Origin: Lepidodermella squamata
Lineage: Eukaryota > Animalia > Gastrotricha
DNA length: 64,000 bases
Assembly (NCBI GenBank): GCA_047495785.1
Contig: JBLDXI010000042.1
Location: 372,001-436,000 of the forward strand
Direction of reading: 5' to 3'
Shown piece after piece: positions 1 through 64,000 of this stretch (within the stretch, counting starts at the first letter, position 1; each line of letters starts with the position of its first letter). The notes below the pieces were generated by a model, which saw nothing but the letters and a program-made list of their open reading frames with translations, did no database searches and was not told where the DNA came from. Both the position numbers and the translations under genes were made by a program.

Positions 1-521
1 TAGTAGAAAATCGAGTGAAGAAACCGTTTTTGAGCTTAAAATATTCAGAATTTCAAACATTGTGACGCCGAAATTGCGTCTCAAGAAAAATCTGAACATT
101 AAAACTCGCCGAAATTGCAGCAGAACCGGCTCATTTTTCGCCCACTGTCCTCATTTACAAAACCATCCTCGAATACAAAAATTCAGCCTATAAGACCTGT
201 TCCTGCAGGCTGCTCTATTGTTAGATTTTTTCTTGCGACGCAATTTCGGCGTCACTATGATTGAACAAATTGCTGTATTTTCAGTACAAACTTTGCACGA
301 ATGAGCTCCTGATGGCAGCTGTTTGCGTTTCGGTAGCGGAAAGCTGCCCGCAGAATATGGTGACCAGCATTTTCTTCATCTTCGTTCTTTATTTATGCCA
401 TGTTTTTGAATTTAGACACAAGCCAATGGCACCACGTACGCCACCTTGGACGAGTGCAATCTGCGTGCGTTCAATTGATGAATTCTCAATTTTCTTATAG
501 GATAACTTTCTTCTCCTTATA

Positions 522-1714
522 GTGACTCCTTTCGGGTTACCACGAAATACGGCTTTCTTCCCTCTCACGCAGGAATACGGCATCCGCGATATCAGTGGCA
601 ATGGCATTGAATCAGCGATAGTTGGTGGCCAATCGCCCTCGTTCGTAACTGGGCCATTTGACTACCCTAACGCAGCTCTGTCTGTCGGGAATTCAGCCGG
701 CTATTTTGAAGTGGCCAGTAGCAAGCTGGTTCTTAACAGTTCTTTCACAATCTCTGTTTACGCCGGCTTCACGGATGCCCCTAATGCTTTCGTTCCTATC
801 ATTGAGTTCTACGACAGCGCCGCGCAATTGCGAATCTATTATAATCCTGCGGCAAACACTGTGGCAAGATACAACGGTAGGAGTCGTTCCCTTATCTATT
901 CAATGATTCCGTACAATATGTTAACAGACAATGCGGATTCGATGTTCTTCCGCCAATGCAAGCCATTAATTGGAGGATGGGTCTTTATCGCCGTTACTTA
1001 CAATAAAACTACGCAACGATTAGTTGTGCATTGCGACGGGTTTAATTTTCAGCAGCTTATTTATTCGGTCGCTACGAGCAACAAATCAAATTTGGGAGCA
1101 ATTTCGCCAACAACTTAGGTCTTTCTGGCCAAATATCGTGCGTGTCGATCTTTGATCAAGCTCTAACGACCCCACAACTATGGATTGCGAGGAAGAAGTG
1201 TCTGCAAATTCACGCTGGCAAAACTTTGCTTCCCGAAGCATTGACCACCCTTCTTCCCTCGAACATAGCTATCTGGCCACTTGTGTCAGATTTCAACGAT
1301 GTCGTAGATCCGAGAGCCGATGCCACGCCCCCAAACACGGATTTGCAAAATGGTAGTGGGCCTTTTGCCGTAGAGAACACAGCGTTCCTCTACACAACTG
1401 CTGATCCTATTGTGGTGACTGCTGACAAAGTCAAGCTGGCCGCCGGGAGTTTTACTATCGCCATTCTTCTCTCACGCCCTGTGGCATTGAACATTCCGAT
1501 TCTCGAATTCGCCCCAGACGGATCAACGCTGGGACTTAAAGTTTCAGCTGACACAATCAGTTCCTTAAGCAGCCGTCCATATGGCCAAAATTCAACATCC
1601 TTTGCCATTTCTACGGAAACTGGCTGGGTGCATCTAGCATTAACGTTCGATGCGGGCGGCGATAAGCTGAGTTTATATTCCAGACGGAAATCAGTAGACT
1701 TGGAGCTCAGTTGA
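522..1714 (+). pseudogene. Tandem LamG/pentraxin-like (ConA-fold) domain gene, frameshifted and truncated; 5' exons probably upstream
   Basis: LamG-type motifs FFPL...DISGNG, SFTISVY, WVFIAVTY, ISCVSIFDQALT, IWPL, WVHLALTFD. ORFs 522-1118 and 1142-1714 are in different frames; adding one A in the AAA at ~1083-1085 joins them (NKIKFGSNFANNLGLSGQISCV). The second domain stops abruptly near 1690-1714, just before repeat DNA. Probable in-frame intron at ~878-927. Confidence 0.6.
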
Positions 1715-1828
1715 TCGTTTATGTGTATATATTCCTCACATAAACCTCACATAAAACGTCCTCGCCTGCGGCTCGGCCATTATATGTTCGATTTTTCAAC
1801 ATATTTCCTCCTCTATGTCCAATATTTG

Positions 1829-2800
1829 CATATACCCCGAGGCATAGTAGCATCTACCGATTGCCAGGGCTCCATTGAAATACCTACCCCCACGTTGCGA
1901 AGGTTAAAAAATCATGGAAAATGGGAAAATAAAACATCCAACTTAATTTTTCATCAAAAACTGAGCTTTTCGCCATTTTTAAATCAAACGCTCATTCGGT
2001 CGATTTTCGTTTTGATTTTCACTTGCTTCTTTGCCGCCGGATATTCGCGTCAGACTGGCACGCTGCTACGTTGAAGAATCGCACAATGGCTCGAGCTATT
2101 TGAACTGTCGGCTCATCAAATCAACCAGGCGAGTGAATTCGGCTCATTGCAACTAGTTCGCCGATCTGGTTATTGTCGATCTCAAGCTCAATCAAGGTTT
2201 CGTTCCCGTACGAGGAAGCGTGTCGTCGAACCAGCTCGAGCCAGGAATGAAGGCTGATGGAATGGTACGAAATGCAAGACGAATACGGCGCCGCTTTGAC
2301 AATTCTTTCCAGGATCCAAGCAGAATACTGCGCGATTTTCTCAACATTGAGGGCGACTGCTGCTCGGAGTTCGCAATTGTCCCGGTGGAGTTCTGGGTTT
2401 TATCGACATCGGAGCTGACTGCTGCTCGATTTTCACTGAATTGTGGCCGAATGCTGCTCGATTTTCTCGAAAATGGGGCCGAATGCTGCTCGATTTTCTC
2501 GAAATTGGGGCCGAATGCTGCTCGATTTTCTCGGTATCAGGGGTGAACGCTGTCAGATTTTTGAGCCGCCCCAGCTTTTCCAAGAGATTGTTTGATTTTG
2601 AATAATAAAGCTATTTTGGGTTCCTCAGGTTTCTTGGGTTTCATGAGTTTCACGGGTCTGAACAATAGACAACTGTCCAATATGTGCTCCTCCTTAAAAA
2701 ATCAAGTGTCCAATATGTGAAAATCAGCTGTCCATTATGTAAAATTATGTAAACATATAATTACATATAGCCCAACATATACTTGGCCTAGGGGTATATG
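1829..2800. mobile_element. Non-autonomous DNA transposon (MITE-like) with internal 32-bp tandem repeat
   Basis: Terminal inverted repeat catataccccgaggc (1829-1843) / gcctaggggtatatg (2786-2800), 1 mismatch; no credible coding ORF inside. Confidence 0.55.
2421..2533 (+). repeat. 32-bp minisatellite, about 3.5 copies
   Basis: Unit gctgctcgattttctcgaaa(a/t)tggggccgaat starting at 2421, 2453, 2485 and 2517. Confidence 0.85.
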
Positions 2801-2916
2801 TGGATCCAAAAGTGCTGTTTTTATAGGACTTATTGTCGATCTAATCTAATAAAATAAAGGATCTATGGGCATCGATCGTGAGTAGGTCCTAATTTTACTG
2901 TGCGATTTATTACGTA

Positions 2917-3517
2917 CCGTAAAAACCGAAATTGGGTGCCGTCTTTTTATAGTTTCAAACCAAGAAAAAAGTGAGGGTTTATTACAGGCGAGGTACAATT
3001 GTAGGCTGTGGTATTATTTACTTGAATCTATCATCATTAGATTCAAATGAATTTGGAAAAGAGGTTAAAAATGAAAAAACAGTCAAATTTCCTCTTCGTG
3101 TAGAGATCGTTTTCATTTTTTCATTCTCCTCGGCATCTTCCTCGATCATCAACCACACCGGGAGAATGCTTTCCACAGAAGAGGAGGGTATGATGTAAAA
3201 GTTTGAGATGAGAAAAATGAAACTCAACTTGTTTTAGGTTGTTCTTGACGGGAAATGATAACAACTCATCTCAACTAACAGGCATTTATATTCAGATCCG
3301 ATTTGAGCTTCGCATCAATTTAATTGAATGTTTGCTAAAACGAACTCGGAAATGCAATTAGTAAATTTCAATCATGTTACAAGTGCAAAATATTTATTAA
3401 GAAACCAAGACACTAATTTAGGCCTGAGATATTATTGGTTCAATCGTCGCTCAGACTGGGGGCTTAAACCAGGCGAGGCACTATTATAGACCTAGGACCC
3501 AATTTCGGTTTTTACGG
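2917..3517. mobile_element. Tc1/mariner-pogo-type MITE
   Basis: Perfect TIR ccgtaaaaaccgaaattgggt / acccaatttcggtttttacgg, flanked on both sides by TA (2915-2916, 3518-3519); subterminal caggcgagg motif near both ends. Confidence 0.85.
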
Positions 3518-3737
3518 TAAGTGGGAACCCCTACAAATGTCAAATTTAGATCTAGCCAGGGTCTAGTTTTCAACGACGGGGACTTGGTTCGATTACCTCT
3601 GGCATAAACCATTAAAAGACTATGATTCCAAAATCAGCAAACCCAAAAGCACTCAGAAGAAGATCAAAACAATATATCAATAGCTTATCACACGACCTGT
3701 CAGAAGACCGAATTTTAGTTTGCTGTTCGCCTATGCC

Positions 3738-4789
3738 TCAAAGGCTCACTGGGTAATTGTCAGCTTTCGCCTCGCGCAGGTAGGTGAAAAAGCCGAAATG
3801 CTGCTCGTACTCTTTGCTCATCGATGTATCATCAGGGCGGCGGTCGTAGAATGAGTACCAAAAGAGAGGACCCTCGCCAACGCTAGGCTCCCAGCTAGCG
3901 AAGGCTGAGTAGTAGTTTAGGGCACCTTCAAGGCTGGGTTGGACCCCCGAAGAAGGAAGGTCTGATCCGCCACTCGGGAAACCAGTTTCAGTCAAGCGAG
4001 CCTAAAATAAAAAAAATTGCAAAAAATTACAAATAATTCAATTATTTCGAAAATAAGGAAGATAAGTATGAAGTTTGGGAAAATTGCCGCATCTAGATCA
4101 ATTATCTCGCCTCTCGCCCTGTTTACCTTCGATCCATATTTTGCTACCATTTTATTCCAATTGTTCTGCAGCTGAATGACAGGGTTGGATGCGTTGTAGC
4201 TCGAGCTGAAAAACGGGTAGAAATTAACCCCCAAAATGTCACAGCCAGCCGCCAGTTTCGCCGTTTCACTCTCGATAGCCGTCGACATGTACTCGGTAAT
4301 ACGCTGGACCGTTCCAACCTTAACATCCTGACCCGTAGCCGCCTTAACCGCGGTCTTGATACCATCGACCTTGACCAGAATTTGATCAGCCGTGTATTTG
4401 CCATTTGGGGTTAGATTTTCGTTTCCGACCAGAATAGCTTCAATAGTATCCGGGTAGTTTTTCACCGCGTCAACAGCCGCGCTCAACTGGCCAGCGTACC
4501 ACGATTCATCGGTCATGTAGACACCCAGGTACAACTTCACGCCGTATTTAGCCGCAGATTGGGCGACAGTGTAGCCGCTGAAGTTGGAGTAGAAGGTTCG
4601 GACGTGGGTGAAGTATTTGGAGATTTGCGCGAAATCAGCGTCGATAGCTAGATCGAGGCCTTTGGATGCTGATTTGCCTTTACTCGAGTATTCGGTGTTG
4701 TGCATAGCCGAATAACAAGTGCCTCGGGAGATTAGCGACTCAGCAGTGTCAATGACACTGAAAGCCAGCAAGATCACGGGAATCTTCAT
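3738..4789 (-). CDS. Secreted glycoside hydrolase family 17 endo-beta-1,3-glucanase (exons 4789-4127, 4001-3738; 308 aa)
   Basis: Signal peptide; GH17 motifs CYS, VRTF, ILVGNE (acid/base Glu), GVNFYPFF and TETGFPS (nucleophile Glu). A phase-0 GT-AG intron at 4126-4002 joins YGSK to ARLTETGFPSGG. Confidence 0.9.
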
Positions 4790-5653
4790 GTAAGAATCGC
4801 CTAGAAAAAAGACAGGAAATTAAAATGCAACTAAAAACCGCCTTCTGTTGATTTTTCCTAGCAATTTTGTGAATTTCGCAAGAGCAGATAAGCAGATATA
4901 CGTGTAGCGTCATTTTAAGGTTTAGCGTTCACTCAGAAGTAGCTTGATGTGAAGATTATTGATGACAGCTGATTCCACTAAGCTATGTATTCCACACCGC
5001 CCCTACTGTTGCAAAAAGGAACTGGGCAAATATCGCATGCGGTCGCCTACGCATAGGTTGCGATTATTGCTGAGCCAAAGCATCAGAAGTCATTATTTGA
5101 TCATTTGATTTTCCCGATATCAAATGAGTACATTAATATTAATCCTAAACTTGTTGTTGTTCGACTTATTTCCTTATTGTAAAGGCCTGCCACCTACGGA
5201 CCTTTGTGGACATTTTTGGGAAAAAACCTTGCCCAGTATAGAATATTTCCAAACAGCGGCATTGCAGTCCATGTCTTGTTTGATGTGATTAACATTATTC
5301 AATGCCAAGAAATGTTTCACTTCCTGTCTTCTGTGCTAGACGTCCGAAATGGTTCGAAACCTTATTTGCGTAGTAGAGGAATATAGACGTTCATATCGTG
5401 TTTCTTCGCATCATGTTAATCAAACAGACTACAGAATGTAATAACTCGGATATTTTACAAGGCGATTTAAGTTAATTGAAATATGCCACTCGAACTCCAC
5501 CGCTTAATGTAGATCCATGTAGAGCCATACGTGCTATCGACTTGCGAAGCTTTTTGCCTAATAAGTACGATCAAAATAAAAAGCCTCGATTCTGTCCCGG
5601 ACCAGTCGAGTCTAAAAATTTGAACTCCATACTCACTTGCCAAATACTTTAAG

Positions 5654-7990
5654 ATGAATATCGTCTTTTTGCTGATTACGGCTGTTTTCGTGGCAGCTTT
5701 TGCCTCGGAAAACGCAACGGAGCCTGTTACCTTGAAACTGTTGATGATGTATGCGTTAACTGGGGCTTTCATCAAATTCGAGGACGCCCCAGCTACAGCT
5801 CAACTCGTCGCGAAGCTGATCAACAATCGGACCGATATTTTGCCTGGTTACAAGCTCGAAATCGAAATCGGAGACGAATCGATCAACTCGGGTCGATCCG
5901 TCCTGGCTGCTGTTAATTTCTCGAGATCTATGGAAAACAACAATCAGGTCATTCCTTCGCCTATAGTAATTGGAGCTAGCGTTACAACGGCTTGCAAAGC
6001 TCTCGGAGCAACCCTATCTTACTTCGACTACGTCGCTCTTTCAACAGGTTGCGTGGCTGACATAACGAGCAACAAAAACCGATTTCCGAACCTATTTCTA
6101 TCAACCGGCGTTTCGTCCACTAAGAACTACGGCATTATCAGATTTTTTCAAGAAATCGGGAAGTGGAACAGATTCGCTCTGCTTGTTTACGCTCAGGCAT
6201 CAAGTGAGGTCTTTGAAGAAACTATCCACTTTAAAACGTCAGCGATAAATCGGGGTATGCAGGTTTCCTGGTTCAATGCCGTTCTAAACTTTGAACTAGA
6301 AACAGCTTTGTCCTTGAAAAAAAGTGGCTCAAGGGTAATATATATCGCAGCTAATAGCAAAAGCTTCATGGTAATGTTCTTCTGCTACACATACATGGTT
6401 GGCATGACAGGGAAAAGGTTCGTATTTTTCACCGGGGATAACAACTTCCCAGACCCAGCATTCATACCTGAATCCACTCTACCCGAGGGTTGTAGTAGAG
6501 CTGCCCTCTACGAACAGATCAAATCAACATTCTGGACAGGAATTCTCGATGGCTCTCAAGTCCCACAAGCTAAATCATACCTTGGTTTCAATCAGTCACA
6601 ATTCGACGAGATGTTGTTCGATTTCAAGAAATCTCGCACGAAAGGCCAAGATTTCGACTTCAGGTTCTTGGTTCACGACGTGACTTCAATCGCAGCTCTT
6701 GCTCTCAATTCAGCGGATCAAATATTATCGAGTAAAAACATGTCGCTGAGAGATTTCAAAGCGAAACCGAAATCCGTCTCTGAAGCGATAAAACAAGCAT
6801 TTCGAACAATCGACGTTTCGGGGCTAAGAAATTCGAGGATTAGGTACGATGAGAACGGATCGTTCTACGGCATGTTGATTAACATTGATTATTGGACACC
6901 GAAAAGTGGTTTCCAAAAGGTGATCGCAATGGACCATGACGGCAATGTGTCAGATTCGAACAGTTACTCCGTGAAGCAAATCGTCAAAAATTTCCCTTGG
7001 CTAACTACCGATGGCAAACCTCCGAAAGATCAAGTGAACTACATGCAAATTCTTCACGCAATTGTATTTGAATCTGAAAGGGCCATTTGGGTGATTAGCA
7101 TCATAGTAAGCTTGTTACAAATCGCAGGCCTTGCTTTCACCCGTCAACTCAGGTCGATCAATCAAACCTTTGAGCTGACCCATCCCAACGTGAAATGTTT
7201 CGGCATTTTCGGTTGCCTTTTCTTGAACTTGGGATCATTCCTATGCGCAACTGGGATAAGCAAAGCTTTGCCAGGTGCGATTCTGGCATGTCTCATTTTT
7301 GGACTAGCCGTCATCACCTGGGCCACTGGAGTTAGAATCGTCATTGTTGAACTAGCTATTCATTCGAAACTCCGCAAAGTCAGCTCAAGGATATCTTCCC
7401 ATTTGTTCCGAACTGGGAAGAGAAAGCTGAAAAGATTGAACGAACGCCAACTCACAGTTTTGAACGAAGTTACTGGCAAGATTGAAAACGAAATCATCGT
7501 GGCGGGTCGGGTCAGTTTCAAAGCTATGGCAATTTACTTGGCCACGCATATTGCCTTTCTATCTACGTGGCTGGTTGTAGTCCCATTCGAATGCAGGCTG
7601 AAGCATTTTTCGATCGATGAATACAACGAGGAAACTGATACGAAGCTGGAACATTCAGTTATTGAATGCATGTCAGGCAGCCACGTCGTTTGGGCTCTTT
7701 CGTTTCTCATCTTCCATGAGATTCTACTCATCGCTTTAGGATTTCTTGCCATCCTACTTCGGTCGTCGAAAAGGAATCGACTGTGCCCGGAGTTCAATCA
7801 TAATTCTTTGTTGATAATGTTGGGTATAGCGATTTATATCATCGGAATATTTGCTCTGCTAATCGTCGATAATCCGCTGATGCGGCTTGAGGTTGTAGCC
7901 GGGCTCAGTTTGGTGTATTCAGGCCTTTCCAGTGCAACTTGGATCGAGCCAACTATCGCCATGTACCAGTCAAGTGGAGCCCGCGTGTAG
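5654..7990 (+). CDS. Class C GPCR, GABA-B-like (Venus flytrap + 7TM), intronless
   Basis: Signal peptide, INNRTDILPGYKL motif, ANF-receptor-type VFT, W...G.PP.D linker without a Cys-rich domain, about 7 hydrophobic segments, AATAAA after the stop. Confidence 0.88.
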   Translation: MNIVFLLITAVFVAAFASENATEPVTLKLLMMYALTGAFIKFEDAPATAQLVAKLINNRTDILPGYKLEIEIGDESINSGRSVLAAVNFSRSMENNNQVIPSPIVIGASVTTACKALGATLSYFDYVALSTGCVADITSNKNRFPNLFLSTGVSSTKNYGIIRFFQEIGKWNRFALLVYAQASSEVFEETIHFKTSAINRGMQVSWFNAVLNFELETALSLKKSGSRVIYIAANSKSFMVMFFCYTYMVGMTGKRFVFFTGDNNFPDPAFIPESTLPEGCSRAALYEQIKSTFWTGILDGSQVPQAKSYLGFNQSQFDEMLFDFKKSRTKGQDFDFRFLVHDVTSIAALALNSADQILSSKNMSLRDFKAKPKSVSEAIKQAFRTIDVSGLRNSRIRYDENGSFYGMLINIDYWTPKSGFQKVIAMDHDGNVSDSNSYSVKQIVKNFPWLTTDGKPPKDQVNYMQILHAIVFESERAIWVISIIVSLLQIAGLAFTRQLRSINQTFELTHPNVKCFGIFGCLFLNLGSFLCATGISKALPGAILACLIFGLAVITWATGVRIVIVELAIHSKLRKVSSRISSHLFRTGKRKLKRLNERQLTVLNEVTGKIENEIIVAGRVSFKAMAIYLATHIAFLSTWLVVVPFECRLKHFSIDEYNEETDTKLEHSVIECMSGSHVVWALSFLIFHEILLIALGFLAILLRSSKRNRLCPEFNHNSLLIMLGIAIYIIGIFALLIVDNPLMRLEVVAGLSLVYSGLSSATWIEPTIAMYQSSGARV

Positions 7991-8740
7991 CCGAGGAAAA
8001 GGCTCGCTGAGTTACTAACTTTTAAAACTGAAATAAATGATATGCTGTTAACATAAGTGACAGAAGTACGTGTACAACGCAAGCAAAAGAAAATACACGG
8101 GTTTTATATTGAGAGACGAAGTCACATCTCATCGTCAGAAAATATTTAGAAAAATTCAAAAAATCACGAATAGTAATTTAGTATGTCACTTGTTAATGGA
8201 ATTTCAAAGAGTCCAGAGAAACCGTCCGAACAGGTAAAATACCGAAAATTGCAGTTACCGGGGTTCTACGGGGTTTTACGGGTTTTCTCTCCGGACAATG
8301 TTTTTATTTCTCAGGTTAAATTGCGGATGAACGATGAAATATTTTCCCCGTGTGTTAAATTAAAAAAAAACTTTGGTCAACTTACTAAACGTTGCCAAAT
8401 GAACAACAATTGGAACCTCATTGCAGTAAAGAAAAGCTCGACCTCTGAGCTATGCGATAGTGCCCCCTGTACTTCGAGATTTACGTCGATAGTGGTTTGA
8501 ACTAAGGGCTTTTTTCATTGTCTAATAATTGTCTATGCATTCACAGCTTCATTCTAAATTCTGAAGTTCTTCATTCGTTCTGAAGTCCAAGTACAGCCAA
8601 AGACGGATGAAAGAGGAGCATTGCTGTGGTTGCCAGAGCTACCATCCGTTTAGATCGATTGCAGCCAATTAATCAAATTGATGAGCCTTCTTCTTTCCCA
8701 GCCATATTACCATTCATCATGTTATTGTATTTTCAGAAAA

Positions 8741-9973
8741 ATGGACTTGTTTAGACATTTCTCTGTTCTAAGTTTGTTCATTTTTACTTTGCTCAAAGGC
8801 AGAATCATTTGTAACGGAACGCCGTTAAGCCGGGAAGCTGATTCCTTTCTAAGAGCTAAATTCTTCGACGAATGTCACGCTAACGACGGCTTTTACGACC
8901 ACAAAGTCAATTTGGAACTCCTATTCTACGTCTTCAATCTCGTTGAATTCAACGAACAATCCGAGCTGATGTCGATATTCGCTACCCTCAACATTTGCTG
9001 GTCGGACGAATGTGTTCGATGGGACAACAGCATTGAACAACTCGAGTCAAACCAGTCAAAATCGATCGCAGCCGAAATCCGAGACATCACCCACGTCGCG
9101 TTGCCGAGTGATTTGTTCTGGAAGCCGGTGATGATTCACCGCAATAGCCCAACTGACGTACAGGCGATTGCGGAAAATGGTAAAAATCTTCTGACCAACA
9201 TTTTCCGAAATGGCTGGGTTGAATGGTCGCCGACTGGTACGTGGACAACTTCATGCCCTCTTCATCTTAAATTGTTCCCCTTTGACACTCAAACTTGCAT
9301 GTTCGCTTTCGAGTTGTGGGATACGCAATTTTACACCAATATAACAGTTGCTGATATCATGTTAGACATCGAAAATCCCGAGGGTTTCACTAGCTCGATG
9401 GCTGTTTGGAAGCTGGTCAGTTACCGCAGCGAGGTGACCGAAACTTGCTATCCAATGGGAAATCCGCCGACGATTCATTGTTCAGGAGAAGCCCATTACT
9501 ACTTCACGATCAAGCGAAAAGTTGAACCCTATTTATATGCGATTTTCATCCCGGCTGTATCGCTGGTCCTTCTGCAAATCAGCCCATTTGCTATGGCGCC
9601 GCACAACCCGGAGAGGGCTGAGTATTCCGTATCGATCCTATTAGCTTTCGCAGTCATTCATGGGATGGTGCAACAAGAAATCCCACATACAGCCGAGACG
9701 GTTTATTTCGTGGTCTATCTCAATGTCAACATCTTAGTTGGAACTTTCTGTTCGGTGTATTCAGTCATCAGCGTCGGATTATCGGAAATTTTGGCTGGGA
9801 AGAAGGGTGGGCCAATGAAGATAACACTTATTCCGTTTAATTACTCATGCCAGCGAAAGCCTATTCGGATCAATGTCGTTAGGTTTATTGACATGATTGT
9901 TTTCGCTGTAATATTGATCACCCTCATAATAACGCATATTGTATTCTTCAAATTGATGACGACTAATTGGTAG
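8741..9973 (+). CDS. Cys-loop pentameric ligand-gated ion channel subunit, divergent
   Basis: Signal peptide; WSD..VRWD, FWKP, Cys-loop CPLHLKLFPFDTQTC (C-x13-C), four TM helices, very short M3-M4 loop. ATG at 8741 follows tttcag. Confidence 0.9.
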   Translation: MDLFRHFSVLSLFIFTLLKGRIICNGTPLSREADSFLRAKFFDECHANDGFYDHKVNLELLFYVFNLVEFNEQSELMSIFATLNICWSDECVRWDNSIEQLESNQSKSIAAEIRDITHVALPSDLFWKPVMIHRNSPTDVQAIAENGKNLLTNIFRNGWVEWSPTGTWTTSCPLHLKLFPFDTQTCMFAFELWDTQFYTNITVADIMLDIENPEGFTSSMAVWKLVSYRSEVTETCYPMGNPPTIHCSGEAHYYFTIKRKVEPYLYAIFIPAVSLVLLQISPFAMAPHNPERAEYSVSILLAFAVIHGMVQQEIPHTAETVYFVVYLNVNILVGTFCSVYSVISVGLSEILAGKKGGPMKITLIPFNYSCQRKPIRINVVRFIDMIVFAVILITLIITHIVFFKLMTTNW

Positions 9974-10709
9974 GCGGAGTTATTAATATTTAATTAATGA
10001 AATTAGAAGGGATCCTCATGCTCGTGCCTACTGATTTTGTTTGCAAAAAGTAAAAAATACTGAACCAATTAAGGCGGAGCGAGGGTGAAATTCGGCTGGT
10101 CTCTTGTGCAAAGCTGGAATCAGGCTAAGATTTGTTGCCTGTGATTTTGCTGAAAATCACCAAAAATACGAACTTCCCTCGAATTATTCGAATCGATTCT
10201 GAATCAGTTTTGGACTAAGTTTAGGCTCAGGTCGGCTCAATAAGTCATTTTCATCCAGTTTCTGACATTCCGACTACGTACGAACCTTCAGACACGAAAA
10301 TACAACCGCTACACATTTCAAACAAGCTGTTTTTTTATTTCAAAGATCTTGCAAAGATCCGGTAGGTGGAGTAGGAGAAAGGCTGAAAAAACGGTTGGGT
10401 CCTTGAAAACACGTAGAAAACACATTTCAGCTCCCGGATCCTACTTCCCACACCGCAAACAAATTGAAATGAGATTATTTCCCTCACGAGAGGTGCAAAC
10501 TGTAGAACTGTATTAAAACTGCGAAAAAAGAAATCAGTTTCGGCTTATCAGTTTGCAATCGATTGGCTACTAACAGGATACCTGCCCGTCAAAATGTGTA
10601 GAATCTAACAAGCATAATTTTGTAGTTCTCGCCTATCAGCTCGATCAATCATATCGGGTATGCTGCGCATCATGGGGCAACAGTCAATATAATTTTGTTA
10701 CACCACGCG

Positions 10710-12462
10710 TCAAAGTTCGTCATCAGCTGCGTTGCAATCTCGACGCTGGTAACCGTCCGGGCAGTCGCATAGCTTGTAAACACATCTTTTCGCCACTTTG
10801 CAATCACAGATTGCTATAGAAATGAATATTTCATTAAAAGATGAGATGGTAGTCTCAGGGACTCCTTACCTCGCGTACAATTAGGGCCCGTTTTCCATTT
10901 GTTAAAACACGTGCACGTATCAGGGCCAGTACAATAAGCATATTTCGAGCAAATTGTGTTACCGCAAATTTCTGAGTGTAAAAAAGTTATCCATGACTTT
11001 GAAACCTCCGCTGGGAAACTAACGATTAGTGCAGAACTGGCCGGTCCAGCCTGGTTTGCAAAGGCATTTATTACTGCCCAAGCAAATGCCCTTATGAGCG
11101 CAGCTTGGGTCGCAAATTGGTTTCGGGGCAGTTCCAAAATCGACATTCGAGCCTGAAGCAAATCGTGGTCTCACGACGTTTCTAGCATTAATTCGAGACT
11201 TACTTAACGGGTAGAACCTCAGATCGGTTAGCTGGATAGAAGCAGTATAGCCATAGTTATATCCAATAATCCCAATCACGGGCGGTTGAACAGTCGTTTC
11301 CTTGAATGGTAGGAATTTTGGCAGAACCAGGCCGCTGAAAATTGCCTTACAGGCGTAGAAACTGCATATGTCCATCGAAAGAATTGAACCGTTACGAATG
11401 ACCAGGCCAACGTGGTGCCTAGCCATAATCCACGCGCCATTTACCGGAGAACTAGGACTAGTGTTTACTGGGAAAAAAAAACTTTTCTACTCGGAATTTA
11501 TCAGCAACACAGCAAGCTACGTGAAAAATTAGCGGATATACTGACAGGCGAGCTGATTATAGTGCTAACATTGACATTGTACCACAGCGAAACTCGGGCG
11601 TATAAACCTATGAAATTTGGCACTGTTTCGTAAACAGCGATTGGGTAGGTTGCCGTTGACGAATTTGAAGTGATCACAAAGGCATAGCCATCGAAGCCAC
11701 CACCAGAGCCGTAGATCGTGAAATTTACTGAGAAGTCAGTGAACGGCATGGTCTAAAACATTAACATTATAATTTTTCATCTCCTTTTTCATGCTCACTC
11801 TCGTATTCCAGAAAGCGGTTTGTGTAACTGATTCATTCCTAGTAAGGTAAACCGGGGCAGTTCCAGTGTTGCTCAGAACTTTATTGCTTCTTAACCACCA
11901 ATTTTCAGCTAGAAAAACATCAATGAGAATATGGCAAACATGCAGAGATCTGCTCACTATAACTTGTTCCATCAATGACCGAATATTCTTGCAGATAGCT
12001 GGAAGGGTCCGAGAGCGGGACGCCTGTCACTATTACGCGAGGTTTTCGTCGATTAAATAGACTTCGCGAGATACAGGAACTTACTTAGCGAGCAGTCAGA
12101 CCCAGTGAATCGGGCCAGGCATGAACAAACGTTTGGAGCAGTGCAGGCACCGCCTCGGGTCTGGCATGGTGGCGAGCAGATGGCTAGAAGAAAATTATAA
12201 GTCCATAAAAGAAATTCAACTCGAAATTTAAACCTGCTGTACAGTTTGATCCGGTCCAGCCCGGAACGCAGCTACAAACTCCGGGGGCAGTTAATGTTCC
12301 CCCGTTAGAACACGCTAGTTAAGGAGATTCACATGACTATCGACAGAGAGCTGGAGAAAATCGCTTACTTATCCCGAATGTCTGTCCGACAAGAATGCAC
12401 AATACAAAGTTTTGAATAAGGAAAATTCTCAGGATGAATCTTCCACAAAAAGTATGCATCAT
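10710..12462 (-). CDS. Multi-exon EGF-repeat + L-type (legume-like) lectin domain protein with C-terminal DDEL
   Basis: Signal-peptide exon; EGF exons (CSNGGTLTAPGVCSCVPGWTGSNC; ICSPPCQTRGGACTAPNVCSCLARFTGSDC); lectin-like VYLT...FSVNFTI...DGYAFVI; three more EGF-like repeats; last exon ends RDCNAADDEL*. Most junctions were traced to phase-compatible GT-AG introns. Confidence 0.72.
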
Positions 12463-13299
12463 TTGTAGAAAAATAACTTTGCTTTGTGTTTTGGTTTTGT
12501 AGTTTTGAATATATGTGGTTCTATGACATTGTTCCATCGTATATAATCGATTGGCTACCAGAGGAATATTCATCAGTCTTTTAGATCTACGTATTTCACA
12601 CTCTGTTTCTCAATCAATTTTTTAGAATCCAAATGATTTTCGATCAACTGAAAGAATTCGAGTTGTCACTCAAATTCATCGATTGATTTGGATGAATTTT
12701 TAGGCTCATCAAATCTGCCAGGTCTCAACAGGAATTTCAGCATCCCTCGATGTAATGAGTTCATTCAGCCTCAAAAGCTTCGAAGCAGGTCTAAATCAGC
12801 AGGGCAAATCATTTTCAAATCCAATCAAAGTTACAAGCCTGAGCATTACTGGGGACATCGTGAACTGATTGCCGACGCTCAATCCTTTTTGAACTATTTG
12901 AGTTATATTATGATTTGAACTAACCACAGCACAAACGTGCTATGTGATCAAAGGCTAAATCTCACTCAACCTGCGTCATCCCACTCGTAACTTCATAGGG
13001 GACATACGATGTACTAATTTGCGCAAAACAGAGTTTATGGTATTATTTTTCCGGCTGTCGGGGAAGAAAGTAGCATGATATATTAGAAATGTTGCGACCA
13101 TGCGATCAAAAGAACTGCGCAATCATAATATGTTTATGAAGTATTTTAGGCGAATCTCCGAGTCCCCAGACCAACACAGTGTATTTATTTGTTACGCAAC
13201 AAGGCGAGAACAGGTGGGGCTGGGGCCAAGTCATTTCATCTCTTTTAAATGCGAGAGGAAATTTGAATTCATAATTGACACATGAATGTGAATGAATGT

Positions 13300-13519
13300 C
13301 GGGAAAATCTTACGCCGGTACCAAATTTCATTTAATTCAATACTTAACCATTTTATTCGTTTTTCAACTGGTTAGGGTTGGGGTTAGGTTAGGGTTAGGG
13401 TTAGGGTTAGGGTTAGGGTTGGGTTAGGGTTGGGTTAGGGTTAGGAACTGTTTGGAATAATTTGGTACGAAATTCAATGATGTTTGGTACTGAATTCAAT
13501 AATTTGGTAATGATTTCAC
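13300..13519 (+). repeat. Dispersed element with internal (TTAGGG)n array, copy 1
   Basis: TTAGGG array at ~13371-13445; both flanks match 30667-30812 on the opposite strand. Confidence 0.8.
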
Positions 13520-13521
13520 TA

Positions 13522-13650
13522 TATTAAGTATAACGCCTTAGATCTGGTTTTAGACAGCAGGCGGATTTTAGGGCGCTAGGCCGAAGGCCGTTGCGCCCTA
13601 AAATCCGCCAGCTGGATGAAACTGGATCTCAGGCGTTGTACTTTTTAATA
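13522..13650. repeat. Foldback palindrome with central GGCCGAAGGCC hairpin
   Basis: ggcggattttagggcgc / gcgccctaaaatccgcc perfect arms; outer arms aagtataacgccttagatctggttt / aaactggatctcaggcgttgtactt. Confidence 0.85.
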
Positions 13651-14564
13651 CGTGTCTGAAATAAAATCCGCTGAGCAGGACAGATCAATTTCAACGATTG
13701 TTTTTTTGGACGTGTCCAAGAAACGGCTCTCCCAAAATGACACCGGCTTATCTAAAAAGTGGTCACCGTCGATTGTTTCCATGTTTTCAATCACCGTGTC
13801 CAAGTGGTCCGATTAAGACACGGTTAAGCAGGCGGCATGTCGGTCTAGTGATAATGAAAAGCCCGCGCTTGGCTTTTTACTAGTCATCTCATTTGGCTTT
13901 TATTAATTTTGAATGCTACTAGCTATTTTTCTCACATTTTGGCATTCAGATTTCGTTAATCATCGAGCTTTGTCACGTCATTCAAAGTGACCAAGACGTG
14001 CAACTAGAGTAAGTTTGACTCTTTTCAAGCGTTCCCAGCAAAATCGATAGGCCTTATTTTGCTCAATTCAATCATTTCTTACTTTCGCAATATGATTGGC
14101 CTGATTTCAACAATTTTGAGAAATTTATCAGCCTTATTTTGCGCCGGTAAATTTTGATTTATTGATTATTATCGATTTTTTGAAATTCTGCGGCACTCAT
14201 TGTAGCTGCATTGAGGGCTATGAGCTAATTTTTTTCATGGGCTGATTCTCTTACCCTATTGATTTGATTCTTGGTTTGTCAAAATTCCTCTTCGCGCGAA
14301 AATAATTGTCCAAACCCCACTTTTCATTTGTCACTATAATCGAGCCAGCTGCTTCTTGTCGTAACATCTCGGTAAAAAAAACTTTTTCTCGAGATGTTTT
14401 TGGCGTGTCCGACACAATGATGGATTAATTTCAGGTAGGCAGATTTTTGAAGTCAGGAAGGCAGGACATCAAAAAATCGGCCTGCCTGAAATTAATCCAT
14501 CATTGAGCAGGACGCACTGTCTGAAATTGGAGCGAAGGCGGATTTTATTTCAGACATGTATTAA
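13646..14564. mobile_element. MITE-like element with ~27-bp TIRs and an internal hairpin (14403-14517)
   Basis: ttaatacgtgtctgaaataaaatccgc / gcggattttatttcagacatgtattaa; internal IR caatgatggattaatttcagg / cctgaaattaatccatcattg. Confidence 0.75.
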
Positions 14565-15005
14565 ATCCCATGAACGTCCTAAAAGTTGAATCTTAACTTT
14601 CGCTATTGAGCCTTCAAAGATGAGGGAGCGTAGCATGGCTAATCCGTCTAGCTGATAACCGCGAACGTGATACAGCGAAAATCGGATCTCTTGCAGCCCT
14701 CACCTGCAAGAAGCTCCGAGTCTTCAAAAGTCGATAGTATTTGGGTACGGTCAAGCCAATTATCACGTTTGCATTGGCTCGTCTTAATTTGGTTCATAGA
14801 CGTATCGCAGTTTGCAGTTACGGAGTCAGACGTCCAAAATGTTAGAATTTCGTGTTTGCGTAGTGAAGGTATGTCATTATTCTTCATAACACTAACGAGG
14901 ATAATTGGGAGGATCATAGAGCAGTATAAAAGTCGAGTTTTTCAGTACCTCAAATGAAAGCTTCGCTACAGCCGTCTGTACTCGGAAAACTTCGATATTC
15001 GAGAA

Positions 15006-17381
15006 ATGAATATTATCATCGTCACGCTTTCACTATTTTCTTATTTTCTCTTTGCTGCGGCTGTTGAGAACGTTACAGAGCCCGTTACTTTGAAACTATT
15101 GATGATGTACGCGATGACTGGGGCCTTCATCAAATTTGAGGACGTCCCAGCTACGGCACAACTCGTCGCAAAGCTGATCAACAATCGGAGTGATATTTTG
15201 CCTGGATACAAGCTCGAAATCGAAATCGGAGACGAATCAGTCAACTCGGGTAGATCCGTCCTAGCTGCGGTTAATTTCTCGCGATCTATGGAGAAAAACG
15301 ACAAAATTATTCCGTCGCCCATCGTCATTGGGGCTAGCGTTACAGCTGCTTGCAATGCCCTCGGATCAACCCTATCTTACTTCGACTACGTCGCACTTTC
15401 AACAGGCTGCGTTGCTGATATAACAAGTAACAAAAGTCGATTTCCGAACCTATTTCTATCAACCGGCGTTTCGTCCACCAAAAACTACGGCATTGTTAGA
15501 TTTTTTCAAGAAATCGGGAAATGGAACAGATTTGCCCTCCTTGTCTTTGCACAGGCATCAAGTGAGGTCTTTGAAGGAACCATCCACTTCAAAACTACAG
15601 CGATAAGTCTAGGCATGGAGGTCTCGTGGTTCAACGTTGTTCTCAGCTTCGATCTTGAGACAGCCTGGTCTTTGAAGAACAGCGGCTCAAGGATAATCTA
15701 CATCGTAGCTAATAGCAAAAGCTTCATGGTCATGTTCTACTGTTATACTTACATGGTCGGCATGACTGGGAAAAGGTTCGTGTTTTTCACTGGGGACAAT
15801 AACTTCCCAGACCCAGCATTCATACCTGAATCCACCTTACCTGAGGGTTGTAGTAGAGCTGCACTTTACGAGCAGATCAAATCATCATTCTGGACAGGAA
15901 TTCTCGATGGGTCTCAAGTCCCACAGGCCAAATCATACCTTGGTTTGAATCAGTCCCAATTCGACGAGTTGCTGTTCGATTTCAAGAAATCTCGCACGAA
16001 AGGCCAGGATTTCGACTTCAGGTTCTTGGTTCATGACGTGACGTCAATCGCAGCTCTTGCCCTCAACTCAGCCGATCAAATTCTATCAAAGCAAAACATG
16101 TCACTGAGAGATTTTAAATCGAAACCGAACTATGTCTCAACAGCGATAAAACAAGCTTTTCGAACACTCGACTTTTCAGGGTTAAGAAATTCCAGGATAA
16201 GGTACGATGAGAACGGATCGTTCTACGGCATGTTGATCAACATCGATTATTGGACACCGAAAACTGGCTTCCAGAAGGTAATTGCAATGGACCATGACGG
16301 CAATGTGTCAGATTCGAAAAGTTACTCAGTGAAGCAAATCGTCAAGAATTTCCCTTGGCTGACTACTGATGGCAAACCTCCGAGAGATCGGGAGAATCAC
16401 GTAAAAATTCTCCACAAAAATCACTTCGATTCAGAAAAAACGATTTGGATGATGTGTATCGTCGCCACTCTACTCCAAATTTTCGGATTAGCCTTGACTA
16501 TGCGAGTTCATTCAATCAATCAAAGTTTCGAACTGACCCAGCCCAATGTGAAGTGTCTCGGAGTTTTCGGTTGCCTGCTGTTGAATTTCGGATCTTTTCT
16601 ATGTGTAACTGAGACAGGCGAAACTTTCCCACCGTTGATTGTCGCAACTTTCGGATTAGGAATAACTTTCATCACATGGGCAAGTGGAGTAAGGATTGTC
16701 ATTGTTGAACTAGCCATTCACTCGAAACTTCGAGGCGTAAGCTCTCGCATAACTTTCCACATGTTCAGAACTAGGAAGCAAAAGGCGAAAAAATTGAATG
16801 AAGGCCAAGTTGCAATTTTGAGCGTACTTACCACCAAGATAAAGCAAGAAATCATCGCGGCAGGGCGACTGAGCTTCAAACTCCTGCCAATTTTCGTGAT
16901 AACTCAAATCGCGTTTCTAGCTGCATGGCTTGTGATAGCTCCATTCAATTGCAAGGTGAAGCAATTTTCACGTGAAGAATATAACGAAGAAACTGATAAA
17001 AGAATCGACCATGACGTTATCGACTGCATTTCTGAAGATCACATTGCTTGGGCGATCTCGATTCTCATCTTCCATGCAATTCTCCTTATTTCCTTAGGAT
17101 TCCTCGCGATTCTTCTCCGGTCATCGGGGAGAAATCAACTATGCCCCGAGTTTAATCACAATGCTTTACTGATAATGCTAGGACTGGCGATTTATTTCAT
17201 TTCAATATTCGCGTTACTTATCATGAATAACCCATTGATGCGGCTTGAGGTTGTAGCAGCTCTCAGCTTGGTGTATTCAGGATTGGCGAGTGCGATTTGG
17301 ATCGAGCCAACTATTGTTCAGATTCAGATGAGCAAAGTCCATGCATTAGAAAAATGGAAACTTGGACATTATCATAAATGA
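15006..17381 (+). CDS. Class C GPCR, GABA-B-like, close paralog of 5654-7990
   Basis: Near-identical VFT domain to 5654-7990, 7TM region, TATAAAA at ~14925. Confidence 0.88.
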   Translation: MNIIIVTLSLFSYFLFAAAVENVTEPVTLKLLMMYAMTGAFIKFEDVPATAQLVAKLINNRSDILPGYKLEIEIGDESVNSGRSVLAAVNFSRSMEKNDKIIPSPIVIGASVTAACNALGSTLSYFDYVALSTGCVADITSNKSRFPNLFLSTGVSSTKNYGIVRFFQEIGKWNRFALLVFAQASSEVFEGTIHFKTTAISLGMEVSWFNVVLSFDLETAWSLKNSGSRIIYIVANSKSFMVMFYCYTYMVGMTGKRFVFFTGDNNFPDPAFIPESTLPEGCSRAALYEQIKSSFWTGILDGSQVPQAKSYLGLNQSQFDELLFDFKKSRTKGQDFDFRFLVHDVTSIAALALNSADQILSKQNMSLRDFKSKPNYVSTAIKQAFRTLDFSGLRNSRIRYDENGSFYGMLINIDYWTPKTGFQKVIAMDHDGNVSDSKSYSVKQIVKNFPWLTTDGKPPRDRENHVKILHKNHFDSEKTIWMMCIVATLLQIFGLALTMRVHSINQSFELTQPNVKCLGVFGCLLLNFGSFLCVTETGETFPPLIVATFGLGITFITWASGVRIVIVELAIHSKLRGVSSRITFHMFRTRKQKAKKLNEGQVAILSVLTTKIKQEIIAAGRLSFKLLPIFVITQIAFLAAWLVIAPFNCKVKQFSREEYNEETDKRIDHDVIDCISEDHIAWAISILIFHAILLISLGFLAILLRSSGRNQLCPEFNHNALLIMLGLAIYFISIFALLIMNNPLMRLEVVAALSLVYSGLASAIWIEPTIVQIQMSKVHALEKWKLGHYHK

Positions 17382-17855
17382 AAAACATATCCGACATTTT
17401 GCATGTTTTCATTGGATAAATAAACCATGGTAGTTTCAAAAATCGAATCTGCTTGAAACAATTGAACTTTAAATCGTTCAAACTTCGATGGATCATCTTT
17501 CTTTTATGTTACCCGCCAGCTTTAAATTTTGCAAATTTGTCTCTTGAAAGACAGTTTCTCAGCCAAATATTTCTTATCGCGTTAATTGGAGAGGGAATCA
17601 AGCGTAGGAGCTATCATGTTTCCAATTATTTCGGCGTCCTTAGGTTGCTGCTTGAAACGGACTGGTTTGATTCAGTAGGCTGTCAGTGAGGAAGGCAAAA
17701 AACGAAAAAAAATCATTTCAAGGCTATCTAGGAAACCAGCATACGATTGAAAAAAAGTTGTTGAAAATTTCCACAAAGGATTCTGCTTGAATGACCATTA
17801 ATTTGATGAAATTAGCTCGAGGCGTAATCGGTCAACATAATGCTTAGATTATGGC

Positions 17856-17889
17856 CATAGAGAACGTAGTGATCACTACGTTCTCTATG
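17856..17889. mobile_element. 34-bp perfect palindrome with 8-bp target-site duplication (minimal TIR-only element)
   Basis: catagagaacgtagtga|tcactacgttctctatg flanked by attatggc at 17848-17855 and 17890-17897. Confidence 0.8.
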
Positions 17890-18143
17890 ATTATGGCATA
17901 TGTTCTTCCACGAAGCTTTTTAGGCTTAGAATTTACTAAACGAAAAGCTTTTTTTCTGAATGTGAATATTCAGTGAGTACTAACATGCCAAGTTTTTTTA
18001 TATATAAGTGCTCATAGCGTAAATGGGCTGTCAGTATACATGATATGTATGAGAAAATCGCCAGCTGAAAAAACTTGTTTCGTGCACACGCTAATACATG
18101 AATGAAGCTTCATAGGTAAAAAACGCCGGCAGCTCGATGTAAA

Positions 18144-18216
18144 GCCCGGTTAGCTCAGTCGGTAGAGCATGGGACTCTTAATCCCAGGGTCGTGGGTTCG
18201 AGCCCCACATCGGGCG
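18144..18216 (+). tRNA. tRNA-Lys(CTT)
   Basis: 73-nt canonical eukaryotic tRNA-Lys sequence gcccggttagctcagtcggtagagcatgggactCTTaatcccagggtcgtgggttcgagccccacatcgggcg; A/B boxes; T-run terminator at ~18223-18228; no encoded CCA. Confidence 0.97.
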
Positions 18217-18359
18217 AATCTCTTTTTTCAATATTTTATGAATTTTCCTGAAAAGCATCCCCAGATCTAGCATGATACATTTTTAAATTCTGCGAATTTA
18301 TAATATAATAGCTATTTTTCAAGTCGAAAAACTGAAGAAAGAAAGAGAGCAGGAGAAAA

Positions 18360-18513
18360 CAGGGCTCGAAGTACGGGCGGAATGAGGGGTATCGTACCCC
18401 CAGATCGGCGGGCCAAAGCGGAAAAACCCCCATAAAACAACATGGGGAACCTTCGTTCATAAAATTATTGCTCAAAAATAACCCCTAGTTAGAGGATCCT
18501 ACTTCGCGCACTG
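18360..18513 (+). mobile_element. ~155-bp hAT-like MITE, family A
   Basis: TIR cagggctcgaagta / tacttcgcgcactg; degenerate 8-bp TSD ggagaaaa/ggggaaac; homologous to other copies in the window. Confidence 0.8.
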
Positions 18514-18792
18514 GGGGAAACTGTTTTTTTCATGACTTCCTTAAAATTCAAAATAAAAAAAATGATTTCTTAAATGTTCAATTCAACCATTACAAATCTT
18601 GCAAATATCACTGCCTTCAAAGTTACAACAGTGGAATTTCTGGAATTTTTTTACCATCTTGTCTTTGTAGGGTATGATCCTCTATAGCACGCTTTCATAG
18701 GCTGACACAACTTTCAGAAAGTTCGTACAAAGGATCAGCGGCGTGGTCTATTGACGAGGTGACGCATAGATCGGGCACTTGCAGTCATTATG

Positions 18793-20215
18793 TATTTATT
18801 TATTTATTTATTTATTCGTTATCGCAAGTGCACTTGTCATGCGTATGCAATTAGCCAGCCAGGCGCCTCACTGAGGATAAAAGATATTTCTCTAGGTTAC
18901 AGTCAACATTAAGATATTGTTTAAAAACATTTAAAGAGGCAGAAACGACGTCAGCAGGTAGTTTGTTCCAATAATTAATTGTTCTTCTGTTAAAAAAATA
19001 TTTTTTGCAATCGCGTTTACACTTAGAAGGTCTTAGCCGGTGTTTGCTAGCGTAATTTGATTTAGAAAATTCATAGAAGTCGTCAAAAGTGACATCATAG
19101 AAGTGGTGATATAGCTTATAAGTTAATTTCAAATCATTTTTAAAGCGACGCTTTTCCAAGGAGTCCATTCCACTACGTTTCAATAAACAGTCATACGTAA
19201 TATGGGAGTAGCGAGGTATATTAAAGGCTCTTTTGAGAAAATTAAATTGTAATTTTTCTAGTGATTCTATGACAGTTAGCAAGTATGGCGAATATACGGA
19301 TGAACAGTAATCGATTATAGGAAGGACATACACACGGTAGGCTTCAAGTCTGAAGGAAGTATTAGTAAAGGCTCTACAAATCAATCCACATAGTCTAAGA
19401 CATTTTGTTTTAAGGTTATCGCAGTGAATTCTGAAGTCTAATTTTTTGTCCACAATTATACCTAAATCACGAGTAAAATCAACAACGTCAATCTCTTGCG
19501 TACCGATACGATAGTTAAAATCGAATTTACAGTTTAAACGTAAAACACAACATTTAGACGAGTTAATAGAGAGACCATGTTGTTCAAACCACCTACAAAT
19601 GTTATTTAAATCTTCCTGTAGTTTTTCACAGTCATCTTGAGATTCAATAATTTTAAATAATTTCGTGTCGTCGGCAAAGTATTTGGCCAGAGAATAAGAA
19701 AGGCATTCATCAACAAAAATTAAAAAAATTAAAAATAACAAAGGCCCCAGCACTGATCCCTGTGGGACACCAGATGGCAAGGGACACCAAGTAGAAAAAT
19801 TAGAACGAACTCTGACACGAAAATACCGATCAGAAAGATAAGATCGAAGCCAAGAGGATAGTTTTCCACAAATATTGATCTCCTCAAGTTTATCTAAAAG
19901 TAATTTAATAGGTACAGTATCAAAAGCCTTTGAAAGATCAAGGTACAAAATATCAACACTCTTGCCCAAATCGACCGCATTAATCCAAGTATTTAAACAA
20001 TTTAGAAGTTGAAGCTGACAAGAGCGTTTAGGTAAAAAACCGTATTGATTCTCAGGTATCAAGTTGTTTCTCTTTAGATAATTTAAAATTGATTCTTTAA
20101 TAATTTTCTCTTGAATTTTGCATAAAATACACGTAAGACTGATTGGTCTATAGTTAGAAGGAGCAGCGCGATCACCCCCTCTTGACATTTGGGAGTGACA
20201 TTTGCGCATTTCCAA
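18793..20215 (-). mobile_element. 5'-truncated non-LTR retrotransposon (CR1/L2-like LINE ORF2, reverse transcriptase)
   Basis: NYRPISLT, QYGF, LDLSKAFD, GVPQGSVLGPLLF, FADD, DLGIIVD and C-terminal FF..R.IN.WN.LP; 3' (TAAA)n tail at ~18793-18815; no endonuclease domain; AT-rich. Confidence 0.93.
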
Positions 20216-20442
20216 ACTATGGGTAGTTCACCCAGTTATGTAGCAGTTAGACGGTAACATGAATACACCTTTTAGCAGAAAATTCTATTCATCTGCTGTG
20301 GCAAGCCAGTGGGATTGAGAAAATTATTCATTTTTTTTACAAAAATCTGACTCAATTTGAATTTTTTTCAATACACCTAACGAATCGATTCTGCTGAAAA
20401 TGAATCAATATGCAGACTATAAGCTGCTGATCCCGCATTGTA

Positions 20443-21513
20443 ATGTCATCATCTAAATTTGTTAATTTCATTGTTGAAATGTTTACACTTCTTCTCAACA
20501 GATTTAACCAGCAGGTCGCGCGGCAATGTCGACACATCAGCCGGTTGCGCACCGTCGGTTTTGTGGATGAAATAATCATCAAAAATCCACAAGGGCTAAG
20601 GTCAATGGTCATGAAAATCGCCGATCCGAAATCGGTCGAACGTTTCGCTTCGAATCCTGCGACGTACCACCGCGAAATCGAGCGATTGAAGGACGACTGC
20701 GCCGCAGCAATCAGCCAGCACGCTGACGTGAAGCGGCTCAAACTTGCTAAAGCCGGCTATCTCGAGCCTAAGGCGCAAATATTCCACATCAAAAACATGC
20801 CATTTCGCGGATCAAACGAGGCAGCTTACGCGAAATTTATTCAATTCGGCATAGCTGGACTGATGAAAATGAACCCATTCGTAGATAGGGCGGAGCATTC
20901 CGGAGACCTTGCGCCGTCTGTATTCCACGAGATCAAACCAGTTCCGGGTAAAGAGCAAACAGTGACAGCTCTAAGCTCAGACAGACCGCTGGAACTGCAC
21001 ATCGACAACGGTTTCAGTGAAGATCGACCTGACTATCTGTCGTTATATTGCTTACAGGGGGATCAAAACGCAAGGACTCTATTCTACTCGGTTGAAAAAT
21101 TGCTGGAATTGGCCCCGGTTGAGCTACGCAAACGTATGGAGGAAATTGGCTACGAACCTGAGTTCAAGCATGAACCCCCTGAAAGCCACAAAGGCATGGG
21201 AAAAGCTGTTATCGCGCCGCTTTTCTACCGACTCCACGATAATTCCCTGGCTATTCGGCCGACTTTCACAGCCGGCCACGGAATAACTGAACGATCTCGG
21301 CAATTATTGTGTGACATGAAAACTTGGTTCAATTCGGAGGAAGGCAGACCGAGTGGGATTAGTTTAGCGGATGGTGAAATGGTGATTTTCTCCAACGCAA
21401 CAGTTATGCACGGCCGCTCAGCTTTCAAAGCGAAGTATAACTGCGCCCAAACTCGCCATCTTGTTAGGATGTTTCTGAGCAGAACTGCGAAACAGGCCGA
21501 AATCCGCGATTGA
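20443..21513 (+). CDS. TauD/TfdA, clavaminate-synthase-like Fe(II)/2-oxoglutarate dioxygenase (true start uncertain)
   Basis: LELHIDNGF (HxD), PDYLSLYCL, GEMVIFSN..VMHGRSAF (distal His) and RHLVRMF (2OG-binding Arg). Confidence 0.88.
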   Translation: MSSSKFVNFIVEMFTLLLNRFNQQVARQCRHISRLRTVGFVDEIIIKNPQGLRSMVMKIADPKSVERFASNPATYHREIERLKDDCAAAISQHADVKRLKLAKAGYLEPKAQIFHIKNMPFRGSNEAAYAKFIQFGIAGLMKMNPFVDRAEHSGDLAPSVFHEIKPVPGKEQTVTALSSDRPLELHIDNGFSEDRPDYLSLYCLQGDQNARTLFYSVEKLLELAPVELRKRMEEIGYEPEFKHEPPESHKGMGKAVIAPLFYRLHDNSLAIRPTFTAGHGITERSRQLLCDMKTWFNSEEGRPSGISLADGEMVIFSNATVMHGRSAFKAKYNCAQTRHLVRMFLSRTAKQAEIRD

Positions 21514-21549
21514 TTGCGTTTTTCTAAATTTTATGACATTTTTTTCCTG

Positions 21550-22216
21550 TTTTTCAAGAAAATCTATTGAATCTCAGATTTTTCTTTCTCATTTCTTTTC
21601 AATAAACCGATGAATAGAAAATATTATTTTCGATATGTTTTTTGCAATAAAAAGTTCTCTGAAAGACTTGAATTCAGTGATTTATTTGCCTAAACCTCAG
21701 CAATTTCCAGTATGATCCCGTTCGCTAGCAAAAATTTCGATTCAACGGCAAATACCCGCGATTAATTATATAAATTTTATATAAATTCTATACATTTTAT
21801 CACATTTTTTCAAGAAAATCTATTGAATCTAAGCGTTTTCTTAATCATTTCTTTTCAATAAACCGATGAATAGAAAATATTATTTTCGATATGTTTTTTG
21901 CAATAAAAAGTTCTCTGAAAGACTTGAATTCAGTGATTTATTTGCCTAAACCTCAGCAATTTCCAGTATGATCCCGTTCGCTAGCAAAAATTTCGATTCA
22001 ACGGCAAATACCCGCGATTAATTATATAAATTCTATATAAATTCTATACATTTTATCACATTTTTTCAAGAAAATCTATTGAATCTAAGCGTTTTCTTAA
22101 TCATTTCTTTTCAATAAACCGATGAATAGAAAATATCTATTGAGCTACTTTTTTGTATAGAAAACTCTGAAAGACATGTATTCAGTGATTTATTCGTTTA
22201 AACCTCAGCAATTTCC
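21550..22216 (+). repeat. 256-bp tandem repeat (about 2.6 copies) containing the 3' end of the neighbouring gene
   Basis: aataaaccgatgaatagaaaatat recurs at 21601, 21857 and 22113. Confidence 0.9.
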
Positions 22217-23068
22217 TGTATGGTCACGATCAGTCAGCCCAAAGTAGTAAAAATTGCGATCCCGATATAGGGATTCAAGCGAAGATCGGCCTATGATCGT
22301 GATAATCGTAATCGCTTCGCACATGTAGCACACAAGGCAACGCAACCAGTCCCAACTGCCGAAATCAACGTAAGACTTCACAAGCTTCAGCAAAGTGAAC
22401 ACGATGAAAGTCACGCAAGGAATCGCATCTAGGACGAAAAATGTTGTCCAATACTTATCTGAGACATTCAAGCACGAAAAGGTCCAGTACAGGTTGGACA
22501 TAAGGCTCTCCATTACTACGACAACTGTTGCTGAGGTGTGAATCATCGATGAGGTTTTGCTTGACAGGACTCCGCCGTAAATCGGGTAGGAATTGGAGAA
22601 GCTTGGAATTTTCGCATTTCTAGCTTTAATTCCCTTCCAGAATTTATCCTCAGCCTGGGTAGCTGGTTTATCCCAGTTTATGAATTCGACCTGGGTCGGG
22701 AAAATTCCGATCAGGGCGAAACATAGGAAACCAGCTACGTCAAAGCCGAGACGGATTTTGTCAGACAGTGACCAGTCGTGCGAAATTTTCTCCATGAAAA
22801 GTAGGGTGAGAGATCCGGTGGTTAGAACTACGCCGTCGATGAATAGGAACCAGTACTCCATACTGCCAACACGGCCGCAGTGTTGGCTAATAGAGTCCCA
22901 TCGCCATTTTTCTGTCTTCGATCGACGCAGCTGGCGGCAGACTTTCATAAGCATGAGGACGTAGATTGTTAGCAGCCCGGCAAAGCCGAATAAGTTGACT
23001 GCAAAGGGAACGAATGGCCAGTTTGTGAGGCGACGGTCAGTGGTTTCATCATAAATATAGTAATCCAT
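22205..23068 (-). CDS. Multi-pass (about 6 TM) membrane protein, possibly Frag1/DRAM/Sfk1-like
   Basis: 287-aa ORF with about 6 hydrophobic segments, LIGIFP and MIHT motifs; family call is tentative. Confidence 0.65.
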   Translation of the reverse strand: MDYYIYDETTDRRLTNWPFVPFAVNLFGFAGLLTIYVLMLMKVCRQLRRSKTEKWRWDSISQHCGRVGSMEYWFLFIDGVVLTTGSLTLLFMEKISHDWSLSDKIRLGFDVAGFLCFALIGIFPTQVEFINWDKPATQAEDKFWKGIKARNAKIPSFSNSYPIYGGVLSSKTSSMIHTSATVVVVMESLMSNLYWTFSCLNVSDKYWTTFFVLDAIPCVTFIVFTLLKLVKSYVDFGSWDWLRCLVCYMCEAITIITIIGRSSLESLYRDRNFYYFGLTDRDHTGNC

Positions 23069-23259
23069 TCTATAAGATCAGGGTATTAGTAAATAAATGT
23101 TTCGACTTTTAAATCCTCAAATACTTTATCAAGTTGCATCCTTGATTCCAAAATGATCTCAAAAGCTATTCCTCTATATATGGTCAATTTGTAGGCTTTT
23201 TGAGAAATCAAAGGCCTAACCGTAACAGAAATCAAAGGCCTAACCGTAACAGTTTACCG

Positions 23260-23493
23260 TACTCTAACTCTAATCCATATCCTAGCCTAGCCCTAACCCT
23301 AACCCTAACCCTAATCTTTATCCTTTAACCCCAACGCGAACGCTAACCCTAATCCTAGCCCTAACACTAGTCTTAACCCTAACCTTAAACCTAATCATAA
23401 CCCTAACCCTAACCCTGACTCTAATCCTAATCTACGAACTTCAACCCTAGCCCTACTCCTAATCCTATTCTTCAATCCCTAACCCTAAACCTA
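23260..23493 (-). repeat. Degenerate telomere-like (CCCTAA)n tract
   Basis: Many ccctaa/cctaat/cctagc hexamers; preceded by a 24-bp direct duplication gaaatcaaaggcctaaccgtaaca at ~23204-23251. Confidence 0.8.
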
Positions 23494-23993
23494 GATCGCA
23501 CATCCCATTCTCATCGTCTATAGTACTAGAAACTATCTATTTAGGAACTCTATACTAACTAAATGAACGCCTGGTAGAATGGATATGTTCATTATGAACA
23601 TGGAACATGGAATTTTCCTGGAGAAGACAGCACCAGGATACGGGTCTTCCTAGATACCATTCATATCCTCAGCTTTCAATACTAATGAAATGAATTAAGG
23701 TACTGTACATACTAAGGAAAATTCCGAAATTTGTAGCCGGTTTGATTTCCTAGCTGAAAACACAATATCGTCACGCGTTGTATGTGTGTAAGAGATTAGA
23801 GTCTATAAGCGTCGTTATTATCAATCTACGTTTCAGTGCAAGATAAAGCATTCAGTAATTTGCATTCCACCGGTGCTTTGCTGAAAAATGTTTACCACAC
23901 CTTTATCTGGCTAATTATACCGCCACGCTTATGAACCGAGTCTAGTGCCTATAGCAAATTAGTCTCATTTTTGCCCATTTTACACCCTAGAAA

Positions 23994-25829
23994 ATGACTT
24001 CAGAGGTGAAGCGAAAAATTTTCGCCGATCAAAAGGCGATAGTAGATTCTATGAAGAACATCGTAGCGAATGAGAGCATAAATTGGGAGGCGCTCCGAGT
24101 TGCCCGAGTATCAATGCAGTTCTTCTACCCAACTCTAACCGGCTTCCTCCTATTCGCCGGCCTCATTTGCGAGCAATTGATTTCAACCGGCAGGATAGAC
24201 CCGTTTGTTTTCCTGAAGAACGACGTAGCAGCCGCATTTCTAGTCATTGGATCCCTTTGCATCGCAGCGGCCTTTTTCGGGACTACGATTTACGAAGAGT
24301 CTAAAATCAACCGAGTCGAGGCGCTTTTCAATGAGAAATACATACCAGTCTATGTTCGCGTCAATGCTTACCTCGCCTTCAATCAACTCCCCCACCCTCC
24401 TAGGGTGTTCGAGACAGTTTTCCGCCACCAGTCTTGGACGAGTGTTGGGGTTGCTTGGACAGTCCTGATTTCATCCTCAGTCGGGACTATCGCGATTGCG
24501 GCTCATAGCAAGTGGTATCGCGAGGTTTTGGCTAGTGTGACAATAGGACTGTTGCTTCTAGCCGGGGGAGGGATTATTGCGAGGATGTGTTATGAGGTAT
24601 GGCTGGCCAGGAAGTCGAAGGTTGTCATGAATGATACGCAGTTCAGGCAATCGGCTAGACGCGATGCTTCGATTGCTGAGCACACTGTTGGATCAATAAA
24701 CCATATCTTGGGTAAGCAAGCTTTTCTTATTTTTGAAGTAAGTCCTGGGTTTAAAAAACCTTCTAACCCAGGCTTCTAAGGGCATCAGAGAAACGGGTCT
24801 CCCAGATCAGAGAACGAGCTAGGACAACCGAACTGGTTGGGATTAGGAAAATCGACATTAGGGCCCCAATTTCGTCTTCAACTGAGTTCACCTTGATTGA
24901 ACGGGTAGGGATTAGGGACGATACCAACCATCCATAATCCTTACCCTAACCCTAACCCTAACACAAAGTCTTAACCTTAACACAAACACCCGATCCTAAT
25001 CCTTAGCCCTTAGCCAAATCCTGACGCTAACAGCTTCTGAAATTCAAGCCTAAAGCAAATCCCAAAAACTCCTTTATGCCTTTATCCTAATTCCACTGGA
25101 TTTTTGTTAAAGAAAGTTACAAACTACAAAACAAATCTTTTTTTTTATTTTTACTTTGTCTATGTGAGTTTTCAATTGTTGCTCCCCTAATTTTCAGACG
25201 TCAAAAGTCGGCTGTTCGGCAAAGTTCACATCGGCTTTCTCGACGAAGGAGATTGCAAAGGCCAAAGCTTGGAATTGATCAAAATCCTTATGGAAGACGA
25301 TTCCATTGCGATTAATCCATCTTCCGACAAGCCAACCTATTACATCAACACTTCTTACGTCTACTGGCACTTCCCAGACTCGACGATCCCTACGCCAGAT
25401 TTCGACGAGAAAACAAACTTGGATCAGTTAAATTGTGGGTTGTGCCTCAACGAGATGGACTTCACTGTTATATCGTGTAACAACTCGATCTCGAAGGAAA
25501 CCAATGATTTGGCTCTGGCACTCCGGAATATCATACCAAAAGGTCGGAGTGGCGATAATTTTGTGTTTGTCACTCGATTCGAGAACGCCAAGTCAAATTT
25601 GATGGCGGAGCACTTCAAGAAATCAAGGCGTTGGAAAAGGAACCCGCCTACAATTCTGCGCGTGAATTACGACACTTTGCGGCAGCTTGATGGTAACGGT
25701 CAATGGAAGTATGAGCCGGATAATGAACGGCTAGATAGACCGCCGCTTGCAGATGAAACTGCTTTTCTCAGGCTACTCAATTCGTTGGAAAATTACGAAG
25801 AGATTGACGAAAAGCTCCGCCTAGTTTGA
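23994..25829 (+). CDS. Uncharacterised 4-TM membrane protein with C-terminal soluble domain (exons 23994-24711, 25198-25829)
   Basis: Phase-1 intron gtaag (24712) to ttttcag (25197) joins HIL-D-VKSRLFG in frame with the 25269 ORF; AATAAA after the stop; CCCTAA tract inside the intron. Confidence 0.7.
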
Positions 25830-26307
25830 CTTGTTTGTAAATAAATGAGCGAAGATTGCTTCGTTAGAATTACTTTCAGTTCAGCAGCCTTAAATTTTTC
25901 AGAACATTCGAATATCATTCGAACCTTCAGGGCTCGTAGCTCGTAGATTTACTAGCTCATCATTTCATCGCTTTTCATTTGAATATTCACAACGAGTTTC
26001 AAAGCTCTAATCCTGACCCTAACCCTAACCGGGCTCATTTCTACCTTTGAAATTTCCTGAACTCTGGACTCTACAACTCGAAACTCAGCTTAAAATTATG
26101 TGATTTCTGGGGCACATTTTCAACTTAACCTTATTGCCTTAAAATATATGAAGACCGTTTTACCAGGTTAGAACTATTTATTTTCAAGTTATGAGGGTAT
26201 CAGATGAATCCAGACCAAGGAAAGACGAGAAAACAAAAGAAACGCTTGAAATTAGAAATGATTATCAACGTGTGTTAACGAATTATTTAAGGATGCAGTC
26301 AGTTTTC

Positions 26308-29300
26308 TTAGTAGACCAGAATTTCAGAGAATGCTAGAGGCATGGCGCCTGATTTTTCGATGCGAACGTATCGACCCAGCAGTGGAGGCGTGCAGTACAT
26401 GCTAAGCGCTTGGCCAAGCACAAAATTCGGGAAGCGATACGCCCGATAGATGTCACAAACAGGATTAGGCGCTGCATTGGCCGATGATTCATCACCGATT
26501 CGGGAAAGGACTTCGTAACTCGTCGCATTGAATAAATCACCTGGAATATACGCAATTGTAGGAACTACTTTTGACACATAAATCGACTGGCCAATGTCGA
26601 TAAGAAACCAAAAATCAGCGGAGTGCCCAGGGCCGATCCATGATGGGAAAAATGAACCATCAGTCATGTTAGCGCTGAGTGGAGCCGTATACATCGATGT
26701 GACTTTCTTGAACAGCGCGTAATTCGTCCCAGTTTCAGTGGTAGCTTCAACTTTACAAATCAAAATAATGGCGTCGCGAGTGCTAGATATCACGCTGACA
26801 TAACGGCCCGATACGGGTGGGAAACAAGGCACGGAAAATTTAGCGTCATAAGGAACGTAAGGGTCAAAGGACGTAGTGTCGGCGGCATTGTTGCAGCTCT
26901 TCAATGCAGCATCAGCATACGAAGTCGGCACGCTGTTGGAAACGGCAACCCTCATTTCTGTTATGGCGTATTCAAGGTCGGCGTAGGGGCAGCCCTTGAA
27001 GCTAAACCGTCCTATTGGCTGCAGAGTGTAATCGTCAACGTACAATCGAACGGCGAAAGCGACTAGAGGTGGTTTAAGGTAGTTGACGTAGGGCTCAGAA
27101 TTCGGGCCACTGGAAGGTCCATCGAAAATTCGAATCCTCGACCCATTGTTGCCGGTGTAAGCTACCCATTTGCTACTACCCTTCAGCCGAAATGCCAGGT
27201 GATACTTTTCAATCCAGGCCGCCAGAGTTGCGCTAGATTGAACCACGACAATGTTGACGATTTTCAGCTCGGTGAATGTTATCTGAAAATAAGGCTGACG
27301 ATCGGTGGCCACTGGGATCCAGTCTGAGTTGCCGATGTCATTTCGGCTCAAATCACTAGGATTTTGTGCACTCGAAGCATTTACAACAGATTCGCTATCG
27401 AAAAGCTCAATGTTGCAAAATTGATCTAATGAGTTTCGAAAAGTATGGAAAATTATGAGGAATTCATTACTAAAATCTTACGCGCACAGCCTCGAACTCG
27501 CCATTTCAAACATATGTGGGTACTCCAGGATTCAGGATGGAATCTGAGATGACGGGCTATGATGTGAGGCCTCAGGAAGCTCCACTGAGTCGACGTTGAA
27601 TCGTTATTTGCAACGAAAATCTAAGGAAAATTTATTTCATTTTTGATAATATAATATGTCGAGTTACTTCTGTTGACGACAGGCCGATAGCTCGATCGTA
27701 AAATGTTTTGAAGGTAACGCCATTAGTGCTGGATGACAGTCGGTAGGTTCGGACGAAGCAGTTGTTCACTGAATCACCAGATGTCGCAATCGATGTAACA
27801 ATTTTCTGCTCGCCAAAGTCCAGAGTCAGGAATTCCGTGTTAGACAAGGTCACTGGAGTCCAACTACAAGCCATAGAGCCACGAACATCCCCCGACGCAG
27901 GGCAAACGCCGTAAGGCGGTGAAGCGGAGGAGTAGTTCGAACTGTAAGTCCAGGCCGAGGTTGAGGACAGGTCAGACTCGCAGACGTGGCCCTCCACTAA
28001 AAGTCCTCACAAGTTTAATATCCTCACAAATACCTTCATTTTTCATCGCTTACATGTATTCGGCGTAGGTATTTGATTAGCAAGCTCCATAGCTAGGAGA
28101 GAATCTACCGGACTCTGGTAGATTGCCAGCCAAGTCATCAAACCTGTGAAGTACGCACTGCTCGAGACATCCTAAACATGGCGAATTAAATTGTTTTGCA
28201 AAAATACCATTTTCAAAAATTATTAGGGACTCCAACTAGAGGAAGGCTGGAAAACCACAGGAGGGCCCTTTGGTTTCTTGGGAGTAGTGCTAGAAAGCAT
28301 CTCAGCTCCCTGATCCTACTTCGCACACTGGTCCCAAGTCCTTCGAGCATGAGAATTTACAAGTTGAGCCTACTTTTACCACTCCAGCATGGAAATTTGG
28401 AACATTTTTTGATGTTGAGAAGGCAGACCTACCCTTCCTATGAAGAGGCCATTCGTGTCACCAGGAATGCAGTCGCTGAAGCTCTGCGTTGTCCCAGCCA
28501 CGCCATCACGATAGCCAGTGATGCGATGAGCACCTGCTTTGAAATCAACGTTCAACAGCAGGTGCTGCCAGCGATTAACACCCGCGTTGCCTGTATCGCT
28601 TGCTGTCTGCACTCCACCGCAATTCACTGTGTAGGATATCGACATGTCCGCCGAGTTGTAGAGCAGCTGGAGAACGGGTGATGTACCCATGGCCAGCTGC
28701 AATATTGGCTGGCTGCCAGCAGTGAAATTTGGAAACAGCATTGCGTGGATTGCCACGGTATAGGATGGCAGAGGGGCAGAGCGATTGAAGCCGACCTTGT
28801 AACTATTGATATATGAAACAGCACTCAGTGAATTAGCGACAGCCGGCGAAAATCGAAAAACCTCCGTGTCGCCCGTCGACCAAGGGAACGCAGCGCCACG
28901 GAGGGCCGACCCAGCCGCAGTTAGCACATCAGTTGTGCCATCCACTGTAGACATGCCATTGTTGTAGTCGAAGGGTGTTGACAGAACGGCTTTCATTGAG
29001 CTCGTTAGCGGGCATCGCCTCGAGGAATAGGCGAGTCTTCGGGTGAACACTCCTACGTTATTATACAGTTGCAAACACGCATAGCTCGTCGGCTGGCTGT
29101 TTGCACCTCCGATTCTGAAATAGTTCGCATTAGCTTTCATTGCAACGCCGCCACAGCGCGTTCCCCACGAAGTAACGAATTCGCCCTCTTGAATCAGATA
29201 GGCGGTAGCCGTCCCTAATCTGAACTGAAATCCAACATAGTTCCACTGATTCAGAAACAGTTTTATCGGTGAAGTTAGCGTGAAGTTGCATGTAGCGACG

Positions 29301-32300
29301 AGTTGAAGGTAGCCGGTCGACGACGTCCTCAATCCAGTTTCAAAATCTGTTGAATTCAACGTCTCCGTCCAACCCATCAACCATCCGCCAAAACTAGCCG
29401 GTTTGAAATGAAACAGGAGCGAGAATGTCCTAGGACCGATGGCGAAGCGGGCGGTAGCAGTGTTTATCCATAGATAATCCGTTTGAGAATTAAGCTTCCA
29501 CGCGCTAAATATAAAAGCTGTGCATGGGACATGGGACAAAGTTTTTCAAACCGTCTGATTAATCATCGGGGTGCTCACCAACAATTTCAAGCCTCCTCGA
29601 TTTAACACCCTGAGAATTACAGGGAATAACCATGAATTTACGGGCTATTCGATGTTATCAACAAACCGAAAATTAGGCATGCGAAAATCGGTTAACATCG
29701 GCTTTTTGAAACGACGTCAATTCGATTTACCTGTTCACCAAGGGAGATCGACTGAATAAGGGTTTTGCAGGGGGTAAAGAAGATTCCGTGAATAAAACGA
29801 GGTGAGGGGAGAAGGAGGGTAATACTTTTTGGTGAGCACCGTGACGGACGGTCTCAGTGTGCGAGGTAGGATCCGGGAGCTGAGGTGTTTTCTACTTGTT
29901 TTTCAAGACCCAGCCGAAGAAACCAAAGAGCCCCCCTGTGGTTTTTTCAGCCTTCTTCTGGTTAGAGTCCCGGAGTTGGGGTGTCGCGACACCCCAGCAC
30001 CCTGGATGGTCTGATCAGACGGGTTGAAAAATGAGAAATCCTGCGACAGGACTAGCAGGACTCTGTAGTAAGTGAATTTTGAATTACGTGTTACTATAGC
30101 TGAGCACATTGTCGCACATCGGGTTTCCGACCGCTGTAAACGAATAGTATGTTGTGATGAGATCAGCCAGGTTGCACGCCAACGGATACAGCGCAGTAGG
30201 CATTCGGGCTACGAATTGCGACGAGATTTGAGATAAATTGGTGGAGAAGTGTTTTTGAGCTAGAACTCACGAGTCCAAGGAGCTTGAGCACTTTGATCAA
30301 TCTCAGCGTTGTCCAAAGCCCGCTTGTATATCTGGATGTGTGCTAGCCTCCCGGTCCAAGCGCCTCCCACCACGAGGTATGCATTCACCTTGACGGCAGT
30401 CGATGTGAAGCAGTTGACCGCGAAGATCCCACGCAGGATTCGATCGATGAAAGCGCGAGCAATACCCGAGCGACAGTCGAATGTCACAGCGGTGTGAACC
30501 CAGCGATTTTTGTCGATGATTGCATAACCATGTATTTTAGGGAAACTCCCAGTGTCGTTGCATGCCCGAGATTGATCCACGAGAAATGTTCCTGTATCGT
30601 TAATCCAAATTCGCATACACATACTAGGGAAAAGGAAATAATTTGTCAACAAACAAGCTTGGGATGAAGTAAATTCATTACCAAATTATTTCAATCAATT
30701 CCAAATCAGGGCCCAGCCTCTAACCCTAACCCTAACTCTAACCCTAAATTACCGAATAAAATAGTTGGGTATTGAATTAAATGAAATTTGGTAACGCATT
30801 AAGATTTCCCCCACAAGCTTTCCATCTTTTGACTTACTTTCCTTGAGTTGAGCTGACCAAATTGAGAATGCCACTCGTGTGATACACCCATGCTGAAAAT
30901 GTCCAGCCGTTATTTTTGTCAGCCGCTAAATTATCCATCGGAAGAAACATCTTGCCAGAGCCCGACCACGCAAGGGCTGACAATGATCTCCCAGTAACTC
31001 CTGTGCTGAATGTCAACGCGGTTGAGTAAACGCCGTTGTTGCCATTGCCGCTGAGATCGTCAGCTCGGCGCAGGATGTCAAGAGGCCAGTAGCCATCTGG
31101 CACGAGCGTGAAGGCCGGGTCGAGTTGCGGCGTGGTAATTTCCACAGACGTTATAGTTTTCGTTTCGCCTAAATCGATCGTAACGTAAGATCTCTGGTAA
31201 GGATCGCCACCACCTGTTCGCAGCTTCGTGCAGTTTGTGAAACTCCTCTCTCGGATTACACGGTCTGCAGTCAAAACTGAGGCATCAGGCAGCCCAAGCT
31301 GAGCATCAGTCGCTAAGGAATACGCTATGGCGACGGAAGCATTGAAAGCAATATTCGGTGAATACCTAGGGGTAGTTCTACAACCAAGCAGTTCAATTTT
31401 GTAACAAGGCCTCGCGCCAGAAAATGAAATCGGCTCAATCTTGAAGAATTGCGCAACGACGGGATTCGGGAAAACAACTGTTGCGATGTTGAACGAGTCG
31501 ACGTTACCCGCTTGGCCATTGCTGTCCCGCAGCTCAGCCCAGTTATCACCCAACCTAGCCTTGTAGCTTAAGCTAAGCACTTTGACCCAAGAATTAAGCA
31601 TGGCACAGCCCTGAATTTGAACAGCAGTGACCACGGTCTGTTTCCTCAGGTCGATTGTTAAAGGCATGCTGTTAGCATACGCGGCCAGGCCCCAATTCAG
31701 CCGTGAGTAATACGGCTTCGCTACTGCAACAGTTTCGGTCGAAAGTTGAGAATCTTCAATTTCATTAGTTTCCATGCCTAGAGGCTCAAAGCATTGTGCC
31801 GGGGAGCCCTTAACTGCCACTTTCGCTTTGCTTTGAAGCGCCGTTCTGTTCTCGAATGTGTTCGAAAATCTGACATGCTTTGTGAGGACCGGCCGGAAAG
31901 GCGTGAAAATCGAGGTATTGCCCTCGATAGCATCCCACAGCCTGTTCTGGCCGTGGCCATTATCAATCGCTTGGAAGGCCAATCCATCAAAACTCCACTC
32001 CATTTTCAGCTTAAATAAACAGTTTGCGCAGAACAGCTGGAATTCTGTCATCCAAACGAAGCGTTGGAGATCGATTTTGAACCAGGAACCAACGGGAGGG
32101 TTATTACCGAACCCGAAATAATGCGGATGGCTCTCGTAGAGATGACCAAGCGGCGGCTTCTCGTCGCTCAAAACAGAGCTCGAAGAATACCCCAAATCGG
32201 TTACGTAAGAATTATCAAAGTCAACAATTTCACCGCCTGAAGGCGCTGTCCAAGCTGATTTCAGTATTGCATCCCATGTCGCTGTTACAGCACAAGATCT

Positions 32301-32648
32301 CGTCGAACATTGACGCGATTTCTTCATCAGACCCTGCGATGACACTGAGAATGATGTTGCGTCTGCATTTGCTAGGGCTTGGGCAATCCTCGAGCCAGGC
32401 AAGTCAAAGCTCCATAGGTAGCACATTCGGATAGTCGCCGTGAACTGGCCGGATCTGCAGAGATTGTTCAAATTACACGAAGCCATACAGGTTATGGTTG
32501 ATTGGACGGAGCTTAGATTTGCAACAAGGTGCATCGAGAGGTTGTAGCCGGGTGAAACTGGGCCGAAAGCCATTCCGGGGTAGATGTGGTAGTGATAACC
32601 TCCAGCAGCAACGCTGTGGCATAGCGCTGCCGTTAGAAGCAAAATCAT
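26308..32648 (-). CDS. Large secreted mosaic protein: PAN/apple, F5/8C discoidin, F-type-lectin-like, LamG and EGF domains (multi-exon)
   Basis: Signal peptide at 32648; PAN-like CMASC..CRS..CYL; discoidin CFEPLGME..IEDSQL..IDL..VTAVQIQG; LamG YWPL..DDLSGNGN, WVHTAVTFD, WQHL; C-terminal fucolectin-like WFLIDIG..GRYVRI..FSEILVY. Six same-strand ORF blocks with splice-like boundaries; not every junction was verified. Confidence 0.75.
28225..28330 (+). mobile_element. MITE family A copy (intronic, partial)
   Basis: Ends in gatcctacttcgcacactg; internal aaaaccacaggagggccctttgg. Confidence 0.65.
29855..30004 (-). mobile_element. MITE family A copy (intronic)
   Basis: cagtgtgcgaggtaggatcc ... caccctg; 8-bp TSD gacggtct/gatggtct (7 of 8 match). 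Confidence 0.8.
30667..30812 (-). repeat. Dispersed element with internal (TTAGGG)n array, copy 2 (intronic)
   Basis: Reverse complement ggggaaatcttaatgcgttaccaaatttcatttaattcaatac...ttagggttag...gaaataatttggtaatg matches 13300-13519. Confidence 0.8.
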
Positions 32649-34511
32649 TTTAGAAATTTGATCAACTTTTGGTTATAATCAGTGAACAAGCCCGACTCTG
32701 CATTGATTTTTTCACATTTTTGTAATCAATGCGTTATGTTATTTTTCTGAACTCAACACCAGGTATTGTATGTATTAATTGAATATAGCTTTCACGCTGC
32801 TTCGCGGCAACGCATCTTTGTGGACATCTGAAGTTCTACTGCGTAGGAGTAATGAATAATTCAGTGGCCGAAAAGCTCGCCTACGTTTCTCCGGTGTGAG
32901 CCTGTGCATTTTCTTGCTGTAATTGGAAATATGGGGAAATTCAGTTAGCTTTAAACATAAACATAAACATAAACATAAACTTTAAATTAAACATAGCTTT
33001 GCGGTTTCAGTGGCCTTTTTGAGACTTGGAGCGATTGAAAAAACCAATTTCTGGGCAGAGAAAAATATTCCTAGTCGCGTTGAAGTCGCGCAAGGGTCCA
33101 ATTAGGTGTGATCGGAATGCTGGAAATATTAGCCAAGCGCCTCAAAAAACCAGGAATTGATTTGCCATTTGCCAGTGATTTTACGAATTTTCTATTATAT
33201 ACTCCAAATTTTCTAAATTCTTGAATATTGAATTTCGATGTGAAAGTTTCATCGGCAATTTCCAGAGAAATTATTATAATTTTTGAAAACAGTTTGAAAA
33301 AATTCTTGCAAATTAATTAATCTGCCCAATTATTTCGCGATTTCAAATAATTTTCAGTAAATTTTGATAATTCCTATGAACCATCGACCATTGGGTTCCT
33401 TTGCCAATTTGTTCTCATTATTTTTTTCAAGTTAATGATTAGGAATAGCCAGGATTCTTTAATTTTGTTCAAGGGGTCTTTTACCAAGTTATATTAGTTC
33501 AAAAATGGGTCCAAAGGTCACTCGCTAGTGTCAAGATTAGGCCTTTTTTCAGAATTTCTAGAAAATCATGGTGAGCTCATAAATTAATGAAATAATACAG
33601 GCAGCAGTGGAACACAAATATGAAGCCCCAGGTTTTTACCTGGAATTTTCCGAGCTCACCTTGACCTGAATTTTCGACCTTAATCCTAAATTTAACGAGC
33701 CACACTCTATGCCACACTCGGAAGTTGAAAACCAATTACATGACTAACCAATGCTATTTTCTACCCGGCATAATTTTATAGTTCTGAAAATTTGACCTCA
33801 ACTGGCAAAAAAATCGCCAAATATTTACAATTTACCGATTATTTCAAAGCCACCACATGAAAACCGAACCGTTGTTGATGACAAACCGTTGACAAAACTA
33901 ATCGCCTAATTTCGATGTTACTGAAAAAATATTTTACGGAGAAATCGGACGCGCTCGTCTCGTATTTTTGAAATAACAGAGCCCATTTCGAAAATATAAA
34001 TAAATCGGAAAAAAATCAGAGTCATTAAAATTGAATTGAAAATTTTAGAGAATTGGCACCCTGAGTTCAAAATGAAGTTAAATAGCGCGAGATAAGTGGC
34101 CATCTATTCAAATAGTAAAAACTATAAGGCACGTGAATCGCGAGGAGTTTGACTTGAGTTTGTGTGCGTTTTTCTGACATTAAGTCTGTCATTTAGTTTT
34201 TCTGTCAATTCACTAAAAATGATCATGGAGTTGAATGCGTCAGCCTGCGGGGTCATCCGATTGAATCGACTCTGGGCCTTACAAATTCCATACAATTCTC
34301 ATACCATACAATACAATGCTTAGTCACCGTACTTAGTCGCTGTCGAAGGCATTTATTTAAGTTGTGTCTAGACGCAGCGATGATCACACAAAAAACATCA
34401 CGTCATTACGGGATCACGACAGCTGATATCATTCGAACGCCAATTCTCAAAGCTCGTAGCTTTACCAGCTCATTATTTCGTTTCTATTCGTTTGAATATT
34501 CACTTCTAAAC

Positions 34512-35178
34512 ATGCAGACTGGAGCTATTTCCTTAATCGCCGTGCTTTCCTGCCTCGTCGTTGTAGCATGTAAGCCCAAGGCATCGGATGTTCTGTATGG
34601 TAAGACCGTAGACTGAGCTTGTTAATGGTCGAATTTATAGCTAATTCTATTGTCACAACCCTTTTAGGAGAAAACGTGAAAGATGGCGCCGGCAGAGACG
34701 TTGCAGTTTCAAGCCTCAGTGGCGAGGGCAAGTTCATTGGGCTGTTTTTTTGTAACCAGTGGGCCTCGCCATGTCTCGCATTCACTCCAACCCTAATCAA
34801 CTACTACAACGAGGTGAAAGCCGGCAAGAACAATCTTGCGATTATCTTTGTTAGCAGCGACCAAGATGCAGAAAGCTATGCGAAGTACTTCAAAACTATG
34901 CCTTGGTTGACGATTCCCTATGATGACGAGGAAAGAAGGGTGAAATTGCACTTTTGAGTTTAAATGGCAACATTTTTCAGCATTTTCTGATTAGACTGCG
35001 ATTTCTGATGACTTCTCTGCTCATAGTGTCCCAACTCTGATAATCCTCAATGCTGCAGATGGATCGGTGAGATTAGTCTAATTCTCGTAATGATGTTTCA
35101 AAGCATTGCTTGTTCTCACAACAGGTCTACGAAGCCAAAGGACGTGTTAAGGTGTCAAACGGGCAGCTCCACCTTTGA
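34512..35178 (+). CDS. Nucleoredoxin/tryparedoxin-like thioredoxin-fold protein with signal peptide and atypical active site (4 exons)
   Basis: GKFIGLFF..W.SPC..FTPTL, IIFVSSD, YFKTMPWLTIPY, VPTLIILN; three short GT-AG introns (34600-34667, ~34940-34994, ~35067-35124). Confidence 0.85.
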
Positions 35179-36304
35179 ATACCATTTGAAAAATCAAGAA
35201 CACTTATTGTACCAGCACATCTCCCCCGTTAGGATAAGGAATTTCGCTCAGAGCTCGAAGTCCCCCGCTTAGTCTCAGGGCTATTATATCTATGTTGAAT
35301 GATCCATGCTGTGGTGATACCTTCGAACCTAAGATCGAGGAGTATCGTCATAATTATGAATGCTTATTGTTTTCAGAGTCACTCAATTACTAAAGGGTAG
35401 GTTTTCCAATATTTCCAGAAATGCCCCTAATTCCTAACTGAAAAAATATTATACTATATGCTGAAAATCAATAATAAGCTGAAAATAAAAATCTAACACG
35501 ATCCCCATAACTATGAAAGAGGAAGGTCTTCGATCTTATCGATAGAATTGGCTGCTGAGTATTGAGTAGCCAAGGGCATATTCAGAGGAACTGGGCAAGT
35601 TTCATTCGACAAGAGGCGGCCGGCATCTGGCACTCAAGGGCGCTCACTTGGTCTGAGATGTTCGCAAGAAATGTTTGCAGATCTTGGCAACGGTGCTTTG
35701 TAGGTGTGATGAGCTACTCTTGCAAATTCATTGTCTCAGAACGACGAAGTCAGCAAATACGGAGCTGATTCATCCCGAAGCCAGCAGCTTTCAGCAATCA
35801 GCATTCAGTATTCAGAAGAAACGATAATCGATGATTGAGACCCCTGCCTTCTGACGATCGTTGAGAAGTGTACTGAGCCCTAATTGAATATTCTGATTCC
35901 TAAATGATCAATTTATTTGTGAGACTTAGTTTAACAAGTAGTAGATCGCATTCGATTTTGAAAAATGTAGAAATTAGTAATTAGTTTTGATATCAAAGAG
36001 ATAAAGGATTAAAATACTAACATGTTCCATTTTGTCACTTTGAAAAAGGCGATAATAAAGAACAGGGATGAAGAATCTGCAGATTCGAGCAGCGTTGCTG
36101 CTGGGAAATTTGTAATTTTCAGTCAATTTCGGGAAATTTTTAAGATTTTTTATAGGGAAAGCGGGAAATTGGTTTGCTGCTGGGAAGGTCTGCAGATTTT
36201 ACACTCGTGTATAGAAAGATGAGGAAAATGTTAAACAGTTGAGAAAGCAATCGCGCCCGATAAATACATATACGTAAATTGCCTAACATCTTTAGTCTAG
36301 AGAG

Positions 36305-39191
36305 CTAATCAAAGAGATCATATGCTTTGATAAGCGAAGATTTGTCAACGTCAGTGCCGTGCAGCACGCTGAAGTGAACGAATAAAAACAGGCAAAAGCT
36401 GAGAAGAAAGAAACAGCCATCAATAATGCGAACTAAGCCAACATGTCCGCGCAGAAAGCGTTTTTGATATCGTATCGCTTCCACCTCAGGATTGAAGTAG
36501 GAAGCTGCTAGCCAAAGGATCAGCAGATTGTAGGTTGTAGTTGCGATGCAGAACCACGTCAAGCTCTGAACAAGCTTGCCTAGAAGCGTGTCGTAAGGCT
36601 TTTTCGGGACTTCATTTAAAATCGCATTCTGCATTACAACCATGGTTAAAAGGATGGTTGCAGCGAATGCAGATCGATCTGGCACATCCGGAGGCATCAT
36701 GAATAGGAATACATTCAGCGAGGCGAGAGTCGACGATGGAATGGCAAAATTCCTAATGTAATACCTAGGATTCCTAGCCAATTTAGCCGTGAAATGAAAG
36801 GTGGAAACGTTGTAGCCTTTATAGAAAACTTGGTCGGTCGAATTTGCAGCAGAAACGAGGGTCCAACTGTCACCTGGTTGCAGCTTTTTGAAGTCGAATC
36901 GGAGCTTTTTCTCATCAACTCGAACAACGTTAATGTCTTTATCGAGGGAGAATACAAACTCGCACGTTTGCGTGTCGAAAGGGAACAGCTGAAGGGCTTG
37001 CTCGCATTTAGCCTCGAACAATCCTTCCTTTTGCCAATAAAAGTCGAAAATCCGGTTGACAGCGGGAATCTTCGAAGACATCATCATCAAAAAGTCATCG
37101 TTGATCATCATGTCTCGCATTTGAATGTTCGAATTTGCTGCAGTTAGGAAGCGGATCTTCGGCCGCCACATGCTTTCGAGCTTATCAATGTTTATCGTCT
37201 CAAAGTTTCGTCCAGTTGAAAGAACGGGCGATGAGAACCATGGGCATGTGTCCACCCGCCATTTTAAGACCATCTGAGCTTCAACAGTGATGATTTCGTT
37301 TACTGTGTCAATGTCGTTCAAATTCGTAATTTGAAATCCAACTTCGATGTTGAAAGCGGCGTCGGAGTCCGATTGAGGCTCTTTTAGAGTTTGAGGCGCA
37401 TTCATCGAACTGTTGAAATGATCGCAATTTCGTTGAATAGCCGTCATGTTGTCAATGTAGCGAGATCGCTGCGGGTCGAAGAACGGAATTATTTGCTCAG
37501 CGATCGAGCTACCATTCGAGTACTTCATCTCCTGGGAGGCTGCCCGGCCACAGGCATTGCTGAGGTCGAAAATTTCGTCATTGCTCAAAGCAGCGTTGTA
37601 GAAGTAGAAGCAAGCGAATTGCGTGTCATCGGTTGCTGCTATTTTCGCATCCGGCTTAGGAAGTTCAGGGCCCATTCCGATATCAAATGAAACATTGCCC
37701 GCCGGAATTTTAGGCAGTCCTTCGGTATCGATCCCCAGGAAATCCTGAGAGCACTTATCTGAAAAAGTAGTCGATTTAATAACCTTTTTCCTTGAAGGAT
37801 CCCTTTAATTCTTCTTTAGGTACATAAGCCAGTATAAGGTAATGATTTAGTCTCAAGAGAATATGATTCAGGCTTAGAGTAATCTTCAAAGACTTACCTT
37901 TTTCATTTAGCTGTTGCTCATGGTTTACGGCTTGCGTGTAAATGAAGGTGTTATCGTTCATTTGGGAAGTAATCGCAAACAGCGTCCAGTCTCCGTTATA
38001 ATTGTATGTTGCACTACAATTATCAGGATTCGCCAGTTCTTCAGTCTTTTTAGCCAACGGAACAAAGTATAATTTGATATCACTCCGAGTTTCATTGACT
38101 TTCATCTGACAGTAAACAGCCAGAAAACCAGGGATGGTGAGGATTTTCCGCTGTCTCCCTGTTGCGCAAGATGTTTTGATGTAGAATGCAACTGTGAACG
38201 CGTCCTGTGGCCGTGGCAGGTTGTCGTAAGCCACGATGCCGCTGAATTCATTCCGAGAAGAGCTTGCGTTACTATTCCATGCAAAACTGCCCAGCCCATA
38301 AGGACCCTCAAATTTCAACCGTTTCGGGTTGTAGAGGCTGGGCTGGCGGGGCAGAATGGCATTACCCGCCCCAGTCCAGCCGATCAATTTCGAATCGTAG
38401 GATAGCGGCCAGAATCCGATTAGGTTCTCTCGACGTTGTATGTAATTCATATCGATTTGATCGATTTTACCCATGCTTGCTTCAGCTGCTTTTTGACACG
38501 GTTGTAGAAACAGCATTTTCACCTCGTCTGCAGTTAAAGCAGCATTGTAAAGTGAAACACACGAAACTGCGTAATTCGTCCAATCCATATCGAAATTCTC
38601 ACGTTTCCCGATCCCAAACTGCTGCTTGGAATCGTTAAAGTACATTTTGTTCAGAATTGAGTTCTTTTCGGAGGATATTTCGAGCTGATGAGTGCCCATT
38701 CTATAAGAAACAGTCAAATTTGTCGCGCTGTCATACGTGAAGGCTAGCCAAGATGTGTCCTGGTACTCCATCAGAAATTTAGAGTTGTAAGATTGCCAGC
38801 TATTTCGTCCTGTTCTTACGCTCAATTCTTTCCTGTACATCTTGAAAAGACCATCGAATTCGATTACGCCGAAAAATTGTTGAAAGTGGGCGCAAACTGT
38901 GAATGAACTCGGGATTTCTGGCATTGAATAACTAGCTATAATCTTTCCACTTTCCATAACGTAGTACCCGGCGTTAGTAATAGGATTATGGTAGAATTCT
39001 GCATAGTCGCTTCTGTTCTTCAATGGCTGGAGTTCTTCATTAGTCCTCGTGAACCCGGTGCGGCCCGAATACGCGTTCATAGGCCAGAATGCAATCAGGT
39101 TGTCCAAGCGAGGCAGCTGGATCTGGGAAACATCGAGGCAGTTTGCGAACGCAACAATACAGCAAACTAAAGCAACGCTAGTACAAGTCAT
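36305..39191 (-). CDS. LamG/pentraxin-like x2 fused to a Cys-loop ligand-gated ion channel (exons 39191-37898, 37758-36305; 915 aa)
   Basis: Signal peptide; two repeats LI(A/G)FWP...FTV...W..F...(S/A)C...YNAAL..DE; phase-1 intron gtaagt..ttttcag at 37897-37759; then WRP, CEQALQLFPFDTQTC and four TM helices. Confidence 0.85.
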
Positions 39192-39819
39192 TCCAACTGA
39201 ATTCGTTGATTTCAAGCAAAAAAACTGGGAGAGCGAGCACGATTGAATCGAGCGTTGCGATTTATCTTAGATAGCGTAGCATGGAATAACAGGCTGCAGT
39301 TTAATTTCCTGCTATAGGATTCGTCAAAATCAAGGTCTGAGTGTCAACAATTCTCCTGTTCGCCGGCTGAACGAATGAATTCTGTTTTGCGATCCATCTT
39401 CTACAGCGCGCGATATAGCAGATCAATGAGCCTGTCGCTCTTTTATTTACTGACATGTATCGTGGAAATTCAATTTTGCCCATCAGCTCTAGGGTGTGAT
39501 CATGGATTCTGAAGCTGCCGGAGATAAATATAATTGTTTTGCTATAATTCCCAAAATAAATTGCGATTTTAATAAAACTCCGACCGAATCAAGGATAGTA
39601 GAACTGCAGCAGATGGAAACAAATTTCTTCACATTATTAAAATTTAAATTATTAAAATTATTAAGGAATGCTCACCTCTGACGGAGGCGATGACTAACTA
39701 GAATAATTGAAGAACAATAATTTTCACGCAACAATTGAAGTTCGAGCCGAAAATTCCCGAAAGTAACCCCTGGCTCGAGAATCCTGCGTCGAGCACTGAT
39801 CTTCCCGAACCTTATTCTT

Positions 39820-40170
39820 AGTTATTGCTCACACATCTGGTGAAATTAACGTTGAACGTTTGCTCATTGCTACAGCAACCGACGTACCTATAAGTCATTC
39901 CAACTTGAATTGATGTTGCAAGCAAAAAGCTGGGCGAGCAAGCACGACTGACTCGCGATTTTCGATAAATCTTAGATAGCGTAGCACGGAATAACAGCCT
40001 GTGATTTAATTTCCTGCTTGGGTTCGTCAAAATCCAGACAAATTCTTCTCTTTGTCGGATTGAATCTGTTTTGGAACCTGCATCTCCCACAGCGAAAGGG
40101 ATAGCAGAGTGGCATTCTTTTATTTACCGATAAGACTCGTGGAAATTCAATTTCACTCTTCAGTTCTGAA
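39820..40170 (-). pseudogene. Diverged duplicate of the promoter/5' end of the LamG-channel gene
   Basis: 39890-40170 aligns with 39184-39490 (aagtcattccaact, tcttagatagcgtagca.ggaataaca, ttcgtcaaaatc, cgtggaaatt(t)caattt); the equivalent ATG opens only a short ORF. Confidence 0.7.
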
Positions 40171-41247
40171 TGTAAACAGAAGTAGCATGACCTATCGCTT
40201 CCCGATACGCTCATACATTATCGCAGAAGTTGAAGTGCTGGTTCTTCCGCGCCTCGAACGACATAACAGAACACGCAACGATAAAACGCGATGAATTCAA
40301 TTTTTTATTTCCTAACACGGAGCAGCGCGTTTTTATCAGCTCATCGTAAGAGTACCTGAAGTTATTTGCGACGGATAGAGATAGCCAGATTAGCCTAAGC
40401 TTTTCGGGATCAGGCTGGCAAATAAGAACAATTGATTAACCCCTGATAAGTAGGTATGGTCTTAACTTTGGAATAGGAACCGACCTAAACTGAAGCCAGA
40501 ATATCGTTCCACTGAAGGACTCTTTTAAGCTCACGCATGACAAATGGTCGTAATATGAAATATATGCGCTTAAATGTACAAGTTTTTGTGTACGAAATGA
40601 TAAGCTCTCAGTTCCGCTTTTCAGACTCAATTAATTGATCACTCGAGCGTGTTGCGCTAATTATCATAGTGGTTCAGCTGATCTAATGAGCGACCGCAAC
40701 TCTTTTTTAGTTCGCTCCACAGCTTTCGCGTACATGGTCACTACTTCCAAATGAAAATCGAATTTGAGCGAGAAATAACGTTTTTGGCGTTTTGGCGTCA
40801 TTTATACTTGTAAGATCGTCCGCAGCAAAAGTTTCAGACAGTTCTAAAAAAACTCTAGCACAATGTAATTTGAATGGTGACTCATTGTGCGGTCTCGCAT
40901 ATACTTTTAATTATAGAAAAGTAGTCTTCGTGAATTCTTCGTCACGGTAGGACGTCATTGTAAGACGTCTGAATTCTTAGGTAGTAAAGAAATTGATCAG
41001 GAAAGTTCAAGATCTGTTGCAGACGAGAGTGCAGTTCAGTTCGTGACGAATCACATCAGAATCGCCACTCATCAGCTAATTGGAAGCCTCACAAACAACC
41101 CTTGGACAACGCGCGGCGACCTTGCTACGCGAAACTAATCAAATATGGCAAATTAGTACGGACGCCCGCGATTTGTCTGTGAGTTACGTTCTTATATTCG
41201 AGAAATCACACGAAATTATCATTTCGTCTACATTTTTCATCTTCAAA

Positions 41248-42894
41248 ATGAACGACAGCATCCTTAACAAAATGAACCATAGCATTCGGTCCAATGTGGT
41301 GAATGGAGCTTGGGTTAGCGTTAACATTCCTGACCGAGGCTTCGAAGGCCCTAGGCCGTATTTCGTCGGCTGGTACCATGATCTTGAGGCTGTTTCAATC
41401 TCTGACCGTTTAGCTTACACAATCCCATTTTGGATCGCTACTATTATGGTCTACGTTTCCACAACTTTCAGCATCATCACCAATATGAAGCGAGGTGTTC
41501 AACGCGGGTTCCTGATCTTAAATATCATCCTTGATATTAGAAATATTCTGTTCGCAACAAATTATTCGTTGGGCCTTCTTGCGGTCCTGCCTGATGGCCA
41601 GTGGCATCTGGGAAGTGGGGCCTGTGCGTTTTCTTTCTGGCTAATGTTCACCTGTGGACCATTTGGCACGACTATGAACATGCTGATAAGCTACGAACGC
41701 AGAATGTGTGTGTCTTCGAATAATCCGCGCTACCAGCTAACAGCTAAAAGAGTAAGTGATTAAGTCTGTGACAGTTTTGAGCTGTTTACAAGCCTACCCC
41801 TAACCCCTAACCCTAGTCTTCTTCAGAATCCTAATGTTTAACCCTAATCCAAACCCTTACCCCAACACTAAATCTAACCCTGATCCTAATCCTAATCCTG
41901 ATCTCTAACCCTAACCCTAACCCTAACCCTAACCCTAACCATTACTCTGGTCATAATCCTAATCCTAATCCAAAATGTAACCTGCCTCTATCCCTAAACC
42001 TAAACCTAATCCTGGTCATAGTACTAATCCTAATCCCACATCTTACCTTAACCTCAAGCCTAAACCTAGCCCCTGTCCTAACTCTTTTGAACTCAGCTTC
42101 AGAGAAACAAATAGCTCAATGTTGAATCGTGTCAAACACTAACCCTTAACTAAACCCTATTCGGGATCTTTACATGCTAGAAGCAACTATCAGAATAATC
42201 TAAAACCATCGCTTTTGTTCTCTAGTTGGTTCTGATGGTGACTCCGGCTGTTCTGTCGTGTGCCATAGTCTCAGCTGCTACTGCTTACTGGCCGCTACAA
42301 GTTTACGAAGCTCGAACCGTACCTCTGTACGAGGGCGAAAATTCGACAACGATGAAAATCTGCAGTAATTTCGACTTCAAATTATTCGGCGTCATGGACT
42401 CTTCGCTCATCTCGTTCCTCAACTTTTTCTTCGCCGTCAATATTTCAACATCAATGCTAGCCATGAACTACCTGAAAATCTTTAAAATTGTTCACCGCGT
42501 TAAGAAAGTAATGACGGAATCAATTCGTAGCAACATAACGACTCAGCAATCAGCGAGGCGTGACGTCTGGCGGAATCGCGAAATTTTCATTGCTAAACAG
42601 TCCTTAGCAGCGTTCGCAACGTTCATAAATTGCCATCTGCCGGCATTTTTCTCCTTCTTCTTCATGCTGTTCTGGTTCGATTTCGGGCCGAAATACGGTT
42701 CGTCATGGCTGCATAAAATGGGCATGTTGGTTGTGATTCTAGAAATGACGATTTCAGCTATGATTAAGAGCATCAAACCCGGTCAAATGTCAAGATTGCT
42801 CACTAGGAATCGCATTACTGATGACAATGTGTCTCAGATTAGCGTTGAAACGATTCCAAACACGTGGCATAGCACTGGCTCTCAAAAACGTTGA
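41248..42894 (+). CDS. Orphan rhodopsin-like 7TM receptor, paralog A (exons 41248-41751, 42226-42894)
   Basis: W.LG..AC in EL1/TM3, ISYERR (DRY equivalent), NY.KI in TM5, CHLP in TM6; phase-0 intron. Confidence 0.8.
41795..42080 (-). repeat. Intronic telomere-like (CCCTAA)n tract
   Basis: Perfect ccctaa run at ~41906-41940 within degenerate cctaat/cctaaa hexamers. Confidence 0.85.
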
Positions 42895-43674
42895 AATGAA
42901 GCATTTCTTTACCAATCAAACGAAACATTCCATTTAATTCGTGAATTTCAGATCTTGACTAATGGATCTGTTGTCGTATGAGATTTTTTTAAAATTTGAA
43001 CTTATTTTGAATTTCAAAAACACAAGAACAAATGTTATCTTTGAAAATGCTGAATTTCGATAAAAAACGTTTAGGTTGAAAAACGATTTTTTAAGGCTGA
43101 TACAGCGGACCTGGTTTTGAAGCTGGTTCAAAGTTCAAAGAGACGCAGCAGATCGACCTGAAAGTTATCGATTGACTTAACTTATGAAAGATTCAAATCG
43201 AAGTCACAGAATTACATTTAGTATTTAGTATTTCCAGCCGCAATTCTACTTGCATTGAATGAATACATGCTCCAGTTATTGCCTTCGTAAATTTGAAATC
43301 AAGATGCTTTGGTTAGAGAACGATGTTAACAGCCACGCGTAACGGACAGCACGCAAGTCGCCTCGTTATATTTTTCAAAACTCGCAAATTCTTTCCATGT
43401 TATTCAATAACGCAGGAAGAACGTAGCAGAAACTCAGACATTGACGCGTCAGTATTTTGTTAGGCTTCAGCTAGCTAATTACGACAATGCCACTGATGCT
43501 CAGGACTCCACGTAATGGCTACGTGGGTTCTAAGACATCATTTCAGACGAAGGAAATAAGTAGAACATAGTGGCGTTTAAACTTCTCTCAAGAATACTTA
43601 CATGAGCAAGCTGAAAGCAAAATTGTTGATGACAATTGACACAGCACCGAAAAAGCATCGGAAATATTGAAATG

Positions 43675-43837
43675 CAGTGCGCAAAGTACAGGGGAATTTG
43701 GGGTATCGTACCCCCCAGTTCACAAGGCAAAAGAGGAAAACCGTCAAAGATACCACAGGGGGATTCTTTCGACATTTGGGCCCGAACTACGAAATACCCC
43801 AGAGGTTCGAGGATTCTACTTCCTACTTCACGCATTG
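43675..43837 (+). mobile_element. MITE family A copy with perfect 8-bp TSD (hAT-like)
   Basis: cagtgcgcaaagta ... tacttcacgcattg flanked by ttgaaatg at 43667-43674 and 43838-43845. Confidence 0.88.
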
Positions 43838-43918
43838 TTGAAATGACTAGTTGGGGGAAAGCCAAGAGCAATTTGAGATTACGGACGATCGTGTAAGTTT
43901 ATTTCTTTAGGGTTTCTC

Positions 43919-45089
43919 TCAATTCTGAGCCTGTTGGCTTATTCGTTTTCCTACTGAAACGGGATTTTCGACAGAACCTTTCTTCTGCCAAAATTTCAGC
44001 CTAAATCCAGGTCTCACGCTTCGCACGAGGGCTGATGCTATCATCTCTATCAAAATGATGAGATTGCCTATTTTATGCGCCCAAGCAGTCGACAATCTCG
44101 GCCCGATGCCTTCGAACAAGTAGAAGCTGAAAATGAAAAACATTGGCGTGTGGGCGAGCATGAAGACAGAAAAAGCTGCGAATGACTGCTTCGCGATGAA
44201 AACTTCACGCTTCCGCCAAGCGGTCAACGCTCCTTTCGGCTGCGAGCTATTCACCGATCCAGATCCAGGCGAGACCTCAGACGTTTTAACTGCTTTGTAA
44301 ATTCTCCAATAATTGTAAGCAAGAGCGCTAACGGGGGGTACCACGGCGAGGATGTAGTCAATGAGGATCAGGTGAGATGTATCGAAATTATCGCCTAGTT
44401 TGTAGTCAAAATAGCTGCATAGGGTTATGACTGTGCCGTTTTCGACTTCAAAATTGATTGTCCCAAATAATTTACGGTTATTGTTAGGGGAAAAATATGC
44501 GACAAATGAAGCAGATCCGCAGCAATAGAGTACAGCACATGCCACCATTACGAAAAGCTGTTAAAATTTAAATTAAACAAATCCAATTTAAATTTAAATT
44601 AAAGAAATGTACCTTGAGAGGGCTAGTTCGATAGTTCGGATTGTTTGAAGTGACACAAAGCCGCCGTTCGTGGCTGATGACAACATTCATGAGTGTTCCG
44701 AATGGACCGAGTGCGAAAATGAACCAGAAAGAGAACAGACAACTTCCATCGCCAGCATTCCACTCGCCAGTCGGGAGCGTTATTAGCAGGGCTATCGTAA
44801 ACGTCGTAGCCTGGAGAAGATTTCTCACATCTAGGACAACGGTCAATATGAAGAAATCTCGCCGCATTCTGCGTGAAATTTGACTAGTGAATTTGAAGAT
44901 ACTTGCAACGTAGACTAAAATTGTGACAATGAGGTATAGCAGGGTGTAAGCCAGCCGGGCTGGTATGGTTGTAGCTTCGAGATCGTGGAGCCAGCCGACG
45001 AAATACGGCCTGTTGTAGTCGAAGCCATGGTTCTTGATATTAGCGCTGATCCAAGCCCCGTTGATTATAGTCGCTTTCGTAACATTCAT
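43919..45089 (-). CDS. Orphan rhodopsin-like 7TM receptor, paralog B (exons 45089-44613, 44557-43919)
   Basis: Same NGAW/RPYFVGW.HDLE N-terminus, ISHERR, 55-nt intron at the homologous position. Confidence 0.8.
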
Positions 45090-45904
45090 GTTGATTTTGA
45101 TCAAAAAATATGTTTGACCTCGCTAAGCATTAGCGCGAGTCTCACCGAGTTTTTACGTGAGAAATTAGCTCTGAAATTCCACTTGCACTAGCGATATTTT
45201 CTAATTTGAACGCATTTTTGAGCTGTTTTTTACATTCCGCTGTGTGCGCTCAACGGCCGAAGGTCATTTTAAACTCGCAATTAAACTCGGTATTTAGTAA
45301 CCGACAGTTAAACATATCTTTCCCAATTAAAATGTATTGAGGGATGGCTAATTAGTGTCTGCGTTTTGGTCAAGCTTCCATCCGAAAACTTCATTGAACT
45401 GAGATCTTGACATTCCTCACAAGGTCACACTCATGGTTTAGGACCTTTTATCCTTTTCTTAGCCACAAGTAAAATTTCGGAGGTCATAATCGCAAGTTTC
45501 ATTAACATAGCGAATATTTCCGTGAGTGTTAAAAGGGACAAATAAGAATGGAGAAGTGGTGTACTACGATTTTGGTGAAAGGGGATGGAGGGAAATTTAG
45601 GAATTTCTGCTTCAGATACGATGAGCGATGAGAAAAACGGTTAGCAGAAATTGCTCAGTTTTGATACCTGAGTTCCGAAAGTTCCGAAGTTCCGAAATAT
45701 CACATCTATTCCAAAATCGGTTCTTGCTATTCTGTTGAGGTAATCAGAATAGTATGCACGGTAAGCTCGACTCTTTTCAGTTTCAAAAATTCTAGACACA
45801 TACAAGAGCAGACGCCACTTAGTATTCGCGACTCATCCCTCTTGGATTAACATCCTGCTAACTCAAATACCTCAATTCTACTTCATTCAGCATATTTCAA
45901 AGCA

Positions 45905-46570
45905 ATGAAAGCTATTTTAATTATTTTCCTCTCCGGCTTAGCTTTTAGCGAAGCTCAGTTCCGACGAAGGCCCCCTCCGCCCGGGCCGTTCGGCCCATTT
46001 GGCGATGCACCCCCTCCACTCCCCTTTGGGCAACCCGGCAACAATGTTCAAATCGACCCAAATTTCGTCGCAGCCGCTGCGAGAACTCTGCGGCAAATCG
46101 TGACAGGCCAAGCGACGTTTCAACTAGACCCGAACGTCATGCCAGCAGCTCTTCGAGCCCTCCAAAGCCTCGAAAGTGGCAACACACCTATCGAAGTACC
46201 CGCGGACGTTATCCCAGCTGCTAGGGCTCTGGGATCAGTCGCGTCACGAGCTGTTCGAGTTATGGACAACCCAAATCCTGCCCCCGTTCAAACTGAGTCT
46301 GTAGACACAATGGCTGCTGAAGTACCCGAGGAGCCTTCCGATTTCGAAGCACCGATGAATGGGCGGTCTTTTGGCAGACGGTCGAATCCGGACTATGACG
46401 AGGATGAGGCGCCTCAGAGTGGCAGGTCATGGGGTGTCTGCGAGGCCCCGGATTGCTCGTACAATCCCCGCAGGAAGACTTGCTGGTGCCCACGAAGGTT
46501 CAGGGACGAGGATTCGCCGCGCCGTAGCAGCAGGAGACACTCACGCCGCAGGCCGAGCAGATACGATTAA
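45905..46570 (+). CDS. Secreted Pro-rich protein with C-terminal Cys module and Arg-rich tail
   Basis: Signal peptide MKAILIIFLSGLAFSEA, PPPPGPFGP, three internal AA(A/L)R.L repeats, CEAPDCSYNPRRKTCWC; AATAAA at ~46631. Confidence 0.8.
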   Translation: MKAILIIFLSGLAFSEAQFRRRPPPPGPFGPFGDAPPPLPFGQPGNNVQIDPNFVAAAARTLRQIVTGQATFQLDPNVMPAALRALQSLESGNTPIEVPADVIPAARALGSVASRAVRVMDNPNPAPVQTESVDTMAAEVPEEPSDFEAPMNGRSFGRRSNPDYDEDEAPQSGRSWGVCEAPDCSYNPRRKTCWCPRRFRDEDSPRRSSRRHSRRRPSRYD

Positions 46571-47050
46571 AAGAGGAATACTTAACTCGGAAATGTAATA
46601 ATCCATCTGAATATATGCATGAAGGCTTGAAATAAAAAGAAATTGGACAAACCAGAATATCTGATATCAGAGAATCAATCTTTTGACAAATCATTGGCAT
46701 TTTTATGAATTTTTCACGTTTTCAGTCATCTCACAAGCTTCATTATCGCATGCAGGGACGTCGCACTGTTTGTCAAGTGATTCAACTAAGCTTCTCCGTC
46801 TGCCAACTTATTTGTATTCTGCTGAGCCATTCAGCCTTCAGAAAAAGCATCTCATTTCAAACAATTCATTTTCTGCTAACAGGATAAACTGAACGTGCAA
46901 TGAGATCTTCATTTTTACGCCTGGCCACTCTACGTCCTACGCCAATTTTTGTAGCATAAGGTTTTTCAATTAAATTCTCCTCACAATCCACGGTCTACGC
47001 TGGCTTTTCCAACCTCACCGAATCTCAAAATTTATCTTCATCCAATTTAC

Positions 47051-47440
47051 ATGATGAACATCTGTTTCCTCCTCTTCGTCACAATTTGTTTGCTCTTTTC
47101 GGAGATTGAAGCCGGAGAGGAAAAGGCCGTAAAGGAACGCTTTGATATCGTGATACGTTCAACTAAATATAAACGCCCTCGAAATGACAAAGAGGAAGCT
47201 GGCACTACAGCTTCGAATAAAATGCTTGAAACGGCGCAAATTCTTCACTCGATGAGGCTCCTCGCAAGCGGCGATACTGCTGAAACCACGCTATTTTCAC
47301 TGGCCGTCGGCGATGGTGATGCCTCCCGAAAATCTAGAAGCTTCCCATACGGAATTATCGCGTCGGTTGGCGATGGGAAGGACGATAGATTGGAGCCTAT
47401 TGTCAGGGCTCTGTATTCTACGGGCAATGTCGCTCAATAA
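47051..47440 (+). CDS. Small secreted protein of unknown function
   Basis: Clear signal peptide, internal repeat (A/S)VGDG x2, AATAAA overlapping the stop. Confidence 0.65.
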   Translation: MMNICFLLFVTICLLFSEIEAGEEKAVKERFDIVIRSTKYKRPRNDKEEAGTTASNKMLETAQILHSMRLLASGDTAETTLFSLAVGDGDASRKSRSFPYGIIASVGDGKDDRLEPIVRALYSTGNVAQ

Positions 47441-47780
47441 AATTCAGAGGCATCTACTAATATTGCGATGTTTGCTTTCATAATTCATCTGGCCATGTTT
47501 TTTGCCTACGCGCGCTCTGGCCTCTTGACGGCATTTTTTGCCGCTAGGTGTGCAATTTGACACCTCAAAATGGTGTGAATGGCGAAGTAAAGTAATCAAT
47601 ACCTGGCCGCATCATATGTAAAAAAATAATGTTTTGCCGTGTGTGTGTGTATGAGACGGTGTATTGAAGAGCGCCGTCTCGTGTTGATCTAATTTGTTTG
47701 CTCACAGGTCAGGTCAACTGCTTTTTTCGTTAATAGAAGCTGGGATATCCGAGTTCATTTTTTCCTACATCAAATATTTC

Positions 47781-48775
47781 ATGGCGGAAAGTCTCACTAA
47801 CCTCGAAATTCAAAATGTAAGTAAACCGAACATTGAAAAATAATATTACAACGGAAAATAAACAATAATTTTTTCGAAAATTTAAAAATTGAATTATGAT
47901 TTTTCAGAAATTTTTTGAGGCTAGTGCTACTGGCGATGTTGGAGCGATCGCATCAATCCTTTCAGACCCATCAATGAACCCTTCACTTCTAATCGATTCG
48001 AAATATCAGCGATATACCCACAATATCTCAATTGAAGAAAATGTAACCTCAAGCAACTCTACAAGCCTCCATTTTGCCTGTACCCATGGACATCCTGATG
48101 TCATTTCTTCGATACTCAGAGCTAAATACGACCTCGAGATGAAGCGAAACGGTGGCAATCGCGATAAATCTGTAGAAAGACTTAAGGAATTAGTGAATCA
48201 ACAAAATGGGGAGAATTCCAATAATCTAACCGCCCTAATGCTCGCCTCTGGCTACGGCCATTTGGATTGTGTCAAAATACTGACAGAATTTGAAATCGAC
48301 CAGCAAAAAGAACAGCTTGCTAACGTTCAAATACAAGATTCGCTGGGATACTCGGCCTTAATGTTCGCAGCTTGGGCTGGGCATGCTTCGATTGTCGACT
48401 ACCTCTTAAGCAAAAAAGCCAACGTCGATGCCAAAAATTACGCTGGCCAAACTGCATTGAATTTAGCGAAAAATTACAATTTCACAGAGGTGGTTAAAAT
48501 TCTGGAAAAATACGCGAAAAACCAAATCAAGGTATATGCACATACGTTTCTTAATTTTCGAAAATTCCCCTATTTTTCCGATGTAGGAACTTATAACGGA
48601 CTGTGCTCTCGGTATTGTAAACGCTTTTGTGCCGAAAATCGACTCTAACAAGGTAACGTAGTATGTTTTGGAGAAAAAATGAAATCTGATCTTATTTTTC
48701 CAGGAAATACGGAACACTCTTGCGAAAGCTTTAGCTACGATGCGATTTTTCAAATTGAAATTTAAACGAAAGTGA
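47781..48775 (+). CDS. Ankyrin-repeat protein (exons 47781-47816, 47909-48531, 48587-48652, ~48704-48775)
   Basis: TSLHFAC..GH, TALMLASGYGH, SALMFAAWAGH, GQTALNLA; phase-0 GT-AG introns. Confidence 0.85.
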
Positions 48776-49116
48776 TTCATACTAAGAGTATGTCGCGAGT
48801 CTCTACCGGTGTGAATCTTATATTTGTTGTACCGGTGAATATTTTTGTAACGTGTGTTTACCGTCTTTAAAGACGATGCACTTCCCCGTCATGTTTGCAA
48901 ATAAATTTGAGCTTGTGAATCATGAAAAACGCCAGCTGGAACAACTTCAGCGAGCTGAATTCAGTTATCATCTGGGGATTTAGTCGTAGGATGGGCGAGA
49001 TCAGGCCTGGATCGGGGATTCATTGGTATTTCAGCTGTCGATGTTACCCTATATAACTAACGGACGAAGTGAGGTGTATTCGTACTGCACTTCAATCTTA
49101 TCCGTTAAAAAATAAC

Positions 49117-49356
49117 ATGAAGCTGATAATTTTTTGGTTTTTCGTCGTAATCTCACTCGCTCTGTGCTGCTTCGGCAAGCCGCTGGAAACCGAGCGAGTT
49201 GTCAGCGATTTGGGCGAATGCGAGGAGTTTTGCTTACGAATTGGAATTGTCGATGGCGCGGCGATGCACGGCGTCACCAGCAAACTGCAATCAGGCCATG
49301 GGATGCTATGCAATTGCATACCTGCTGCCGATCAAACATCCAGCGAAACTTTGTGA
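49117..49356 (+). CDS. Small secreted Cys-containing peptide (C-x3-C ... C-x-C)
   Basis: TATA (ctatataa) at ~49049, signal peptide, CEEFC...CNC, AATAAA at ~49397. Confidence 0.7.
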   Translation: MKLIIFWFFVVISLALCCFGKPLETERVVSDLGECEEFCLRIGIVDGAAMHGVTSKLQSGHGMLCNCIPAADQTSSETL

Positions 49357-49502
49357 TTTCTCACTAACAGAACCTCAGATTCATTTATTGCTATGTAATA
49401 AACTTGGATACTTTCTAATCATATTTTTGATATCCTTGCTGCTGAAGATGTGCGAGTTTTGAGGAGGAAAACTGTTCTGCCGAACTGAACTGCATGAATT
49501 GA

Positions 49503-49656
49503 CTGGTCCTCGAAGTAGGATCCTCGAATTAGGTTGTATTTTCGGGCCCCGGTTTTATGACCAAAGGGTCCCCTGTGGGTTTTTGGGGTTTTTCACCTTG
49601 ACCTGCCGAACTGGGGGATACGAAACCCCTTCATTACCCCCGTACTTCGCGCCCTG
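49503..49656 (-). mobile_element. MITE family A copy
   Basis: cgaagtaggatcctc ... gtacttcgcgccctg, reverse-complement match to 18360-18513. Confidence 0.8.
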
Positions 49657-49883
49657 GAAAGGACCACCATGATGGGCATTGACTGGGACGAAAAATAATT
49701 ACAAATTCTCGAGAAATGATGGGAAAAACCCTGAATCAAAGCTACAGGCGTATATTCCCCCAAGAATATATTATTTAAGTTGAAAATATTCTGAGATAAT
49801 CCTCCTTAATCCTTATGTCTGTAGCCTGCATTGCAACCCAAATTTTTTCCACTTTCCATAATTTTTCCTGATTTACGGAAATT

Positions 49884-50072
49884 ATGAAGATTTTCTGGAT
49901 TTTACTTACGTTATGCCTAATTTCGATTGCTGTGGGATGCTTCCCCCCTTTCAGAAGACGGCGACCAAGGTCGGAGAAAAGCGGCACTCGGGACGATGGC
50001 ATCTTTGAAATGTCGAAACAGCCTCCGCAAAAGTCGGATCAAAATGCTTGGGCCTACTGGGGAGCTACATGA
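49884..50072 (+). CDS. Short secreted peptide precursor (62 aa)
   Basis: Signal peptide MKIFWILLTLCLISIAVG followed by CFPPFRRRR; too short for firm support. Confidence 0.55.
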   Translation: MKIFWILLTLCLISIAVGCFPPFRRRRPRSEKSGTRDDGIFEMSKQPPQKSDQNAWAYWGAT

Positions 50073-50957
50073 AATAATGGATTCAGCCCGATAGCTTAAA
50101 GCTTCAGGCACGACTACAACACAAAACTGTACACACATTATGAACTAATTTTATATAATATATTATGAAACTATAAATTTCTGTAAAATAAATTTGCGTT
50201 TCTAAATTTTTCCTGATAAATAAATTTTCTTTCCTATCAAAAGTTTCAACTTCAATTTGGACTGAATAAAATGAAGGGGCGTGCTTGCACAAAAATACAA
50301 AATCTCACATTTTTCCGTCCGTTGTCCGATGTTATGGTTTCATGGCAAACAAGAATTTCGGAAACCAGCTGATATAACACACAAGTGCATGGTGCAGAGC
50401 TCAATTTTGAAGACATCTCTACGAAATCCGCCAGGGGTTATAATAAAATTGGAAATTATTGATGATACTACATCCGGAATGAAAGCTTTGACTTGGTAAA
50501 ACTATAAAACCGTGAATAGGCAGTGGGCTAATACATTTGTGCTCGATCTACGGTAATAACATTACCGCGAGACTAAGAAAATATAACTCAATCTCTGACT
50601 CAGCTATGCGGGATATTTGATATAGTAAGGCGCCGTGATTTGGCAAGAAAAGTTTATACATTCCATAGTAAAATGTACGATCATCATTGGCTGTATTAGA
50701 AGGTGAGAAATCCTACGATATATCACAGATAAACGGGCATTTCGCGAGATCAAGAGACAGTACACCTATTCTCAGTACACAACAACAGCGGGCTAACATA
50801 TTAGATGCGTTGGTTGAAGTCATTTTCATCGAGCAAATGTTTTAATCAACCTGCTAGGGGCTACTCAATCTAATTGATTGGCTGCTTCATTGAGTAAACA
50901 CTATACTTCATCGAAGCCGGGGACACAACACAGACACAAAACAGACTCGCCCGAGCT

Positions 50958-52518
50958 ATGATTTCACGATCGAATTTCTCTACTCAACTGAATGGCGCGT
51001 GGATTCTCGTCAAGTTCGAGGATCTTGGCTCAACAACACATCGGCCCTACTTCATCGGCTGGTTTCACGACCTTGACTCGAAGTCGCCTACCGACCGTCT
51101 AGCTTACGCCTTACCCATAGCCCTTGCAACTATTCTCTCATGCATAGCCGCGATTTATAACATAGTCAGCTATTGGAAACGAGGTGTGAAACGTGGCTTC
51201 CTACTTCTGACCATCGTTTTCGATCTCAGGTGTTTCGTCTATGCTACGTCATTTTCAATCGCTATGCTGTCGACGGTCAGTGATGGCCAGTGGCATTTGG
51301 GCAACGAATTTTGTGCGTTTACCCTTTGGACCCTTTTCGCGCTAACTCCTTTCGGTGGGGTTGTCAACTTGGTTATCAGTTACGAGCGATGGCTGTGCGT
51401 TTCGTCCAGCAATCCGAACTACGTTATGAGCACTAAAAGAGTAAGACATAGGCAGTGTGAGTTAGAGCAACCGAATCCACTAAATCCCCAATGGCTGGGT
51501 TGATTGGTCGATTTCCAACTTCTCCAAAATCTTCCGAAGAAATTATAGTCCCAACCCGAGATTCTGGCTAGAAACCCCAGGGGAACACTTTGGTACAACA
51601 ATTCTAGGTCAAAAATACCAGAGAATCGAGAATAGCCCATAGTTCGAGGATCCTAATTCGTACAATGCCAGCAAAGGTCCGACGCGTTTCCAATCTCTAA
51701 TATCCGCGCGGAGTGGGATATTCGTGCTAGGGCGCCTTTTCAGGACCGAATTTCACGATAAGAGGGCCCCCTGGGGTCTCATTGTGAATTGAGGGTTCCA
51801 TATCAGAATATACCCCCAATGCTCCATTTTCATCCATTTCCATTCCATTTTTTTCATCCAGATTTTGCTCATGCTAGCAGCTGCTTTCGTGATGAGTTGT
51901 ATCACTCCAACGGCTTTGACCTACTACCCAGTGAGGAGCTTCAGCGTGCGAACTATCAAGATCCTTCCCCATCCAAACAGCAATCTAACCCGTACGATGG
52001 CTATTTGCAGCAATTTCGACTACTCCCTTACTGAATCGATCGATACTTCGCTCGTCATGTTTGTCCTAACTCTCACGCTAACTATATGCAACATGACTCT
52101 GCTGTGTCGAAATTACTGGAAAATCTATCATTTAGTCCGGCGAACCGGCGCAACCTCGAACGGGTCGTCCTTAAATAGCTCTAGCGAAGCTATGAAAGCT
52201 GCATGGCGGTCTAGGGAAGTATTCATCGCCAACCAATCGCTAGTTTCAATAGCTCTCCTAATGCTGTCTAACATGCCCCTGATTGCGACCTACATCTTCA
52301 TTGTTCTGTTCGATTCAATTGGCCCTTACACAGCTTCAGCGCCGCTGATAAAAATCAGTATTTTGATTGTTTTCCTAGAAATGACGGCGTCAGCTCTGCT
52401 GAAAAGCGTCCAACCCGGTCTGGTTTTGCGGATCAAACGCCGATGGAACGAGTACTTCGAGGTCCGTAATCGCGTCCAGCAGTTGATACCTGCTTTGCAC
52501 ACAGGTTGGCAGCGATGA
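50958..52518 (+). CDS. Orphan rhodopsin-like 7TM receptor, paralog C (exons 50958-51440, 51862-52518)
   Basis: NGAW/RPYFIGWFHDLD, GQWHLG..C, ISYERW; same intron position, with a degenerate MITE A inside the intron. Confidence 0.8.
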
Positions 52519-52719
52519 ATGACAATCAGTGGACTTTATCAGTGATAGAGATGTATAAAATAAAAGACAGGCTTTTTTATCAGTCAAATGATAAAGTAAC
52601 ATTGTAAGGTTTTGGTACCGGACTGTTCGACCTCATTCCTATTCACTCGGGAGGATTTTAGGTAGGATCACTTCTAACATGCCAAAAGCCAGAATCCTGA
52701 AGATTCGGATTCGCCCGAT

Positions 52720-52870
52720 CATTGCGTGATGTAGGATCCACGAACTAGGGGGTAATTTTATGACTATAGAGGGCTTTTTCTGTCCCCTGTGCTTTTTTAG
52801 TGGGTTTTGGCCTGCCGAATTCGAGGGGTACGACACCCCTCATCCTCCCCCTCCCCCTGTGCTCCAGCCC
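52720..52870 (-). mobile_element. Degenerate MITE family A copy (another at ~53161-53283)
   Basis: gtaggatcc...ccctgtg...cctgccgaattcgaggggtacgacacccctcat, similar to the 49503 copy. Confidence 0.65.
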
Positions 52871-53393
52871 AATCTTTAGAATACAAACTGTGTACAAACT
52901 AGGATCTTAGAGCTACGGTTTTAGAGTGATTTCGGCACCAGGGCGCTGATACAGGGGTCCTGAGGCGTCGCTTTGAGATGCCAAAAAGGAAAACTGAAAA
53001 AGAGGAACCCTTTGGTTCAGAGAACGAAGTAGGACAGCAGAACTGGTTAAGACCCGGTTAGGCTTTGACTGAGTTCACCTTGCGGACCGTTGGAACTGGT
53101 AGGAATGATCCTAGCGGTTCTTCGCTCTCTGCTCTGGTTTTCTCAGCTGGGAACCAGAAACAGTGTAGAAAGTACGGTTCGGATGCGTTCGGATCAGCTC
53201 CAGAATCATACTTTGCCCACTGAATTGTTGAACCAAAGGGTTCCCCGTGTGGTTTTTTGGGCCTTCTAGCATCTAGCATGGATCCTACATGGATCTCTGA
53301 GCTATGGGTTAAAATACTCTACAAACTGTAGATGAAAACTACAACACGAGAACCTATACTTTATTACTTTATTGCAAATTTCGAAGTTCAGCC

Positions 53394-55859
53394 TCAACGT
53401 AACTGATTGAACGACTGATGATACGGGCGATGCGATTCACGCAAATTGAAAGAACCATGCTCGCGCATTGTTTCAACAGACGCCGGCCATTTTCGCGTTA
53501 CAACCGGGTAGAAAATTGCTAAGAAGGTAACAGCCGAATAAATCACCTCGCCACAAGCTATCGCAACGATTTGGCTGTTCCATTCCCTCAAAACAAGGAC
53601 GATGAGAACAATCGCCGCAAATAGAGTGGCCGTGTTAAAAGTCGCTAGTCGTGTTGTTAGAAAATCGCGTACGTGGGTAGGCGGCTTTGCAAGTGTCCTC
53701 AGCTCATACATGTGATAGCAACTGACGGAAATCATGGCAAAGTTTAGCGCGGCAAAAGCAGCTACCCAATAGATCATGCTATCAGAGCCGCACTTATCAG
53801 TAACAATTTCGAAGTAAACATCTCGCTCAGGGTCGAATTGCAAGGCTGAGGCCTCACTTATCAACTCGAGGGGTTCAATTAGCAGCCAAATTATCAGCAC
53901 GACCGTAGTGAGCAGACAAATCGATAGGCAAAGCGTTGCTGTTTTCGAGAAAACTTGATTCTGGTTCAGTTTAGCCACCCTAGGCGTCCGTGATCGGCCT
54001 AGATTGAGCCGCCTGTTGAGCATGCTCAGCTTTTTAGATCTTGACGGTGTTTTCCACTTCTTTTTCGACTCGCTGCTGTAGACAGCGACTGTCGATGGCA
54101 AAAGGTCTATCCCACTCACCTCCAACCATCGCGCAGCTGCGTGATGAAGGAACGGAGCGAAGGTGAAAGATCGAGCCAAAAAGACTGAACTGATCAAGGT
54201 GAGGCCAATTACAGGTAGAACTACAATCCAAGGGCAGATTTCTTCGCTGGGAGCTGTAATATGAACTATCGCCGCTGTATTAAGGATTAGACACCCTGCT
54301 GCGATGATAACTGCTATTCTAAGGTCGAACTGAATCTGCAAATCGGGGTCTCTGATAGTACAAGTCTTTCGGTAATAGATTCCCATAAAAACGATGATCA
54401 ACTGAATAGCGATAGATATTGAAGATAGAACTATGATTGGCAAAGTCACGCTTTGTCCGAGGTTTCCATCGACAGTTTCGACCTTCGACAAATCTTTCGG
54501 TGGCTCGCCGGTGTTCGTTAACCAAATCGGATCCGGGGAATCAGGGCTGAACTTTTCGATTGCGTAACTCGACACCGTGACATTCCCAGGTCGTGCAAGG
54601 TAAATATTCATCAAATTCACGAAACGGCGATCAATCCATTGGGTGACTGATAGATTTTCATTGTCGATTTCGAGCCTGGATGACGTAGATAACCTACCCA
54701 TTCTCAGCCCGATAACCTCAAGTTTCGATGAAGTTTCATTCACGATTCGCTGGATGACTTTAGGTTTTGATGAAAAATCACTCAAGGTAAGATTCATCCC
54801 ATTCAGAACTGATTCAGATTTGTTGAGAGTTATCACTGCAGACATCATCGAATCGTGGCAAAGTAACCTCGCGACGTAATCAACCTGAGATTTTGACTGG
54901 TTTCTGAAGGTAACGTCAAGCCGTCTTTCGAACTCGATCGAATTGTACCCTAAACTCGTTTGTCCTGTGAAGACCCCGCCGAATAGTTTTGTTATCGCTA
55001 TCCAGTACGTGATTTTAAGTTGTTCTTCAACCTGTTCCTGCGTGCATTCTTTCGGAAACGAGCTCAGCGCGCTGTTTGCTACGAAAAAGCACTGGTAAGG
55101 TAGCACGAAGGCGTAGTTCGGAGCTCGAATTCCCGCTCGGTATGCGTCACACAGAAGATTCCCGCACCACGCCCCCTGCGATAGAACGAAAACAAAAACT
55201 CTAGCGTCACTAGCCTTAAGATCTAGGGCAAAATCAAGGCCGAAGTTCATCACGGCGCTGAATTTCACGACCTGAATTCCGTTATTTGAAGACAGGCTGA
55301 GCAAAGACCGAGCGACTAGGTAGTCATTCGTTGTAATCGCTGAGGTTACAATTCCGATTTGGCTCCATTTCCCAACTGATTTGATGAAATTTATCAGTCC
55401 GATATTCGTATTTTCCATCGGCATTTGAATTCGATAGATGTTGGAATACAACGATCGTTGCGCTATGAAACCTGGCGCGGTGCAGCCATGCGTGAACATC
55501 GTGAAGAAATTCGCTTTAGCCGCGACGGCTACGTTACCGCAGCCTGTGCTTGGCCCGACAACTATCGGAGCGACAGAGGATGAAGTCGAGTTTGAGAGGA
55601 AGTTCGCGAAGCTTGCGGCTGATTTTGTAGCTAGATAACCTTCGTCACCAACAGCCATTGTCAGCTCGTAATTCGGTAGAATATCAGCCCGGGAATTGAC
55701 TTCATCTATAACGATTTGCATCGAAGCTTGGCAAACAGCTGATGTGGACGGCTCCTGGCCTGTTTTCGCAAGCAATGTCAGTATCGAGAGCTGTTTTGGC
55801 TTAAGAAGCCCTGACGCTGCGCCAAGCGATACTGTCAAAAGTAAAACGCTCAATTTCAT
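53394..55859 (-). CDS. Class C GPCR, GABA-B-like, intronless, distant paralog
   Basis: Signal peptide, VNSRADILPNYEL, IVVGP, YSNIYR, W...GEPPKD and a 7TM region. Confidence 0.88.
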   Translation of the reverse strand: MKLSVLLLTVSLGAASGLLKPKQLSILTLLAKTGQEPSTSAVCQASMQIVIDEVNSRADILPNYELTMAVGDEGYLATKSAASFANFLSNSTSSSVAPIVVGPSTGCGNVAVAAKANFFTMFTHGCTAPGFIAQRSLYSNIYRIQMPMENTNIGLINFIKSVGKWSQIGIVTSAITTNDYLVARSLLSLSSNNGIQVVKFSAVMNFGLDFALDLKASDARVFVFVLSQGAWCGNLLCDAYRAGIRAPNYAFVLPYQCFFVANSALSSFPKECTQEQVEEQLKITYWIAITKLFGGVFTGQTSLGYNSIEFERRLDVTFRNQSKSQVDYVARLLCHDSMMSAVITLNKSESVLNGMNLTLSDFSSKPKVIQRIVNETSSKLEVIGLRMGRLSTSSRLEIDNENLSVTQWIDRRFVNLMNIYLARPGNVTVSSYAIEKFSPDSPDPIWLTNTGEPPKDLSKVETVDGNLGQSVTLPIIVLSSISIAIQLIIVFMGIYYRKTCTIRDPDLQIQFDLRIAVIIAAGCLILNTAAIVHITAPSEEICPWIVVLPVIGLTLISSVFLARSFTFAPFLHHAAARWLEVSGIDLLPSTVAVYSSESKKKWKTPSRSKKLSMLNRRLNLGRSRTPRVAKLNQNQVFSKTATLCLSICLLTTVVLIIWLLIEPLELISEASALQFDPERDVYFEIVTDKCGSDSMIYWVAAFAALNFAMISVSCYHMYELRTLAKPPTHVRDFLTTRLATFNTATLFAAIVLIVLVLREWNSQIVAIACGEVIYSAVTFLAIFYPVVTRKWPASVETMREHGSFNLRESHRPYHQSFNQLR

Positions 55860-56078
55860 GTCAAGTGACAAAACTAGAAGTGACTTTTGAATTGAATTTA
55901 TCTAAAGCTCTAGATGTGAAATTCGATCTTCCGTATCGGCTTCCTTCCGAATGGGCCTCATGCAGGAAGAACATGATGTTTTCAAGAATTGCACACGTGG
56001 TTCAATTCGATTTCCGCAAACGGACCTAAGATAAAAAAAACCTTGATCCAAAGTTGTTAACTGCTTTTATTCAATGAA

Positions 56079-58462
56079 TCACGCTCCACGCATCAGTCCG
56101 ATGATAGGCGACTCAAACGCAACAGAAAACACGGTCGATACAATGAAAGTTGATACAAGTGTACCTAAAAAGCCGTAAATCGCTGTTAAATCAGTTAGAT
56201 GAATAGGGCGACGAGCTGATTGAATGAAGTACATTAAAACCAAAGGATGAATAAGATACGCGGCATAGGACAGGCGAGCTGGTAGCGCCCAGACCCGCCA
56301 GTTAAGCATCCAACCTATAATCCCGGCCTTATTCAAGGCACAAGCGATTACAATCCAACCTAAAGCTACACCCCAGGCAGTTCTTGCAAAGGCGTTGAAG
56401 ATGCAATCCACCCAAATAGGGTCTATCCTATACCCAAGATACTGCCCATGAGGTCCGTAGATACCTGCGCCAATTGTGGTTAAACAGATGGCCCAGCCTA
56501 TGATTTGAAGCCACTTACTACGGAAAATCTTGTCTAAGATAGGCCGATGTTTGACCAGAACGTGGCAAATCATTACCCCTGCGATATAAGGCCCTAGTCT
56601 CGTGTACGGTTTAACATAGTAAATCTCGTACTGGCGAACGTAGTCTTTCGGCTCTTCGTTGAATTCAATCAAAAGATCTTGGTAGTCATTAGGGGCGACA
56701 TTGACAGCCGGTAGTCGGTAGATTGCGGTTAAAACCGCTGAGCTAACCATTTGAATGACTAACAAGGTCCAGCTTAACCCCCAACCGTAAACCGGCCATT
56801 TCTTGAAGGCGAAAACGATGAAGGGTAGGATTATGAATAGCTGCATGTCTACGGCTAGGTACCACGACCAGCCCACACAGGGTCTGATGAGGCGGTAGAA
56901 ATTGTTGATGTACAGAATGTTAGACCACCAGTTCTCTTCACAGGGTCCGTCATTACCCTGGAAGTAGAATGGGCCGTTGCCTATATAAGCCCAAAGGCCG
57001 ACATCTATCAAAATCATAGCGACGTAGGGTGGGGTAAGTCTGATGTAGCGGTACAGATAAATGATTGGCAGCGAGCCAAAAAATTTACAGGTCTCGGCTG
57101 AAATTTTGCGACATAGCGACCAGTAACCCAAAAAGCCGGAGAGGAAGAAGAAAGAATCTACAGAGAAGTAGCCGTTGATTATAAACATATTGGTCCAGTA
57201 GTACGATAGGTAATTGATTTCAGTTAAATTGTCTATATCTGTTATATGGTACAGGTACCAATGAGCTAGGATGACCCAGAACAAACTCAAGGATCGTATG
57301 GCGTTGATAGAGGCGAAATTTGGTTGGTGAAGAGCCAATTTAGGCAAAGGTTCACGATCTTCGGGCGGAATTTTCAAGAGTTTTTCCAAGTTAGCCAATG
57401 GGGAGAAACATAATAGAAGATCGGAAAAGTGACTCCTGATAGTGAGCTTCTTTTCATCGGGAATTTTTGCGCTTTTTTCTGGCTTCGGCGTGAATCTTCG
57501 GATCAGGTCGACGATGAAACCACACAGCAACAGAAATCCAACAACAGATAAGCAAGTTCTGTTAAGCAAAAAGGTCAAATATTAAATTTCTCTCTAATAT
57601 TCAAAATTTACTAAAATTATATTTTCAAAATTTTCGAATTTTTAAAAAATTAGTGAATTTATTAGAAAATTCAAAAATAAAGACTTTGAGTAGAATCCTT
57701 CTTTTGGATTAAAATAAAAAATATTGACTTATTTTACAATTTTTTCACTATTTTTCCTCGCTAAATCTTTCGTAACTTACATTGCGACATAGGTTGACGT
57801 TCTCAGTGGTATTTCTTGCTTTTGACAGTACGTCAAACCTGCCTCTGGTCCCATGTTCAATGGCTGTAGTACTGCAGTTAGAATTGCGTTCAAGCTCTCT
57901 TCATCGCATCTAGTTGACGCGCACATTCCAATGTAGAGACCCTCTGTCAGCTGCCACATTTGATCGTTGATGTACTCTGGCGCATCGATTCGGCCTACGG
58001 CGAAATAACAGTAATTCGGCGCTAGTTCGGTTTTGAATGGAGGTCGTTGCATTGGAGGGATACTCTGGCATTGGTCGAAATCTCCGTACCACCTTAAAGC
58101 ACCAGAATTCATTCCAGAAGGTTTCTGGCCTGTAGAATCCTTATCTGAAAATTCAGTAAAATTGTAGGATTTTTCAAATCGAACCTCGAAAATTCACAAT
58201 TTTTCACCACTGGGAACTTGGTCTCGTTCGCAGTCAAGACCCATCGGATGTCTTGAAAGCATTCGGTTGCTGAGTCCCGAACTTGCCCATTGTAATTCGA
58301 TATCAGATCGAACACTGTGTGCCAATTGATCTCAAATGCGTAGTTTTTCCTCTGGCTTGAAAGCCGGTTCAAAGCTTGAAAATAGGACGTGCTGGGTGAT
58401 AAATCATCATGCCCACCAGCCAAAATAGCTAGGGGGAAAAGCGCAAACCTTATCCATAGCAT
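56079..58462 (-). CDS. NRF-6 / nose-resistant-to-fluoxetine-like O-acyltransferase (exons 58462-58198, 58144-57781, 57558-56079)
   Basis: NRF domain DSTGQKPSG..G..W.GDFDQC; Acyl_transf_3 motifs IRSLS..WVILAH, VDSFFFLSG, YRYIRLTP, WSWYLAVDMQ, KPYTR, LSYAAYLIH, FESP. Confidence 0.92.
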
Positions 58463-58735
58463 ATTTGTGATACTAAGCAGAATTTTTCCCTAGGTTCTCC
58501 ATAGCTTCCTGTTTTATCGCTACCCATGAACCCAGAGTAAGTACTAATTAATTGAGATAACGAGAGTAATTATAGCCGTGGGAAAATGATATTATTGCGA
58601 TAAGTTCAATTTTCCGATTCTTAACCTCACTGAGTAGTGATTCATCTTTTCGGGCATGTTTTGAATTCAAATTAGGAGTTTAGAAATGCGAGACTATCGG
58701 ATCATGATGCTTGGGGTAGACTTTATTCCGAAACT

Positions 58736-59041
58736 ATGGCCAACAGTTCTGTACTCATTTCTGTATCCCTTCTGCTTCTGATTGAGCTGGCTCTCGGCTG
58801 CTGGCCCGGCTACAACGATTTCGGCATTTCTTGTCCAGAAGGTTGTGAGTACAATGCGAACAAGGACGTTTGCAACTGCCCGGATGATGTGAGCCGAATC
58901 CTAATGGCCCGGCCTGTATGCAAGCCAAACTGCTCTTGGTCGCCAAGTCTGGGCCGCTGTAAATGCAACGTTGCGCGTGGACGCTGCCGTCCGCCTTGTT
59001 GGTGGAGCGCTACTGAATGGCAATGCATTTGCCAAAGATGA
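58736..59041 (+). CDS. Secreted Cys-rich peptide with three tandem 4-Cys modules
   Basis: Signal peptide; CPEGCEYNANKDVCNC, CKPNCSWSPSLGRCKC, CRPPCWWSATEWQCIC; AATA-rich signal just after the stop. Confidence 0.85.
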   Translation: MANSSVLISVSLLLLIELALGCWPGYNDFGISCPEGCEYNANKDVCNCPDDVSRILMARPVCKPNCSWSPSLGRCKCNVARGRCRPPCWWSATEWQCICQR

Positions 59042-59548
59042 GAAGCCCTGAATATAAATAACCGCTTTTTCATCCTGAAAGTCACCATCAAACTAAGCTA
59101 TAGACTATGAAATATCGGAAACTCCTGCAAAACTAATAAAAGGCTTTCAGTTCAAATGTATTTTGGTGGATTTTGGTATCAATTATGATTGAGTTTACTG
59201 AGATTTACGCTCACTTCAGCAAATTTTGAAATGTCCTCTTGGACGTAGGTATGCCTTGATCCTTGACATTGACACGATTTCTGAACCGTTGCCATCAGAT
59301 GACAGAGAAAGGGCGGTCTCTGAGAGATGACAGATCGATTAAAGTCCTCAATCGCCAAAATTCTAAAAGTTCGCAATGCTATAGCGATTCCCGCGATTTT
59401 TCAGCTTTGAATTACTAATCCCTCATTTTTCATTTCTGATTCTAATACTATTATGAGGCATATCATGATGCTAGTCACGCTTCGTGGTTGATTAAATTTA
59501 CCATGCTTATACACCCAGACGCCCGTGTTTGTTAAGCTGTGAACACAA

Positions 59549-59866
59549 ATGAATTTCTTGCTTTTCCAACTTTGTTTTGCCGCTGTGGTCGTCAACGTGG
59601 CGATTTGTCAATACGACTACGGCAACAATTTGAATTACAACATCGAGTATGGCGCCGCGCGGTGTGCGAATGGCTGCACGTGGTTCATAGATACTGGCAA
59701 ATGTGATTGTTCCGCCTTGCCGCAAACTGGCCGATTTGCGGGCCGACGTCGACCCGTCATTAAGGGGTGGCGGGGCCCTCCTCCAGGCGGCTGTCGCCCC
59801 GAGGGCTGCAGATGGTCGACCGTGAATGCCAGGTGCATGTGCGGACGATTCATCGGCAGCTACTAG
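59549..59866 (+). CDS. Secreted Cys-rich peptide with two 4-Cys modules
   Basis: Signal peptide; CANGCTWFIDTGKCDC and CRPEGCRWSTVNARCMC separated by GRRR; AATAAA at ~59876. Confidence 0.85.
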   Translation: MNFLLFQLCFAAVVVNVAICQYDYGNNLNYNIEYGAARCANGCTWFIDTGKCDCSALPQTGRFAGRRRPVIKGWRGPPPGGCRPEGCRWSTVNARCMCGRFIGSY

Positions 59867-61149
59867 ATCTTCGGTAATAAATAAAACGGCATCGCTGACC
59901 TTCATCTTGATGCGAGGTCTGAAATGATCCAATCTGGCAAAGCTGTGTTTAACATTGAACAAATATGATGTCGCAAACCACATACAGCCGAAAAATGAAG
60001 ATTTTTCAGCTTGAAAGCCATTCGAGTTTCTATATATTGCCAGTTCCGGTTTCATTTACGCTTTCCATTCGAATTGCGACGAATCCATGGCGAGGCTGGA
60101 CTAAGCGATCTCCCGTTGAAGCCTCGCAAATACTTGAAGGGAATGTGCCAACCCGAATGCCCAGTTGAAAATCCAACACACCCACACACAACCATAGGCT
60201 CCGTATAGAGGAATTATGAATATTTCTGAAACCCTCTTTGCCGCCTCAGGAGAGACTGAAGAGTAATTTTGAATAGCGCGAATAATTAGGGGCATTAATT
60301 ACGCAAACGTGGTACTCATGATACATTTCAGCAGCCGTTTCCAGATTGTCACGTGACATCGCCCTGCATGTGATAGATTGCAGCAGTCACCTCATCACTT
60401 TCCTCTCTGGCCTGATTTAATGATCTGCTGGTCCGCAATATCTCACTTTTATAGCTCTTTTGGCCGTCCGCTACGCCCATACGCCTTTGCCTCCATTTAG
60501 CCTGGTGCATTCCTCACGGGCCTCTGCTTCGCGACCGTGACCTTTGGGGAAGCAAACTGTGTTCGTCTTGCTTTTGATTGTGATTGTTTTTCACTCGCCA
60601 GGCCAGCCCTTTCCATCAAAGCATGAACCACTAGAGTAGCCTTAACTAGAGTAGAGTTGGATAACACGTGAAATCAATGGAGAATTAAATCTTGCATGCA
60701 AATTGTATCTTACGAATTACGAAAGGGGCAATGATTAAAACAAGCTTAGCCGTGATGTTTCGAGAGTTTTCCACGGTGGTGAAATTCGAACTCAATCAGC
60801 GAACTTCGAACCACATGCGAGCGAAAGTAGCAGAAATGTGTGGTTTCAGGCTCAAGATTGTATAGCTGAAAGTTCCGAGAGTGGTAAACATGAGCCCCAG
60901 GTCGGGCCTGTCCATGGGTAGCCTTTGAGGGATCAGAGACCACAGCCTAAGAATGACGCAAGAAGTTTGAAAATCCCTGTAACAGAGGCTTCTGTTTCTA
61001 ATAAAAAGGTCTCCGAGTTAAAAAAAAGATTTCTGATTTATTTCTAGTAATACTGTGACGGTAATAATATAGTGGCATTACGATAGGTTATGATGTAGTT
61101 GAATTCTGCTTTTCCTTAACTTGAATGTTTTTTCGTTGAGATGCCGTGT

Positions 61150-62525
61150 TCAGCATTCAGCAAGTTCATTGGCCCGAGTTGCACCTCGCGCCGTCAGCAG
61201 TTCCGCAATTTCGGCATGGTCACGACAAATCGCCAGGTCGAGCTCAGATCTCCCTTCGCTATCAATAATCTGCGCATTTGCACCGCGCTCCAACAACAGG
61301 CGTACGACCTCGACGCGCCCATTGTAGACCGCCATGGTCAACGCCGTCCAGCCATCCTTAGTCGTAACCTCCATGTTCGCGCCTTTGTCCAACAACAGAC
61401 GAACTAGCTCCAGTTTGTCATTAGCGGCCGCCTTCATCAAAGCCGTCCTGCCGTAGATATCCTGGACGCCGATGTTCGCGCCGCGCTCCAGCAACAGCTG
61501 TGTCGTCTCGGCGTACCCATAGTTGGCTGCCCATAACAACGCCGTCCAGCCTGTGGGATCCGTGGCCTCGATGTTGGCACCACGGTCCAGTAATAGACGC
61601 ACAACCCCGGCATTTTTGGCCGCTATAATCAACACCGGGTGCCCATTGTACTCTGCCTTGGCATCGATGCTCGCGTTGCGCTCGACCAGCAGTCGCGCTA
61701 CTTCGAGATGCCCCTGGTCGGCCGCCAGCATCAACGGCGTCAAGCCGCGGTCTTCCACGGCATCGAACTCCGCCCCGCGATCAGCGAGCAGCTGAATAAT
61801 TTCCAGCCGTTGCTCTGGTTCGCGCGTCACGCACTGAGTTAAGCGGTGAAGCAGAGTACCGTTTCTAATCCAGAACGAGGGACAATATTGGTGTAGCCTG
61901 GGATCTCGCCAGTTCGGGTCGAAGTTGTCGTCGGTTGCCGCGTCGATGGCCGCCACAAGTCGCCGCGCCTCAGTCACGTTCAGGGCCTCGCCAACTGCCG
62001 TTGATAACTCCTCGTAGAGCAGGCGTACCTGAGTAGATTGAAGAACAAGCAACAAGAAGTGAACGGCGGGGTTTGACGAATAAATGTTTGGCCAGCCAAG
62101 TTTTGGATCATGAGTTTTTTCAAAAAAATGCGCTTAAAATTCAATTATATTGGGCAAAATTGTCAAATTTGTTGGAATTGTTGGAGTTGTAGTGAAAATT
62201 TAAATTGTCAAATTTTAAAATTTCAATTTTCGAAAATCGAAATAATTAAATTTTCAAACTTCAATTTTCCAAAATCGAAAATGTTAGCTTATTTTACTTA
62301 TATTACTGATTATTATGCTTACAAATATGTCGACTACAGCAGTTTGTTTTTCGGCCTTCGCCACTTCCAATGGCGTGAAGCCGTTTTTGAGCTTCGCGCT
62401 CTCGAAAGCACCTTTGATTTGTGCGTTCTTATCAGCACCTTTAGAGAGCAAAAAGAGAACGGCGTCGACGTTCCCCCGACCAGACGCATAGAACAATGGC
62501 GTGATGCCATCCTTAGCCGTAGCAT
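61150..62525 (-). CDS. Ankyrin-repeat gene lacking its 5' end (exons ~62525-62323 and 62028-61150)
   Basis: Many G.T.L..AA..G...V.LLL..GA repeats; phase-0 intron gtaagc (62322) to tactcag (62029) joins AVVDIF to VRLLYEE; upstream part replaced by duplicated GPCR sequence. Confidence 0.75.
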
Positions 62526-63016
62526 TTCCCAACTGATTTGATGAAATTTATCAGTCCGATATTCGTATTTTCCATCGGCATTTGAATTCGATAGATGTTG
62601 GAATACAACGATCGTTGCGCTATGAAACCTGGCGCGGTGCAGCCATGCGTGAACATCGTGAAGAAATTCGCTTTAGCCGCGACGGCTACGTTACCGCAGC
62701 CTGTGCTTGGCCCGACAACTATCGGAGCGACAGAGGATGAAGTCGAGTTTGAGAGGAAGTTCGCGAAGCTTGCGGCTGATTTTGTAGCTAGATAACCTTC
62801 GTCACCAACAGCCATTGTCAGCTCGTAATTCGGTAGAATATCAGCCCGGGAATTGACTTCATCTATAACGATTTGCATCGAAGCTTGGCAAACAGCTGAT
62901 GTGGACGGCTCCTGGCCTGTTTTCGCAAGCAATGTCAGTATCGAGAGCTGTTTTGGCTTAAGAAGCCCTGACGCTGCGCCAAGCGATACTGTCAAAAGTA
63001 AAACGCTCAATTTCAT
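62513..63016 (-). pseudogene. Truncated copy of the class C GPCR (signal peptide + first part of VFT only)
   Basis: Identical to the N-terminus of 55859-53394 up to SVGK, then CYG* in ankyrin-derived sequence. Confidence 0.85.
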
Positions 63017-64000
63017 GTCAAGTGACAAAACTAGAAGTGACTTTTGAATTGAATTTATCTAAAGCTCTAGATGTGAAATTCGATCTTCCGTATCGGCTTC
63101 CTTCCGAATGGGCCTCATGCAGGAAGAACATGATGTTTTCAAGAATTGCACACGTGGTTCAATTCGATTTCCGCAAACGGACCTAAGATAAAAAAAACCT
63201 TGATCCAAAGTTGTTAACTGCTTTTATTCAATGAATCACGCTCCACGCATCAGTCCGATGATAGGCGACTCAAACGCAACAGAAAACACGGTCGATACAA
63301 TGAAAGTTGATACAAGTGTACCTAAAAAGCCGTAAATCGCTGTTAAATCAGTTAGATGAATAGGGCGACGAGCTGATTGAATGAAGTACATTAAAACCAA
63401 AGGATGAATAAGATACGCGGCATAGGACAGGCGAGCTGGTAGCGCCCAGACCCGCCAGTTAAGCATCCAACCTATAATCCCGGCCTTATTCAAGGCACAA
63501 GCGATTACAATCCAACCTAAAGCTACACCCCAGGCAGTTCTTGCAAAGGCGTTGAAGATGCAATCCACCCAAATAGGGTCTATCCTATACCCAAGATACT
63601 GCCCATGAGGTCCGTAGATACCTGCGCCAATTGTGGTTAAACAGATGGCCCAGCCTATGATTTGAAGCCACTTACTACGGAAAATCTTGTCTAAGATAGG
63701 CCGATGTTTGACCAGAACGTGGCAAATCATTACCCCTGCGATATAAGGCCCTAGTCTCGTGTACGGTTTAACATAGTAAATCTCGTACTGGCGAACGTAG
63801 TCTTTCGGCTCTTCGTTGAATTCAATCAAAAGATCTTGGTAGTCATTAGGGGCGACATTGACAGCCGGTAGTCGGTAGATTGCGGTTAAAACCGCTGAGC
63901 TAACCATTTGAATGACTAACAAGGTCCAGCTTAACCCCCAACCGTAAACCGGCCATTTCTTGAAGGCGAAAACGATGAAGGGTAGGATTATGAATAGCTG
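62523..64000 (+). repeat. Near-identical direct duplication of 55366-56843 (offset 7157 bp)
   Basis: No difference seen by eye; identical ORF translations at 55438/62595, 55696/62853 and 56079/63236. Confidence 0.97.
63236..64000 (-). CDS. Second copy of the NRF-6-like acyltransferase, 3' part (continues beyond the window)
   Basis: Identical to 56079-56843. Confidence 0.9.
   Translation of the reverse strand, partial: QLFIILPFIVFAFKKWPVYGWGLSWTLLVIQMVSSAVLTAIYRLPAVNVAPNDYQDLLIEFNEEPKDYVRQYEIYYVKPYTRLGPYIAGVMICHVLVKHRPILDKIFRSKWLQIIGWAICLTTIGAGIYGPHGQYLGYRIDPIWVDCIFNAFARTAWGVALGWIVIACALNKAGIIGWMLNWRVWALPARLSYAAYLIHPLVLMYFIQSARRPIHLTDLTAIYGFLGTLVSTFIVSTVFSVAFESPIIGLMRGA

What the first reader, a model, noticed from the sequence alone, without database searches (positions are those of the whole stretch)
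3738..4789. Oomycete-like GH17 beta-1,3-glucanase domesticated in an animal genome
Seen: intact secreted GH17 with both catalytic Glu residues, a spliceosomal intron and host-type MITE and GPCR neighbours, which argues against contamination. Established: GH17 is typical of plants, fungi, oomycetes and bacteria, while animal beta-1,3-glucanases are usually GH16. From memory, CYS.MH..Y, DADFAQ, LYLGV.MT.E.WY.GQ and VGTVQR resemble oomycete GH17s. Inference: horizontal transfer enabling digestion of laminarin/chrysolaminarin, or attack on fungal and oomycete walls.
Basis: partly seen in the sequence, partly recalled or inferred. Interest (0 to 1): 0.7.

Follow-up and report, generated by a model that had tools for sequence, protein, structure and literature searches.

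The report
Oomycete-type beta-glucanase gene in a gastrotrich
A small invertebrate, probably the gastrotrich Lepidodermella squamata, carries an intact, spliced and selectively maintained gene family for a secreted beta-1,3-glucan-cutting enzyme whose relatives are almost all water-mould (oomycete) genes. It is a well-supported case of a foreign sugar-digesting gene adopted by an animal, which is a known kind of event.

Summary
On the minus strand lies a two-exon gene (4789..4127 and 4001..3738, with a 125-nt GT-AG intron). It encodes a 308-residue protein with a hydrophobic N-terminus and both GH17 catalytic glutamates (E124 in GNEN, E226 in TETG).

**Foreign origin.** An exhaustive protein search and maximum-likelihood trees place it inside the oomycete GH17 radiation. 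The only named non-oomycete relatives are a Brachionus contig, a Scenedesmus gene and a more distant tardigrade gene.

**Not contamination or a chimera.**
- The gene sits on a 5.1-Mb contig, next to class C GPCR and Cys-loop channel genes and a dispersed host MITE-like element.
- A second collinear region on contig C36 keeps the same gene, intron and neighbours.
- dN/dS between the two copies is 0.09.
- The genome holds at least seven GH17 loci in three subfamilies.

**Still open.**
- The immediate donor is unresolved: it may be an oomycete or an intermediary.
- Expression and enzyme activity were not tested.
- A digestive role (laminarin-type glucans, fungal or oomycete walls) is an inference.

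The scan's first stage had already noted a paralogue on another contig of this genome (s1-365980). I rate this a new member of a known kind, of moderate interest.

The parts
4127..4789 (-). Exon 1 (221 codons from the ATG). It holds the hydrophobic N-terminal signal-like segment and barrel strands 1-6, including the acid/base Glu124 (codon 4418-4420, GNEN).
   Evidence: 36 homologues, E to 2e-68; position of the motif.
4002..4126 (-). Spliceosomal intron: 125 nt, GT...AG, phase 0, AT-rich with a polypyrimidine tract.
   Evidence: The same intron position occurs in the C36 copy (136 nt, about 93% identical). The homologous P. infestans gene and the C29 paralogue are intronless.
3738..4001 (-). 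Exon 2 (87 codons plus stop), with the nucleophile Glu226 (codon 3987-3989, TETG) and the C-terminal strands.
   Evidence: The PDB alignments show that this Glu is the residue mutated in 4WTR.
2915..3520 (.). MITE-like non-autonomous element with 26-nt terminal inverted repeats, 217 bp downstream of the stop codon. It is absent from the collinear C36 copy.
   Evidence: 99% and 96% identical full-length copies on C48, about 40 matches on many contigs.
5654..7990 (+). Neighbouring class C GPCR gene (ANF_receptor ligand-binding region); context only.
   Evidence: The same gene follows the GH17 copy on C36.
8678..9973 (+). Neighbouring Cys-loop ligand-gated channel gene; context only.
   Evidence: Neur_chan_LBD, E 1.5e-19; nearest Atlas clusters are from molluscs, arthropods and nematodes.

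Best explanation
This is a functional gene for a secreted retaining GH17 beta-1,3-glucan hydrolase or transglycosylase. Glu124 acts as acid/base and Glu226 as nucleophile on a (beta/alpha)8 barrel. It belongs to a gene family that entered this animal lineage by horizontal transfer from an oomycete or a close carrier of oomycete-type GH17. After entry the family duplicated into at least three subfamilies, gained introns and took on host neighbours, and it is kept by purifying selection.

Shown here: the gene model, family membership, the catalytic residues, nesting among oomycete sequences, physical integration in the host genome, and selection.

Inferred: secretion, and the role. The most likely role is gut digestion of laminarin- or chrysolaminarin-type storage glucans and of fungal or oomycete cell walls in this microbe-eating animal. 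Defence against such parasites is the second option.
For: **Family.** The family profile hits the GH17 structures 4WTP (E 3.4e-22), 6FCG (1e-14) and the plant GH17s. The intronless paralogue folds at pLDDT 91.8, and its top structural matches are GH17 enzymes.

**Origin.** The exhaustive search found 1239 representatives at E<=1e-3. Every named one I looked up is an oomycete, except Scenedesmus, a Brachionus contig and a tardigrade. In the trees the window gene lies in a clade supported at 99/92 to 99/98 that is nested among oomycete clades. Bacterial outgroups attach far from it.

**Integration.** The contig is 5.1 Mb long. The neighbours are of animal type. A host MITE-like element sits nearby. 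The C42 and C36 regions are collinear over more than 50 kb and keep the gene, intron and neighbours.

**Selection.** dN/dS is 0.086, with dS 0.29 and Fisher p 1.6e-20.

**Post-transfer change.** The P. infestans homologue is intronless. Paralogues on C29, C74 and C3 carry a different intron position or none.
Against:
- Pfam PF00332 gives no hit on the separate exons and falls below its cut-off on the full-length paralogue (26.3 against 28.2 bits).
- The closest clade holds no named oomycete, so the direct donor is unknown.
- The root rests on very long bacterial branches.
- The group tested in the p = 0.50 AU test was chosen after I had seen the tree.
- GC3 (0.60) is only slightly above that of the neighbours (about 0.50), so base composition says nothing about origin.
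- The closest solved relative is a glucanosyltransferase, so plain hydrolysis is not certain.
Confidence: 0.72

Rival explanations
1. Secondary transfer. The animal did not take the gene from an oomycete. It took it from another freshwater eukaryote that already carried an oomycete-type GH17, for example a green alga eaten as food, or the gene was exchanged among micro-invertebrates.
For: The nearest clade contains Scenedesmus (on a 1.2-Mb contig) with GC-rich metagenome sequences, and AT-rich rotifer-like contigs, but no named oomycete. An N-terminal PAN domain joined to GH17 occurs in the C74 paralogue, the rotifer-like P0004, Scenedesmus and the tardigrade. It was not found in six oomycete members tested. 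All non-oomycete rows can form one clade (p-AU 0.50).
Against: Branching inside that clade is unresolved. Basal oomycetes that parasitise rotifers and nematodes are unsampled and could fill the gap. The window subfamily itself has no PAN domain.
Confidence: 0.2
2. Vertical inheritance. This is an old animal (or older) GH17 gene, retained in a few micro-invertebrate phyla and lost everywhere else.
For: Related genes are present in three animal phyla: this genome, a Brachionus contig with host-like AT-rich composition, and a tardigrade gene with introns between UDPGT genes.
Against: A clade of the gastrotrich/rotifer group plus the tardigrade is rejected (p-AU 0.006). The animal genes are nested several supported nodes deep among oomycete paralogue clades. 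No other named animal appeared among the hits I looked up from the exhaustive search. A 2025 paper states that GH17 had not been documented in animals (PMC11800479).
Confidence: 0.04
3. Artefact. The gene comes from contaminating oomycete or rotifer DNA, or from a chimeric join made by whole-genome amplification.
For: If this is the published L. squamata assembly, it was made from MDA-amplified DNA of one animal. In that assembly 370 non-metazoan contigs had to be removed (PMC11660948).
Against: The same order of GH17, GPCR and Cys-loop gene, and the same intron, occur in two diverged collinear regions on contigs of 5.1 and 1.3 Mb. A host repeat family lies 217 bp from the stop. Paralogues are present on three further multi-megabase contigs.
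Confidence: 0.02

Closest known systems
Oomycete secreted GH17 glucanases (COG5309 / yeast Scw-Bgl2 type; for example the roughly 20 GH17 genes of Phytophthora parasitica, PMC4176579)
   Same: 50-56% identity over the whole catalytic domain, the same conserved motifs and catalytic glutamates, and secretion.
   Different: This gene is encoded in an animal genome, carries a spliceosomal intron and has no oomycete-type C-terminal extension. In an animal without a glucan wall it cannot serve wall remodelling, which is the role proposed for the oomycete genes.
Rhizomucor miehei RmBgt17A (PDB 4WTP/4WTR), a GH17 beta-1,3-glucanosyltransferase
   Same: It is the closest solved relative by profile (E 3.4e-22, nearly full length). 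The nucleophile Glu aligns with the residue mutated in 4WTR. The fold matches at TM 0.7-0.8.
   Different: Only about 20% identity. Whether the animal enzyme transfers or hydrolyses is unknown.
Bemisia tabaci Bta06115/Bta06118, GH17 genes acquired from plants (PMC11800479)
   Same: An animal GH17 obtained by horizontal transfer, flanked by host genes. The whitefly enzyme is a proven beta-1,3-glucanase.
   Different: The donor lineage differs (plant-type GH17 there, oomycete-type here). The host phylum differs, and here the gene forms a multi-copy family. No biochemical data exist here.
Horizontally acquired carbohydrate-active enzymes of rotifers, nematodes and arthropods (for example the cellulolytic genes of Adineta ricciae, cited in PMC11800479)
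   Same: The same kind of event: a microbial or protist glycoside hydrolase is adopted, gains introns and is duplicated in a small invertebrate.
   Different: The enzyme family and donor type differ. In the library I searched I found no paper that describes horizontal gene transfer in gastrotrichs.

Membership tests
Glycoside hydrolase family 17 (clan GH-A) | Significant sequence similarity to established GH17 members | tested here: met
   The profile of the family alignment hits GH17 structures 4WTP (3.4e-22), 6FCG (1.1e-14), 3UR7, 4HPG, 2CYG and 1GHS. The single paralogue sequence hits 6FCG and 4WTP at about 2e-5.
Glycoside hydrolase family 17 (clan GH-A) | Match to Pfam PF00332 above its curated cut-off | tested here: not met
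   No hit for either exon alone. The full-length paralogue scores 26.3 bits against a cut-off of 28.2. Oomycete relatives score from 19 to 33 bits. The Pfam model is plant-centred and under-scores this whole branch, including proteins that databases name GH17.
Glycoside hydrolase family 17 (clan GH-A) | (beta/alpha)8 barrel fold closest to GH17 structures | tested here: met
   Tested on the intronless paralogue on C29 (59% identical). Its model has pLDDT 91.8, and the top Foldseek matches are 8AKP, 6FCG, 4WTR, 6JMS and 4WTP. The window protein itself was not folded, because the joined two-exon model was left out.
Glycoside hydrolase family 17 (clan GH-A) | Acid/base Glu after strand 4 (N-E motif) and nucleophile Glu after strand 7 | tested here: met
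   E124 in GNEN and E226 in TETG. The nucleophile column is invariant and the acid/base column at least 90% conserved in the alignment. E226 aligns with the catalytic Glu mutated in 4WTR.
Glycoside hydrolase family 17 (clan GH-A) | Activity on beta-1,3-glucans | not testable with these tools
   Needs recombinant enzyme and assays.
Domesticated horizontally transferred gene in an animal | Phylogenetic nesting inside a non-animal donor group | tested here: met
   Trees. The named outgroup clades are all oomycete. Caveats: the outgroups have long branches and the direct donor is unresolved.
Domesticated horizontally transferred gene in an animal | Physical linkage to host genes and repeats on a long contig | tested here: met
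Domesticated horizontally transferred gene in an animal | Host-type gene structure and purifying selection | tested here: met
   A GT-AG intron is kept in both copies. dN/dS is 0.086.
Domesticated horizontally transferred gene in an animal | Transcription and correct splicing | not testable with these tools

The most novel reading that the evidence does not exclude
One oomycete-derived GH17 lineage, often fused to a PAN/apple domain, has passed repeatedly between unrelated freshwater eukaryotes (gastrotrichs, monogonont rotifers, scenedesmacean green algae). Tardigrades made a separate acquisition. If so, this would be a eukaryote-to-eukaryote shared glucanase gene, and micro-invertebrates would have become able to digest beta-1,3-glucan several times through it.
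Probability: 0.3. Interest if true: 0.6.

Novelty: new member of a known kind. Interest (0 to 1): 0.45.

Why it matters
Animals normally cut beta-1,3-glucans with GH16 enzymes. The only published animal GH17 I found is a plant-derived gene in a whitefly. Here an oomycete-type GH17 family is fixed, expanded and under selection in a gastrotrich, a phylum for which I found no study of gene transfer. Relatives turn up in probable rotifers and in a tardigrade. This gives a concrete, testable example of how microscopic grazers may have gained the ability to digest algal storage glucans or fungal and oomycete walls. It also points to oomycete parasites of meiofauna as possible gene donors.

Tried and rejected
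- **Pfam on the two exons separately:** no GH17 hit. The family was established through homologues and a profile instead.
- **The joined two-exon protein:** never built or searched. Each exon was used by reference, and the intronless C29 paralogue stood in for full-length analyses.
- **The look-up of sequencing runs:** There is therefore no read support, no expression data and no depth test.
- **COX1 search of the assembly, to name the organism:** no match. The organism is inferred only from assembly statistics in PMC11660948 (122 Mb in 157 contigs, against 121.2 Mb in 151 here) and from other agents' notes.
- **Synteny between the C3 paralogues and the metagenome contig carrying their nearest relative, P0066:** none beyond the gene itself.
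- **Paper search for the run and assembly accessions of the nearest unnamed hits:** nothing useful.
- **Careful mixture-model tree on 73 rows:** killed by the sandbox, from memory or its own time limit. I used LG+G4 careful trees plus a smaller quick mixture tree.
- **Bacterial outgroups:** very long branches that do not group together in every tree.
- **Monophyly of this genome's copies alone:** rejected (p-AU 0.02).
- **Base composition as a sign of foreign origin:** uninformative.

Full report
**The gene**

The minus strand of window 3738-4789 carries a two-exon gene.
- Exon 1 runs from the ATG at 4789 to 4127 (221 codons) and is followed by GTAAAC.
- An AT-rich 125-nt intron ends in TTTTAG at 4002.
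- Exon 2 (4001-3738) adds 87 codons and a stop.

The product is 308 residues long. It starts with a short hydrophobic stretch typical of a signal peptide. That is inference from sequence only, as no predictor was available.

Each exon was used by reference. An intronless paralogue from the same genome served wherever a full-length sequence was needed.

**Family**

Pfam found nothing in the separate exons. Exon 1 alone found 36 homologues. The best are unnamed sequences, a 'family 17 glucosidase SCW11' from a Brachionus plicatilis contig (58% identity), and Phytophthora proteins (50-56%). Exon 2 independently matches the same proteins at 48-56%.

A profile of 29 family members hits solved GH17 enzymes over nearly their full length:
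- Rhizomucor miehei glucanosyltransferase 4WTP, E 3.4e-22
- Formosa endo-laminarinase 6FCG, E 1e-14
- several plant beta-1,3-glucanases

The intronless paralogue on contig C29 folds with pLDDT 91.8 into an alternating strand-helix barrel. Its best structural matches are GH17 enzymes.

The window protein has Glu124 in GNEN (codon 4418-4420) and Glu226 in TETG (codon 3987-3989). Glu226 aligns with the catalytic Glu that is replaced by Ala in the 4WTR active-site mutant.

Pfam PF00332 stays just under its cut-off even for the full-length paralogue (26.3 against 28.2 bits). The same is true of many oomycete proteins that databases name GH17. I read this as a limit of a plant-centred model, not as evidence against membership.

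**Where the family comes from**

HMMER against 1.84 billion cluster representatives, with the C29 paralogue as query, gave 1239 hits at E<=1e-3 and 81 at E<=1e-30. Names were available for the hits and for 30 representatives I looked up. All of these are oomycetes: Phytophthora, Pythium, Lagenidium, Albugo, Peronospora, Hyaloperonospora, Aphanomyces, Saprolegnia, Achlya and Thraustotheca. There are three exceptions:
- a Scenedesmus gene on a 1.2-Mb contig;
- the 1.4-kb Brachionus contig;
- a RefSeq gene of the tardigrade Paramacrobiotus metropolitanus.

The trees agree on the main point (FastTree on 168 rows; IQ-TREE LG+G4 on 73 and 76 rows; a quick C20 mixture tree on 39 rows). The window gene and its C36 twin lie in a clade supported at 99/92 to 99/98. 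That clade also holds several oomycete clades, each containing both saprolegnian and peronosporalean members. Albugo and further oomycete clades branch outside it. Bacterial GH17-like sequences used as outgroups attach far from the animal genes. Their branches are very long, so the root is only indicative.

AU tests gave three results:
- This genome's copies alone do not form a clade (p 0.02).
- All non-oomycete rows together can form one clade (log-likelihood difference 0.03, p 0.50). I defined this group after seeing the tree.
- Adding the tardigrade is rejected (p 0.006).

So there were at least two entries of oomycete-type GH17 into animals. The direct donor of the gastrotrich genes remains open.

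The Brachionus contig and two Logan contigs of its clade are strongly AT-rich (GC3 0.21-0.28, flanks 19-24% GC). That composition fits monogonont rotifers and not oomycetes. The Scenedesmus-like sequences are GC-rich.

**Integration in the host**

- The window is C42:372001-436000 of a 121.2-Mb assembly in 151 contigs. C42 is 5.1 Mb long.
- The gene is followed within 865 bp by a class C GPCR gene and then by a Cys-loop channel gene. The channel's nearest Atlas clusters are from molluscs, arthropods and nematodes.
- 217 bp beyond the stop lies a 606-bp element with 26-nt terminal inverted repeats. It has 99% and 96% identical full-length copies on contig C48 and about 40 matches across the genome.
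- A region of contig C36 is collinear with the window and its upstream flank over more than 50 kb, at about 82-94% identity. It contains the same GH17 gene, the same intron position (136 nt, about 93% identical) and the same neighbours. It lacks the MITE-like element.

Random amplification chimeras cannot produce the same junctions in two diverged copies, so the 'chimeric assembly' refutation fails.

Between the two copies dN is 0.025 and dS is 0.29, giving omega 0.086 (Fisher p 1.6e-20; counts summed over the two exons).

**The paralogues in this genome**

| Contig | Features |
|---|---|
| C29 | Intronless copy, 59% identical. This is the 936-base stretch noted earlier by the scan as s1-365980. 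|
| C74 | N-terminal PAN-like domain and one intron at a different position. |
| C3 | Three copies (37-41% identical), two of them in tandem. |
| C36 | A truncated copy 9 kb from the intact C36 gene. |

The P. infestans homologue is intronless. The introns are therefore best read as gains after arrival.

**The organism**

The assembly has no COX1 match. Its size and contig number fit the published MDA/HiFi assembly of the gastrotrich Lepidodermella squamata (122 Mb, 157 contigs, 2.99% heterozygosity; PMC11660948). Other agents reached the same guess. I treat this as probable, not shown.

**Function**

Shown: an intact retaining-glycosidase active site in a conserved barrel, under purifying selection.

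Inferred: secretion and substrate. Oomycete GH17s are mostly secreted and are thought to remodel the organism's own beta-1,3-glucan wall (PMC4176579). An animal has no such wall. The likeliest use is therefore extracellular breakdown of dietary beta-1,3-glucans (algal laminarin or chrysolaminarin, fungal and oomycete walls). Defence against fungal or oomycete parasites is the alternative.

The closest solved relative is a transglycosylase, so the balance between hydrolysis and transfer is open.

**Novelty**

The 2025 whitefly study states that GH17 had not been documented in animals and reports plant-derived copies (PMC11800479). My literature searches found no description of oomycete-type GH17 in gastrotrichs, rotifers or tardigrades. 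Adoption of foreign carbohydrate-active enzymes by small invertebrates is a well-known kind of event, so I class this as a new member of a known kind.

**Not done**

- Enzyme assays.
- Any search or fold of the joined spliced protein.

Noticed in passing
L008:1525-2466 (G000:C3, about 1901886-1902458): This GH17 paralogue has the acid/base Glu replaced (GNSD instead of GNEN/GNEC) but keeps the nucleophile (TETAWP). It ends in a hydrophobic tail that looks like a membrane or GPI anchor. It may be a non-catalytic glucan-binding derivative.
   Followed up: partly
L004 (G000:C36, about 743196-744227): A truncated GH17 copy 9 kb from the intact C36 gene, inside a local tandem duplication. It lacks about the first 117 codons, and the reading frame runs on past the exon 1 end with the GTAAA of the donor site missing. 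It is probably a pseudogene fragment.
   Followed up: partly
L009:1228-2490 (G000:C74); also P0004, P0042 and P0090: A PAN/apple domain fused in front of GH17 occurs in the C74 paralogue, a rotifer-like contig, Scenedesmus and a tardigrade gene. It was absent from six oomycete relatives scanned. The AU test separates the tardigrade's GH17 domain from the rest.
   Followed up: partly
window 1-30600 against G000:C36:715000-785000: More than 50 kb of collinear sequence at about 82-94% identity, with tandem repeats of a 2-5-kb unit upstream. It is either a very divergent retained haplotype or a large segmental duplication. dS of the GH17 pair is 0.29.
   Followed up: partly
window 5654-7990, 15006-17381, 53394-55871: Three class C GPCR genes (ANF_receptor + 7tm_3) in one window. 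The first two are 80% identical at the DNA level, which points to a locally expanding receptor family.
   Followed up: no
window 18144-18216 and 18851-20215: A tRNA-Lys(CTT) gene lies next to a 454-codon reverse-transcriptase ORF (RVT_1).
   Followed up: no
L041:6001-7874 (Paramacrobiotus metropolitanus BHEN01000315.1): The tardigrade PAN-GH17 gene has introns and lies between UDP-glucuronosyltransferase genes. It looks like an independent, host-integrated acquisition of oomycete-type GH17.
   Followed up: partly
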